Source: Octopus sinensis (taxonomy: Eukaryota). From it: a stretch of DNA of 64,000 nt. Both the position numbers and the translations under genes were made by a program. This document shows positions 1-64,000 of this stretch, in pieces. The notes under the pieces were generated by a model. That model worked only from the letters and a program-made list of their open reading frames with translations. It was not told the DNA's origin and searched no databases. The DNA lies in NCBI RefSeq assembly GCF_006345805.1, contig NC_042998.1, positions 6,944,001-7,008,000 on the forward strand. Reading direction: 5' to 3'. The first letter of the stretch is position 1; each line of letters opens with the position of its first letter.

Positions 1-347
1 AACTACAGAAGTGACTTCCCAAGATCATCACAGCACAGCACACTAATAAAATGCCTGCCAATTTTGTACTGCTGGTTTTTATAAGTATGAATTCTTTATA
101 GTGCTGTCTTAAGACATGGGCTCAGTAGGCAGTTGCCCAGGGGCCTCATGTATCTAAGGTTGTAGTCCTCAACCATTTTTTATCTATGGAACCCCTTTGA
201 TTCCTATTTTATTAGAGTGGGTCTTATAGCTATTTGATGTATAAAATAAAAATCCTACATTTTTATAATTAAATATTATTAGGAACTGATTAAAAAAATT
301 GTTAAAATATTTTCTGTATTGTAGAAGTATAACCAACTTATTGTACA

Positions 348-733
348 TAGGCGCAGGAGTGGCTGCGTGGTAAGTAGCTTGCTTACCAACCACATGGTTC
401 CGGGTTTTAAGGTGGTGAGCTGGCAGAAACATTAGCACGCCGGGCGAAATGCTAAGCAGTACTTTGTCTGCCGTTACGTTCTGAGTTCAAATTCCGCCGA
501 GATCGACTTTGCCTTTCATTCTTTCGGGGTCGATTAAATAAGTACCAGTTACGCACTGGGGTCGATATAATTGACTTAATCCCTTTGTCTGTCCTTGTTT
601 GTCCTCTCTGTGTTTAGCCCCTTGTGGGTAGTAAAGAAAAAGGTTCCGGGTTCAAGTCTTACTGCGTGGCACCTTGAGCAAGCATCTTCTACTATAGCCC
701 CAGGCTGACCAAAGCCTTGTGAGTGGATTTGTT
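348..733 (+). mobile_element. Family A tRNA-derived SINE (CORE-like centre), 3'-truncated, interrupted by a family D SINE
   Basis: Head TAGGCGCAGGAGTGGCTG..GGTAAG matches copies at 32897 and 44831. It resumes after the insertion with GTGGCACCTTGAGCAAG. Confidence 0.85.
407..641 (+). mobile_element. Family D SINE (Nin/Deu-domain-like centre), full length, nested in a family A SINE
   Basis: 11-bp target duplication GGTTCCGGGTT at 396-406 and 642-652. Contains GAGTTCAAATTCC (B box) and GTCGACTTTGCCTTTCAT-type core. Other copies at about 12149, 38972, 47864 and 48096. Confidence 0.9.
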
Positions 734-1099
734 ATTAAACCCATGAGCACTTTTCACAAATTCTTTGCAAAATTAAATCTAGAATTGTAATAGTTGTAGT
801 TTTCCACATACAGAGCCAGATTAAAGCCAACTGAAGCTCTAGACACAACCCAACAATGCCTTCCCACCTGACCTTTCTATTGCTTAAATGGCACTGCAAT
901 AAAGTATGAGAAATGGTTGCATGCATAATTTTAGATTAAAAATTCCACTTCCTTCCAGGCATCCCCTAATTTAGACCTCACAACTATGTAAACCTATTTT
1001 TTAAATTTCCTATTTTTAACAGTAACTAGTACTAAACAATCTAAACAAATTATTTACTTATTTGTAAGAAAACAGGAAAAATGAAAATTTCAACATTTA

Positions 1100-1545
1100 T
1101 CATCATCATTTAACGTCCGTTTTCCATGCTAGCATGGGTTTGACAGTTCGACCAGGGTCTGGAAGCCATGGAGGCTGCACCAGGCTCTAGTCTGATTTGG
1201 CAGTATTTCTACAGCTGGATGCCCTTCCTAACGCCAATCTCTCCGTGAGTGTAGCGGGTGTTTTTTACGTGCCACCAGCACAGGGGCCAGAGCAGGCTGG
1301 CAAATGGCCACAATGGGTTGGTGCTTTTACGTGTCACCGACATGGATGCCAGTCAGGCGATGCTGGCATCTGCCACATTCGGACGGTGCTTTTACGTGTC
1401 ACCGACATGGACGCCAGTCAGGCGATGCTGGCATCTGCCACGTTCGGACGGTGCTTTTACGTGTCACCGACATGGACGCCAGTCAGGCGACGCTGGCATC
1501 TGCCACGTTCGGACGGTGCTTTTTACGTGTCACCAGCACGGGTGT
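1100..1545 (-). mobile_element. RTE-type retroposon 3' end with an internal 65-bp tandem repeat
   Basis: (GAT)n tail and GGAAGGGCATCCAGCTGTAGAAA motif shared with copies at about 15102, 40099, 55639 and 63235. GTGCTTTT unit starts at 1321, 1386, 1451 and 1516. Confidence 0.8.
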
Positions 1546-3233
1546 CTTTACTACAATTTCCTTTGGAATTTATATTTATTAAAAATCTGTCGTAATTTTC
1601 CAAGATAAATCCAACTCTGGAAAAACTGGTAGTTTCCATTTCCCATCATGCTCTAAATACTTGTATGTATTTTCTAATGGTTAATCTGGCTGTGCACATA
1701 TGATATGCTTAATTCCCAGTGCAGTATCTTTCCTTCTTTCTCCAGTTTGGCTTATCTGTCACACCAGTTCCTTTTAATCAATCCTTATTCTCTGCCAAAA
1801 CCACTGCCAGAAACACCAATAAATTATTGCGGCCTTCGGCATCAGTATTTTAGATCCAAAATGCAAATTTCAACAGTTCTTCTGTGTCTTTTGCATATCA
1901 TGTATAAATCTGATATAACTTATTTCTTTTCCAGTTTCTTCAGTGTTCATATTACAACTTATGATATTGTAAATTGGTGATATGACAAATTTTTCCCCAA
2001 ATTCATGTTACGGCTTAGCTGTCCACAGCTTTTGTGACCTAAGCTCTTAAATATTTCCCTTTCTGGAGATTTATCTTAATACTGCTAAAGTCTTACTTCT
2101 TAATATCTTTTGCCATTTTCTTTGTTATATATTTTTTTTCATATCTCACCAGCTTTTACAGTTTTCAAATTTTACCAGATTTCCTTCCAATCATTCTTTA
2201 CCAACTCAATCAGACCTCTCAACCGAATTCTCTCTTTTCTACATCAACTAAGTTTTTTTTTCTTTTTGCCAATATTTTTACTTTTATTTCAACGGAATAT
2301 TATTCATTTTTCATCTTTCTTTCCTTTGTAGTTCTTCTTCCATTTACTTTTTCCTCACTATAAAACACACCACATTCACTTTTGTTTTCTAGTAAATATA
2401 TCTTTCATACTCAACCATATTCCAGCATTTTTTTTTTTCTTCATGAAATAACCTTTCATCTCTTGCATGAATATTTTCTCTTGAGATTCTGAAAATTATT
2501 CTGTCAAGCATCTCTATATGTACTTTGCTAAATCAAACTACAGTCATTACACACTTTGTAACTGAAACTATTCTAGGTTTCTCTACACTTTTGTTAAATC
2601 ATTCCCATTTGACTAGGTTTTTCCTTTATATTTCAAATCCATCATAACTTTTTTTTAACCCTCTGCTTATAACCAAGAAATTTATCAAAAGATTTGTATC
2701 AAACACATTATCCTTCCTAAGAACATCACTTGTTACTCTTGCAGTATTCCTTCTTTTCAAAAATTATAAGAAGAAGAATTATTAAAATTTGGTCCAAGGA
2801 CCAGTAATTTTAAAGGAAGGAGTATTCCGATTATATGAACTCCGAGAATAGACTGGTACTTTATGTTATCAAACTTCGAAAAAATGAATGGCAAAGTGGA
2901 CCTCAGCAGGAACTGGACCCAACATAGGAAAAGACGCATTGCATTTTCTTCAATGCACCGATGGTTCTGCCTGCTTTCCACCTTTATTGTTTCAAATTTT
3001 GGCACAAGGCCAACAATTTTGGAGGGAGGAGAATAGTTGATTACATCGACCCAAGTACTTGACTGGTACTTTACCCTATGAAGCCCTGAAGGGATGAAAG
3101 GTCAAGGTCAACATTGTCTTACATCCTTTACAGTATTTACTTTTGGTTCTTTTGATTCTTAAATGAAATCCATTCAGGATTGGTGCTTTCTTTTCACCAC
3201 TTTATGGTGCTTTGGGCCAGTGCATGACACTTT

Positions 3234-3472
3234 GGTCAAGTGTCTTCTACTATAGCCTCGGGCCAACCAAAGCCTTGTGAATGGATTTGGTAGACAGAAA
3301 TTGAAAGGAGCTTGTTGTATATATCTATATGTATATATATATATGAGTGTGTGCTTGTGTGTCTGTGTTTGTCACCCCAACATCGCTTGACAACCGATGC
3401 TGGTGTGTTTACATCCCCGTAACTTAGCAGTTTGGTAAAAGAGACTAATAGAATAAGTAAATGAGTAAAAGA
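3234..3472 (+). mobile_element. Family A SINE, partial
   Basis: CAAGTGTCTTCTACTATAGCCTCGGGCC...CTTGACAACCGATGCTGGTGTG matches family A. Confidence 0.8.
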
Positions 3473-3507
3473 GTATAAGCACATACAAACATTCATACTT
3501 AAGTATA

Positions 3508-3936
3508 TTCTTTTATTCTTTTATTTGTTTCAGTCATTTGACTGTGGCCATGCTAGAGCACTGCATTTAGTCGAACAAATCGACCCCAGGACTTATTCTC
3601 TGTAAGCCTAGTACTTATTCTATCGGTCTCTCTTGCCAAACCACTAAGTGACAGGGACGTAAACACACCAGCATCGGTTGTCAAGTGTTGTTGGGGGGAC
3701 AAACACAGGCACACAAATATATACATACACACACACACACATATATATATATGTGTGTATATATATATATGACAGGCTTCTTTCAGTTTCCGTCTACCAA
3801 ATCCACTCAGAAGGCTTTGGTCAGCCCAAGGCTATAGTAGAAGACACTTGCCCAAGGTGCCATGCAGTGGGACTGAACCCGGAACCATGTGGTTAGTAAG
3901 CAAGCTGCTACTTACCACACAGCCACTCCTACGCCT
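3508..3936 (-). mobile_element. Family A SINE, near full length
   Basis: Reverse complement matches 32897-33305, including the internal CA/TA microsatellite and the 3' tail. Confidence 0.85.
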
Positions 3937-5019
3937 CTCATATATGCTGCAAAAATAATTTGACCCCCACCTCCACACAAGTTTATACATAATGTTTGTA
4001 TCGTAGAACCACAGACTGAAATAAAACATTACTTCTGGCAAAATATTTCCTGATTTCCCTTTTTCTTTCTCAGTAGTAAATTTAACATTTCAAATTTGTC
4101 ATATCACTGACAATAAGTTTTTACTGGTTGTCAATGAAACATCGGTTGTGTTAGAAAATGTAGCATTAGTCAAGTGGAAAACAGTTTGAGTGACTTTGTT
4201 GTTTTATTTTTATTACTTCCTCCTTTTATTATTTTTCTGATTTTAGCTAAGTTCCATGTGGCCATACTGGAGCACTATTATTATTTATTTAAAGAATAAA
4301 TGGTATCCAATATGAATGATTTATGGTACTACCAGTAGCTACCGATAACTCTTAAACTTTGCTCCAGTGGTTAATTATTAGAACATTTTATAGTGGCTGT
4401 GTGGTAAAAAGTTTGCTTCCCAGTCAGATGGTTCCAGGTTCAGTTTCACTCCATGTCACTTTTGGCAAGTGTCTTCCCCTGTAGCCTTGGCTCACCAATC
4501 AATGTAAAGCCTTATGAGTGGATCTGATTGACAGAAACTAAAAGAAATCCATCACATATGTGTGCATACGTGTGGATGTAGTGATGGAGATAAACACAAT
4601 TAGACTTGACACATTCACATACACACACAAACACACACACACACACACACACACAAGAATATAAGGACAAAAATCATGTTAATGATTTTTATCAAGTAAT
4701 CAGCATGCTATAGCAATTTATAGTTAATTAATACATTAAATTAATAATAATGTACATATGTATGTAATTACACCAAGGGAGCTAGGATGAAAACGACCTG
4801 TCTCCAGCATGCTTGAAGTGCCGATACTTTCAAAAAACTACCCAAAACTCCAGCTAGATATATGCATGGCTGAAGGTGGGCTAGTGAGAGAAAATTAAAA
4901 AGATCTCACGTTAATTAGCTGGTAGTTAATTTGGTAGTTTTTTTAAAGGTATCAGCACATGAAGCATGCTGGAGACAGATCATTTCATCCTAGCTCGCTT
5001 GATATAATTTTATAAATAT

Positions 5020-5324
5020 ATCATCATCACGTCATCATCACGTGACCGACCAGTCCATCAGATGTAGTTACACATCGCTGGTCACAATGCGTTCGCATTG
5101 TTTTAGCCTTCGAATGATGCCACCCTGCTGGCTAAGCGAGCAGGCCAACAGAAGAAAGAGTGGTGAAGGAGTACAGCAGGGATCGCCACCACCCCCTGCC
5201 AGAGCCTCATGGAGCTTTTAGGTGTTTTCACTCAATAAACACTCACAACGCCCGGTCTGGGAATCGAAACCGCGATCTTACAACCGCGAGTCCGCTGCCC
5301 TAACCACTAGGCCATTGCGCCTCC

Positions 5325-5325
<1 letters not shown>
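5020..5325 (-). mobile_element. Family B SINE, tail type 1
   Basis: Head GGAGGCGCAATGGCCTAGTGGTTAGGGCAGCGGACTCG..GGTTTCGATTCCC. Tail ends GGTCGGTCACG(TGA)n. Confidence 0.85.
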
Positions 5326-5369
<44 letters not shown>

Positions 5370-6321
5370 TAAAAGTTCAGCTGGCTTGATATGATCTGCA
5401 CTGGGCTCCAGTATCTGCTTTGGCAAGGTTTTCACAGCTAGCTGCCCTTCCTAATGCCAGCCACTTAACAGAGTGTACACTAAAATTTTATTGATCTTGT
5501 ATCCAATAGCCCTAGCAGACTTGATTGCTTGACACTTTCTTGCACTTCACTTTTTTTTTCTTCATTACTTTTACTCTGTCATCGTTTACTTTCAAGTAGA
5601 AAACTGAAGTGGCTAGTACTTAAGTGTTCTGTATCTGCCTTTATCTATTTATATTGTCCATCCATTTGTAAATCTGAATTCCAGTGATCATAAAATTAAC
5701 CAAAATGGGAAAGTTGTACAAAGAAAGCATTTAACTCTCGTATCACACCTTGAGATTGAAATATTACAGCATTTGTAATCAACAGTAAAAACTGAAATGC
5801 AATTGTAGTGTGAGGATATAACAAATGTTCTTAAAGAATTTATGACTTTATGAAACAAAAAGAGAAGTTAATCCAATTTGCAGCTGATCCAGAGACAAGA
5901 AACGGGTGATGTGTGGGAAAAAACAAAAATGAAGGAAGTTCTTCAGAAGTAGATTTTGTGTTATTTAAGTGGTTTTTGTGCAAAGCAATCTGTGAGTAAG
6001 CTAGTTTTAGAGGTAGTAATCATTGCAAATGCCAAGCAATCGCACAAGGATACAGGTATCACAGACACTTGTGTGTTTACAATTTGTTGATTTAGAAACT
6101 TCAGAAATAAGATATGGTGTTTGTAAACTTAATCTGTTCATCGAAAAGAAGTCAACAGATATTGAAGTGACTGAAGAATACAGTTACACTTTTGATGACC
6201 AGGCAAAAATAATTTGATTTCATTGTTTTTCTTTCAATTCTTACAAATGTACAACAACACATCTCAACCCAGGACAACCCACATTCCAAGGGTTACAGAT
6301 TGGTCAAATTGCATTTGATAG

Positions 6322-6396
6322 GGTTGTTTAGCTCAATGGTACAGAGTGCTCAGCTGGAATTTGAGTGGTACAGCATTTGATTCCCTGTAGCAGCCA
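6322..6396 (+). pseudogene. Degenerate tRNA-like sequence (GGA at the anticodon position); tRNA pseudogene or solo SINE head
   Basis: Acceptor GGTTGTT/AGCAGCC+A, D arm GCTC/GAGT, anticodon arm CTCAG-CTGGAAT-TTGAG. T arm damaged. TTTTT shortly downstream. Confidence 0.5.
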
Positions 6397-6659
6397 CTGG
6401 CCACTTTTTCCCCTTCTATAGGGGTCTTTTAACCCAATTTTCTAAAGCTGTGTTCATCAGTTATTCTTCTGTGTTTGAGATTTTCTTAATTTCTAGAAAT
6501 CATTTTTATTGTGTGTACTTCAGTGGGATTTGAACTCAGAGAGCAGAAAATGAGTACAAATACTAGTTGATACTCTGAATCATTGAATTTTCTATCTTAT
6601 TTCCATGTCTTGCTTTGAGCCCTCCCAGTCCACATCTAAAGAATGAAAAAACTGGTACT

Positions 6660-6981
6660 CCATCATCGCTTATGACGATGAGGGTTCCAGTTGGTCTGGT
6701 CAATGGAATGGCCTGCTTGAGAAATGAACGTGCATGTGGCTGAACACTCCACAGACATGTATATCCCTAAAATAGTTTTCAAGGAGATTCAGCATGGCAC
6801 AGAGAGTGACAAAGGCTGACCCTCTGAGACATAGGTACTACTCATTTTTGCCAGCTGAGTGGACTGGAGCAACATGAAATAAAGTGTCTTGCTCAAGGAC
6901 ACAATGCATCACTGGGAATTGAACTCACAACCATATGATCATGAGCCAAATACCCTAGCCAGCAAGCCTTGCACCTTCACT
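6660..6981 (-). mobile_element. Family C SINE, tail type 2, diverged
   Basis: Reverse complement contains GTCCTTGAGCAAGACACTTTATTTCATGTTGCTCCAGTCCACTCAGCTGGCAAAAATGAG, as at 25730. Confidence 0.8.
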
Positions 6982-7147
6982 GTAAGGAATACTTCCTTGA
7001 TATATAAGCATATCTTGGGCATTTTTGTAAATTCTGGCATGGGTCATCCTGCTCCAAGTCTAGCTCCAGAAATTGAAAGAAGAATTAGCCCTAGAACACC
7101 ACTGGTATGATACATACATACATATACAAATATATATATGTGTGTGT

Positions 7148-7460
7148 GTGGAGGCACAATGGCCCAGTGGTTAGGGCAGTGGACTCACTGTCGTAGGATC
7201 GCAGTTTCGATTCCCAGACCGGGCGTTGTGAGTGTTTATTGAGCGAAAACACCTAAAGCTCCATGAGGCTCTGGCAGGGGGTGGTGGTGAACCCTGCTGT
7301 ACTCTTTCACCACAACTTTCTCTCACTCTTTCTTCTGTTGGCCTGCTTGCTTAGCCAGCAGGGTGGCGTCATTTGCAGGCTAAAACAATGCGAAGCGCAT
7401 TGTGACCAGCGATGTGTAGCAACATCTGATAGTCTGGTCGGTCACGGTGATCACAGTGAT
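7148..7460 (+). mobile_element. Family B SINE, tail type 1, full length
   Basis: A box TGGCCCAGTGG and B box GTTTCGATTCCC. Tail GGTCGGTCACGGTGATCACAGTGAT. Flanked by TG/TA microsatellites. Confidence 0.9.
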
Positions 7461-8185
7461 ATATATATATATATAATATGTATATATATATATGTATAGT
7501 CCAACCCATGCTAGCATGGAAAGCGGACGTTAAACGATGATGATGATGATATGTATATATAAATGTATATATATATATGTATATATATATGTATATATAT
7601 ATACATGTGCCTGTGTGTGTGTAGTGGTCAGGTTTGAGGAATTTGACTGCTATTTTTGATTGTCCTAGTGACTCCCTGAACATAAGGCTCTCTTATTGGT
7701 TTTGTGTTCTTATTTGTGTATCTATCTGTCAAGCTGTGTGTGTATGTGTATGTGTGTGTGAGAGACAGAGAGAGAGAGAGAGAAAGAGACATACATATAT
7801 ACAGACAGACAGACAGACACTCTCACAATGCGTGTATGTATTTCCATCTCTTTCTTTTCTTTCGTCTTATTCCTGAAATTTCCTATTTCTAATCTACTGC
7901 ATGATGTTATTACTTTCACTTGTATGATTCTTTGTTTATGCTTGCAAAGATCGACAAAGTTCTAATTTTATCATATTTCCAATCCCGAAGGAGGCACTTG
8001 TTGATTAAAAAAATAGAAATAAATAAAAATAATTAATCTATTGAAAAAGAAAGAAAAACACAATTACATACTTGCAAATGCGTGCAAAAACATTGTCACA
8101 ACTTCTTGTTCCATTTCTCGTTTTCTTCACTTTCATGTACACCTACTCATAAATAATTGCATTTTTGCCTCAAACTGCTGCTGAA

Positions 8186-8211
8186 AATATATATATATAT
8201 ATACACATGCA

Positions 8212-8248
<37 letters not shown>

Positions 8249-8250
8249 GC

Positions 8251-8348
<98 letters not shown>

Positions 8349-8754
8349 GTATATATATATATGTATATATATATATGTATATATATATATGTATATATAT
8401 ATATGTATTATATATATATGTATTGGATTTATTTTGCAAGATACATATATTTATTGAGTTCTTAATTTCAATTATTGATTTTGTTTATCATGATCATGAT
8501 CTTCATCATCGTCATCATCATCATCCTCATCATCTCCTCCTCCTCCTCCTCCTCCTCATCATCATCATCATCTTCCTCATCATTTAAAAAAAAATATTTT
8601 TTATTATCATTATTATTATCATTAAAACACCAGCGTGGTGTTGGTATTATTTTAAAATATTTTCTATTTTTCTTTATATTCTTCCTCATTTGCTTATTGT
8701 TATTGTTATTATTTCATTATGCATGTTGTTATCATAGCTGTTATTCTCTCCTGT

Positions 8755-8787
<33 letters not shown>

Positions 8788-8800
8788 CACCACCACCACC

Positions 8801-8842
<42 letters not shown>

Positions 8843-9327
8843 GCTGCTGCTGCTACCACTACTACTACCAATAATAATAGTTTAGAAACAATTATTATGA
8901 TGTTAGAAATATGGTTTTATTAATATTATTATTGTCATCATTACCATCATCATCATCGTTATCACCACCATCATCATCGTCATAATCATCATCATCATCA
9001 CCATCATCTTCATCAGCATCATCATCAAACCATTTGTAGTTTATAGGAATTTTTTCGATCCCTTTATATTATGCAGCTTCTTTTAATGTTTTGTTTTTTT
9101 ATTTCCTGTTTCTGAATTTTCTTTCTCTTGACATAAGTTTTCTTCCCCCAAAATATTTCTAAACACATGTTACGATGAAGAGCATCAGATGAAGGAACAA
9201 CTCATCAGCATGCGAAAATTAAAAGAAATATTATATACCACTCCAACGCCTCTCCATGCAACGCCTCTTCATTTCACTCTTTCTCTTTTAAAAAACAAAG
9301 AAAATGCTAGAGCAACAAAGATGATGA

Positions 9328-9362
<35 letters not shown>

Positions 9363-9605
9363 ACAACGACAACGATGATGTTGGTCATAATCATTACAAT
9401 GATGATGATCATGATAATGCTGATGGTGATGATAGTGGTGGTGGTGGTGGTTATGATGATGATGATGATGATGGTGTTGATGATGATGATGATGACAATG
9501 ATGATGATGATGATGATGGTGATGATAGTGGTGGTGGTGGTTATGATGATAATGATGATGATGGGGGGGGTGATGAGGATGAAGATAGTGATGAGGATGA
9601 TAAAG
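8186..9605. repeat. Compound microsatellite field: (TA)n, (TCA)n, (CTA)n/(CCA)n, (GAT)n/(GGT)n
   Basis: Direct reading. Explains the low-complexity ORFs listed here. Confidence 0.95.
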
Positions 9606-10658
9606 AAGAGTAATAGAATATGTAAAAGTGATAAGTGTAAATCATGAAAAATAAAAAAAAATGGAATAAATAAACAAGCAAATAAAAAGTGAAATAATAT
9701 ATAATTTCATAACAAAAATGAAAAAAAAAAAAGGTAGGGAAGAAATTGCCAAGGAAGCCAAGATATTTTGCTGGATTTTTGGATAATAAAACATAAAGAT
9801 TTGTCTCTCATGAGATATAGCGAATTAGTCAACATTTAAAGTAGGAAACAGACTAATCATGGTCGTGGCTTTTTGTTTCTTTTCATTTCTTGCTTTTTTT
9901 CCCCGTTTCTAGAGAATTATTGAATCTTGTTATGTTGTTGTTTGATTTTGCTACTACAAACATTGTACATTCTTGTTGTACTTGCTGATGTCATTGCTGT
10001 TTTAGCAGTTATTCTTTTGATACAAAACTACTACCTCAGTTATTGCTACTTGTTTTTTTTGGCTATTTTTTGTGGTTGTTTTAGCTGCAGTTGTTGTTGT
10101 TATTTAGTAAGCCATGTTAGTTCTGCTTGAGCAGACTCATGGCAGAAACAAACCATCAAAATTAACAAAGAACTCAGTGTTTTGAGTTGCTGCAAATCCT
10201 ATCTTTCTTATAAGTATGTAGCTTTACCATTTTGGATTTAATACAGTTGTGGCCAAAACTTTGGAACATTTAAAAAAAAATTAGAATTGTTATGCCCAAG
10301 TACAATCTGGTTCAAATATATACAACATAGAGATATACTGAGATCCCCTTCGGTCATGACTGACCATGGGATTGCGCCTAGAAAGTTATCTTCCCAGGCA
10401 CAAGTCCAGGCAAGGTGTTTATGTCCATTAAGTCTTCTTCAAAGTGAACTCATTGAAGTAAGTTGGTGTTAGTTAATGTTCAGAAGGAAGTAAGGGAACC
10501 CAAATGAGATCTAACATGGTATCCACCCAAATAATATATCCTGCCAAACTCATATACATGCATACATACATACATATATGTACACACAGATCTAACGATG
10601 GCTTAGCTGGCCAGAACTTCAAAGTCACTATCAGTTCTTGTTAGAGAATAATAAATTT

Positions 10659-10852
10659 GTAGGGTGAGAATTCACAAAAAAACAAAAGATGAAGACAGGT
10701 GGTGTAGACAACAAACAGATGTATTAGTGTAACACTCAGGAAATGAAAAAGTCTTTAATGTTTCGAGCCTACGCTCTTCCACAGAAAGGAACACAGAAAG
10801 AAACAAGGAGAGAAAATAAAGAATGTGTAGTGTCTAGCGATTTATTATGGCG
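10659..10852 (-). mobile_element. Short Penelope-like non-autonomous element with a degenerate minimal hammerhead motif (10753-10788)
   Basis: Minus strand reads CTTT-CTGTGGA-A-GAGC(GTAG)GCTC-GAAA-CA-TT-AAAG. Relatives at 52460, 52672 and 62862. Confidence 0.6.
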
Positions 10853-11768
10853 AATAAATTTGTACTCTATCAAAAATATAGATTAATTCTTTAGTTTAAT
10901 GTAAAATTGTTATTATTATAGCATAAAATCCAACATCAATATATGTATATATACACACACATGCACACACACACAAACACATGCGTGCACACACATGCAT
11001 TATATGTACAATGGTCTTCCTGCAACATCTATTTATGGGGCTCACTCATAAAGCATTGGTTGTCCCAGGACTATCAAAGGAAAACACTTACCTAACATGC
11101 CATACAATAGGACTGAACTTCAAATGATATGCTTGTGGAGCAAACTTCTTAACCACACACCCATGCATGTAGCATGTAGTTCATGTTGTTTAGCTCCAGA
11201 TCAGACAGACCTTATCAAATCTGGAAAGATCTTTTACCTGTGACCATCTTATTTTTCTCTTTTATTTTTTCCTCCCAGAATTGAATATCTGACTCAGCAT
11301 TACCTTATTTCTAGATAGTAAAGTACGATTCCAAGGTGATTGATCGACTATAGATATAGATATTTCCTTATCTACACAACTGTGAACACTTTCTCTCCAT
11401 ACTGTTGCACAAATTCTATTTTTCTTGTTTATTTTGGGGACTTTCTGTGTTTTCTCTTTGATATTCATCTCAACGTGATTCTGAGTGGCTCTTGCTTCAA
11501 CATTTTCTTATGTTCATCATAATGTTGTTAGTGTTATTGTTGTTATGATTCCTTGTTTTCATCGTCGTCATTGTTGTTGTTACTGAATATTGATTCTACT
11601 GTTACTTCTGACTTTATTGATATTGTTTCGACTGAAGACATCATTGTTGATCTTTGTTAGTCTTTTTTGCCGTTTTATCATTCTGCTTCTTCTCTGACTA
11701 ACATTTATTCCGAACTTTCATATTTCTTCAGCAACTTTACCTGAAGTTTCATTAAAGTTCGACTTATA

Positions 11769-12069
11769 GCACTCCGTCAGTTACGACGACGAGGGTCCCA
11801 GCTGATACGATCAACGGAACAGCTTGCTCATGAAATTAACATGCAAGTGGCTGAGCATTCCACAGACACCTGTACCCTTAACGTAGTTCCCAAGGAGATT
11901 CAGCATGGCCCTTTGAAATACAGGCACTACTCATTTTTGCCAATAGAGTGAACTGGAGCAAGGTGAAATAAAGTGTCTTGCTCAAGAACACAAAGTGTCG
12001 CCGGGAATCGAACTCACAACCTTACGATCATGAGCTGAATGCCCTAACCACTAAGCCATGCACCCTCAC
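11769..12069 (-). mobile_element. Family C SINE, tail type 2
   Basis: Reverse complement matches 25730-26054 over head and tail. Confidence 0.85.
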
Positions 12070-12148
12070 TTAAGTCAACTAAGGTAACAAAGTATGCCTT
12101 CCAAAGAATTGCCCTATCATCTGACATCTGTTTCAATTATATTTCTGT

Positions 12149-12381
12149 AGGGCAGTGAGCTGGCAGAATCATTAGCATGCCAGGCAAAATGCTTAGTGAT
12201 ATTTTATCTGCCGTTACATTCTGAGTTCAAATTCTGCTGAGGTCGGCTTTGTCTTTCATCCTTTTGGGGTTGATTAAATAAGTACCAGTTACGCACTGGG
12301 GTCGATATAATCGACTTAATCCAGTTGTCTGTCCTTGTTTGTCCCCTCTATGTTTAGCCCCATGTGGGCAATAAAGAAATA
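12149..12381 (+). mobile_element. Family D SINE
   Basis: Matches 407-641 end to end. Confidence 0.85.
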
Positions 12382-13222
12382 TATATTTCTATCTCATAAC
12401 TAAAATTGTAGCCATCCATATGTACAGGAATATACTTTATGGTCATGTCTCAACTCCCTCTCCTGGCAGAGAGATCTTTGTCCTGCAGATGCTGGTACCA
12501 CATAAAATGCACGCATGCCAGTTCCACAGAAATGGTTTTGTGCCAGTGGCATATAAAAATCACCCAGCACACTCTGTAAAGTGGGTGACATTAGGAAGGG
12601 CACTCAGTCATAGAAACCATGCCAAAGCAGATAGTTGGAGCCTGGACAACTCTCCGGCTAGCCAGTTCCTGTGAAACCATCCCACCCATGCCAGCCTGGA
12701 AAACAAACATTAAACAATGATGCTGATGATGATGAGCTGCATGGTGAGCAAAGAGAAGAGCTTCTAGCATTAAAAATATCAGTTTGACATTTTACTCACT
12801 AATTTCAACATTTTCAAAACTCCATCAATTATTTATGACATGGGAAAATAAATCCTCATCATCATCATCATCATCACCATCATCATTTTAACATCCATTT
12901 TTCCATGCTTCCATGGATATTAGACAGAGGCAGAATTTCTTATGGCCGGCTGCCCCTCCCGTTTTCAAGCAAGGTAACATTGTCCCAAGGCCAGACATAT
13001 TTTTACAAATGCTTGTTCAGAAGTAAGATAATATTCCTCATGATCAGATATGCTTACATCGAAGATTGAAAAGGAAGGACACTGCTTGCACAACAGTGAC
13101 ATCTGTTTACAACTATCACATGAAATGAAGGCAAAGATACAGTAACACACATATATATATATGTGTATATATATATATATATATATGCATATATATATAT
13201 ATACATATATATGTGTGTGTAA

Positions 13223-13473
13223 GCCCGTTGTATATATGTATATATATGTATGTGTGTATATGTTTTTGTGTCTGTGTTTGTCCCCCCAACATCGCTTGAC
13301 AACCGATACTGGTGTGTTTACGTCCCTGTAACTTAGCGGTTCGGCATTAGAGACTGATAGAATAAGTACTAGGCTTACAAAGAATAAGTCCTGGGGTTGA
13401 TTTGCTCAACTGAAGGCGGTGCTCCAGCATGGCCACAGTCAAATGACTGAAACAAGTAAAAGAGTAAAAGAGT
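13223..13473 (+). mobile_element. Family A SINE, 3' half
   Basis: Ends GGCGGTGCTCCAGCATGGCCACAGTCAAATGACTGAAACAAGTAAAAGAG. Confidence 0.85.
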
Positions 13474-14385
13474 ATATATTTATTTATTTATACACACACA
13501 CTAACACACATACATTATTTACATATCTGTCTCATGTATCCATATACATATATTTGAATGTATGTATATGTGTGTGTGTGTGTGTGTGTACATGTTTAGA
13601 GATGTTAATTCAATGTTCCTCATCGACTCTTAAGTTACACTTTTCATTCACCCAGTGGCTGGTTACCTTGTTACAGCAGAAACAAAGAGAAGCGAAACAT
13701 AAAAAAAAAATATATATATATATATATCAAAGAAATAAAACTAGGAAATTACAACATTTTGTGTGTTAGCATAGAAAACATTGATAAACACAAATAAACA
13801 GATAAAACAAACATTTCTAAACAAAAAAAGAAAGAGTACAAGAAAGAGCTAGAAAGAATTAAGAAGAAATGAGAGAGTGAAGAGAGAGAAGTCAGAGTAA
13901 GCAAAAGAAGTGGTAGGAGGAGTTGAGCCAAGGCTGCAAAGATTAAAACAAAGGATTTCTTTTTTTTGTTTTTTCTATTAAGTTTGTTTTAGAAAGAAAC
14001 TGAATCAATGTATCTTTTATTAGTTGCATCAAAAACAAATAAACAAAAAAAAAACACAGAAGAGAAAAGAAAAACCAAGTCAAGAGGAGTGAAAAATTGT
14101 TTAATGCCAGTATTTCTATTAACAGATTAAGGTAGCTTGTGTATATTCTTATCAGTTTGTTTGTGTTCTTCAATCCGCACCTATCAATGGAAAAAAGAAA
14201 ACGTTTTAAGGTTTATCTTTGACTTCTTTTAGTCACTAGACTGTGGCCATGCTGGAGCACTGCCTTGAAGAACTTTTAATTAAATGAATCGACCCCAATA
14301 CTTTGTTTTGTTTGTTTTTAAGCCTAGCATTTCCTTAAAAATGTTTTAGCCCGAAGGCCGCGGCCATGCTGGGGCACCACCGCTG

Positions 14386-14389
14386 AAAA
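14386..14389 (-). terminator. Pol III T4 terminator after tRNA-Lys; a second T5 run lies at 14337-14341
   Basis: Minus strand reads G73-TATGAAAC-TTTT-CAGC...AAACA-TTTTT-AAGG. Confidence 0.55.
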
Positions 14390-14397
14390 GTTTCATA

Positions 14398-14489
14398 CAC
14401 CCGCAGAGGGACTCGAACCCACGACCCTCAGATTACTTCTAAGGTTGACCTATAAAAGTCTGATGCTCTACCGACTGAGCTATGCGGGC
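14398..14489 (-). tRNA. tRNA-Lys(UUU) with a 19-nt intron (14434-14452) at the canonical 37/38 position
   Basis: GCCCGCATAGCTCAGTCGGTAGAGCATCAGACTTTTA[TAGGTCAACCTTAGAAGTA]ATCTGAGGGTCGTGGGTTCGAGTCCCTCTGCGGGTG. 73 nt after splicing. Acceptor fully paired (G1-U72); one U-U in the T stem; A and B boxes intact. C32 pairs with intron G(-3), the A-I pair. Confidence 0.92.
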
Positions 14490-14656
14490 AGACACATTTA
14501 TTTATTTATTTATTTATTTATTCTAATGGTCTCTTTTTGCCAAACTGCTATGTTACAGGGGACATAAATGCACCAACTCTGGTTGTCAAGTGGTGGTGGG
14601 ATGGTGGTGGGGGTGGTAGTAGTGGTAGTGGGTGGTGGAGCAAACACAGACACAGT

Positions 14657-14687
<31 letters not shown>

Positions 14688-15101
14688 GACAGGCTTTCAG
14701 TTTCTGTCTGCATATAGACAGACAGACAGATAGATAGATATGCATATATATATATATGCATATATATATATGTACATATATATAGATATATATACATATA
14801 TATATATAGAGAGACAGACAGACAGATGCACGTGTTTATGTATACTCGTGTGAAAGACCAAAAGATTCAAACATATTTGAGTTGTTCCCAAGTGTTCAAG
14901 AATTTCATTAGGTTCATTTTGCATTGAACAGTTCCAAAGGCTTTCACTTCTTTTTGATCTATTATTATTGTTTCTTTGGCAGGGTGGAGGTTAAAGCCCT
15001 TTTTTTAATATTGCTTTCTCTTAATTTCCAGTCAGAATAAGTTTACTGATGTTTTGAGGAAAACACTTTTTCACAACTTCATTTATCCCACTTATACTTT
15101 C

Positions 15102-15545
15102 ATCATCATCATCATCATCGTTTAACGTCTGCTTTCCATGCTAGCATGGGTTGGACGATTTTGACTGAGGGCTGGTGAACCAGATGGTTGCACCAGTCTC
15201 CAATCTTGATTTGGCAGAGTTTCTACAGCTGGATGCCCTTCCTTAACGCCAACCACTCCAAGAGTGTAGTGGGTGCTTTTTACGTGCCACCGGCACGTGG
15301 GCCTGTCAGGCGGTACTGGTAACGACCTTGCTTGAATCCTGTTACACATGCCACCAGCACAGGTGCCAGTAAGGCGACGTTGGTAACGATCATGCTTGAA
15401 TGGTGCTCTTTTACATGCCACTGACATGGAAGCTAGTTGGCTGCTCTGGCAACGATCACACTTGGATGGTGCTCTTGGCACCCTACTAGCATGGGCACAA
15501 GTGCCAGTAAGGTGATGCTGGTAACGATCTCGCTCGAATGGTGCC
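15102..15545 (-). mobile_element. RTE-type retroposon 3' end with diverged ~60-65 bp internal repeats
   Basis: Same tail as 1100-1545. Repeated GTGC..TTACGTGCCACC..GGTAACGATC units. Confidence 0.8.
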
Positions 15546-16304
15546 CTTATGGTTCGAATTCCATTATGAACAACCAGTTTAGAAAATCGAGTTTTAGATT
15601 TGATATTATTTGAACCGGTACTTATTGTCATTTAGATAAGATTTTCATATGATGATAAACAATAAACTTATTAATTACTGAAGAATGAATTTATTAATCA
15701 CTGTTCTATCTAATTAAATAGTTCACCAAACTCCACAGAAATCTCACTATGATAGCAATAAGATTTAAGATTTCATAAGGATGATGGTAACAACACTACA
15801 AACACGTAATATGTGAATTAGCTCACAAACTGACAGTTGTGCTTTAATCAAGTTTGACTTAAAACCATTATATTGTCAGGCAGTATTATCTTACTGTTGA
15901 CTATGTGTCAAGAACTATGTCATCTTGTACATTATAAAATGATTTCTTATACAGCTTAGCTATAAGAAACTGCTGTGCTATAATAATACATAGCGAGGTA
16001 TGTGACCTAGTGGTTAAAGTGTTCAACTCATGATCTTAAGGTCGTGGGTTCAGTCCCTGCACTAGTATCTGCATTGTGTCTTTGATGTTCTTTTTCATAT
16101 TGCTTCAGTCTGATCAAGTGTGATATGAATTAACTGGGTGGAACCTCCAGAAGGAGACAGTTACATCAGCCATCACTTCCTCCAATTGACATACCCTGAG
16201 TATTCCAATGGATTAGGGATGGGGGGAAGGGGTCCAAGTGGGTTTATATGTCTGCTTCTAACTTGACAGGCAACTGAAATAATTAGCAAAAGCATGGAAC
16301 ACAA

Positions 16305-16810
16305 GTGCAGGCATGGTAAGAAGCTTGCTTTCTAATGACATGGTTCTGGGTTCATTCTCACTGCATGGCACCTTTAGCAAGAATCTTCTACTTGGACTGA
16401 CCAAAGCCTTGTGAATGAATTTGGAAACTGAAAGAAGCCTGTCATATATATCTATATATATATAGAGAGAGAGACGGACAGACAGACAGAGAGACAGACA
16501 GACAGAGATAGATAGATAGATAGATATGTAGGTAGGTAGGTAGCTAGGTAGCTAGGTAGGTAGGTAGCTAGGTAGGTAGATAGATAGATAGATACGTGTG
16601 TGTATGTGAACCACCACTGCTGATAGTCAGTGTTGGTGTGTTTACATCTCCATAACTTAGCAGTTTGGCAAAAAAGACTTATAGAATAAATATCAGGCTT
16701 AAAAAAGAATAAGTAGTGGAGTTAATTCATTCAACTAAAATTCTTCAAGGTCGTGCCCCAGCATGGCCACAGTCTAATGACTGATTCAAGTGAAAGATAA
16801 AAGATGAAAG
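16305..16810 (+). mobile_element. Family A SINE, diverged, with an internal GATA/GGTA microsatellite
   Basis: Family A head and tail GTGCCCCAGCATGGCCACAGTCTAATGACTG. Confidence 0.8.
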
Positions 16811-16994
16811 ATATCCAAGCCATCACTCACATCACATGTGAGTGATGGTTGATTGCATTGTAGTGTATTGTGTAACAATCAGTCAAATATGATTAGTTAT
16901 TTATTTGGTGAAACACAGCTATTGATATTGTGCTATGTAATATAAGTATAAATTAATTTGCATACCATCATCAGCAGTAGCTGGTACATACATA

Positions 16995-17336
16995 CATACC
17001 TGTCTAACACCCGTGGACATGTTTACAAAGTTAGAAAAGAGCACAGCTCCCATGACTTTCAGAAACATTTTTTCACGCTAAGAGTTGCTGAAGCATGGAA
17101 CAAACTGCTGGCATCAGTTGTTAGTTGTCGGAGCACTGCATCCTTCAAAACTTCCATGCTTTCTGAGATTCGCCAACACTACACCTGATTTTCTCCCCTC
17201 CATACACATGCAAGCATGCATCTGACTCATACAGTGTTCACTTTCCAGACATTTGTACATTACTGCATATGCTTTACACGCACTTTTGACAAGTTGTGGT
17301 GCACCTGAGCACTGTATACAATAATTTCATTATTAT
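16995..17336 (+). mobile_element. CR1-clade LINE 3' fragment (ORF2 C-terminus plus 3' UTR)
   Basis: SNTRGHVYKVRK..FFTLRVAEAWNKL..SVV..S..SFK is the typical CR1 ORF2 end. 3' GTGCACCTGAGCACTGTA hairpin and (ATT)n tail. Confidence 0.85.
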
Positions 17337-18369
17337 ATGTATGTATGTATGTATGTGTGACAGGCTTCCACAAAGTCTTGCTCAACCAAATTCACTCAGA
17401 CGTCACCGGTCGGCTCAGTGTTATCGTAGAACACACTTACACAAGGTACCACTCAGTGGAACTGAACCTGTCAACACATCGTTGCAAAGAGAGCTTCTTA
17501 ACCATACAGCCAGGCCTGCACCAAGCATTCGACCTTCTGTGAATCCTCATAGATTTGTAACTGGAGCACTGAAAGGAATATAGAGACTCAGTGAAGGAAT
17601 AACAAAAAAAATAATAAGTCATGAAATAGAAAAAAAGGGAGAAAAGAAGAACTTGTAAGTTAGGGTTAATACTTGGAGACAGATTTATTTATTGAAGACC
17701 TAGAAAGAGCATGTGTGATTCTCAAATAAGTTATAATAGCAGATAAATAATAAATAGCTTTTTAAATTATTTATTATTTTCAGGAAATAAATCAATATTC
17801 TGCTGAAGAAAGCTAAACACATTTATATGGACAACCATGTGCTCAGTAATTACAATAAAAGCTTACATGTGAGTGTTATTATATGCAGCTTTTACAAAAA
17901 AAAAACAAGTGTGTTAATATGTAAAAAGAATTTATTCCAATATGGCTCCACTAAATGGATAGGCATCTAGTTTCCTAATGCACTAGATCAAGAAGTAATA
18001 AAACAAACATTTAGAAATCATTACAGTGTTCAACATGGTTATAAAATATGTTGTCAGATCACATATAAAATAAATTCTGGTATGTTTGGCATAATTGTGA
18101 ATGTAAACAAATATTAAACATAAGATAGAAGAAGTTATTAGGGTATAAAGATTTATTAACAAGTTAAGGTTTGTTTGTAGTAAGGATTAATGGCTTGAAC
18201 GAGTTACACATAATTCATATGGACATCATAGCGTTTGAATCCTATCCAACATAAGTAATCAGAGCTGAAGTATTTGAAGTGTTGAAACAAATAAAACAAA
18301 AATAAATAAAAAACGAACTTGGCTGCAACTTAATAAATTTCTAATGTATATGTCAAACTTGAATTTTTT

Positions 18370-18755
18370 TTTACTTGCTTCAGTCATTTGGCGGTGGTCA
18401 TACTGGGGCACCATCTTGAAGAATTCAGTTGAAGAAATCAACTCCAGTATTTATTTTCTATGCCTGGCACTTATTCTATCGGTCTCCTTTGCTGAACTGC
18501 AAAGTTACAGAGATATAAACAAACTAGTGCCAGTTATCAAGCACTGGGTGGAGGGATGGGTTACAAACACAACTGGTTATTTATACATACATACTCATGG
18601 GGAACTTCTGTGAATTTCTACCTCCTAAATTCCCTCACAGAGTATTGGTTGGCTCAGGGCCATAGTGGAAGATATTTGCCCAAAATGTTGCATAGCGGAA
18701 TTGAACCTGAAATCACATGGTTGCAAAGTGAGTTTCTTAACCACACACTTATAGC
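18370..18755 (-). mobile_element. Family A SINE, diverged
   Basis: Reverse complement of family A tail, body and head. Confidence 0.7.
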
Positions 18756-18842
18756 TATGTTTTGACACAGCCATTGCTGAAGTTTTATTGATTATAAGCA
18801 ATTTGAATAAAAGCTTTTTTTTTTTAAAAAAAAAGGCACAAG

Positions 18843-19215
18843 CATAGGTGTATTGCTACCCAGTCACATGGTTCTGGGTTCAGCCCCACTGCAGGGCACA
18901 TTAGGCAAGTGTCTTTTACTATAACCTTGAGCTGATCAAAACCTTGTGAGCAGATTTGGTTTATGAAAACTGGAAGAAGCCTGTCATATATGTGCATGAA
19001 CATGTGTATGTGTGTGTGTGTGTGTGTGTATTTGTGTCTGTGTTTGTCCTTCACCACAACTTAACAACCAGTGTTGGTGTTTTTAAATCCCCATAACTTA
19101 GCATTTCGGCAAAAGAGACTGATAGAATAAGTACCAGGCTTTAACAATATAAGCACTAGGATCAATTGGCCCAACTAAAACTTTTCAAGGTAGTGCTCCA
19201 GCATTGCCACAGGCT
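18843..19215 (+). mobile_element. Family A SINE, diverged
   Basis: CACATGGTTCTGGGTTCAG..GGCAAGTGTCTT..GTGCTCCAGCATTGCCACAG. Confidence 0.75.
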
Positions 19216-20548
19216 TATGAATAAAAGTACCAACTTCAATTTATTTATAATTGTGCTGATTCTCACATGCCGTATTCTGAATACTTTTCCATAGAATATG
19301 TTTAAAAATTCTAGCTCATTGTTTCCATAGCATTGTATGACCTTTTAACCCATTATGAAAGCACACTTAATTTTTCCCTATTATAAAACCTGAATAAAAT
19401 ATAAAACAATATTAACAACAAATATCAATAATGATTTTTGTTTTGCAATTTTTCACTCATTTTTCAAGATCCACTTTAGGCAAGGAATTTATTTATTCCT
19501 ATACGGAATAACAATTCCTGACTAAAATAGAGCAACATAGAGTTAATTTTCTAGTTTGCATTATTAATTTGATCTATAATTTAAGGAAATGTTTAATTCA
19601 CATATAAGTGTTACATATAAAAGGTGAAATATCTTTTCCCCTCATGATAATTCTATCAGTGTTGAGAAAACATCAACATTCTAATTGAGAGTATTATTTT
19701 TTAAATATATTTATATGCTGACAATCAACAATAAATTTAATTAATATCATTTTCTACTTTAGTGGTAATTTAAAAGAAAGGAGAGTCAAATATTTAGTAA
19801 GCATTACCAAGATGGTGTTTTTCAGGAATTTTTTTTAATCATCTGTTTCAGTTTTTATTTTTTGTTTTGATTTTTTTTTATCAACCGAATTCTTATTTAT
19901 TCTTCTTGTATAGAATTTAATGCTAATTCTCTAAGCTCTGTTTGTACTGCACCAGCTGTATCTAGACACCAAATAAATCAATATCTGGTTCAAATATCAA
20001 GAGAGAATATCAGAATTGATTTTAAAATAGCAAGTTTAGTTTGGTTGCATGAAAATATAGACTGTTTGCATTTTAATAACACCTAACACATTGTATAGGT
20101 GTGCAAACTATTTCTAGATACCAAAATACTGAACAATTAAGTAATTTTGAATAAATCTCTCTCTCCCTCTCCTTCAGTTGTTACACACATTTTGTACTTG
20201 AAAGAATTCGAGAAAACAAAAGAATTCCAATTGGTTATTTTATTGCGGTTAATTTATACTAATACTAAGTTATATGACCTGCTCATTAATCAGGTACAAA
20301 AACAAATCCAATAACAAGCTAAACTAGGTCTCTTTTCACTTTCTTGTTGCATAATTAATCAAATTAAATTGAACTGATAATTCATTAAAAGTAAAAACAA
20401 TGACTAGTAACTTACAAAAAAGCAAAAATTGATTATGAATTTCTACATCACAGTGCAATAATATACTATAATACAATACTAACACAAAACTTAGATATTT
20501 TCTTTAGAGTACTTTAATTTAAAAATTACAGTTACTATATTACTCATT

Positions 20549-20824
20549 GATGCAATGGCCCAGTGGTTAAGGCAGCAGACTCGTGGTTGGAGGATCACAG
20601 TTTCAATTTCCAGACTGGACGTTGTGTGTGTTTTTTGAGTGAAAACACCTAAAGCTTCATGAGGCTCTGGCAGGCGGTGGTGGCAACCCCTGTTGTACTC
20701 TTTCATCCCAACTTTCTCTCACTCTTTCTTCCTGTTTCTTGAGTAACACTGCGGGGGGAACACATACATCATAGAAACCGGGAAACCAGACCCATGAGCC
20801 TGTCTAGGCTTGAAAAGGGAGCAT
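20549..20824 (+). mobile_element. Family B head with tail type 3
   Basis: Head as at 7148. Tail ATAGAAACCGGGAAACCAGACCCATGAGCCTGTCTAGGCTT is shared with 51175-51415. Confidence 0.8.
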
Positions 20825-21385
20825 AATATAATGGGACTGAACCCGGAACCATGTGGTTCATAAGCAAGCTACTTACCACACAGCCATTCCTATGCCTATA
20901 ACTATGTCAATAGTTATAGGCAACTGGCATCAGTGCTGAACTGGTACTTATTTTACTGACCCTGTAACCATAAAAGGCAAAGTCAGCCTCAGCAGAATTT
21001 GAACTCAGAATCTAGCAGAAGACGAAATACCGTTAAGCATTTTGTCTTGTATACCAGTATACCTATGATTTTTCCAGCTTGCTGCCTTATGACTATAAGT
21101 AAAGAATATCATAAGTTAGAAAAGATTAACTTATGCTGGATTAGTAGAGATGTCAAATTACAATATTTTTACATAATGTCCTCATAATCATCATTACTGA
21201 TTTGATACAAGATTTTCCATGCTAGAATTAGTTAGAACAAATTAGTTAAAAGCATGCTTCCATTGTTTCTCAACCCAGTAAAGTTTTTATCTACCATTTA
21301 TCTGTAATTTTAGCTTTCAAAATGTTTAATTTTGCAAAACAGTGTTCTCCTATATTTTATGCTCAAGAAATCTTTTATGATTCAC

Positions 21386-21434
<49 letters not shown>

Positions 21435-21438
21435 ATAC

Positions 21439-21479
<41 letters not shown>

Positions 21480-21577
21480 ATACATATACATATACACACA
21501 CACACACATATATATATATATAACTGTCCACTCAATATACATGGACATATATATGTGTGTGTATTTGTCAGTCTGTA

Positions 21578-21625
<48 letters not shown>

Positions 21626-22765
21626 TAGAGAGAGAGAGAGAGAGAGAAATGTTTGTACTGTAAAATGTAGCACAGAACAATGAAAGCCCGTGTGTGTGTG
21701 TATGTGTGTGTGTACATATATGCAAACAAGTACACACATATATATACATATTGTCCGTTTAAATTATTCAAGAATTGTAATTATCACTCTTGCATACAAT
21801 GATTAATTACCATTAACATCCATTAGTCTCTCTCTCAAATTCTATTTATTCATTGGACAGGTCCTACTTAATCTGTCACAGTTTAGACGAGGAAATAAAC
21901 AATAAAAAGGAAATGGTTTTGCAATGGCAAAACAAGCAACTGCCATGTATTCTGGTTAATCATTGCACAACTTACATAACCAATTTCAAGCAAATATCAA
22001 GAATAAATTAAGCCTTACACCATATTCTTCTTGTGTCAGTAACTATTTATTCTAAAACTTAATAAAGTTTTAAAGTTTATTGAGGAAATACTGGGTAGAG
22101 GTAGGTGGATTATTAAATTATTGATATCGAAATTAAATTTGAAAAATCAAGGAATGAGTACAAAGAATCTGTAGATCTTAGAAGCTGAATTAGAAAGACA
22201 AAACAAGTATAAATGACAGTTTAAAGTGGAGATATTATTCTTCATACAGGTTGTTGAAATTCAAGTAAGATTATAAAAAGACAGGTTTTTGAGAAGAACT
22301 TGCAGCATATTGCTATGTTTAATTAACAGATGTGATTTGAGCAAATATTCTCTAGCTTTAATCTACTTGAATTAAATAAATTATCAGCAGTCATTTAAAA
22401 AAATTAGTGTTAAATAGCCATTTCCTACAATTACAGATATGCATGTGTGTATTGTGTGTATGTTGTGTACGCATGTGCATGAGAGAAAGAGAAAAGACGT
22501 AAAATTATAGGTACATGATATTTATATGAATATAAATATAGCGATATACACACACACACCCACATAAGTCCACATGTGTGCTCATCCACCCCCACATATA
22601 AAGATATTATATATATATCAATAATCTGGTTGTATAGCTCTGGTCTATTAAAAACATATCAGGAAAAATCAAATAATGTACAATGCTGTACATGAAATGA
22701 ATTAATTGATTTTATGAAATTGCATATATATATATGTATATTACACAAACACACATGCATATATA

Positions 22766-22805
<40 letters not shown>

Positions 22806-22918
22806 TATATATATGTATGTATATGTGTATATATATATATATGTATATATATGCATATAAAACTGTGTAAGCATACATACACACACACATATATATATTT
22901 ATGTATGTGTCTGTATGC

Positions 22919-22995
<77 letters not shown>

Positions 22996-23013
22996 ATATA
23001 TATATGTACGTAT

Positions 23014-23047
<34 letters not shown>

Positions 23048-23098
23048 GTACGTATGTATGTATGTATGTATATGTATTTATGTATGTATATGTATGTA

Positions 23099-23131
<33 letters not shown>

Positions 23132-23143
23132 GTATGTAGATAT

Positions 23144-23357
23144 CCCCTTAGTGTTTAAACCAGCTGTATCCAGCCCAAATATTCTACACATTTTGTGTGT
23201 AAACTGGTCAGAGCCAGCATCTCACACCTACCCTGCAATGTCATTCTAAAAATAAGCAATTACATCTTTCCTATCTTGAAGCTACAAAATAATATCAGAT
23301 AATTTTTTTTTTTGGGGATAAATAAGGATTGCTTTTGACAAATAAATCTGAACGCAA

Positions 23358-23362
<5 letters not shown>
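23144..23362. mobile_element. piggyBac-like MITE (CCC...GGG ends), same family as 49338
   Basis: Termini CCCCTTAGTGTTTA / TGAACGCAAAAGGG. Internal CTCACACCTACCCTGCAATGTCATTCTAAAAATAA matches 49415-49450. Flanked by ATAT. Confidence 0.6.
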
Positions 23363-23393
<31 letters not shown>

Positions 23394-24504
23394 AAATATA
23401 TACGTTTTTATTATTTTTTTGCAATTTACTTAATCTTCGGTATATTATTGTTATTTTGATTTTAATATTTCTATTATATGTAATTTTCTAGATGGTGTAA
23501 TTTAATTGTTCATTTTGAATTGATAAAAGGTGGGTTTTTTTTTCTAATTTATATATATATATATATATATATAAGAATAAATGTTTTATATATAAAGAAC
23601 GTGAAATACAGGAAGGGACAAACACGGAACACAGACAAATCATTCGAAGCCTTCAATCTTCAGTCAGACACCGAATCATCATAGCAAATTTCGGCTGTTC
23701 AATTCTGATATTTGCTCCAACTCGGCCAGCCCCAAGAAAAAAACTAAGCTGTAAGCATTAGATTTCTTGGTAGAAGACAGGAATACGCACGAGACGGATG
23801 TAAATACGAGAGACAAAAACGAAATTGAAAACGGTAACGGTTAAACAAAATATAATATAACAGTGGTTGTCATACAACTTTAGACCAAATGAGACAAAAA
23901 CAACAAACATAGCAGCAGGCGTAGAAATAATTACCTTTTCGGTAGAGGGGACAAATACAGATGTTGGCGAGATACGATCGCCAACGAAATGGTGGAGAAG
24001 CAGCAGGTTGCAGGGGAGGGAGAGAAAGAGAGACAGAGAGAGAGGGAATCAAAGAGGGTGGAAGGCAGGGGACAGAATCAGTCAGAGACCAAGAGAAAAA
24101 GAGAGAGAAGGGATTGAGGAAGATGGGAGGAAGAGGGGGGAAGAAAAAAGGGCGCCAAAATAGTTTGGTCAAGAAGCAATGGCGGGTAGGAAAGAGAAAG
24201 TATATAGAAGTCGTGCAGGGTTTAAAATTGGATAAACAAACGGGGGGGGGGTGCACGTAACGCCGCAACACACACACACGCATGCAAACTGGATGGTGAC
24301 TTCAATAGCGTAGTTGGCATGAAAAAAGCACTCCGTCCATACTGTAAAGAGGTTGGCATTAGGAAGGGCGTCCAGTCATAAAAACCATGCCAAAGCAGAC
24401 ATTGGAACTTAATGTAGTTCTAGGATGCATCAGTTCCTATCAAACCATTCAACCCATGCCAGTATAGAACATGAATATTAAATGATAATGACTATGATAG
24501 TTTT

Positions 24505-24561
<57 letters not shown>

Positions 24562-24564
<3 letters not shown>

Positions 24565-25183
24565 ATTACAGATATAGGGTGAAATATAATTAATTTAATA
24601 AAATCAACAAATTTCACCTAGTATTATTTTGGTATGGAAAAGGACCATGTACGGTAAAAATTTATATAATTATAATTATAATAATAAGGGTTTTTTGCAT
24701 ATGCTTTGCCATATGTGAGTTACAAATATTATATGTCTGTGGAGACTTATTTTTGTAGTAAAATAAATAGTAGTTTTTAGGCTGCTATTTCTAATATTTT
24801 CGGTATGTGGTTTAAGCAACTTGTTGCAAACCCTTATTATATATATGTATATATATATATATTATATATATATATATATATATAATATATATATATATAG
24901 TCATTACAGATATAGGGTGAAATATAATTAATTTAATAAAATAAAATCAACAAATTTCACCTAGTATTATTTTGGTATGGAAAAGGACCATGTACGGTAA
25001 AAATTTATATAATTATAATTATAATAATAAGGGTTTTTTGCATATGCTTTGCCATATGTGAGTTACAAATATTATATGTCTGTGGAGACTTATTTTTGTA
25101 GTAAAATAAATAGTAGTTTTTAGGCTGCTATTTCTAATATTTTCGGTATGTGGTTTAAGCAACTTGTTGCAAACCCTTATTAT
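24562..25183. repeat. Direct tandem duplication of a ~280-bp unit (24562-24840 and 24900-25183) separated and flanked by (TA)n
   Basis: By eye the copies differ only by a 5-nt insertion in the second. Each carries an internal inverted repeat ATAATAAGGGTTT/AAACCCTTATTAT. Confidence 0.9.
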
Positions 25184-25184
25184 A

Positions 25185-25217
<33 letters not shown>

Positions 25218-25590
25218 TCCTTCACTTACAATTATATATGTGTGTCTGTGTGTGAAGTTAGGAGAAACTGATGTGGGTAACAATAAAAAATAAAATAGGT
25301 GTAAGTGGTCATTCGAAATATCCTTCAGTAACCTAGTTTCTTTAAACAGTGCAAAGAAACTGCTGTTGTTAAGGCAACAGTCCTCTTGCCATACATGTGA
25401 AACAATCCTTAATGAAAACCTTTCAAAAACCACTAAAAACACTTGGGTCTCAGACTCTCTAATCTCCATCACTTATTGTTGTTGTTTCATAAGATGGTTT
25501 TCTATTTACAAAATTTATGTCAGAAATCCTGTTGATGTAAGCCTCAACGATATCATAGATTGTCCTTTACCCCATGTCTCCACATATTAA

Positions 25591-26136
25591 CCCTTTTGTT
25601 ACTAACCTGGCTCAGGCTTTGTGGTAAAATGTCTTGTTTTCATAAGTTTTGAATTAAAAACTTCCACCAAACCTTAGTCATAATTTATGTTCCTAACACT
25701 AGCTTAATGATAACGAAGTTATTTTACTAGTGAGGGCGTGTGGCTTAGTGGTTAGGGCATTCGGCTCATGATCGTAAGGTTGTGAGTTCGATTCCCGGCG
25801 ACGCGTTGTGTCCTTGAGCAAGACACTTTATTTCACGTTGCTCCAGTCCACTCAGCTGGCAAAAATGAGTTGTACTTGTATTTCAAAGGGTCAGCCTTGT
25901 CACTCTCTGTGTCACGCTGATTATCCCCGAGAACTACGTTAAGGGTACACGTGTCTGTGGAATGCTCAGCCATTTGCACGTTAATTTCACGAGCAAGCTG
26001 TTCCGTTGATCGTATCAGCTGGGACCCTCGTCGTCGTAACCGGCGGAGTCTTTTTTATTTTACTAAAGTCTTTGTTATGTTTAAAATAATTGAAAGAAAC
26101 ACAGAGCATCTCAAAATAAGTACAGTAACGAAAGGG
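25591..26136. mobile_element. piggyBac-like MITE with TTAA target duplication, containing a SINE
   Basis: TTAA-CCCTTTTGTTACT ... AGTAACGAAAGGG-TTAA. Confidence 0.85.
25730..26054 (+). mobile_element. Family C SINE, tail type 2, full length and CpG-rich (young)
   Basis: 11-bp TSD TTATTTTACTA at 25719-25729 and 26055-26065. A box TGGCTTAGTGG, B box GAGTTCGATTCCC. Confidence 0.92.
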
Positions 26137-28204
26137 TTAAAGTGAGTAAGCTGCTTGTATCTTGTGGAGATATCTGACATGCTAAGCTTATATTATTCAG
26201 TGATACAGAACTGGCTGAAGAAAAGGACAAAAGCCAAGATTATCTGGTCAAGGATGGCCATCTATTTCTAACCTAAACTTTCAACGAAATAGTCTTTTAT
26301 CTGGCGCTTGTTTCATTCATTAGACTGTGACAGTCCTGGGGCTCCACCTTAAAGGAGTTAGTTAAACTTATGCCAGTACTTGTTTTTAAGTTTGGTACTT
26401 ATTCTATTGATCATTTTTGCTGAACTGCTAAGTTCCAATAATGTAAGCAAACCAATACCAGTTGTTAAGCAGTGGGACAGTGACAAATGCAAACATAAAG
26501 ACACACAGACATAAATACATAAACAGCATCCAGTTCACTCTGTAAAGTGGTGGGCATTTGGAAGGGCATCCAGCTGTAAAAACGATGGCAAAACTAACCT
26601 CATCTGTATTTGTGCCGCGTAAAAAGTACTCTGTCCACTCTGCTGAGTAGATAGTGTGAGGAATGGCATCGTCCATCCATAAAAAAAACCTTGCCAAAAC
26701 AGATACGGAAGTCTGGTGCAGGCTCCTACTAGGCCAGCTCTTGTCAAACTGTCCAACCCATGCCAGCATGGAAGGCAGACGTTAAACAATAATGATGATG
26801 ATGATGGTGATGATGATGATAATGATGGTATATAATGTGAGTCTTAATTCAATTTCTGTCTTCCAAATTCACTCAAAACCTTTGGCTGGCCTGGGGTTTT
26901 AGTAAAAGGTACCCGTGGTGTCAAACAGAAGAACAGAACCCAAAACCATGTCGCTTGGATGCTAACTTTTTAACCACCAAATGAAATTGAAAATATTTAT
27001 GCATGAATATTTCAAATATAAAAAGACAGGGACAGAATGGGAAGAGGAAGTCACACTTTCCTTGCCATGCATTATTCACTAGACTCCACTTCCATTCTGA
27101 GTTCAAATCCCATTGAGGTTATTGACTTAGCATTTTATCCCTTCAGCATTGAAGTGTATAAAGCACTATGGACAATTTCAATATGTGCAATTCTCAAGAG
27201 TTTTCCTAGATTAAAGTTGAGCTACCAAGCTGATATTGCCCACAGATATATGTATATATATATTATATATATATATATATATATGTTTGTGTGTGTATAT
27301 ACATATATAAATATATTCATATATACACACATATATAAATATATATATATACATATATATATTTACATATAAACATATATACACATAAATGCATATATAT
27401 GCATTTATACATATATATACACACATATATACATAAATACATAGATATAAGTATATATATATATATACACATATGTATTTTTCTACATACATGTATACAT
27501 ATATATATATGTATGTATACTATTGACTAGAATAATATATATATATATTATATATATATATAATATATATATACATACACACACACACACATACATACAC
27601 GCACACACATATACTGACTCAAATACACACACGTATTTGTGTGTGTGTGTGTGTGTGTGTGTGCATACATACACACACAGACATGTGCCCATTTTAAAAG
27701 TAGAAAAATTGCTAAACAAAACTATTAACTTTTAATCACATTTCTGAGTGTAACCTTCCATTTCACCAACGAACACTTGCTACATGACTGACACCATTAA
27801 AATTATTTCCACTGAGAAAATAGTTTCCAATTATCATTTCACAATATATACTACATTTGATGTTTGATGTTTCCAGAAAAAGAAATTATCCGAGCTGTAT
27901 AAATTGCTTTAATATAATATATATATAATACAAAATATCATGTATATATGTGTGCGTGTTTATGTGTGTATGTGTTTTTGTCTATGTGTTGTGTATACGT
28001 ATATATGTATATATATGCATATGTATATATATATATATATATATATGTATATGGGTTTACAGATAAAAGTGTTTATACATAAACATAAATGTATATATAT
28101 ATGTAATAATTCCATTTGGTCGATAATTATGTTTATGTAGATATATATATGTATATATATTTGCGTGTGTGCCTATGTGCCCATATAAATATATTTACGC
28201 ACTT

Positions 28205-28244
<40 letters not shown>

Positions 28245-29312
28245 TATATGTATGTGTATGTTTATGTGTACATATACATTTACATACACACACACAGACA
28301 TATACATATGTACGTATGAGTATATTATGCGTGTGTATGTGGCAATGCTGTTCATTTTAAATTAATTCTAATTTTACAAATTTAATTTAAAACATGCAAA
28401 ATCTTTTCCTTCAAATTAGATATTTTCTGAGTTAAAAATCAATCAAACTGTAATGCTTATGTCTCTTTCTTTCTATCTTTCTTTTTTCTCATTTTATACT
28501 TTTAAATATTTTCTAGATGTTTCTCTTCTATTTTCCATATCTCGCAATTGGTAGCAAGAATTTGTGTTTTATCTTCAATATTTTGCTGATATTGCTACAG
28601 TTGTGGTACTTTAAAATACTCTGCACACTTTCCCATCAGCCCATCATCCTCATTAGCAGAATGTTCTTTATCGTTGTGATCACAGTGGCTCTCTGTTTCA
28701 TCGCCATCATAATTATAACGATAATCATCATCACAATCCTCATTGCTATCGTTACCATCATCCTCATCTTTTTATATCCTTTCCTTCTTTCCCTACATTT
28801 TTTGTATATTTGTTTATTCGTTTTCCCATTATATTAAATCTCCAAATAATTAACTCGTTTTTGATTTTCCCTTCCTGTTGCGCCACTCACCCCTCGTACT
28901 CATAATTGAAAATCATTGCTTCTTTTCATGTTTAAAGAAATTCCTGTTATGGGAATGTTAGAATCAGAGTCCAACAAAATGGATTTATGGTACAGCTGTT
29001 TAAAACCTCAGATCAGCCTTGATTGAGCAGACCAATAATAAAAGACACTCCAACTATGCCCATCTATCTTTTTTTAAAATATGTCCTAAAATATTTAGTC
29101 AAATACAATGTTTTATTTAAAGTTGGTACAGTGGTTGTCAAATATTTAGCTGTTATTTCCAGCAGTCCATGTGACCACATAGAGGCCTCGATTTTGGCTT
29201 TTGACTTATGTATGTTGTATTGTTTGTGTTGCAAGTGTTTTAGATTTATTTTGAAAATTCAGGTTGTTCCTTGATTTCCTATTGATTTTGATTGCATTAG
29301 GTTGATGTTGAG

Positions 29313-29800
29313 TAATAATAATAATAATAAAACATTGTGTACAGTGCTCAGGTGCACTACAACTCATCTAAAGTGTATGTATAGTACATAGGGTAATGTA
29401 CAAGCGTCAGGAAAAGAACAGTGCATGAGTCATGACATACACATATGTGCATGAGTATGGAAGGGGGACAATCAGGTGTAGTTTCAGCGGATTTCGGAAA
29501 GCATGAGGGCCTTAAAGGATTCAGTGTCATGGCAGTCAACAACTGACGCAGGCAGTTTGTTCCATGCTTCAGCAACTCTGAGCGTGAAAAAATGTTTCCG
29601 AAAGTCATGGGAGCTGTGCTGTTTTCTGACTTTGTAGGCATGTCCACGTGTGTTGGACACATGGAGATCAAAAAGGTGTTCAGTGTTGTTGTTGGTGAGG
29701 TGGTTGATAACTTTGTGGATGTTTACCAAGTCCATCGCCAGACGCCGGAGCTTCAGTGAATCCATGCCCAGGGAAACAAGGCGCTCAAGTATGGTAGGTG
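29313..29800 (-). mobile_element. CR1-clade LINE 3' fragment
   Basis: ERLVSLGMDSLKLRRLAMDL..SNTRGHAYKV..FFTLRVAEAWNKLP..SFK and a (TTA)n tail. Related to 16995. Confidence 0.9.
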
Positions 29801-29821
29801 AATTCAAACTATCCCTGAATT

Positions 29822-30253
29822 CAGTTCTATATTTACGAGATGAGGAATTATTTACATTCAACGGATATTTGTCCTCATCTTGTTTGTTGTTACCACAACG
29901 TTTCGTCTGATATACCCTCCAACCTTCTTCAGGTGTCTTGGGGAAATTTCGAACCTGGGTTCTCATTCCAAAGGTATTTTTCTATGTAATTATTATTGTT
30001 ATTGTTCAGGTCACTGCTTGGAATCAAACTCAGAATCTTGGGGTTAGTAGCCCGTGCTCTTAACCACTACGCCATATGTCCGTGGGCAATTATGGAGTAA
30101 ATTTTAGGGCTTACAAATCTAATATTTTTCTATCCAGTTCCCATATGCTACTCATATCTGCACTTGGTCTGCTTAGGAGGTTGTTGTGTCCTAGTATATG
30201 TGCTGCTTCTTTTAGTTTTTGTATTTTCCAGTGGTGTTCTCTGTCTATTATTT
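29822..30253 (-). mobile_element. 5'-truncated Penelope-like element: GIY-YIG C-terminus, tRNA-like segment, minimal hammerhead
   Basis: 12-bp TSD TATCCCTGAATT at 29810-29821 and 30254-30265. Peptide KIIDREHHWKIQKLKEAAHILGHNNLLSRPSADMSSIW fits the PLE endonuclease C-terminal pattern (ILDxE..R..KE..I....LN....L...W). Confidence 0.8.
29894..29935 (-). ncRNA. Minimal type-I hammerhead ribozyme motif (PLE type, palindromic ACGT in place of stem III)
   Basis: CAC-CTGAAGA-A-GGTTG(GAGGGTATAT)CAGAC-GAAA-CG-TT/GTG. Stem I CAC/GTG; one mismatch in stem II. Confidence 0.75.
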
Positions 30254-30654
30254 TATCCCTGAATTTCTCGCCTGAAATTTCTGGCCTTGTGACAAAATTT
30301 GAAGCCAATATTCTGTGAAGATATGCCTAGCCATGAGGAAATATTACCTTGCTTGGAAATTGGTGAGAATTGGCAAGAAGAGGATCTGTTTGTAGAGAAT
30401 CTGTCTCAATAAACTCCATGTGACCCATGCAACCATTGGAGAAGTGGTCATTAAAATGTTAAAACGATGATGAAGTCAGTTAAAAGGGAAAAGGACACAA
30501 TACTCACAAGCTTTGCAAAACTCTGACTGGTTTGAATGGCGCAGACAACGTTCCCAGTTTGAAAATCCGCCCTTCGTCACCAGCCATTCTCTTCATCACC
30601 AGCCATTCTCTTCATCATTAGCCATTCTCTTTGAGCAATTATCATTGTCCCTAC

Positions 30655-31052
30655 AACCACCACCACTACTACCGCCACCACCACCACCACCACCACTACC
30701 ACCACCACCACCACCACCACCACCACCACCACCACCACCACCACCACCACCACCACCACCACCACCACCACTACCACTACCACCACCACACCACTACCAC
30801 CACCACACCACCACCACTACCACCACTACCACCACCACCACCAACACCACCACTACCACCACCACCCACCACCACCACCACACCACACCACCACCAACAC
30901 ACCACCACCAACAACACCACCACCACAACCACCAACACCACCACCACCACCACCCACCACCACCACTACCACCACCACCACCACTACCACCACCACCACC
31001 AACACCACCACCACCAACACCACCACCACCACCACCATCATCATCACCACCA
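30655..31052. repeat. (CCA)n/(CAA)n microsatellite
   Basis: Direct reading. Source of the poly-Pro/His/Thr ORFs. Confidence 0.95.
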
Positions 31053-31524
31053 ATAACATCACAGCCGTACACCCACAACCATATCACTACTACCCTCATT
31101 ATTATCTCAATCAACACTAAAACACTAATTACTATTTCCATAATATTATAAATTATCATCATCATCATCATCATCATCATGGTCATTATTGTCAAAATCA
31201 GCAGCAGCAGCATTTAACTAGCTTTGTTGTCATTATTATGAAATTAAATCATAAGGTGAACGGTAACTGTGCTCTCAAATCAAATTAAAATTATTCTTCT
31301 TTTGTTTTTACGTTTCTGTTTTCATTAGAAGTATTTATTTATTCATTTATTTGTTTGCTTGATTGATATCAAGAATTTGTGAACAATAACATCATTGACT
31401 GTAGGTTTCTAATGATCGAGCAGCTGGTTGACTATTCTTCCTGTGCCAAGAATGCCTGGGTATCTTGCACAGAAAAAAATACCATGAGGTACTTGCCTTG
31501 TTTGATGAACTGATTTATCAGTGA

Positions 31525-31920
31525 CTAGCAGTATCGCCCGGCGTTGCTCGGGTTTTTAAGGGAAATAACTATATAAGCATTTTTAGAGATGTAAAGTATA
31601 ATAGCCATCTCAATATGGCTAACCACAAAGGGGGGGTGTTACTGTAGCTTTTTACGTTCTGAGATCTAATAATAAATTTTTAGAGAGTTACTTCCCTTAT
31701 ATATGCCAAAAATGCATTAAAAATGGGAAAAATTAATGGTAAATTTTTTTTTAAATCGTAGACTCATCGTAGATGCGCGCTAATACCCAGAAGGGCTCGA
31801 TATGAATCACGACTATAAGATACCCGGTTTTGGTTAAACTGCACCGCAAAATGTGGGAGTAGTTAGGAATCTAAATCGTAGGAGACAGACAGCACACAAC
31901 CTCACTTTTATATATAAAGA
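31525..31920 (-). mobile_element. Non-autonomous Helitron
   Basis: Minus strand A|TCTTTATATATAAAAG...CCCGAGCAACGCCGGGCGATACTGCTAG|T: 5' TC, subterminal hairpin, 3' CTAG, A|T target. Confidence 0.85.
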
Positions 31921-32151
31921 TTTCTTTTAACTAATGTACACATACATATACACACAAGACTGTTGGAAAGGTTTGCAAGACGCAACGAAAATTTTAGGAA
32001 AATAAAAATAAGAAATAAGTGGAAATTTTATCGGTGAGTGTGTTACATTATAAGGCACAAAAAGAAAATGACTCTCCCCAGACACAACTAAATAGAGGCA
32101 ATTATGCAGATAAACAAATTAAATATAACAGCTTAGGTTTGATATACAAAA

Positions 32152-32185
<34 letters not shown>

Positions 32186-32896
32186 CAAAACGTTTCCATG
32201 CTTGTTTTTACTCGTTGAGTTCTACATCTATTTGCGGTGTCCTGTACTCATGTATATATATTTATATATGCATGTATATATACATGTAGATGTAGGTACG
32301 TACATATATGTTTGTATGTATGCATATATTTTATTTATTACACTATTGTATGACTGAGCGCCCTCGCGTCGATTCGATTTGTTTCGTTTCTTCTTCTCCT
32401 CTAAGCTGGTTTATATATATATATATATACATATATACACATGCAAAGAGGATAAAAGCTAAGACTGAAAGCCTTGAGACAGTGAATATTTAGGTATAAA
32501 TATTTATATATTTATATTAATAGATCAAACTTACACAGAGTACAAATGACATAAAAAGTTAAAGAGAAAGAGGTAAGGTGTTATAAACTCAACAGCTGTT
32601 TCTGGAGGCTTGGAGATACATCATAATGTTGGTAGATGTTATCTGTTGCACTCTTTCAACAAAGTATCATATTTTCCTTATTTTTTTTTTCCTTAAAAAG
32701 AGTTTCCCATTTGAAATATTTCTTGAGCCTTAAGAGCTATCATTTTATTTTCTTTCATAATTGTTCCATTGCCATTTGATTGAAAGATAAGTTTACCTCT
32801 CAATATATTCAGTCATTCCTCTCTGTAAATATAAAATAAAGCATTTACCCAACATTACATTGATGAGAAGAATTTTTTCTTTTTCTCTCTCACAGA

Positions 32897-33305
32897 TAGG
32901 CGCAGAAGTGGCTGTGTGGTAAGTAGCTTGCTTACCAACCACATGGTTCCGGGTTCAGTCCCACTGCGTGGCACCTTGGGCAAATGTCTTCTACTATAGC
33001 CTCGGGCCGACCAAAGCCTTGTGAGTGGATTTGGTAGACGGAAACTGAAAGAAGCCTGTCGTATATATGTATATATATATATATATGTATGCGTATGTGT
33101 GTTTGTGTTTGTCCCCCTAGCATTGCTTGACAACCGATGCTGGTGTGTTTATGTCCCCGTCACTTAGCGGTTCGGCAAAAGAGACCGATAGAATAAGTAC
33201 TGGGCTTACATAAAATAATAAGTCCCGGGGTTGAGTTGCTCGAATAAAGGTGGTGCTCCAGCATGGCCGCAGTCAACTGACTGAAACAAGTAAAAGAGTA
33301 AAGAG
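32897..33305 (+). mobile_element. Family A SINE, full length
   Basis: tRNA-like head, GTGGCACCTTGGGCAA core, central microsatellite, tail hairpin CAGTC-AACT-GACTG, and (GTAAAAGA)n end. Confidence 0.9.
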
Positions 33306-33776
33306 ATGTTCCCCTTAACATTTAACTACACGACCACGAAGTAAGGAGTCAATGAAGGAAATGGAAACACATAGAATTATATGCTTTGCTCAGAGGCAGA
33401 ACAGGAGATCCATAATAAAATTTGGACATGCAATTATGTGGTCATTAGTTCAGCAACTTAACCTCCATAATGACTGAAGGTTTAGGACTAAGAATAAAGC
33501 TTGTGACTTTAATAACTTCGTAATATATGGAAGATTTCCTTTCTAAAATGAAAGTGATTGAAGCAGGAGAGCAGAGACTTGGTTGCCTTTGATATTATGT
33601 TATGAAATTTATATCGTTGGTTGATTAAGAAGACAATCACTATGTGCCCCATTTCTGGCAGTTACAACGGGATTACAGGGATAACGTAATTAAGAGAAGC
33701 TAATGAAACTATCGCTTTTACTTTTCGTAATATTCTGTGTATATATATATATATATAAAAATTTATATATATATAA

Positions 33777-34497
<721 letters not shown>

Positions 34498-34779
34498 GTG
34501 TATGTACATATATTTATATTTTTGTATGTATGTGCACTCCCTTAATGTAGTTCTCTAGGATATTCAGTGTGACACAGGATATGGCAAAGCTGACCCTCCT
34601 TTGAATTACTGGTACAACTCATTCTTGCCAGGCTGAGTGGAATGGAACAACAAAGCGTCTTGTTCAAAGGTACAATAACACTGCCAGGAATTGAAACTCA
34701 TGACTTTAATCATTATGAGCCAAATGCCTTGACCACTAAGCCACATGCCTTCACATTTGTGTGGTGGTGGTGGTGGTGG

Positions 34780-34918
34780 GGTGACATCAGGTGAGGGTTG
34801 GCAACAGGAAGGGCATCCAGACACAGTAAAATCTACCTCAACAAAATTTCCATCTGATTCATGCAAGCATGGTAAAGTGGACATTGAATGATGATGATGA
34901 TGATGATGATGATGACTG

Positions 34919-34954
<36 letters not shown>

Positions 34955-35006
34955 CTGGGATGATGATGAAGATGATGATGACGATGATGACGATGACGAC
35001 GATGAC

Positions 35007-35042
<36 letters not shown>
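34780..35042 (+). mobile_element. RTE-type tail with an expanded (GAT)n/(GAC)n tract
   Basis: GGAAGGGCATCCAG..CATGCAAGCATGG..GGACATTGAATGATGAT. Confidence 0.7.
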
Positions 35043-35714
35043 ATCTTACACAATCACCACACACTAGCACTAGCTGTATCTCTAGTACTGGTTTATTGGT
35101 TTATATTTTAAATAAAAAAAAAAACATATGCATCTTTTATTTCTTGCAACGAGCCACTTCAGCAGTTTTGAGATTTCTCTTGAAGACAAATAGATCTTAG
35201 TTGCTTCTTCGGTACATTTGGTGCACCAAACATTTTGATTTGTAGTCAGTCAATTAGAGACGCCACAATAGATTTTCCATATAAATTACATAATACTCAA
35301 TGTCCTTCTCTTTTGTTGCTGTACTTAAACATGATCATTTTACCCTTATTCTTAAGCTTCTTCGTGAGCTCTTCCACTAACTTGTTTGTATTGCAGTCTT
35401 GACTTTGTTTGACCTCAAGACATTTTGACACAAGTCAAAATTTCAAAGCGACGCAGTTCTTTGACGGTTGAAAATGTGAATCAGTTTGCTGTTGTATAAC
35501 GATTCCTGAACTTCTATAAATACCACATGACCTAAAAATCAATAACCAAGTTGAAACGCTAAGGAGAAAATCATGATGAATATTCTTCTGAGCAACGGAT
35601 TCCTCTGTGAAATTATTGTCGATCCTGATTCCATTTCCAGCAACCTTGTACATGCCTGATCACACTCACACACATACAAACACATGCATACACACACACA
35701 CACACATATATATA

Positions 35715-36022
35715 TCACCGTGATCACCGTGACCGACCAGGCTATCAGATGTTGCTACACATCGCTGGTCACAATGCCCTTCGCATTGTTTTAGCCTTCA
35801 AATGACGCCACCCCGCTGGCTAAGCGAGCAGGCCAACAGAAGAAAGAGTGAGAGAAAGCTGTGGAGAAAGAGTACAGCAGGGATCGCCACCATCCCCTGC
35901 CGGAGCCTCGTGAAGCTTTAGGTGTTTTCGCTCAATAAACACTCACAATGCCTGGTCTGGGAATCGAAACCGTGATCCTCCGACCAAGAGTCCGCTGCCT
36001 AACCACTGGGCCATTGTGCCAC
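35715..36022 (-). mobile_element. Family B SINE, tail type 1
   Basis: Reverse complement matches 7148-7460. Confidence 0.9.
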
Positions 36023-36127
<105 letters not shown>

Positions 36128-36365
36128 CGTATATACCCATCAGCCATTTGTTAGAATTCTCCCTTGTTCTTTATTCTGCAAGTCAAAACCATAGAAGCAA
36201 TGTGTTTACATTCTTACGATTTCCTCTCACAGCTAACACTTACTAATGGCTGTGGGTTAAGAAGTTTGCTTCACAACTCCATGGTTCTGAGTTCATTCTC
36301 ATTGTGCAGAACCTTGGGCAAGTGTCTTCTACTGGCAGATGGAAATTGAAAAAGGAACCTGCTAC

Positions 36366-38492
<2,127 letters not shown>

Positions 38493-38499
38493 TTCTATT

Positions 38500-38770
38500 A
38501 CTTGATTCAGTCATTTTACTGCAGCCATGCGAGAGTACCGCCTTTAGTCAAACAAATCGACTCCAAGGATTTATTCTTTGTAAGCCTAGTACTTATTCTA
38601 TCGGTGATTTTTGCTGAACCGCTAAGTTACAAGGACATAAATACACCAACATCATCTGTCAAGCGATGATGTGGGATCAAACACTGATACACAAATATAT
38701 ACATACATACATGTATATATAGATAGATATATATATAAAGCCCATCATACATACATACATACATACATAC

Positions 38771-38810
<40 letters not shown>

Positions 38811-38971
38811 GTACGATGGGCTTCTTTCAGTTTCCATCAACCAAATCCACTCACAAGGCTTTGGTCGGCCTGAGGCTATAGCAGAAGACATTTGCCCAAG
38901 ATGCCATACAGTGGGACTGAACCATGAACCATGTGGTTGGGAAGGGAGCTTCTTACCACACAGCCACACCT
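38500..38971 (-). mobile_element. Family A SINE
   Basis: Reverse complement of family A. Confidence 0.8.
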
Positions 38972-39203
38972 ATTTCTTTACTACCCACAAGGGGCTAAAC
39001 ACAGAGGGGACAACCAAGGACAGACATAGGTATTAAGTCGATTACATGGACCTCAGTGCATAACTGGTACTTAATTTATCGACCCCGAAAGGATGAAAGG
39101 CAAAGTTGACCTCAGCGGAATTTGAACTCAGAACGTAACGGCAGACAAAATACCGCTAAGCATTTCGCCCGGCGTGCTAACGTTTCTGCCAGCTCGCCAC
39201 CTT
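38972..39203 (-). mobile_element. Family D SINE, full length, abutting a family A head
   Basis: Reverse complement matches 407-641. Confidence 0.88.
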
Positions 39204-39895
39204 ATACACTCATGACACGTACATGAGCAGAGAGGTAGAGAGAGAGAGACAGACAGAGAATGGAAGAAAGAATGAGAGTGATAATGAATGTAAGAGAAGA
39301 TGAAGAATTACTGATTGCAACATTAAGGGTTCCAATCTTGCTACAGGCATTGATTTCTAAACCCTGAGAAATATACATTAAACTGCTTATTTCAATTGGC
39401 ATTTTATTACTGGAACTTACTCTCATTTCACGGTTGAATGACTTATGTTACACAAAGAATCCAACCGTGAAAATTACTCGCTCTGCTGATTCTCCGACAT
39501 TCTCTGTATATTTGCTAAAACAATGTCAACTGAGTGACAGTAAACTAGTTCTGTTAGATACAGTTCTAATTGCAGGTCTCACCTACAAATACAGCTTTTG
39601 TATGAGTTTCTATGTCAGGCATGGTCAGCCTCTTCAAAAAGTGGGCTGCATGAGACATGACTCATCATCAGGAGGGTTGTACTACTGAAAAAATTCAAGA
39701 TAATTTTTGTTATATGTGCAGTTTAATAAGTCCCATGGGCTGTAGTTTGCCCATGATTTTTCTATGTTGGTGATTGATGTATTAAAAATAGCAGTTTAAT
39801 CTCACAAAAATTATGCTAAAACTGGAAGGACACATTTAATAACATGTCCTTCTTAGATATGCTTTGCAGTAACAGCTTGTCATTGTTATTGTATG

Positions 39896-40100
39896 CGAGG
39901 GGGTGTTGAAAAGTTCCTGGGTATAAGGGTATCGTGAAAGGCCTGGTTGGAAGCGCAACCTTCTGAGTTCTTTTACAGGGCTTAGAAAAAACTGAAGGAC
40001 TGCTACAATAAGTGTTAAGCTAAGAGGGGAATATGTTGAATAAAATCATAATTCGAAGATCCTCCTGTACTTTCTCTTACCCAAAACCAGGAACATTTCA
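39896..40100 (+). mobile_element. Mariner-derived MITE; right TIR cut by an RTE-type insertion
   Basis: CGAGGGGGTGTTGAAAAGTTCCTGG ... CCAGGAACATTTCA. Internal remnant reads LRGEYVE-stop, like the end of a mariner transposase. Confidence 0.7.
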
Positions 40101-40372
40101 TCATCATCATCATCATCATTGTTTAACGTCCGTTTTCCGCGCTAGCACGGGTTGGATGGTTCGACCGGGGTCTGGGAAGCCAGGGCCTGCACCAGGCTCC
40201 GGTCTGATCTGGCAGAGTTTCTACAGCTGGATGCCCTTCCTAACGCCAACCACTCCGCGAGTGTAGTGGGTGCTTTTTACGTGCCACCTGCACAGGTACC
40301 AGGGGGGTCCGGCATCGGCCACGATCGGTTGGAGCTTTTAACGTGCCACCGGCATGGAAGCCAGCCGGTGGC
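40099..40372 (-). mobile_element. RTE-type retroposon 3' end (CpG-rich, young)
   Basis: Same tail as 1100 and 15102. Confidence 0.85.
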
Positions 40373-40731
40373 ATGTTAACCCTTCATAATCCAGGGTTAC
40401 CTTTGATTAAGCTGAGCTGTGATTAAAAAGCACAATTTAGAATACTGACCAAGTAAATTACTAAATTTGAGTATGAAAAATAAAAAGAAAAAAAAGAATA
40501 ACAGAAATTGCACTTATTTTCTCATTTAAAGAAATTCTGGTGTATTAGTGATTGTAAAATAATAGGCATTATTAGTGATTTACTTAAGTGATTAAGAGTC
40601 GAATTAACACACATCACTTCTGAATCGACTGTGTTTAGGGTATATTAGCATATTTATGTTATTTCTTGTCAAAATATGCAAACTAATTTACAACACATAC
40701 ATACATACATACTTATATACATCATCATCAT

Positions 40732-40789
<58 letters not shown>

Positions 40790-41931
40790 ATGTGTATATA
40801 TATATATATACATGAATCAACTCAGAAAATAACAGAAAAACATGTAAAGCAAGCAAAGGCATAATTCTGATAACGAATGTCACATTGTTTGAATGAATAA
40901 TAATCTGCAATTATTCTAATTACAATCCTAATAACGGAAATAATAAAATTCTTTATTGAGTTAATCTATGAAAATCGCTTCCTCTCATACAAAACAATTT
41001 TTAACTCACCCACCTCGTCATATTTTGTTCTCTTTTATTCGAGTCCAGTGATTAACGATTATATTTTGCCTATTTCTCAGAGATTGCAATAGTGGAAAAA
41101 AAAAACCAAAAAAAAAAACAAGCAAAACGAATCAAATCTAAAATGAAGTTCTATTATTAGTAGTATTAGTATTAGTAGTATTAGTATTATTAGTAGTATT
41201 ACTAATATTAATATATTAATGTTTTTTCATATATGTTTCATTTTTCCTTGTTATTTTTTCTTTTAATGTACAGAAATTTTTTAGGAGTAAAATTTATAGA
41301 AAAGAAATAATTGTGAAGAATATGACAAAAAAAAACATATTTTAAAAAATTGGTCAGGAATTATCTTTTTTCTATTTATAGAGATAGTAATTCTTCGTTT
41401 CTTTTGTTCTGTTTCTGTTTATGTAGTTGGTGGTTGTGGTAGCAGGAATGACAGAGGTAGATAGAAAGGATACGGGCATTTAACTTGGGAAACGGTGGAT
41501 ATTAGGCTAAAGTATTATGCTAGGATTACAATTGACATAAAATTGAAGTAATTGGCAGATTTCAAAGACATATAAAAAGGTTCATAATAGGATAATTATT
41601 AGAATTTACAAATAAATAATACGCGAACAAATACGTAACAAAACAGAAAAAAAAAAGAAAGACAGCAGAGAATTATTATTTTTGCTGCCATTGTTGTTGT
41701 TGTTGTTGTTGATCAATCTGGAACACAAATAAAAAAAACAAACAATTGCAGATAATTTACTGCAGTCAGTAAAAATATGCTTTGAATACAAATTATGTCA
41801 AGGAGAGTTTTGATATCCATGTGGTTAGGCCTATAGAATATGTAATAGTAACATGTAGGGTTTCAAGAATAAATCCCTACACCCACTAAAAGACATAAAA
41901 ATTTTGGGCTGAAGAACATCAAAATTGAACA

Positions 41932-42127
41932 TTATTTACATTGTTTACATTATTTACATTATTTACATTTGATGGATATTTGTCCTCATCTTGTTTGTTG
42001 TTAACACAACATTTCGGCTGATATACCCTCCAGCCTTCATCAAGGCATATGGCATAGTGGTTAAGAGTGCAGGCTACTAACCCCAAGATTCCAAGTTCAA
42101 TTCCATGCAGTGACCTGAATAATAACG

Positions 42128-42160
<33 letters not shown>
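41932..42160. mobile_element. Second copy of the 29822 family with a 5' inversion: hammerhead part on -, tRNA-like part on +
   Basis: Minus strand TTGATGA-A-GGCTG(GAGGGTATAT)CAGCC-GAAA-TG-TT/GTG (42005-42043). Plus strand GGCATATGGCATAGTGGTTAAGAG..CTACTAACCCCAAGATT..AGTTCAATTCC. Confidence 0.8.
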
Positions 42161-42163
<3 letters not shown>

Positions 42164-42779
42164 TACACTGTCCAATGAAAGAAACAAGTAGAAGAGTAAA
42201 CAGTGTCCATAGTTAATCAAAACAAGTTCAGTTGATACAGGGAAATAAACAAACCAACACCACTTGTCAAGTGGTGGTGTTGGTGGGGGACAACAAAATG
42301 CAGTCTCTCTCTCTCACACACACACACACACATACATATATATATGATGGGCTTCCACACAGTTTCCACCAACCAAGTTCACTCACAAGGCACTGATTGA
42401 CCAGAGCTATAGAAGATACTTGTCCAAGGTGCTGTACTGTGGTACTGAACCCCAAAACCACCCGGTTGCAAAGTGAGCTTCTTGACCACACAGTCAGGCC
42501 TATGAAATTGTCTTGACTGTCGAGAAATACCTTTCAAACACCTGGGGTTAATGGGAAAATTCATTTAAATAAAAAGGTGGGGGGTCTTTAGTAAGGAAAA
42601 TATTGGGAACCTCTGACTTAAGTATTCAGTTTTCTACTTCCATATCTTAGTTGTGCCTAAGCAGAGCTGGCTGCATTTATCAACAGATCCATTAATATCA
42701 GTGATGACAACAACAAGAACAACAAAAGTAATAATAATAAATTATGTCAATGCATTGTTCCTTTCTTTTCCCATATACT

Positions 42780-42815
<36 letters not shown>

Positions 42816-43246
42816 TATAATATGTATGTATGTATGAGTATATATTATATATGTATGTATGTATATATATATATTATGTATGTTATATATATATATATAT
42901 ATGAAAAAACAAGTCAAAAATAGAAAATGATGCTAAGATGATTTTATAGTGAATCTTTCACTATATATATGTATGTATGTATGTATGTTGTATGTATGTA
43001 TGTATGTATATATATATATATATGTATGTATGTATATATATATATATAAAACTACAAAATTAGAGAATGGAGAAATATGCTTAAATCAGTAAAACATCAA
43101 CTATCCGATGATACTCAATCCATACTTTAATACACCATTACATATGAGTAAAGGCAATACATAAAATGAAATGAGATATACAGTAATAGTAAAAGATAAA
43201 GAGATATAAGTAAAAATTTTCAAATATAATATGCAAATAAATCAAA

Positions 43247-43351
43247 CTGACAGCTGTTTCGGCAGTGAGGACAGTCATACCTCATTTAACTATAAGCATA
43301 AAGGCAGGTATAAATGAGGCATAACAAGGATGCCCCACGGCCTCTTCAGAG
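43247..43351 (-). ncRNA. Mirror copy of the long-stem-II hammerhead
   Basis: Reverse complement gives CT-CTGAAGA-GGC...GCC-GAAACAGCTGTC/AG. Confidence 0.75.
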
Positions 43352-43598
43352 ATTATATATAAAAAAAACTATTAGCCAAATATGTATAATATCGGTACTT
43401 ATTGATATTAATATATACACTATTATATATTTTGTTTTATTTTGTTCTGTTTACCTTCCTTTTTTGTACAAAGTGTATTATATTATATAAGTGTAGCATT
43501 ATGATGTATAAGTTTTTATATTTTACTTTTTATATTTTTATATTTATATGTATATGATTGTATAATATTTTCACTATTATAACAAATTTAATTTAATT

Positions 43599-43706
43599 CT
43601 CTGAAGAGGCCGTGGGGCATCCTTGTTAATGCCTCATTTATACCTGCCTTTATGGCTTATAGGTTAAATGAGGTATGACTGTCCTCACTGCCGAAACAGC
43701 TGTCAG
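43599..43706 (+). ncRNA. Type-I hammerhead ribozyme, intact core, ~85-nt stem II, palindromic stem III
   Basis: CT-CTGAAGA-GGC[long hairpin incl. ATGCCTCATTTA/TAAATGAGGTAT]GCC-GAA-AC(AGCT)GT-C/AG. Predicted cut after 43704. Confidence 0.75.
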
Positions 43707-44080
43707 TTTTGATTTATTTGCATATTATATTTGAAAATTTTTTTTTTACTTATATCTCTTTATCTTTTTACTATTACTGTATATCTCATTTCATTTTATG
43801 TATTGCCTTTACTCATATGTAATGGTGTATTAAAGTATGGATTGAGTATCATCGGATAGTTGATGTTTTACTGATTTAAGCATATTTCTCCATTCTCTAA
43901 TTTTGTAGTATTAATTTACGGTAATATTATTACCTTTACCCATATAATGCAATAGATGAACTGATTGTTTGACAATTTTTAACATCTGTGTATTAATTTT
44001 GTTGGGTACCTATCTAGCAGTATATTGGATATATATTATCCCATGGTGGGTTGAATTTTCAACCCCTATCTCATTTTATA

Positions 44081-44114
<34 letters not shown>

Positions 44115-44223
44115 ATATATGTATATATGTATGTATATATATATATGTATGTATGTGTATATATATATATATGTGTGTGTGTGGGTGTAGTATATATAAT
44201 ATATGTGTGTGTGTGTGTGTGTG

Positions 44224-44267
<44 letters not shown>

Positions 44268-44830
44268 TTTATTGCTCATGTATATACACATTTTATTGTT
44301 CATGTTTGCTGAATATATAATTTTTCATTAGTTAATCTGGGGAAGAAAATCATTTTTCTGACTCCCTCCATGCCTCCCCAGCAGGCTAAAATCAATACAT
44401 GCGGTTGAGTTGGTAAACACATATTTAATATTTTGCTCTTTGTTTAAAGGCTCATCAGCAAAGTGTATCCTTACCAATAATTTGCCAAAGTATTAGCAAA
44501 TTACTGCTAAGTAAACATAATAAATTGTGCGTTTATTGACACAGAGTGAGAGAAATACTGGTATATTAAATGTTTCTATGATGCGATCCCCAAGATAATT
44601 AGGTGGTTATGTTAGTGGAAGCATATTTAGGGATTAGAACATTAAAAAAATGCCAAAGTATATTCAGATATACAATAAAATAGAAACAACATTAGCTGAT
44701 GACTAACATATTTTTCATCAAGTGTATAAAAACAAGTCTGGACACATTTCACCTCTTCTTAAGGACTCATCAACTAAAGTGTTGTCTCCTCATATTTTCT
44801 GAAAGTATTAGCAAATAAATTGCCAATAAA

Positions 44831-45212
44831 TAGGCGCAGGAGTGGCTGTGTGGTAAGTAGCTTGCTAACCAACCACATGGTTCCGGGTTCAAGTGTCTTC
44901 TACTATAGCCTCGGACCGACCAAAGCCCTGTGAGTGGATTTGGTAGACGGAAACTGAAAGAAGCCCGTCGTATATATGTATATATATATGTGTGTGTGCG
45001 TGTATGTTTGTGTGTCTGTGTTTGTCTCCCTAGCATTGCTTGACAACCGATGCTGGTGTGTTTACGTCCCCGTCAATTAGCGGTTCGGCAAAAGAGACGA
45101 TAGAATAAGTACTGGGCTTACAAAGAATAAGTCCCGGGGTTGAGTTGCTCAACTAAAGGCGGTGCTCCAGCATGGCCGCAGTCAACTGACTGAAACAAGT
45201 AAAAGAGTAAAG
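44831..45212 (+). mobile_element. Family A SINE with a short internal deletion
   Basis: Matches 32897-33305. About 26 nt are missing after GGTTCCGGGTTCA. Confidence 0.9.
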
Positions 45213-46409
45213 AGAGAGAGTAAGTAAATATAAGCCGAAGCAATGATTTATTTGCATTGAGAAACAGAAATATTGGCAAATTAAATTTGTCTCCAATTAG
45301 TTGGTTATATAGTTGAAAATTATGTTTAATAATTACAATATTAACTATGTAAGTATATTTGAACTCTCTGTCTTCTGTTGCTTAACGTTATTAGTTTGGG
45401 GAAATGAAACTGAAAATGAGTTTCAGAAAGATGCAAACTTAGATTGAAAGAATTTGAAAGAATATTTAGTCAAGTTAAATCAGCCATTGGATGATCTGAA
45501 ATTTTTTTATCAATCTTTTCTATTGGTATAGGCATAGCCAAAGGCGGCGAGCTGACAGAATCGTTAGCACGCCAGGCAAAATGCTTAGTGGTATATCATC
45601 TGCCGTTAAGTTCTGAGTTCAAATTCAAGGTGCTAGGCAATGGGACTGCTCCCGGAACCATGTGGTTGGTAAGCAAGCTACTTACCACACAGACACTCCT
45701 GCACCATACACCTTCTACACTTTTGCCTGCAAATGTCTTATGACCAGTACTTGCCCTTTATTTTGACTCTTCTCTGAGGGATACTACAATTACAGTTTCT
45801 CTGAACATGCTATTTTTATATTGTTTCCAAAATATGTCCACCCAGCAAACCTTTCTATTTTTTTTTTACATGAAATGTTTTTCACCTCGAAGGATATTGT
45901 TTTAATACAATTTACATAATTTTCATTTTTCAGAACTACGTCCATCAGCAATATCTTTCCCATCTCCTTCTGTTCCTTTTAGTTATTAATTCGAAGCAGT
46001 TAAATGAAACATATTAACGAGTCATTCCCACTCCTTCAGTTCTCTTATAAATGTAACTTTAATAGCGCATGACATGAACATCCTCTATTCATTTACCCAT
46101 CATCATCACCATCATTATTGCTGCCACCACCTCTCCAGCTGCACCACCTCCACCACCTCCACCACTACCTCCATCAGCACAATTCTTTTAATAGCTTTTC
46201 CATGCTAACTTGGATTGGTTAAATCTTCAGCGTGGCAACCTGCTCACACCTCTTAATCTCGTATCGTCTTGCTCGTGAGATCCAGCATCATCAGATCTGA
46301 CCTCAAACACTTCTTTCTTCTGTCCACATCTTCTTCCATGCCAGAGTTATGCCTTCTGTTCTTATCAAATAATACATTTACCATTCAGTAAATCTGTTGT
46401 ATTTAGAAA

Positions 46410-46801
46410 CTAGCAGTATCACCCGGCGTTGCTCGGGTTAATTTCGACCCTTTAGAATTGCAACTTTTGAAAAGTAAAAATTTTGCATTAGGTACCTTGT
46501 TATTCTCTTTAAGGGAACATTTTTCTGGTTGAAATACACCGAAAATTGGCGACACAACAGTCAAAAAATCATAAAAAATAGGGATTTTCATAGAAAAAAA
46601 GCACCTTTTTTATGTAAATAATTTTTGGTGTTAACATGGTCCGATTTGAATTTTGTCTTCTGCAGAAGGAAGAGCAAGTCTTCTTCTATCATACTGTTAA
46701 TTTTGGTTAACTTGCGCCGCAGGGTCTCAGAGGAGATAGTGTTAGTTGAAGGCTACCAAACCTGCCATACACAGACAACTTCAGCTTTATATATATAGAG
46801 A
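46410..46801 (-). mobile_element. Non-autonomous Helitron (same 3' end as 31525, different body)
   Basis: A|TCTCTATATATATAAAG...CCCGAGCAACGCCGGGTGATACTGCTAG|T. Confidence 0.85.
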
Positions 46802-47392
46802 TAAAATTTTGGAATTAGATACCTATATAGATTAGCACACTTGATGAAACAGTAAGAGTTCAAATTCTACTGGGTTGATAAAATATATACCAACTGAATA
46901 CTGGGATCAATGTAATTGACTGGCCCCTACCTAAAAATTCCAGGCCTTGTGCATTGAGCTCAAAATTTAACCATGGTCAGCCTTGCCTTTTATCTTCCAA
47001 AGATCAATGAAATAAGTACTAGCTGAGAAATGGGGCCAGTGTAATTGAATAGCCCTCTCCTCCAAAATTTCCATCCTTGTGCCTATAGTAAGAATTATCA
47101 TCATCATCATCATCATCATCATAATAATCATAATAATAATAATAATGATAATAATAATCAGGCAGTGAGTTGACAGAATTATTAGAATGCCAGACAAAAT
47201 GCTTCACAGCATTTCATCCAACTTTTTGTTCCCAGTTTAAATTTCATCAAGGATGACTTTACCTTACATGCTTTCAGGATTGGTGAAATGAATACTAGTT
47301 GAGCACTGATTGGGTGGGGGGGGGGGAACAATGCAATCAATTATAGCTCTCCCACAAAAATTTCAATCTTAGTGCATTAAGTAGAAAGAGTA

Positions 47393-47440
<48 letters not shown>

Positions 47441-47809
47441 GAGTGAGAGAGCAGTGCATGCCATCAAAGTGAAACTGGGGTAAAATATACGAAGCCCAGT
47501 ATACCCATCATGACTACCTGTCTGATAAGGGTACACCAGGCACATACATCACAACCATATGTGCGCGACATCGTGATCTCATATCAAGATAAACAGCACA
47601 TGACCTTGCAGGTGGGGCCCAGATAGAATTTTCTTTTGGTCAAGTAACCTATCCCACTCAAAAGGTCCCTGAATAGGGGTTGTTTAAGGATGTTGAACAA
47701 AACACCCATGTTTCCAGAGGTGAATTATTCAAACACAAAAGAATCCCTCTCAACTCATGGCAATGATGCTCCCCAGCTACCTCTGCTTGTGATCAGAGAT
47801 GCACATATC

Positions 47810-47810
<1 letters not shown>
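47441..47810 (-). mobile_element. (TAA)n-targeting element, truncated copy
   Basis: Flanked on both sides by (TTA)n. Colinear with 57585-58123 from the same left end. Strand is inferred from the truncation polarity. Confidence 0.75.
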
Positions 47811-47854
<44 letters not shown>

Positions 47855-47863
47855 ATTATTATT

Positions 47864-48310
47864 AAGGTAGTGAGATGGCAGAGTCATTAGCATGCAGGAT
47901 GAAATGCTTACCGATATTTCACCTGTCACTTCTTTCTGAGTTCAAATTCCACCGAGGTTGACTTTGCCTTTCATCCTTCTGGGGTTGATAAAATAAGTAC
48001 CAGTTGAACACTGGGGTCGATGTAATCGACTCATCCCCTCCCCCAAAATTACTGCCCTTGTGGCAAGATTTGAAACCATTATTAACATTATTGTGGTGGT
48101 GAGCTGGCAGAACCATTAGCAAGCCAGGCAAAATGCTTAGCAGCATTTCATCTGTTTTAATGTTCTGAGTTCAAATTCTGCTACGGTTGACTTTGTCTTT
48201 TTATCCTTTTGGGTCAATAAAATAAGTACCAATTGAGCGCTGGGGTCCATGTAATTAAACTACCCCTTTCTCTAAAATTTCTGACCTTGTGTGAAAATTT
48301 GAAACCATTA
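47864..48310 (+). mobile_element. Two tandem family D SINEs with an alternative tail
   Basis: Two GAG(A/C)TGGCAGA..GAGTTCAAATTC..GGTTGACTTTG..AAAATAAGTACC units, both ending TTTGAAACCATTATT. Confidence 0.8.
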
Positions 48311-48316
48311 TTAGTA

Positions 48317-48359
<43 letters not shown>

Positions 48360-49337
48360 CATTATTATTATTATTGCTGTTGTTGTTGCCATCATCATCA
48401 TTATCACAAGTCAGTTAGGAAGAGATCTAGCTAACAATATCTAGCATAACAATCTAGAATATTCTATATATTTAATTTGAAAAGTGTTAGATAAAGGAAT
48501 TATGAAGAAAAATGGCAGTCTTGGGGTAAAGATAACTTCCATCTCCTTTTATCTAGCAAGAAAATGGATATAATTTCCACTTCATTTCAAGAATGGTCAT
48601 TCAAAGAGATATCTGAACTTCCTAACCTGTCCTCACTAACCTTGCACATGAGAATGGATAAGAAATCGAATAATACCACCATTCATTGGAATCAACAGAG
48701 TTACTGTTTTGACTTTCAATGATTTTATAGTTTAAAGAAATATATATGTTAACTATATAATCTCTATCTCTAATGTATTTTGTTCATCAATATTTAATAG
48801 TTGATTAAGTTATTGATTTCAAAGTATTAAAGGTCTACTTTTATTGGGTGGTATTTTTCTTCTTTTTATTTTAACACATTTTTAGATCACATATCTTTGT
48901 ATTCAGTCAAAATTCGCTCGGTTGCTCTTTATTCTTTTCATCATCATAAACTATTTTGTTCAGGAAAAAAAGAAGTAACTTCTCCACCCCCTTCTCCATA
49001 AAACAGAAACATTTGATTTTTCTAAAAAGAACCTACAAAAATTCCGTATAAATTAGTTCCTGGTTATTTCAGAAAATTTTTTTCCTAATTTTTAATAAAA
49101 TTTATCAATTTTCTTGTTCAATTCCAAAAGAATTTTCTTTATCAGTCACTAGAAAGTAATCAATCTTGAATAGAATGTCTTCACAAACAACTTAGTAGCT
49201 TGTAAACTTATTTGAAATTAGTATTTTTGATAATAAAAAGGGTAAATTTTAAAATATTTTAAAAATCTTATTGAGGTAAAAGTTATGAGAAATGATGCAG
49301 TATTAAAACTTCATTTCATACATTTTCACTCCCTTAA

Positions 49338-49552
49338 CCCTTTAGCATTTAAATCAGCCATATCAGGCCACAACAGTCTACTCGTTTTATGTCCAAATCA
49401 GCTAGATCTGACTTCTCACACTTACTCTACAATGTCATTTTGAAAATAAACAATCTCATCATTAAAATATCAAAATTACAAAACAGATTAATTGAAAGCC
49501 ATGTGAATAAATAAGCATTAAAGTTGACAGAGTATACCTGAATATCGAAGGG
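49338..49552. mobile_element. piggyBac-like MITE with TTAA duplication
   Basis: TTAA-CCCTTTAGCATT ... AATATCGAAGGG-TTAA. Confidence 0.75.
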
Positions 49553-49792
49553 TTAAATTATTCTTAATTTATATCATATTAGAGTTGATGGTAGCAGTAA
49601 AACCTAATGAAGGACTCTTACCAATCTCTTCAGATTCATGAGTTTACCCTAAATCGATTGCAATATTTAGTTCCTTCCTCTATTCCTGTTCCTTGTTCCA
49701 ATTCAAGTCAGATTTACATTTTGAATACTGGAGATCAATGAAAGAATAAGTGACACTAACACACATTGAATTAATCCATTTACATATATACT

Positions 49793-49869
<77 letters not shown>

Positions 49870-49900
49870 TATATATATTTATATATATATGCATATATAT

Positions 49901-49936
<36 letters not shown>

Positions 49937-49971
49937 GCATATATATACACACATACATATATATATATATG

Positions 49972-50055
<84 letters not shown>

Positions 50056-50879
50056 TATATAATATATATATATGCATATATATACACATACATATACATA
50101 CACATACACACACATACATACATATATATTTATATATATACACAATAAAAAATCGTTTCCATTATTTATTCTTTACCTACTTCATTCAGTTAATTCATGT
50201 TTTGGAGAAAAGTTTCATAGTTTCATTGATATAAATGTCTCTATAACATACATACAAGTTTTTTCACAATTCTGATATTTAACTTTCATCAAATTAGGTC
50301 ACCAGTACACCATTTTTGTTGTTGCTATTATTTTTTTCATTATTTTTTTTTTATCTTTTCTTTATATTCTGACTAACACTTTATTTACTTTCCTTATTTT
50401 CTTTACTTTCTCTGAAATTATTTGCTTTTCATCTTGTTCTCTTCCTGTTCAGCTTTTAGAATAAACTCAGCTCTATAGCACTTTTCATACATTTTGTATC
50501 CAAGACACCTTAAGAGAATTTGATATTGTAAGTGATAGTATGCAGTCATACTTCTCTGGCGCAGCTATATAAAAGAAATCAGATCAATTACCTAGTTTTC
50601 TGGAAAATATTTCCTTACCCTGCTGCATCACAATTTAATTCTTTCTTTAGAAGAATCCTTGCAATTATGATCATAGTCAATGGCTTATAGCTATTATTCC
50701 ATGTTTAATTCTGTTCGTTTGCTGTACAAAGCAAATTCTTTCTAATAGTTCTTAGGTTTTGAAAAGAACTGACAAATTTTGGTGCTGTATTTGCTTAGAG
50801 AGTGACTAAAGTTGAGATTGTGTGTTGAAACTAAAACATTTGCTTGATGGCCATTTAAAAGACACACACACACACACAT

Positions 50880-50925
<46 letters not shown>

Positions 50926-51174
50926 ACACACATATGCACGTGCACACACGTTATTATGTTCCTTTTCGTTTTTACTCTTTGATATCTTAAATACTTTAAT
51001 ACATAATATATATATTTAGATACTACAAAATGTCCATTTTATAATATTATATTATCACAAAATTAAAAGCAAAACTGATTTTAAAGCATATGTGTGTTAT
51101 TTATTGACCCATTTATAAAATCAAATCTCATTGTCTTAGTTTATGTTCAATTTGTTTTGTCTACTGTTAAGTAT

Positions 51175-51415
51175 GTGGAGGCACGTGGCTTAGTGGTTAG
51201 GGTGTCAGTACCATGATTGTAAGATTGGGGTTTCAATTCCTGGACTGGGTGACATGTTGTGTTCTTGAGCAAAACACTTCATTTCACGTTGCTCCAGTTC
51301 ACTCAGCTGGCAAAAATGAGTAACGCTGTGATGGACTGGCATTCCATCCAGCCGGGGAACACATAGAAACTGGGAAACCAGGCCCATGAGCCTGGCTAGG
51401 CTTTAGAAAAAGCGT
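51175..51415 (+). mobile_element. Family C head with tail type 3
   Basis: Head TGGCTTAGTGGTTAGGG..GTTCTTGAGCAAAACACTTCATTTCACGTTGCTCCAG. Tail as at 20549. Confidence 0.8.
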
Positions 51416-52459
51416 ATTTATTTATTATTTTTTTTACTGTTAAGTATTAGCTGACAGCACAATTTATACTTACTTTTTCTCGTCCATTGCTTTTGACCTT
51501 CTCAGGAAACTAAACCAGTATAGAGTTTCTGTAGTCACATGTCCCACACAAAGTAGCAGTGAAAATTCCAACAAAATCCGAACCGTCTTTGAAAATGGAA
51601 GGCACATATTTTAGGATATTAGTATCTGTATAGAATGCATTCCATGAAGAAGAAGACACAGCAGTTCTGGGATACACCACATTATAAATAAAAACATGGT
51701 GATCGCAGCTTGAGCACTTTTGATCATAGGCATGCTCATTCAGGGCTGACTTGGGACAGAACAGCAAAAACATCAATAACAACAATAAAAACCATGGTAA
51801 TTTAACAGGAATGCATATTTTAATTAGGTTTTTGAACCATCCATTTGTATATGAAGAGAGAAGAAACATTGATCTTTTCCAACAGATATCACTGGAATAC
51901 CATTATCGGAATTATTATAGCTATTAAATACACATAAGAGAAGATGGCACAAACAAAAATAATTGGTTATCTCAATGGTCTTGAAATTTTTCGGCAACAC
52001 TAAATACAGTATAAACTATAATTAAGGCAATGTTTTAATATTTTGGCAAAAATCTAGATAAAAAAAATGAGCTTTCTTATTTTTTGTTTTCAAAATTTTA
52101 CAAACATTTAACATCACAAAGAACGATTGATGTGTATTTTTTTTTTCTAAATATAATTCAATAAACTCCAGCTTATAGAACTGAGAATAAATATTACATT
52201 ATCAACATGGTGCGTATGTCACGCTATAACTATTCATACTCAGGGAAAAAGCTTTCTGAAGTTCGTTGCAATTATGCACGTATGTATGCATGTTAATAAG
52301 TGCACAAATGCTGTTTAACTCTTGGCAAGTAGGATCTGTGGTGCAGGTTTTGTTCCTGGTTGACCCATTCCTCTTCACTCATACAGGGTACTTGTGGCTC
52401 CCCAGGTGACTTTGCTTATGTGCACACACACACTCTCACACGTACACATACATACATTT

Positions 52460-52614
52460 TTTCTCTCCTTGTTTCTTCTGTGTACCTTTCTGTAGGAGAG
52501 CGTAGGCTCGAAACATAAAAGACTTTTTCTATTCCTGAACATTATACTAATACATCGGTTTGTTTTGTACACCACCTGTCTTCGTCTTCTGTTTTTTTTT
52601 CATAAACTCTCCCA

Positions 52615-52659
<45 letters not shown>

Positions 52660-52862
52660 CATATATATTTAGTTGAAATTTGTAGAAAAACAAAAGACAA
52701 AGACAGGTGTATGAAGAACAAGCACGTGTATTAGTTTGACGCTCGGGAAATTGAAAAAGTCTTTTATGTTTTGAGCCTACGCTCTTCAACGGAAAGGAAT
52801 AAGAGAAAATAAACAGAGAGAGAATGAAAAAAAACTTGTAGATTTCAATGGCCCAGTATGGC
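52460..52862. mobile_element. Two diverged copies of the 10659 hammerhead-like family, tail to tail around (TACA)n
   Basis: Plus 52486-52521: CTTT-CTGTAGG-A-GAGC(GTAG)GCTC-GAAA-CA-TA-AAAG. Minus 52761-52796: CTTT-CCGTTGA-A-GAGC(GTAG)GCTC-AAAA-CA-TA-AAAG. Confidence 0.65.
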
Positions 52863-52932
52863 GACTATATATATATGTGCGTGTGTGTGTATATATATAT
52901 ATATAGATATAGATATGTACATATATATATAT

Positions 52933-53135
52933 GTGACCTCGTGTGTACCGTTGGCGATTTTTTTTTCCTCTGTCTTCCCTTCTCTGGATCTTTCCTCCTC
53001 CTATGCTTCCGATGAAGAGCTCCGCTCAAAACGTTAAACCCTCCTTCTTTCCTTCTTTCCTGAGCGTCCAATAATACTATATTTCTTCCACGTCCTCGCT
53101 TTGTTGTACTTTTTTGTGCTTTCTTGTTTGGATTA

Positions 53136-53140
<5 letters not shown>
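52933..53140 (+). mobile_element. Related short element with a degenerate minimal hammerhead (53005-53039), between (TA)n tracts
   Basis: GCTT-CCGATGA-A-GAGC(TCC)GCTC-AAAA-CG-TT/AAAC. G12 is replaced by A, compatible with CpG decay. Confidence 0.6.
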
Positions 53141-53187
<47 letters not shown>

Positions 53188-53622
53188 ATCTGTAAATATA
53201 GTATGTGACAATTATTCAGTAGCCATGACAAAACTCCAAGTTTTGGATGCTGGGGTGGAAACCCACGCTACCATCTCTTCAGTTATCCTGCCATAAAAAA
53301 AATGCGAAGGGCACATGATGTCATGATTGATAGTGTTGCTTAGTAAGCAACAGCAGCTACATGGCTGGAAAGAGTTTATTTAGCCACATGGTTGGACTGG
53401 AAGTTGGTGGCAAGAGTGCATCTTGGTAGGGAATTCAGTGGGGCTTGTAAGCGTACGAGCTTGTGTGTATGCATATGTGTGTATGTGTGTGTGTGTGTAT
53501 GTGTGTGCATATATCTGCTAGCTCATGTATATACATATACATGCATACACATATTTATGTGTAATTATGTAACTGTACCTATATAATATATATTATATAT
53601 ATGTATCCATATATGTGTATAC

Positions 53623-53672
<50 letters not shown>

Positions 53673-53688
53673 TCATATATGTGTATAC

Positions 53689-53746
<58 letters not shown>

Positions 53747-53764
53747 TCACATATATATATATAC

Positions 53765-53850
<86 letters not shown>

Positions 53851-53885
53851 CACACACTCACATATATATATATATATATATATGT

Positions 53886-54077
53886 AGGTCCCGGGTTGAT
53901 TCGGGGTTAACCACAGTAAATAAGGTACTCAATACATAGTAGAGTAAAATTAATTTATTATATAGAAGGAGCTTCTACAGACTAGAACTGTTTCATTCAA
54001 GAGAAATCTTCAGGAATCTTCCTGAAGATTTCTCTTGAATGAAACAGTTCTAGTCCTGTAGAAGCTCCTTCTATATA

Positions 54078-54083
<6 letters not shown>
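53886..54083. mobile_element. Fold-back unit in (TA)n: near-perfect 131-bp palindrome (53953-54083) with CTGAAGA..GAAAC cores at the axis
   Basis: Arms differ by a 1-nt indel. Shares the GTACTCAA..TAC..GTAGAGTAA..TTTATT layout with the 33810 unit. Confidence 0.75.
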
Positions 54084-54164
<81 letters not shown>

Positions 54165-54612
54165 CACATACATACAAATATATATGTACACAGACATCAT
54201 AGATAAATACAATACACACACACACACACTTCAACATATAATACATATATTTGTTCTTTGGCTTCCTGTAATAGATATGTGTATGTTCACATGTACGTGT
54301 ATGTGTGCAGTAAAATATGAAAATGGTAAAAGATAAAGTGGGAAGACAGTGACTGGATGTCTTAAAAGGAGTGAAATCAATATGTATTTTATATGTGTGT
54401 GTGTTTGTATATATATATATATATCTTCATCATCCTCATCATCATCATCATCATAATCGTTGTGACAATTGTGCTATCATTACACCAATGTATCCCTCTT
54501 AGACACACATATACATATGTATGTATTCTTGTACGTTGAAATCTAACAATTGGTTATTAGTATTGCTATGCCTTAGCATAAATCATAAAATATGCATGTG
54601 TGTGTATGTATG

Positions 54613-54649
<37 letters not shown>

Positions 54650-54825
54650 ATATATATATATACACCCACACACACACATATATATATGAATGTCTATCTC
54701 TCTGCATACACATGTATATGCATATTTTGCCATATGTATCAGTGTGTTTTTGTGTGTGTGTGTTGTCTTTGTAAAAATTCTATCTAAGCTGTTATTAATT
54801 CTGTTTTTTTTATCACTTTTCCCAG

Positions 54826-54935
54826 TTTTGTTTTAGTATCACCTATCACCAAAGTGCCGGACAACGTCAATATGATCTTAAGGCGGACACCGAGGCTGAC
54901 TGCATTGCCTGGATTGAAGCCATTCGACAAGCTAG
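54826..54935 (+). CDS. RASGRF: Internal coding exon, C-terminal part of a PH domain; probable RasGRF-family Ras exchange factor
   Basis: Pyrimidine tract plus CAG acceptor and AG|GTAAGT donor. 110 nt, phase 0 to 2. Encodes FCFSITYHQSAGQRQYDLKADTEADCIAWIEAIRQA(S/R) with the invariant PH Trp. From memory it resembles RASGRF1 HYFTVNF..LELRTEDAKDCDEWVAAIAHAS. Gene identity is less certain than the exon itself. Confidence 0.8.
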
Positions 54936-55638
54936 GTAAGTCATAACACCTTTCTTTCAATCTTTATTTTTTTTTGTTTTCATTTTCCATTTCCTTTCTC
55001 AACCCATCACCTGCCATCCTTCTTCTATTTTCCCCTCTTCTATTCGCCTTATCTTTTACTTTTCCTTTCGTCTCAGTCTCCAAGATATTTTCTTCTCATA
55101 TTCTATTCTTAAAATTGTATTTTTTCCTCCACTTTATCTATTATTCCTTCTCATTGTTTCTTTGTTTTACTCATACTTTATTTTTATTATCTTCTGTTCT
55201 TTCCTCTTTTTCCCTCTACTAGATTCATCTCTTGTCTTTTTCTTCTTTATGACTCCTTGCTTCCTTTCAATCATCCTCTCCTTCTCTCTCTATTTATTTT
55301 ATTTCTTTTTTCCCTGTTAGATTTCTTTCCAAATAACTTTCATACATTTGTACATTTATGAGTAAAAGTCCAGCTTTTACTGCTAGTTTTAACTGAATTG
55401 CATTTATTCTTATATTGAAGAAATATCTGTAGCCCAATATATCCTGATATTTTCTATCTATTTAGTAATAAGGTTACTATTAGACACAGTGCAAACCAGA
55501 AGAACTGTGAGTGCATATGTCATTGAAATGTAACAAAATACTTTCCAAACTTGAACAAACAGGCCCCATAGATATTTTGAGATATATTTTCAAAATTAGT
55601 GGATTAAATTTTTATCATTTTCAAATATCATATTCAAA

Positions 55639-55820
55639 TACGTAAAAAGCACCCACTACACTCACGGAGTGGTTGGCGTTAGGAAGGGCATCCAGCCGTA
55701 GAAACACTGCCAGATCAGACTGGGCTTGGTGCAGCCTTCTAGCTTCACAGACCCCAGTTGAACCGTCCAACCCATGCCAGCATGGAAAGCGGATGCTAAA
55801 TGAAGATGATGATGATGATG
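55639..55820 (+). mobile_element. RTE-type retroposon 3' end
   Basis: CGTAAAAAGCACCCACTACACTC..GGAAGGGCATCCAG..CCAACCCATGCCAGCATGGAAAGCGGA..(GAT)n. Confidence 0.85.
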
Positions 55821-56054
55821 AAATTGATGATTAGCAGAAAAACTTGAATAGGGAGACTTTTTTTTTATTGCTTAGACAGGTAAAGGGTGGTGCCTATGCT
55901 CTTTTTAAGGGCCATTAAAATCGATGGAAAGGAGCGAGGATATTCTCTAACTGGAATCTTGGTGTGAATGCTTGCAACAGGGTGAATACTACCTAAAGGA
56001 GGTGGTGGAATTAAAGTAGGTGGGTTTATCACCCAGGTAGGTCATGGTCGTATT

Positions 56055-56468
56055 TACTCTTTACTCTTTTTACTCTTTTACTTGTTTCAGTCATTTGACT
56101 GTGGCCATGCTGGAGCACCGCCTTTAGTCGAGCAAATCGACCCCGGGACTTATTCTTTTTTTGTAAGCCCAGTACTTATTCTATCGGTCTCTTTTTGCCG
56201 AACTGCTAAGTGACGGGGACGTAAACACACCAGCATCGGTTGTCAAGCAATGCTAGGGGGACAAACACAGACACACAAACAAACACACATACATATATAT
56301 ATATATACATATATACGACAGGCTTCTTTCAGTTTCCGTCTACCAAATCCACTCAAGGCTTTGGTCGGCCCGAAGCTATAGCAGAAGACACTTGCCCAAG
56401 ATGCCACGCAGTGGGACTGAACCCGGAACCATGTGGTTGGTTAGCAAGCTACTTACCACACAGCCACT
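56055..56468 (-). mobile_element. Family A SINE, near full length
   Basis: Reverse complement matches 32897-33305. Confidence 0.9.
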
Positions 56469-57540
56469 TTTGAATGTAGAAAGTCAAGAACCAGAACAAA
56501 CAGCTCAAAACATCCTGTTTGAAACTAATAATTCTAGTCGCTTCTTCAGAGAAATGGGATTAGATGAAGTGTTAAGTATAATGTCAAGGAAGTAAGTCCT
56601 TCTAGAAGTGAAAAGAAGAGGGAAAATTTATGCAGTGGAATCAAGTTAGATAAGTATGTTTAGAATAGCAGCAGGGTTGTCTTCACAGCATCAGTAAGTC
56701 CCTGAACACAGCTATGAATGGTGGGGGCCTTACATACACAACCACAGCATGTATGGATTGGCATTGAGCTCTTACACTTGAAGAAATCCTCAAGCAGCTA
56801 CCCAGTGAGGCCATAACTTAAGATAGCACCAAGGAGTAGAGAGCATTGTAGTAATAACAAAAGAAAGAATACATACAAATTCCATGATGAACGGTATTGA
56901 TGAATGAAAGTTTGCCAAATAAAAGCAAAGTCTTTTATGGGGTTGTGATCTTCAGTATGAATAACTCCGATTGGTTCACTTTCTAATATGAATTTGGAAG
57001 CATTTTTTCATGCTCAGAATTGTCGAAACTTAGAATAAACTATTCACAGTGGTTATTATCCTACAAAACTCCGCCCACTTAAAAAATTCCAAATTTCCCA
57101 AAATTTTTCAACACTACCCTTGACATACTTATGCACCCTTTCCTCTCTATGATTCCTTTACTATTCATTTATCAGTCGTTTTTGTTGTTGTTGTTTTATC
57201 TCATGTACTGTTCGTGTACTGTTAGTTACCATTGTTATCCTTCTTTACCTGACTTATTGCTGCTTTTTATCCTTTCTTTTACTCTTTTCTAATGAGTTTT
57301 ACTCTTGTGTACTGTATACACTAACATCTCCTTTTTAATCATTAGCACATAAGGTCAAATACCCAGTAACATTTCTTTCAGTTCTATATGTCCTGAGTTC
57401 AAATGCTGCTGAGATTAACTTTACCTTTCATCCTTTCAGGGACAATAAAATAAGTACCAATTGAGTACTGGAGGTGATGTAATCAACTTACCACCCACCC
57501 TGAGCTTTCTGCTAAAATTGCAAAACATTATTATTAATAA

Positions 57541-57584
<44 letters not shown>

Positions 57585-58123
57585 GAGTGAGAGAGCAGTG
57601 CATGCCATCAAAGTGACACTGGGGTAAAATATACGAAGCCCACTATACCCATCACGACTACCCGTCTGATAAGGGTACACTAGGCACATGCATCACAACC
57701 ATATGTGCGCAACATGGTGATCTCATAGCAAGATAAACAGCACGACCTTGCAGGTGGGGCCCAGGTAGGATTTTCTTCAGGTAGAGTAACCCATCCCGCT
57801 CAAAAGGGTTGTTTAAGGATGTTGAACAAAACACCCATGTTTCCAGAAATTAATTATTCAAACCCTAAAGAATCCCTCTCAACACATGGCTATGATGCTC
57901 CCCCACTACTTCTGCTCGTGATCAGAGATGCACATATCGGCAGCCATTAAGAGACATGCTCAACTGGTTAAAGTCAAACAACTGACAAGCAAATCTGTGG
58001 TATTGAGCAGAATATTTGCTATAGCCCATCTTTTATACCAAGACAAAACAATGTACATGATAACACTTCCAATCAGTTAAGATCAGAAGCCATGAGAGCC
58101 ACTGCCTGGTACTGCATCAGGGC
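57585..58123 (-). mobile_element. (TAA)n-targeting non-coding element, longer copy (539 bp)
   Basis: Flanked by (TTA)n on both sides. Second copy at 47441. No long ORF and no terminal inverted repeats. Confidence 0.75.
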
Positions 58124-59174
58124 ATTATTATTATTATTATTATTATCATTATTAAATATCAACAATAATCTAGTGCAAGTCATGATTGTGCCTTGTAGAG
58201 GATCAGAAACTGTTCAGTATTTTCTGTTCTTGAAAAAGAAATTCAATCCGGAAGTTTCTAAAAAATTGTAGAAAATAAAATGGCTTCATCTGTTTGACAG
58301 CCATCTGTAGTGAGTTGTAAAGGAATATAGCTACCTATATGTTATTCAAATGCTTATATCAAAATTTTCAATTTGGAACACAAACATTAATCACCAAAAC
58401 TAGCCTTTGTACCCAAATAAAACCTTATATAATGGTATTGTTGTTTTCCCTTTCTTTATGCCATTTGCCTCCTTATATTACCAGTGAACATTTTCTTGAG
58501 CTCAGAAGAAAATCAGAGACCAAAGCAGTTATGTTAGGATTGGATTTCAGAATTTCATAGAATGCCAGTCATCAAATCTCATCTAATTCTTTCTTTGACA
58601 TACTTGCAGTCCCATCTTGTTGATTTATCATTCGACACTTTATGAGGTTTTGTCCTTTTAATTCCTTCAGAACTAATAATAAACACTACTATATTAAACC
58701 CCATGTTGACTCCTACCACCTGCTTCCTAGACACACAAAAGGTCTCCGGTAAAACAATATGTTCATCTTTCAAATAAGAATTCTTGCTCATAGCAGAGAG
58801 AATAAAATAACTGAATCTATTATTTCCTTTTGTAATGCAATCTCATGCATTTTATTACTGTAAGCCTTCCTTTTAATACTAGATTTACGCAGGTCATTTT
58901 GCCTCAGTTTCCATTCTTACTTAGACATGGTTAACACACGCCATGCCACACGCATGCACACACACACAAAACCATACATTCACATGCATACATGTGTACA
59001 TGCTTTCCTATATAAATTATATATAAAAATATATAATATCTACATGTGTGAATTACGATAGAGGGAAAAAAAAAAAACAATAAACTCCTACCTTCTGACT
59101 TCAGCTGCAGCTTTAGATGTTTTCTATATTCATATACAATTTCTACTTCAAAAAGCTTAGCCATTTACATTTTG

Positions 59175-59216
<42 letters not shown>

Positions 59217-59280
59217 GGTAGGTAGGTATGTTAGGTAGGTAGGTAGATAGACAGGTAGGTAGACAGACAGACAGACAGAT

Positions 59281-59317
<37 letters not shown>

Positions 59318-59352
59318 CAGGTAGGTAGGTAGGTAGGTAGATAGATTGATAA

Positions 59353-59385
<33 letters not shown>

Positions 59386-59456
59386 CAGGTAGGTAGGTAG
59401 GTAGGTAGATAGATTGATAAAAAGATAGATAGATAGATAGATTGATAGAAAGATAG

Positions 59457-59487
<31 letters not shown>

Positions 59488-59490
59488 GGC

Positions 59491-59541
<51 letters not shown>

Positions 59542-59948
59542 TAGATAGAAAGGGAAGAAAGAGAGAGAAAGATCATCATCATCATTTCAAATTCCAATGG
59601 GTCAGATGGAATCTCTTTTTTAGGCAGATTTCTACAATCAGATGTTGTTCCTGTTGCGAAGTCTTCGCTGTTTCTAAGTGAGACAATATTTCCTCATGTT
59701 CAGATGTGTTTTCATGGAAGATCAAGAATGATGGAGAGTGCTTGGAAGACAAAGACACTCATTTACAATTATCCTGCAAAATCAGGTTATTCAGGAATGT
59801 ACTGCTCCTAATGAATGACATAGCAGCTGCTACAAGGGTAAGGGAAAAGCCTTAGGCAGAAGTAATTACAGAGGCATCAAATTGCTGGACCAGAAATTGT
59901 TTTAGCCCAGTTAATTAGGAACAGAATCGCTACTGAACCACTATTATT

Positions 59949-60341
59949 GATGGAATGGAAGCACTCCGTCGGTTACGACGATGAGGGTTCCGGTTGATCC
60001 GAATCAACGGAACAGCCTGCTCATGAAATTAACGTGTAAGTGGCTGAGCACTCCACAGACACGTGCACCCTTAATGTAGTTCTCGGGGATATTCAGCGTG
60101 ACACAGAGAGTGACAAGACCAGCCCTTTGAAATACAGGTACAACAGAAAAAGGAAGTAAGAGTGAGAGAAAGTTGTGGTGAAAGAGTACAGCATGGATCA
60201 CCACCATCCCCTGCCGGAGCGTCGTGGAGCTTTAGGTGTTTTCGCTCAATAAACACTCACAACGCCTGGTCTGGGAATCGAAACTGCGATCCTATGACCG
60301 CGAGTCCGCTGCCCTAACCACTGGGCCATTGCGCCTTCACT
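59949..60341 (-). mobile_element. Family B head with tail type 2, full length
   Basis: 13-bp TSD AACCACTATTATT at 59936-59948 and 60342-60354. Confidence 0.92.
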
Positions 60342-60714
60342 AACCACTATTATTAAAGGTGGCACAACTGATGCTATCTTTATAGTCAGGCAACTGAAGG
60401 AGAATTATTTAATTAAGAATAAACCACTGTATTTGGCATTTGATGCCCTGGAGGAAACTTTTGACAGAGTGCCCTACTGTGTGGTATGGTGGGCTTTGAG
60501 AAAGCTAGGGGCTGACGAGTGATTTTGTGAAAGCTGTATTGACCATGTGCAGGGGTTCTGTCAGTAAGGTGAGGGTTAACCATGAGTACAGGGATGAATT
60601 TAGCGTACAGGTAGGCATTCATCGGGATTTATTTCTCATTCTCTTTCTATTCCTCATTGTCCTCCGGGCCATAAAAGAAGAATTCAAGACAGGCTTCCTC
60701 TGGGAACTGTTACA

Positions 60715-61143
60715 TTCTTTTATTCTTTTCCTCTTTTACTTGTTTCAGTCATATGAATGTGGCCATGCTGGAGCACTGCCTTTAGTCGAACATGTCGACC
60801 CTAGGACTTATTCTTTGTCAGCCTAGTACTTATTCTATCAGTCTCTTTTGCCAAACCACTAAGTTACAGGGACGTCAACACATCAACATTAGTTGTCAAG
60901 TGATTTTGCAGGGACAAACAGACACACAAACACACACATATACATATGTATGTGTGTATATATATATATATATACACACAATGGGCTTCTTTCAGTTTCC
61001 TTCTACCAAATCCCCTCACAAGGCTTTGGCTGGCCCAAGGTTATAGTGGAAGACACTTGCCCAAGGTGCCACACAGTGGGACTGAACCCAGAACCATGTG
61101 GTTGGGAAGCAAGCTTCTTACCACACAGCCACTCCTGCACCTA
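60715..61143 (-). mobile_element. Family A SINE inserted at the WELL|YADD junction of the RTE RT
   Basis: RT codons resume with TATGCTGATGAT directly after the SINE head. Confidence 0.88.
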
Positions 61144-61528
61144 TGCTGATGATCTTGATCTAATAATAAATTCTGTTAGAGAACTAGAAAATAAATTCCA
61201 AGTGTGGAAGCAAAACCTAGAATCAAAGACTAAGGTTCTAGTAAGCAAAAAAAAGTGGGGGAAAAAAAACAGACAAAACACAACACCCATCAAGTAAATG
61301 GCCCTGCCAATATGTATGTATGAAAGGTGTGGACAAGAATTTCATACAGTGTATCCAGTATATGCTGTGGGTACACAAGAGGTGCAGTGGACTAATAGGG
61401 AGGCTAACAGAGAAATTAGTGTTTGTATGTGGGAGATGAACTGGAACCATAAAAACTACAGATACCTGAGAAAGTAAAAGATAGAAATGTGTGTGTACAC
61501 ATTTATTATTTACAAAAATCCACCATAT

Positions 61529-61613
61529 TCTCTTACAGCTGTTTCAATTAAGCCTAAAAGATTAAAATAGCAATTATAAAAATCATTATATTAGGCAAAA
61601 TCTCATCAGAGGG
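61529..61613 (-). ncRNA. Type-I hammerhead motif, intact core, long AT-rich stem II, palindromic stem III
   Basis: CCCT-CTGATGA-GATT..GCCTAA[..]TTAGGC..AATT-GAA-AC(AGCT)GT-A/AGAG. Confidence 0.68.
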
Positions 61614-61747
61614 TTAGAAAAAATATACCATTAGGTTATTAGGTGTGTTTTTGAATCATCTCAGTAGACTCATATATATATACTGTATTTTGAAATAATA
61701 GCATGAAATTTAATATCAAAAAAATTCCCCATGAAGATATATATATA

Positions 61748-61790
<43 letters not shown>

Positions 61791-61914
61791 GTATATATGA
61801 CAGTGCATCCATCATAATAGATGACCAAATAACTACCATGGACATAATTTAAATAAATAAATAAGAGAGAGAGAACCTCCCACCACAACAGGATTAAAAT
61901 CCTTAAACCAAGGT

Positions 61915-62322
61915 GTCATGTAAAAAGTATTACTGTGGGTGTTGTGCTGGTGCTATGAGTGCCAGTGATGGTGTCACAAAAAGACACTCAGTACACTCTG
62001 TAAAGTGGTCGGCATCAGGAAGGGCATCCAGCTGTAGAAACCAGGCCAAAGCGGACTATGGAACATGGTGCAGCTTCTGGCCTTGCCAGTTCCTGTCAAA
62101 CTGTCCAACCCATGCCAGCATGGTGATGGTACCACATAAAAGCACCCAATACACTTTGTAAACGAGATGGCATTAGGAAACTAAACCAAAACAGCCTTAG
62201 AAACTAAGCCAAAACAGACTCTGGAACTTGGTGTGGCCTCTAGCCTTGTCAGTTCTTGGCAAGCCATCCAACCCATGCCAGAATGGAAAACAAAGAGTAA
62301 ATGTTGATGGTAATGATGATGA
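61915..62322 (+). mobile_element. Two tandem RTE-type tail units
   Basis: Two CCAACCCATGCCAG-ending units. The first closely resembles 63340-63520. Confidence 0.75.
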
Positions 62323-62824
62323 AAACAGATGCACAAATTCCTCGTGCTTGTCCATTATTGATCAATGATGATAATAACTTCATCTATATGTCATCTGAAG
62401 AAAAGATATATTCATACAAAAGACCACTAAAACACAACTACTCCAGGTTATAACACACATTCAGTGTATCTGAAGCTGTGAAAGTGATGACATTTCATCA
62501 TCCCAGATGTGTGATGCCACCTTTGATGCTATGAAAGATACACTGTCTGTGGTTCCAAGAAGTTCTGGCTTTTAGTAATCAATGAAGACCATGACATTTC
62601 AGCAAGGAATGCAGTCACAACAAGTGGGACATTTTAGCACAACTACTTCCTTCATATACTAAAACATTCCCTGTTCCTATTACTATGGAAGGTGCAGTAT
62701 CTCATTGCTGCTCATGTGCAGAATACTTCAACAACCAACACAAGTTTTTTGACCCTGAGAAGTGTATCATGCAGTCTTAATTGCTGTACATGCATATATG
62801 TGTGTGTATATGTATGTATGTATA

Positions 62825-62861
<37 letters not shown>

Positions 62862-63051
62862 GTAGGGAGAATTCACGGAAAAAACAAAAGACAAAGACAG
62901 GTGGTGTAGAAAACAAACAGATGTATTAGTATAATGCTCTGGGATTGAAAAAATCTTTAACATTTTCAGCCTACGCTCTTCCACAGAAAAGAACACAGAA
63001 AGAAACAAGGAGAGAAAAAAATGTGTGTGGTGGCTACCGATCTATCATTGC
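62862..63051 (-). mobile_element. Copy of the 10659 hammerhead-like family between (TA)n tracts
   Basis: Colinear with 10659-10852. Degenerate motif at 62955-62990. Confidence 0.65.
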
Positions 63052-63126
63052 TATATATATATATATATATTATATATATATATATATTAAAGATGTAAAA
63101 AGGTTGAATATAGATTCATCCTTTAA

Positions 63127-63248
63127 ATTTGGAGGTAACAGTTCAAGGTGAATTACTCCTTTGCAATCCCACCAGTTAGAGAGAAGAACCTTTTCCCCAT
63201 GAAGTTCCCTTCTCAGTTGTGGTTGAGTTTTTCCCTTGTACCAAGCCA
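63127..63248 (-). mobile_element. Mariner transposase remnant
   Basis: KGKTQPQLRRELHGEKVLLSNWWDCKGVIHLELLPPN matches the mariner KV(M/L)L.VWWD..G.IH.ELLP motif. Confidence 0.8.
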
Positions 63249-63546
63249 CTAAAAAGCACTGGTACTGATGCTTCATAAAAAGCACTGGTGCTGGTATCAT
63301 ATAAAAAGCATTAGTGCTGGTGCCTCATAGAAAGACTGGTGCTGGTGCTATGAGTGCCAGTGATGGTGTCACAAAAAGACACTCAGTATACTCTGTAAAG
63401 TGGTTGGCATTAGGAAGGGCATGCAGCCGTAGAAATCAAGCCAAAACAGACTATGGAACATGGTGCAGCTTCTAGCCTTGCCAGTTCCTGTCAAACTGTC
63501 CAACCCATGCCAGCATGGAAAACGGATGTTAAATGATGATGATGAT
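63249..63546 (+). mobile_element. RTE-type tail preceded by about four ~26-bp tandem units
   Basis: Repeated AAAAAGCACTGGTGCTGGT unit, then the standard tail and (GAT)n. Confidence 0.8.
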
Positions 63547-64000
63547 GCTTTCTAGCAAAGCATACTGTGTGTTACTACTTACACTACTGGCCCTCATTGG
63601 TCTGCTGCTGCCAACTTTGAATGTGAGAAGATGAAAGTTGCTTATTTCTTCCACACTTCATTATATCCAACGTATCCTGTCCAAACGTCTCACTGGTCTT
63701 CTGGTTGTTACTTTTATACAGTCTTCTATCCATATTTTTTTTTTTTATTATTTGTCTCACTTTTGCTTTGGGAACCATTGCTTTGCTACACAGGAAGTTA
63801 CTTTGCTACACAGGAAGTTGCCAACAAAGAAGACTGAGTGTGCATAACCAACCAGAATCAAAAGGATTTAATTACTTATAACATAAATATGTAAATGTTC
63901 ATATGTATAGCATATATACATACATATATATAAACATATATATATGTATGTATGTATATATATACTCATATATACGCACACATACATATATATATCTATA

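What the first reader, a model, noticed from the sequence alone, without database searches (positions are those of the whole stretch)
14328..14499. Intact intron-containing pre-tRNA-Lys fused to a SINE-type tail and apparently retroposed into an older SINE
Seen: a 162-bp unit (14333-14494, minus) interrupts a family A SINE and is flanked by CATTT (14328-14332 and 14495-14499). It consists of a 5-nt leader, a complete tRNA-Lys(UUU) with a 19-nt intron, an 8-nt trailer, T4, and then GGTGGTGCCCCAGCATGGCCGC-GGCC(TTCG)GGCT-AAAACA. The tail matches the family A 3' end at 20 of 22 nt before the hairpin. The A-I pair, intron-anticodon pairing and A/B boxes are retained. Inference: an unspliced read-through Pol III transcript was mobilised by the LINE that recognises this tail. 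That would be a route for spreading potentially functional tRNA genes, or a SINE at birth. The 5-bp TSD is short and could be chance.
Basis: partly seen in the sequence, partly recalled or inferred. Interest (0 to 1): 0.8.

Follow-up and report, generated by a model that had tools for sequence, protein, structure and literature searches.

The report
Precursor tRNA spliced onto retrotransposon tail
This is a one-off DNA copy of an unprocessed tRNA joined to the last 53 bases of a LINE retrotransposon; dozens of similar hybrids with many tRNAs and U6 occur genome-wide, joined at the same point of the tail, likely because the LINE's reverse transcriptase jumps from its own RNA end onto other small RNAs.

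Summary
The unit is a precursor tRNA-Lys(UUU) (leader, 19-nt intron, trailer, T4) that interrupts a SINE. It traces to one tail-less gene in a tRNA cluster on another contig. The tail is the 3' end of a LINE, not of the host SINE: 56 nt are identical in 25 of 30 tail copies. It is not read-through: 0 of 23 cluster genes carry a tail. It is not an amplified SINE: it is single-copy.

It belongs to a genome-wide class. Of 90 pattern matches, 61 are independent tRNA-plus-tail hybrids of 10 isotypes; U6 and 5S hybrids exist too. The tail starts about 2-6 nt before its first hairpin, the same point where head-less ~55-bp insertions end (55 of 120 sampled tails, but only 2 of 30 in the window's own subfamily).

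Best explanation (0.72): reverse-transcriptase template jumping. Small-RNA/LINE chimeras are known. The fixed junction and intact sense precursors did not turn up in nine literature searches. Expression and empty sites in relatives are untested.

The parts
14495..14499 (-). 5' copy of the likely 4-5 bp target-site duplication; overlaps sequence shared with the source gene's leader
14490..14494 (-). 5' leader of the precursor tRNA (5 nt certain, up to 9 nt)
   Evidence: comparison with source gene L003
14453..14489 (-). tRNA-Lys(UUU) exon 1 with A box and anticodon
14434..14452 (-). 19-nt intron at the canonical 37/38 position, identical to that of the source gene
14398..14433 (-). tRNA exon 2 with B box; two CpG-type changes from the source
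14386..14397 (-). 8-nt trailer plus T4, matching only the gene at G000:C10:21991073-21991166
14333..14385 (-). Last 53 nt of a LINE (family D here): 4-nt lead-in, two hairpins, AAAC, one terminal repeat unit
   Evidence: 786 exact matches, control 0; 28 of 30 continue into LINE; fold
14328..14332 (-). 3' copy of the duplication; its first base is shared with the LINE terminal repeat
14500..14590 (-). Host SINE (family A), part upstream of the insertion (aligned part; continues to about 14710 by eye), with a local TAAA expansion absent from 59 of 59 paralogs
14216..14327 (-). Host SINE, part downstream of the insertion, with its own different tail

Best explanation
The unit is a single chimeric insertion of a precursor tRNA-Lys from a gene on C10 joined to the last 53 nt of a LINE, likely made when the LINE's reverse transcriptase copied its own 3' tail into the target site and then jumped onto the oligo-U end of the tRNA precursor. 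Shown: the parts, their sources, the interrupted SINE, and dozens of like hybrids whose tail begins a few nucleotides before the first hairpin. Inferred: target-primed reverse transcription starts on the terminal repeat, the tail template ends or stalls just 5' of hairpin 1, and the cDNA is then either joined straight to the target (head-less ~55-bp insertions) or extended by a jump onto the 3' end of an abundant Pol III RNA. Why the point is fixed is open: a discrete processed or protected tail RNA (about 0.55) or a strong stop of the enzyme on full-length RNA (about 0.45). Most hybrids keep the tRNA's own T-run, so they would transcribe as tRNA precursors, not as SINEs.
For: Source: the 3' end plus trailer occurs twice in the genome, here and at C10:21991153. 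Likeness stops 9 nt upstream of the tRNA; 9 of the 30 flank bases beyond the query match. Tail: LINE end; a related family's ORF has endonuclease and RT domains. Single event: host SINE continuity. Class: 90 matches, control 0; 61 are tRNA-headed, of 10 isotypes, with differing trailers and tails B 35, D 11, C 8, A 4, other 3. Fixed point: 22 of 30, 14 of 30, 17 of 30 and 2 of 30 tails stop at the hairpin base, mostly with 2-6 matching nt; the shortest longer copies reach 36, 70 and 80 nt upstream. Jump signs: precursors joined to the 5' end of whole SINEs (42 matches, control 0; about 29 tRNA-headed by eye); serial tRNA-tRNA-tail units L013 and L025; repeated restarts at the same point in L040 and L096; 2-3 extra bases at 6 of 8 U6-tail joints with a known parent (by eye), as template jumping by R2 requires non-templated addition (PMC8857657, abstract).
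Against: All of it is genomic anatomy; no RNA or enzyme data. In the window's own tail subfamily only 2 of 30 copies stop at the hairpin (that pattern also demanded 4 upstream bases). Three of the 17 short type C tails scored 0 matching bases, read by eye as a C-to-T change. One Lys hybrid (L019) joins about 300 nt upstream on a LINE-like fragment recognised by eye, which tblastn with the family B C-terminus did not detect. Several U6 and Lys copies join inside SINEs. The census pattern can only see short tails; the unbiased sets are small (26 Lys loci, 26 U6 rows). The window's own joint has no extra bases and a 2-nt T overlap, which does not separate jumping from ligation.
Confidence: 0.72

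Rival explanations
1. RNA ligation first: a cleaved LINE tail RNA is ligated to the small RNA (as RtcB does for human U6/L1), and the fused RNA is then reverse transcribed.
For: Shown for U6/L1 in human cells (PMC6789731, passages). A fixed tail 5' end could be a cut leaving a 5'-OH. Some joints, the window's included, are clean.
Against: RtcB needs a 2',3'-cyclic phosphate and a 5'-OH. Precursor tRNAs end in 3'-OH and SINE RNAs start with a triphosphate (recalled), yet precursors are joined to whole SINE 5' ends. There are extra bases at 6 of 8 U6 joints. Head-less tails need no ligation. Human U6/L1 junctions are spread along L1.
Confidence: 0.13
2. Two steps or repair capture: a tail-only insertion and a tRNA cDNA came together by separate events, or host repair copied the tRNA precursor into the unfinished 5' joint.
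For: Tail-only insertions are common. 4 of 26 dispersed Lys loci have no recognised partner. For tRNA-plus-whole-SINE cases a later SINE insertion into the T-rich trailer was not excluded.
Against: Here one duplication flanks the whole unit and the host SINE resumes right after the tail; a host repeat flanks the whole unit at L144 too. All 61 are in sense orientation with the joint after the trailer, though the pattern required that; the unbiased Lys and U6 sets show the same.
Confidence: 0.1
3. One reading: a genomic tRNA gene with a tail downstream is read through by Pol III and the fused transcript is mobilised, as a young SINE.
For: Two pairs share a head and nearly the same joint at different sites (L049/L164; L148/L168), which could be re-mobilisation. 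15 of 61 hybrids have no run of four T before the tail.
Against: The source gene has no tail and the window copy has no sibling; 0 of 23 cluster genes have a tail. The same His trailer occurs with tails B and D and with a whole SINE. The one 13-copy family shares flanks, so it is a DNA duplication.
Confidence: 0.05

Closest known systems
U6/LINE chimeric pseudogenes, especially platypus U6-L2 and U6-Mon-1 (Doucet et al. 2015, PMC4476161; section 10 read whole)
   Same: A small Pol III RNA in sense upstream of a short 3' piece of a stringent LINE or its SINE; short duplications (1-9 bp); ascribed to template switching; proposed as the route by which SINEs gain LINE tails.
   Different: There U6 only, almost all 5'-truncated, and the section read reports no fixed junction. 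Here precursor tRNAs of 10 isotypes, many full length with leader, intron and trailer, plus U6 and 5S; the junction is fixed across three LINE families; head-less tails end at the same point.
Human tRNA/LINE-1 chimeras (bioRxiv 10.1101/2025.02.02.635956; passages; supplements not seen)
   Same: tRNA sequence and LINE inserted in one event.
   Different: 21 loci, mostly tRNA halves in antisense, ascribed to twin priming; here sense precursors ending at the T-run.
RtcB-ligated U6/L1 RNA (Moldovan et al. 2019, PMC6789731; passages)
   Same: U6 ending in a T-run joined to a 5'-truncated LINE.
   Different: Junctions spread along L1 with no motif; needs a cyclic phosphate; does not explain precursor tRNAs or joints at SINE 5' ends.
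Tailless and pre-tRNA retropseudogenes (Schmitz et al. 2004; not read, seen only as cited in PMC4476161)
   Same: Precursor tRNAs can be reverse transcribed into the genome by a LINE.
   Different: No LINE tail; priming on the small RNA itself.
tRNA-derived SINEs with LINE tails; SINEU 5' additions (Kojima 2015, PMC4494074; passages)
   Same: Head plus LINE tail layout; repeated 5' addition of small RNAs by template switch.
   Different: SINEs amplify from masters. These are independent one-off hybrids, which fits Kojima's own criterion for chimeric retrocopies: many LINE copies share the 3' end.
R2 end-to-end template jumping (PMC8857657; abstract and outline)
   Same: Continuous cDNA across separate templates with non-templated bases.
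   Different: Shown in vitro for an R2 enzyme; not tested for this LINE.

Membership tests
small-RNA/LINE chimeric retrocopy | 5' part copies an RNA, ending at transcript ends rather than genomic flanks | tested here: met
small-RNA/LINE chimeric retrocopy | 3' part is the 3' end of a LINE, same orientation | tested here: met
small-RNA/LINE chimeric retrocopy | one insertion event with one target-site duplication | tested here: met
   host SINE continuity with 5-nt overlap; the 5-mer alone is not above chance
small-RNA/LINE chimeric retrocopy | empty site in relatives or other haplotypes | not tested
   no relatives held; no read data obtained
small-RNA/LINE chimeric retrocopy | joint made by the reverse transcriptase rather than by RNA ligation | not testable with these tools
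   indirect only:
tRNA-derived SINE family | many dispersed copies from one master with a shared joint | tested here: not met
   single copy; differing trailers and tails; 13-copy set shares flanks
tRNA-derived SINE family | Pol III transcript runs through into the tail | tested here: inconclusive
   T4 precedes the tail here; 46 of 61 have four or more T; transcription not measured
functional tRNA gene | cloverleaf, A/B boxes, splice-competent intron, terminator | tested here: met
   a G-U first acceptor pair after a CpG change
functional tRNA gene | transcribed, spliced, charged; under purifying selection | tested here: inconclusive
   dispersed copies drift more; no RNA data; upstream flank of the source is not carried along
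CR1-group LINE (parent element) | apurinic-type endonuclease plus RT in one ORF | tested here: met
   Pfam on family B; family D is 73-78% identical to B near the 3' end
CR1-group LINE (parent element) | RT phylogeny with named CR1/L2 references | not tested
   clade name rests on recalled C-terminal motifs; homologs were mostly unnamed
known self-cleaving ribozyme in the tail | match to an Rfam ribozyme model | tested here: not met
   no ribozyme among 5 weak hits at E up to 5 on one LINE end

The most novel reading that the evidence does not exclude
These LINEs release their last ~55 nt as a discrete RNA module (by cleavage or a nuclease block, perhaps guided by the conserved TGTAGC motif just upstream) that stays with the reverse transcriptase, starts insertion on its own, and relays copying onto any Pol III RNA end. 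That would be a built-in route for scattering complete tRNA genes and for supplying head-plus-tail prototypes of SINEs.
Probability: 0.3. Interest if true: 0.8.

Novelty: new variant of a known kind. Interest (0 to 1): 0.58.

Why it matters
Template switching has long been proposed as the way tRNAs acquire LINE tails to become SINEs (PMC4476161, passages), mostly from finished SINE families. This genome holds at least 61 independent one-off intermediates with traceable sources. They show which RNA ends are captured and why most would not become SINEs: 46 of 61 keep a T-run terminator before the tail, and 15 of 61 do not. The fixed junction gives a sharp, cheap biochemical question about how a stringent LINE enzyme handles its recognition hairpins. 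The copies also record precursor ends (leaders, trailers, introns), and they would inflate tRNA and U6 gene counts in annotation.

Tried and rejected
Tail as family A SINE end: rejected.

SINE amplification: the 13-copy set, mostly on C27, shares flanks. Among the other loci 8 flank pairs matched in register, read as common repeats because their heads differ, or are chance SINE interiors.

Intron loss as proof of an RNA step: inconclusive. Of 9 intronless Lys copies, 4 have tails, 3 are fused to SINEs and 2 look like ordinary genes.

Duplication statistics: mean longest repeat 6.35 against 5.08 permuted over 31 full-length hybrids (p 0.0005), but driven by microsatellite targets. An automated empty-site search gave clear cases only for L144, L084 and L093 and missed the window unit.

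Ribozyme: no Rfam support. Strand skew of CpG changes as an RNA-editing trace: none (G>A 11, C>T 6). A LINE parent for the family A tail: 0 of 30 loci.

Sequencing runs: 20 rows in 12 studies hold part of the stretch, no RNA holder listed; none was laid, so they are no evidence. Earlier scan findings: none.

Full report
Setting. The window is G000:C2:6944001-7008000 in a 2.72 Gb animal genome rich in microsatellites and SINEs. The only homologs of its LINE protein that carry an organism name are from octopods, so the animal is likely an octopod.

The observation. ARAGORN and Rfam find one tRNA in the window, tRNA-Lys(TTT) at 14398-14489 minus with an insert after the anticodon. The intron, A-I pair, boxes, trailer and T4 are as described. 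The tail folds into two hairpins (z -1.82, modest). Against 59 uninterrupted family A SINE copies, the left flank ends at SINE position 88 and the right flank starts at 83 in 11 of the 12 best, so the unit sits in the SINE with a 5-nt overlap. The 5-mer alone is no better than chance (23 of 30 unrelated flanks do as well).

The source. A search with the unit scored 40 of 377 candidates and gave 42 matches: 15 in a cluster on C10 and 27 rows at 26 dispersed loci. The 100 kb fetched around the cluster holds 23 tRNA-Lys-type genes, 0 with a tail. The tRNA 3' end plus trailer occurs at two places only, the window and C10:21991153. The window copy differs from that gene by four CpG-type changes, and likeness ends 9 nt upstream of the tRNA. 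So a transcript, not a DNA segment, was copied, and no read-through master exists in this assembly.

The tail. The window's exact tail has 786 exact matches, control 0. Of the first 30, 28 continue into LINE sequence, and 25 match the window over 56 nt. Related tails B and C also end LINEs. A family B copy encodes endonuclease and RT domains. I call it CR1-like from recalled motifs; no tree was built. All three families carry TGTAGC 5-11 nt upstream of hairpin 1. The second hairpin differs in sequence between families while keeping its pairing (by eye).

The class. A pattern of T-loop, 16-40 nt and hairpin 1 gave 90 exact matches, control 0, and all 90 were fetched. I set aside 6 chance SINE interiors, 9 heads of other SINEs, 1 unclear head and 13 copies of one duplicated insertion. 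That leaves 61 tRNA-headed loci, 60 assigned by ARAGORN or by likeness to called tRNAs and 1 by eye. Isotypes, partly corrected by eye: Glu 15, Asp 10, Leu 9, Lys 7, His 7, Arg 5, Ser 3, Gly 3, Pro 1, Asn 1. Tails: B 35, D 11, C 8, A 4, other 3; 46 of 61 have four or more T before the tail. The count is a lower bound because the pattern is exact.

Sets not biased for the partner. Of 26 dispersed Lys loci, by eye 10 have a short tail, 9 a whole SINE, 2 part of a SINE, 1 a longer LINE-like piece and 4 no recognised partner. Of 48 scored U6 matches, 22 lie in one array (20 inspected, all tail-less); of the other 26 rows, 11 have a short tail, 5 a whole SINE, 4 part of a SINE and 6 none. Two 5S hybrids appeared, one confirmed by Rfam and one seen by eye. 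A pattern for T-loop plus whole family A SINE gave 42 matches, control 0, about 29 tRNA-headed by eye; their duplications were not tested.

The fixed point. In four samples of 30 tails (the first 30 of 57, 157, 146 and 786 matches), 14, 22, 17 and 2 stop at the base of hairpin 1, mostly with 2-6 matching bases. Most of these have no recognisable head and look like ~55-bp insertions; L093 sits in a repeat with empty paralogs. The shortest longer copies reach 36, 70 and 80 nt upstream. The low figure for the window's own subfamily counts against a general rule, though that pattern demanded four upstream bases.

Mechanism. Template jumping explains the most. Heads join the true 5' ends of SINEs. 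Two tRNAs stand in series before a tail in L013 and L025. Copying restarts repeatedly at the same point in L040 and L096. Six of 8 U6 joints with a known parent carry 2-3 extra bases (by eye), and R2 jumping requires non-templated addition (PMC8857657, abstract). RNA ligation remains possible but needs end chemistry that precursors and SINE RNAs should lack (PMC6789731, passages; end chemistry recalled). No Rfam ribozyme matches the tail. Whether the template ends or the enzyme stops cannot be told from DNA.

Function. The window copy has every internal element of a tRNA gene but not the source's upstream flank. The 18 dispersed Lys copies compared differ from the cluster's common letters at 74 of 1620 sites, the 12 cluster genes at 19 of 1104, without strand skew. 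That looks like drift; expression is untested.

Prior knowledge. U6 joined to short L2 pieces with 1-9 bp duplications is described in platypus and lizard (PMC4476161, section 10 read whole and passages). Human tRNA/L1 chimeras number 21 and are mostly antisense halves (bioRxiv 10.1101/2025.02.02.635956, passages; supplements not seen). Kojima's SINEU paper gives the test separating SINEs from independent chimeras (PMC4494074, passages). Octopus and mollusc repeat papers, read as passages, did not show this class (PMC13282606, PMC8967140, PMC4758252); PMC3747384 passages added nothing. Nine searches listed no report of sense precursor tRNAs joined at a fixed point of a LINE tail. The library lacks most subscription papers, including the 1994 octopus SINE paper, which I saw only as a citation.

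Verdict. A real feature and a new variant of a known kind. The single locus is ordinary as a chimeric retrocopy; the interest lies in the genome-wide set and its fixed junction. Interest 0.58.

Noticed in passing
G000:C10:21963397-22022197 (L187-L196): Cluster of 23 intron-bearing tRNA-Lys-type genes with introns called at 11-19 nt and conserved AT-rich upstream flanks.
   Followed up: partly
G000:C1:141.83-141.95 Mb (L246-L265): Tandem array of U6 genes, 22 of 48 scored matches.
   Followed up: no
L170-L182 (C27, C28 and small contigs): One truncated tRNA-like head plus tail B copied 13 times with shared flanks, a DNA-level duplication; L179 shares little flank.
   Followed up: partly
L122 and L217, G000:C5:120681626-120682986: Two Lys hybrids 1.3 kb apart in opposite orientation with related trailers, one with a LINE tail and one with a whole SINE.
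   Followed up: no
window 14398-14433 and cluster genes: The T stem has a pyrimidine mismatch (position 50 against 64) in the window copy and the cluster genes alike.
   Followed up: no
L322-L351: TGTAGC is kept upstream of hairpin 1 at varying spacing in several LINE subfamilies (48 exact matches) and is absent from the short products.
   Followed up: partly
L049/L164 and L148/L168: Pairs with the same head and the same or nearly the same joint at different sites: repeated capture of one gene or re-mobilisation.
   Followed up: no
L019: Lys precursor joined to about 300 nt of another LINE-like family whose tail has a similar two-hairpin plan with a longer first loop (by eye).
   Followed up: partly
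L240, L242, L291, L268: U6 or Lys joined inside family A SINEs; L240 and L242 join at nearly the same position.
   Followed up: no
L143: Unassigned tRNA-like head with trailer and T-run joined to tail D.
   Followed up: no
L123, L125: Intronless tRNA-Lys(TTT) copies without a tail that look like ordinary genes.
   Followed up: partly
window 15122-15631 minus; 9189-9647 plus: ORFs of 169 and 152 aa near the unit; the second lies in simple repeats.
   Followed up: no
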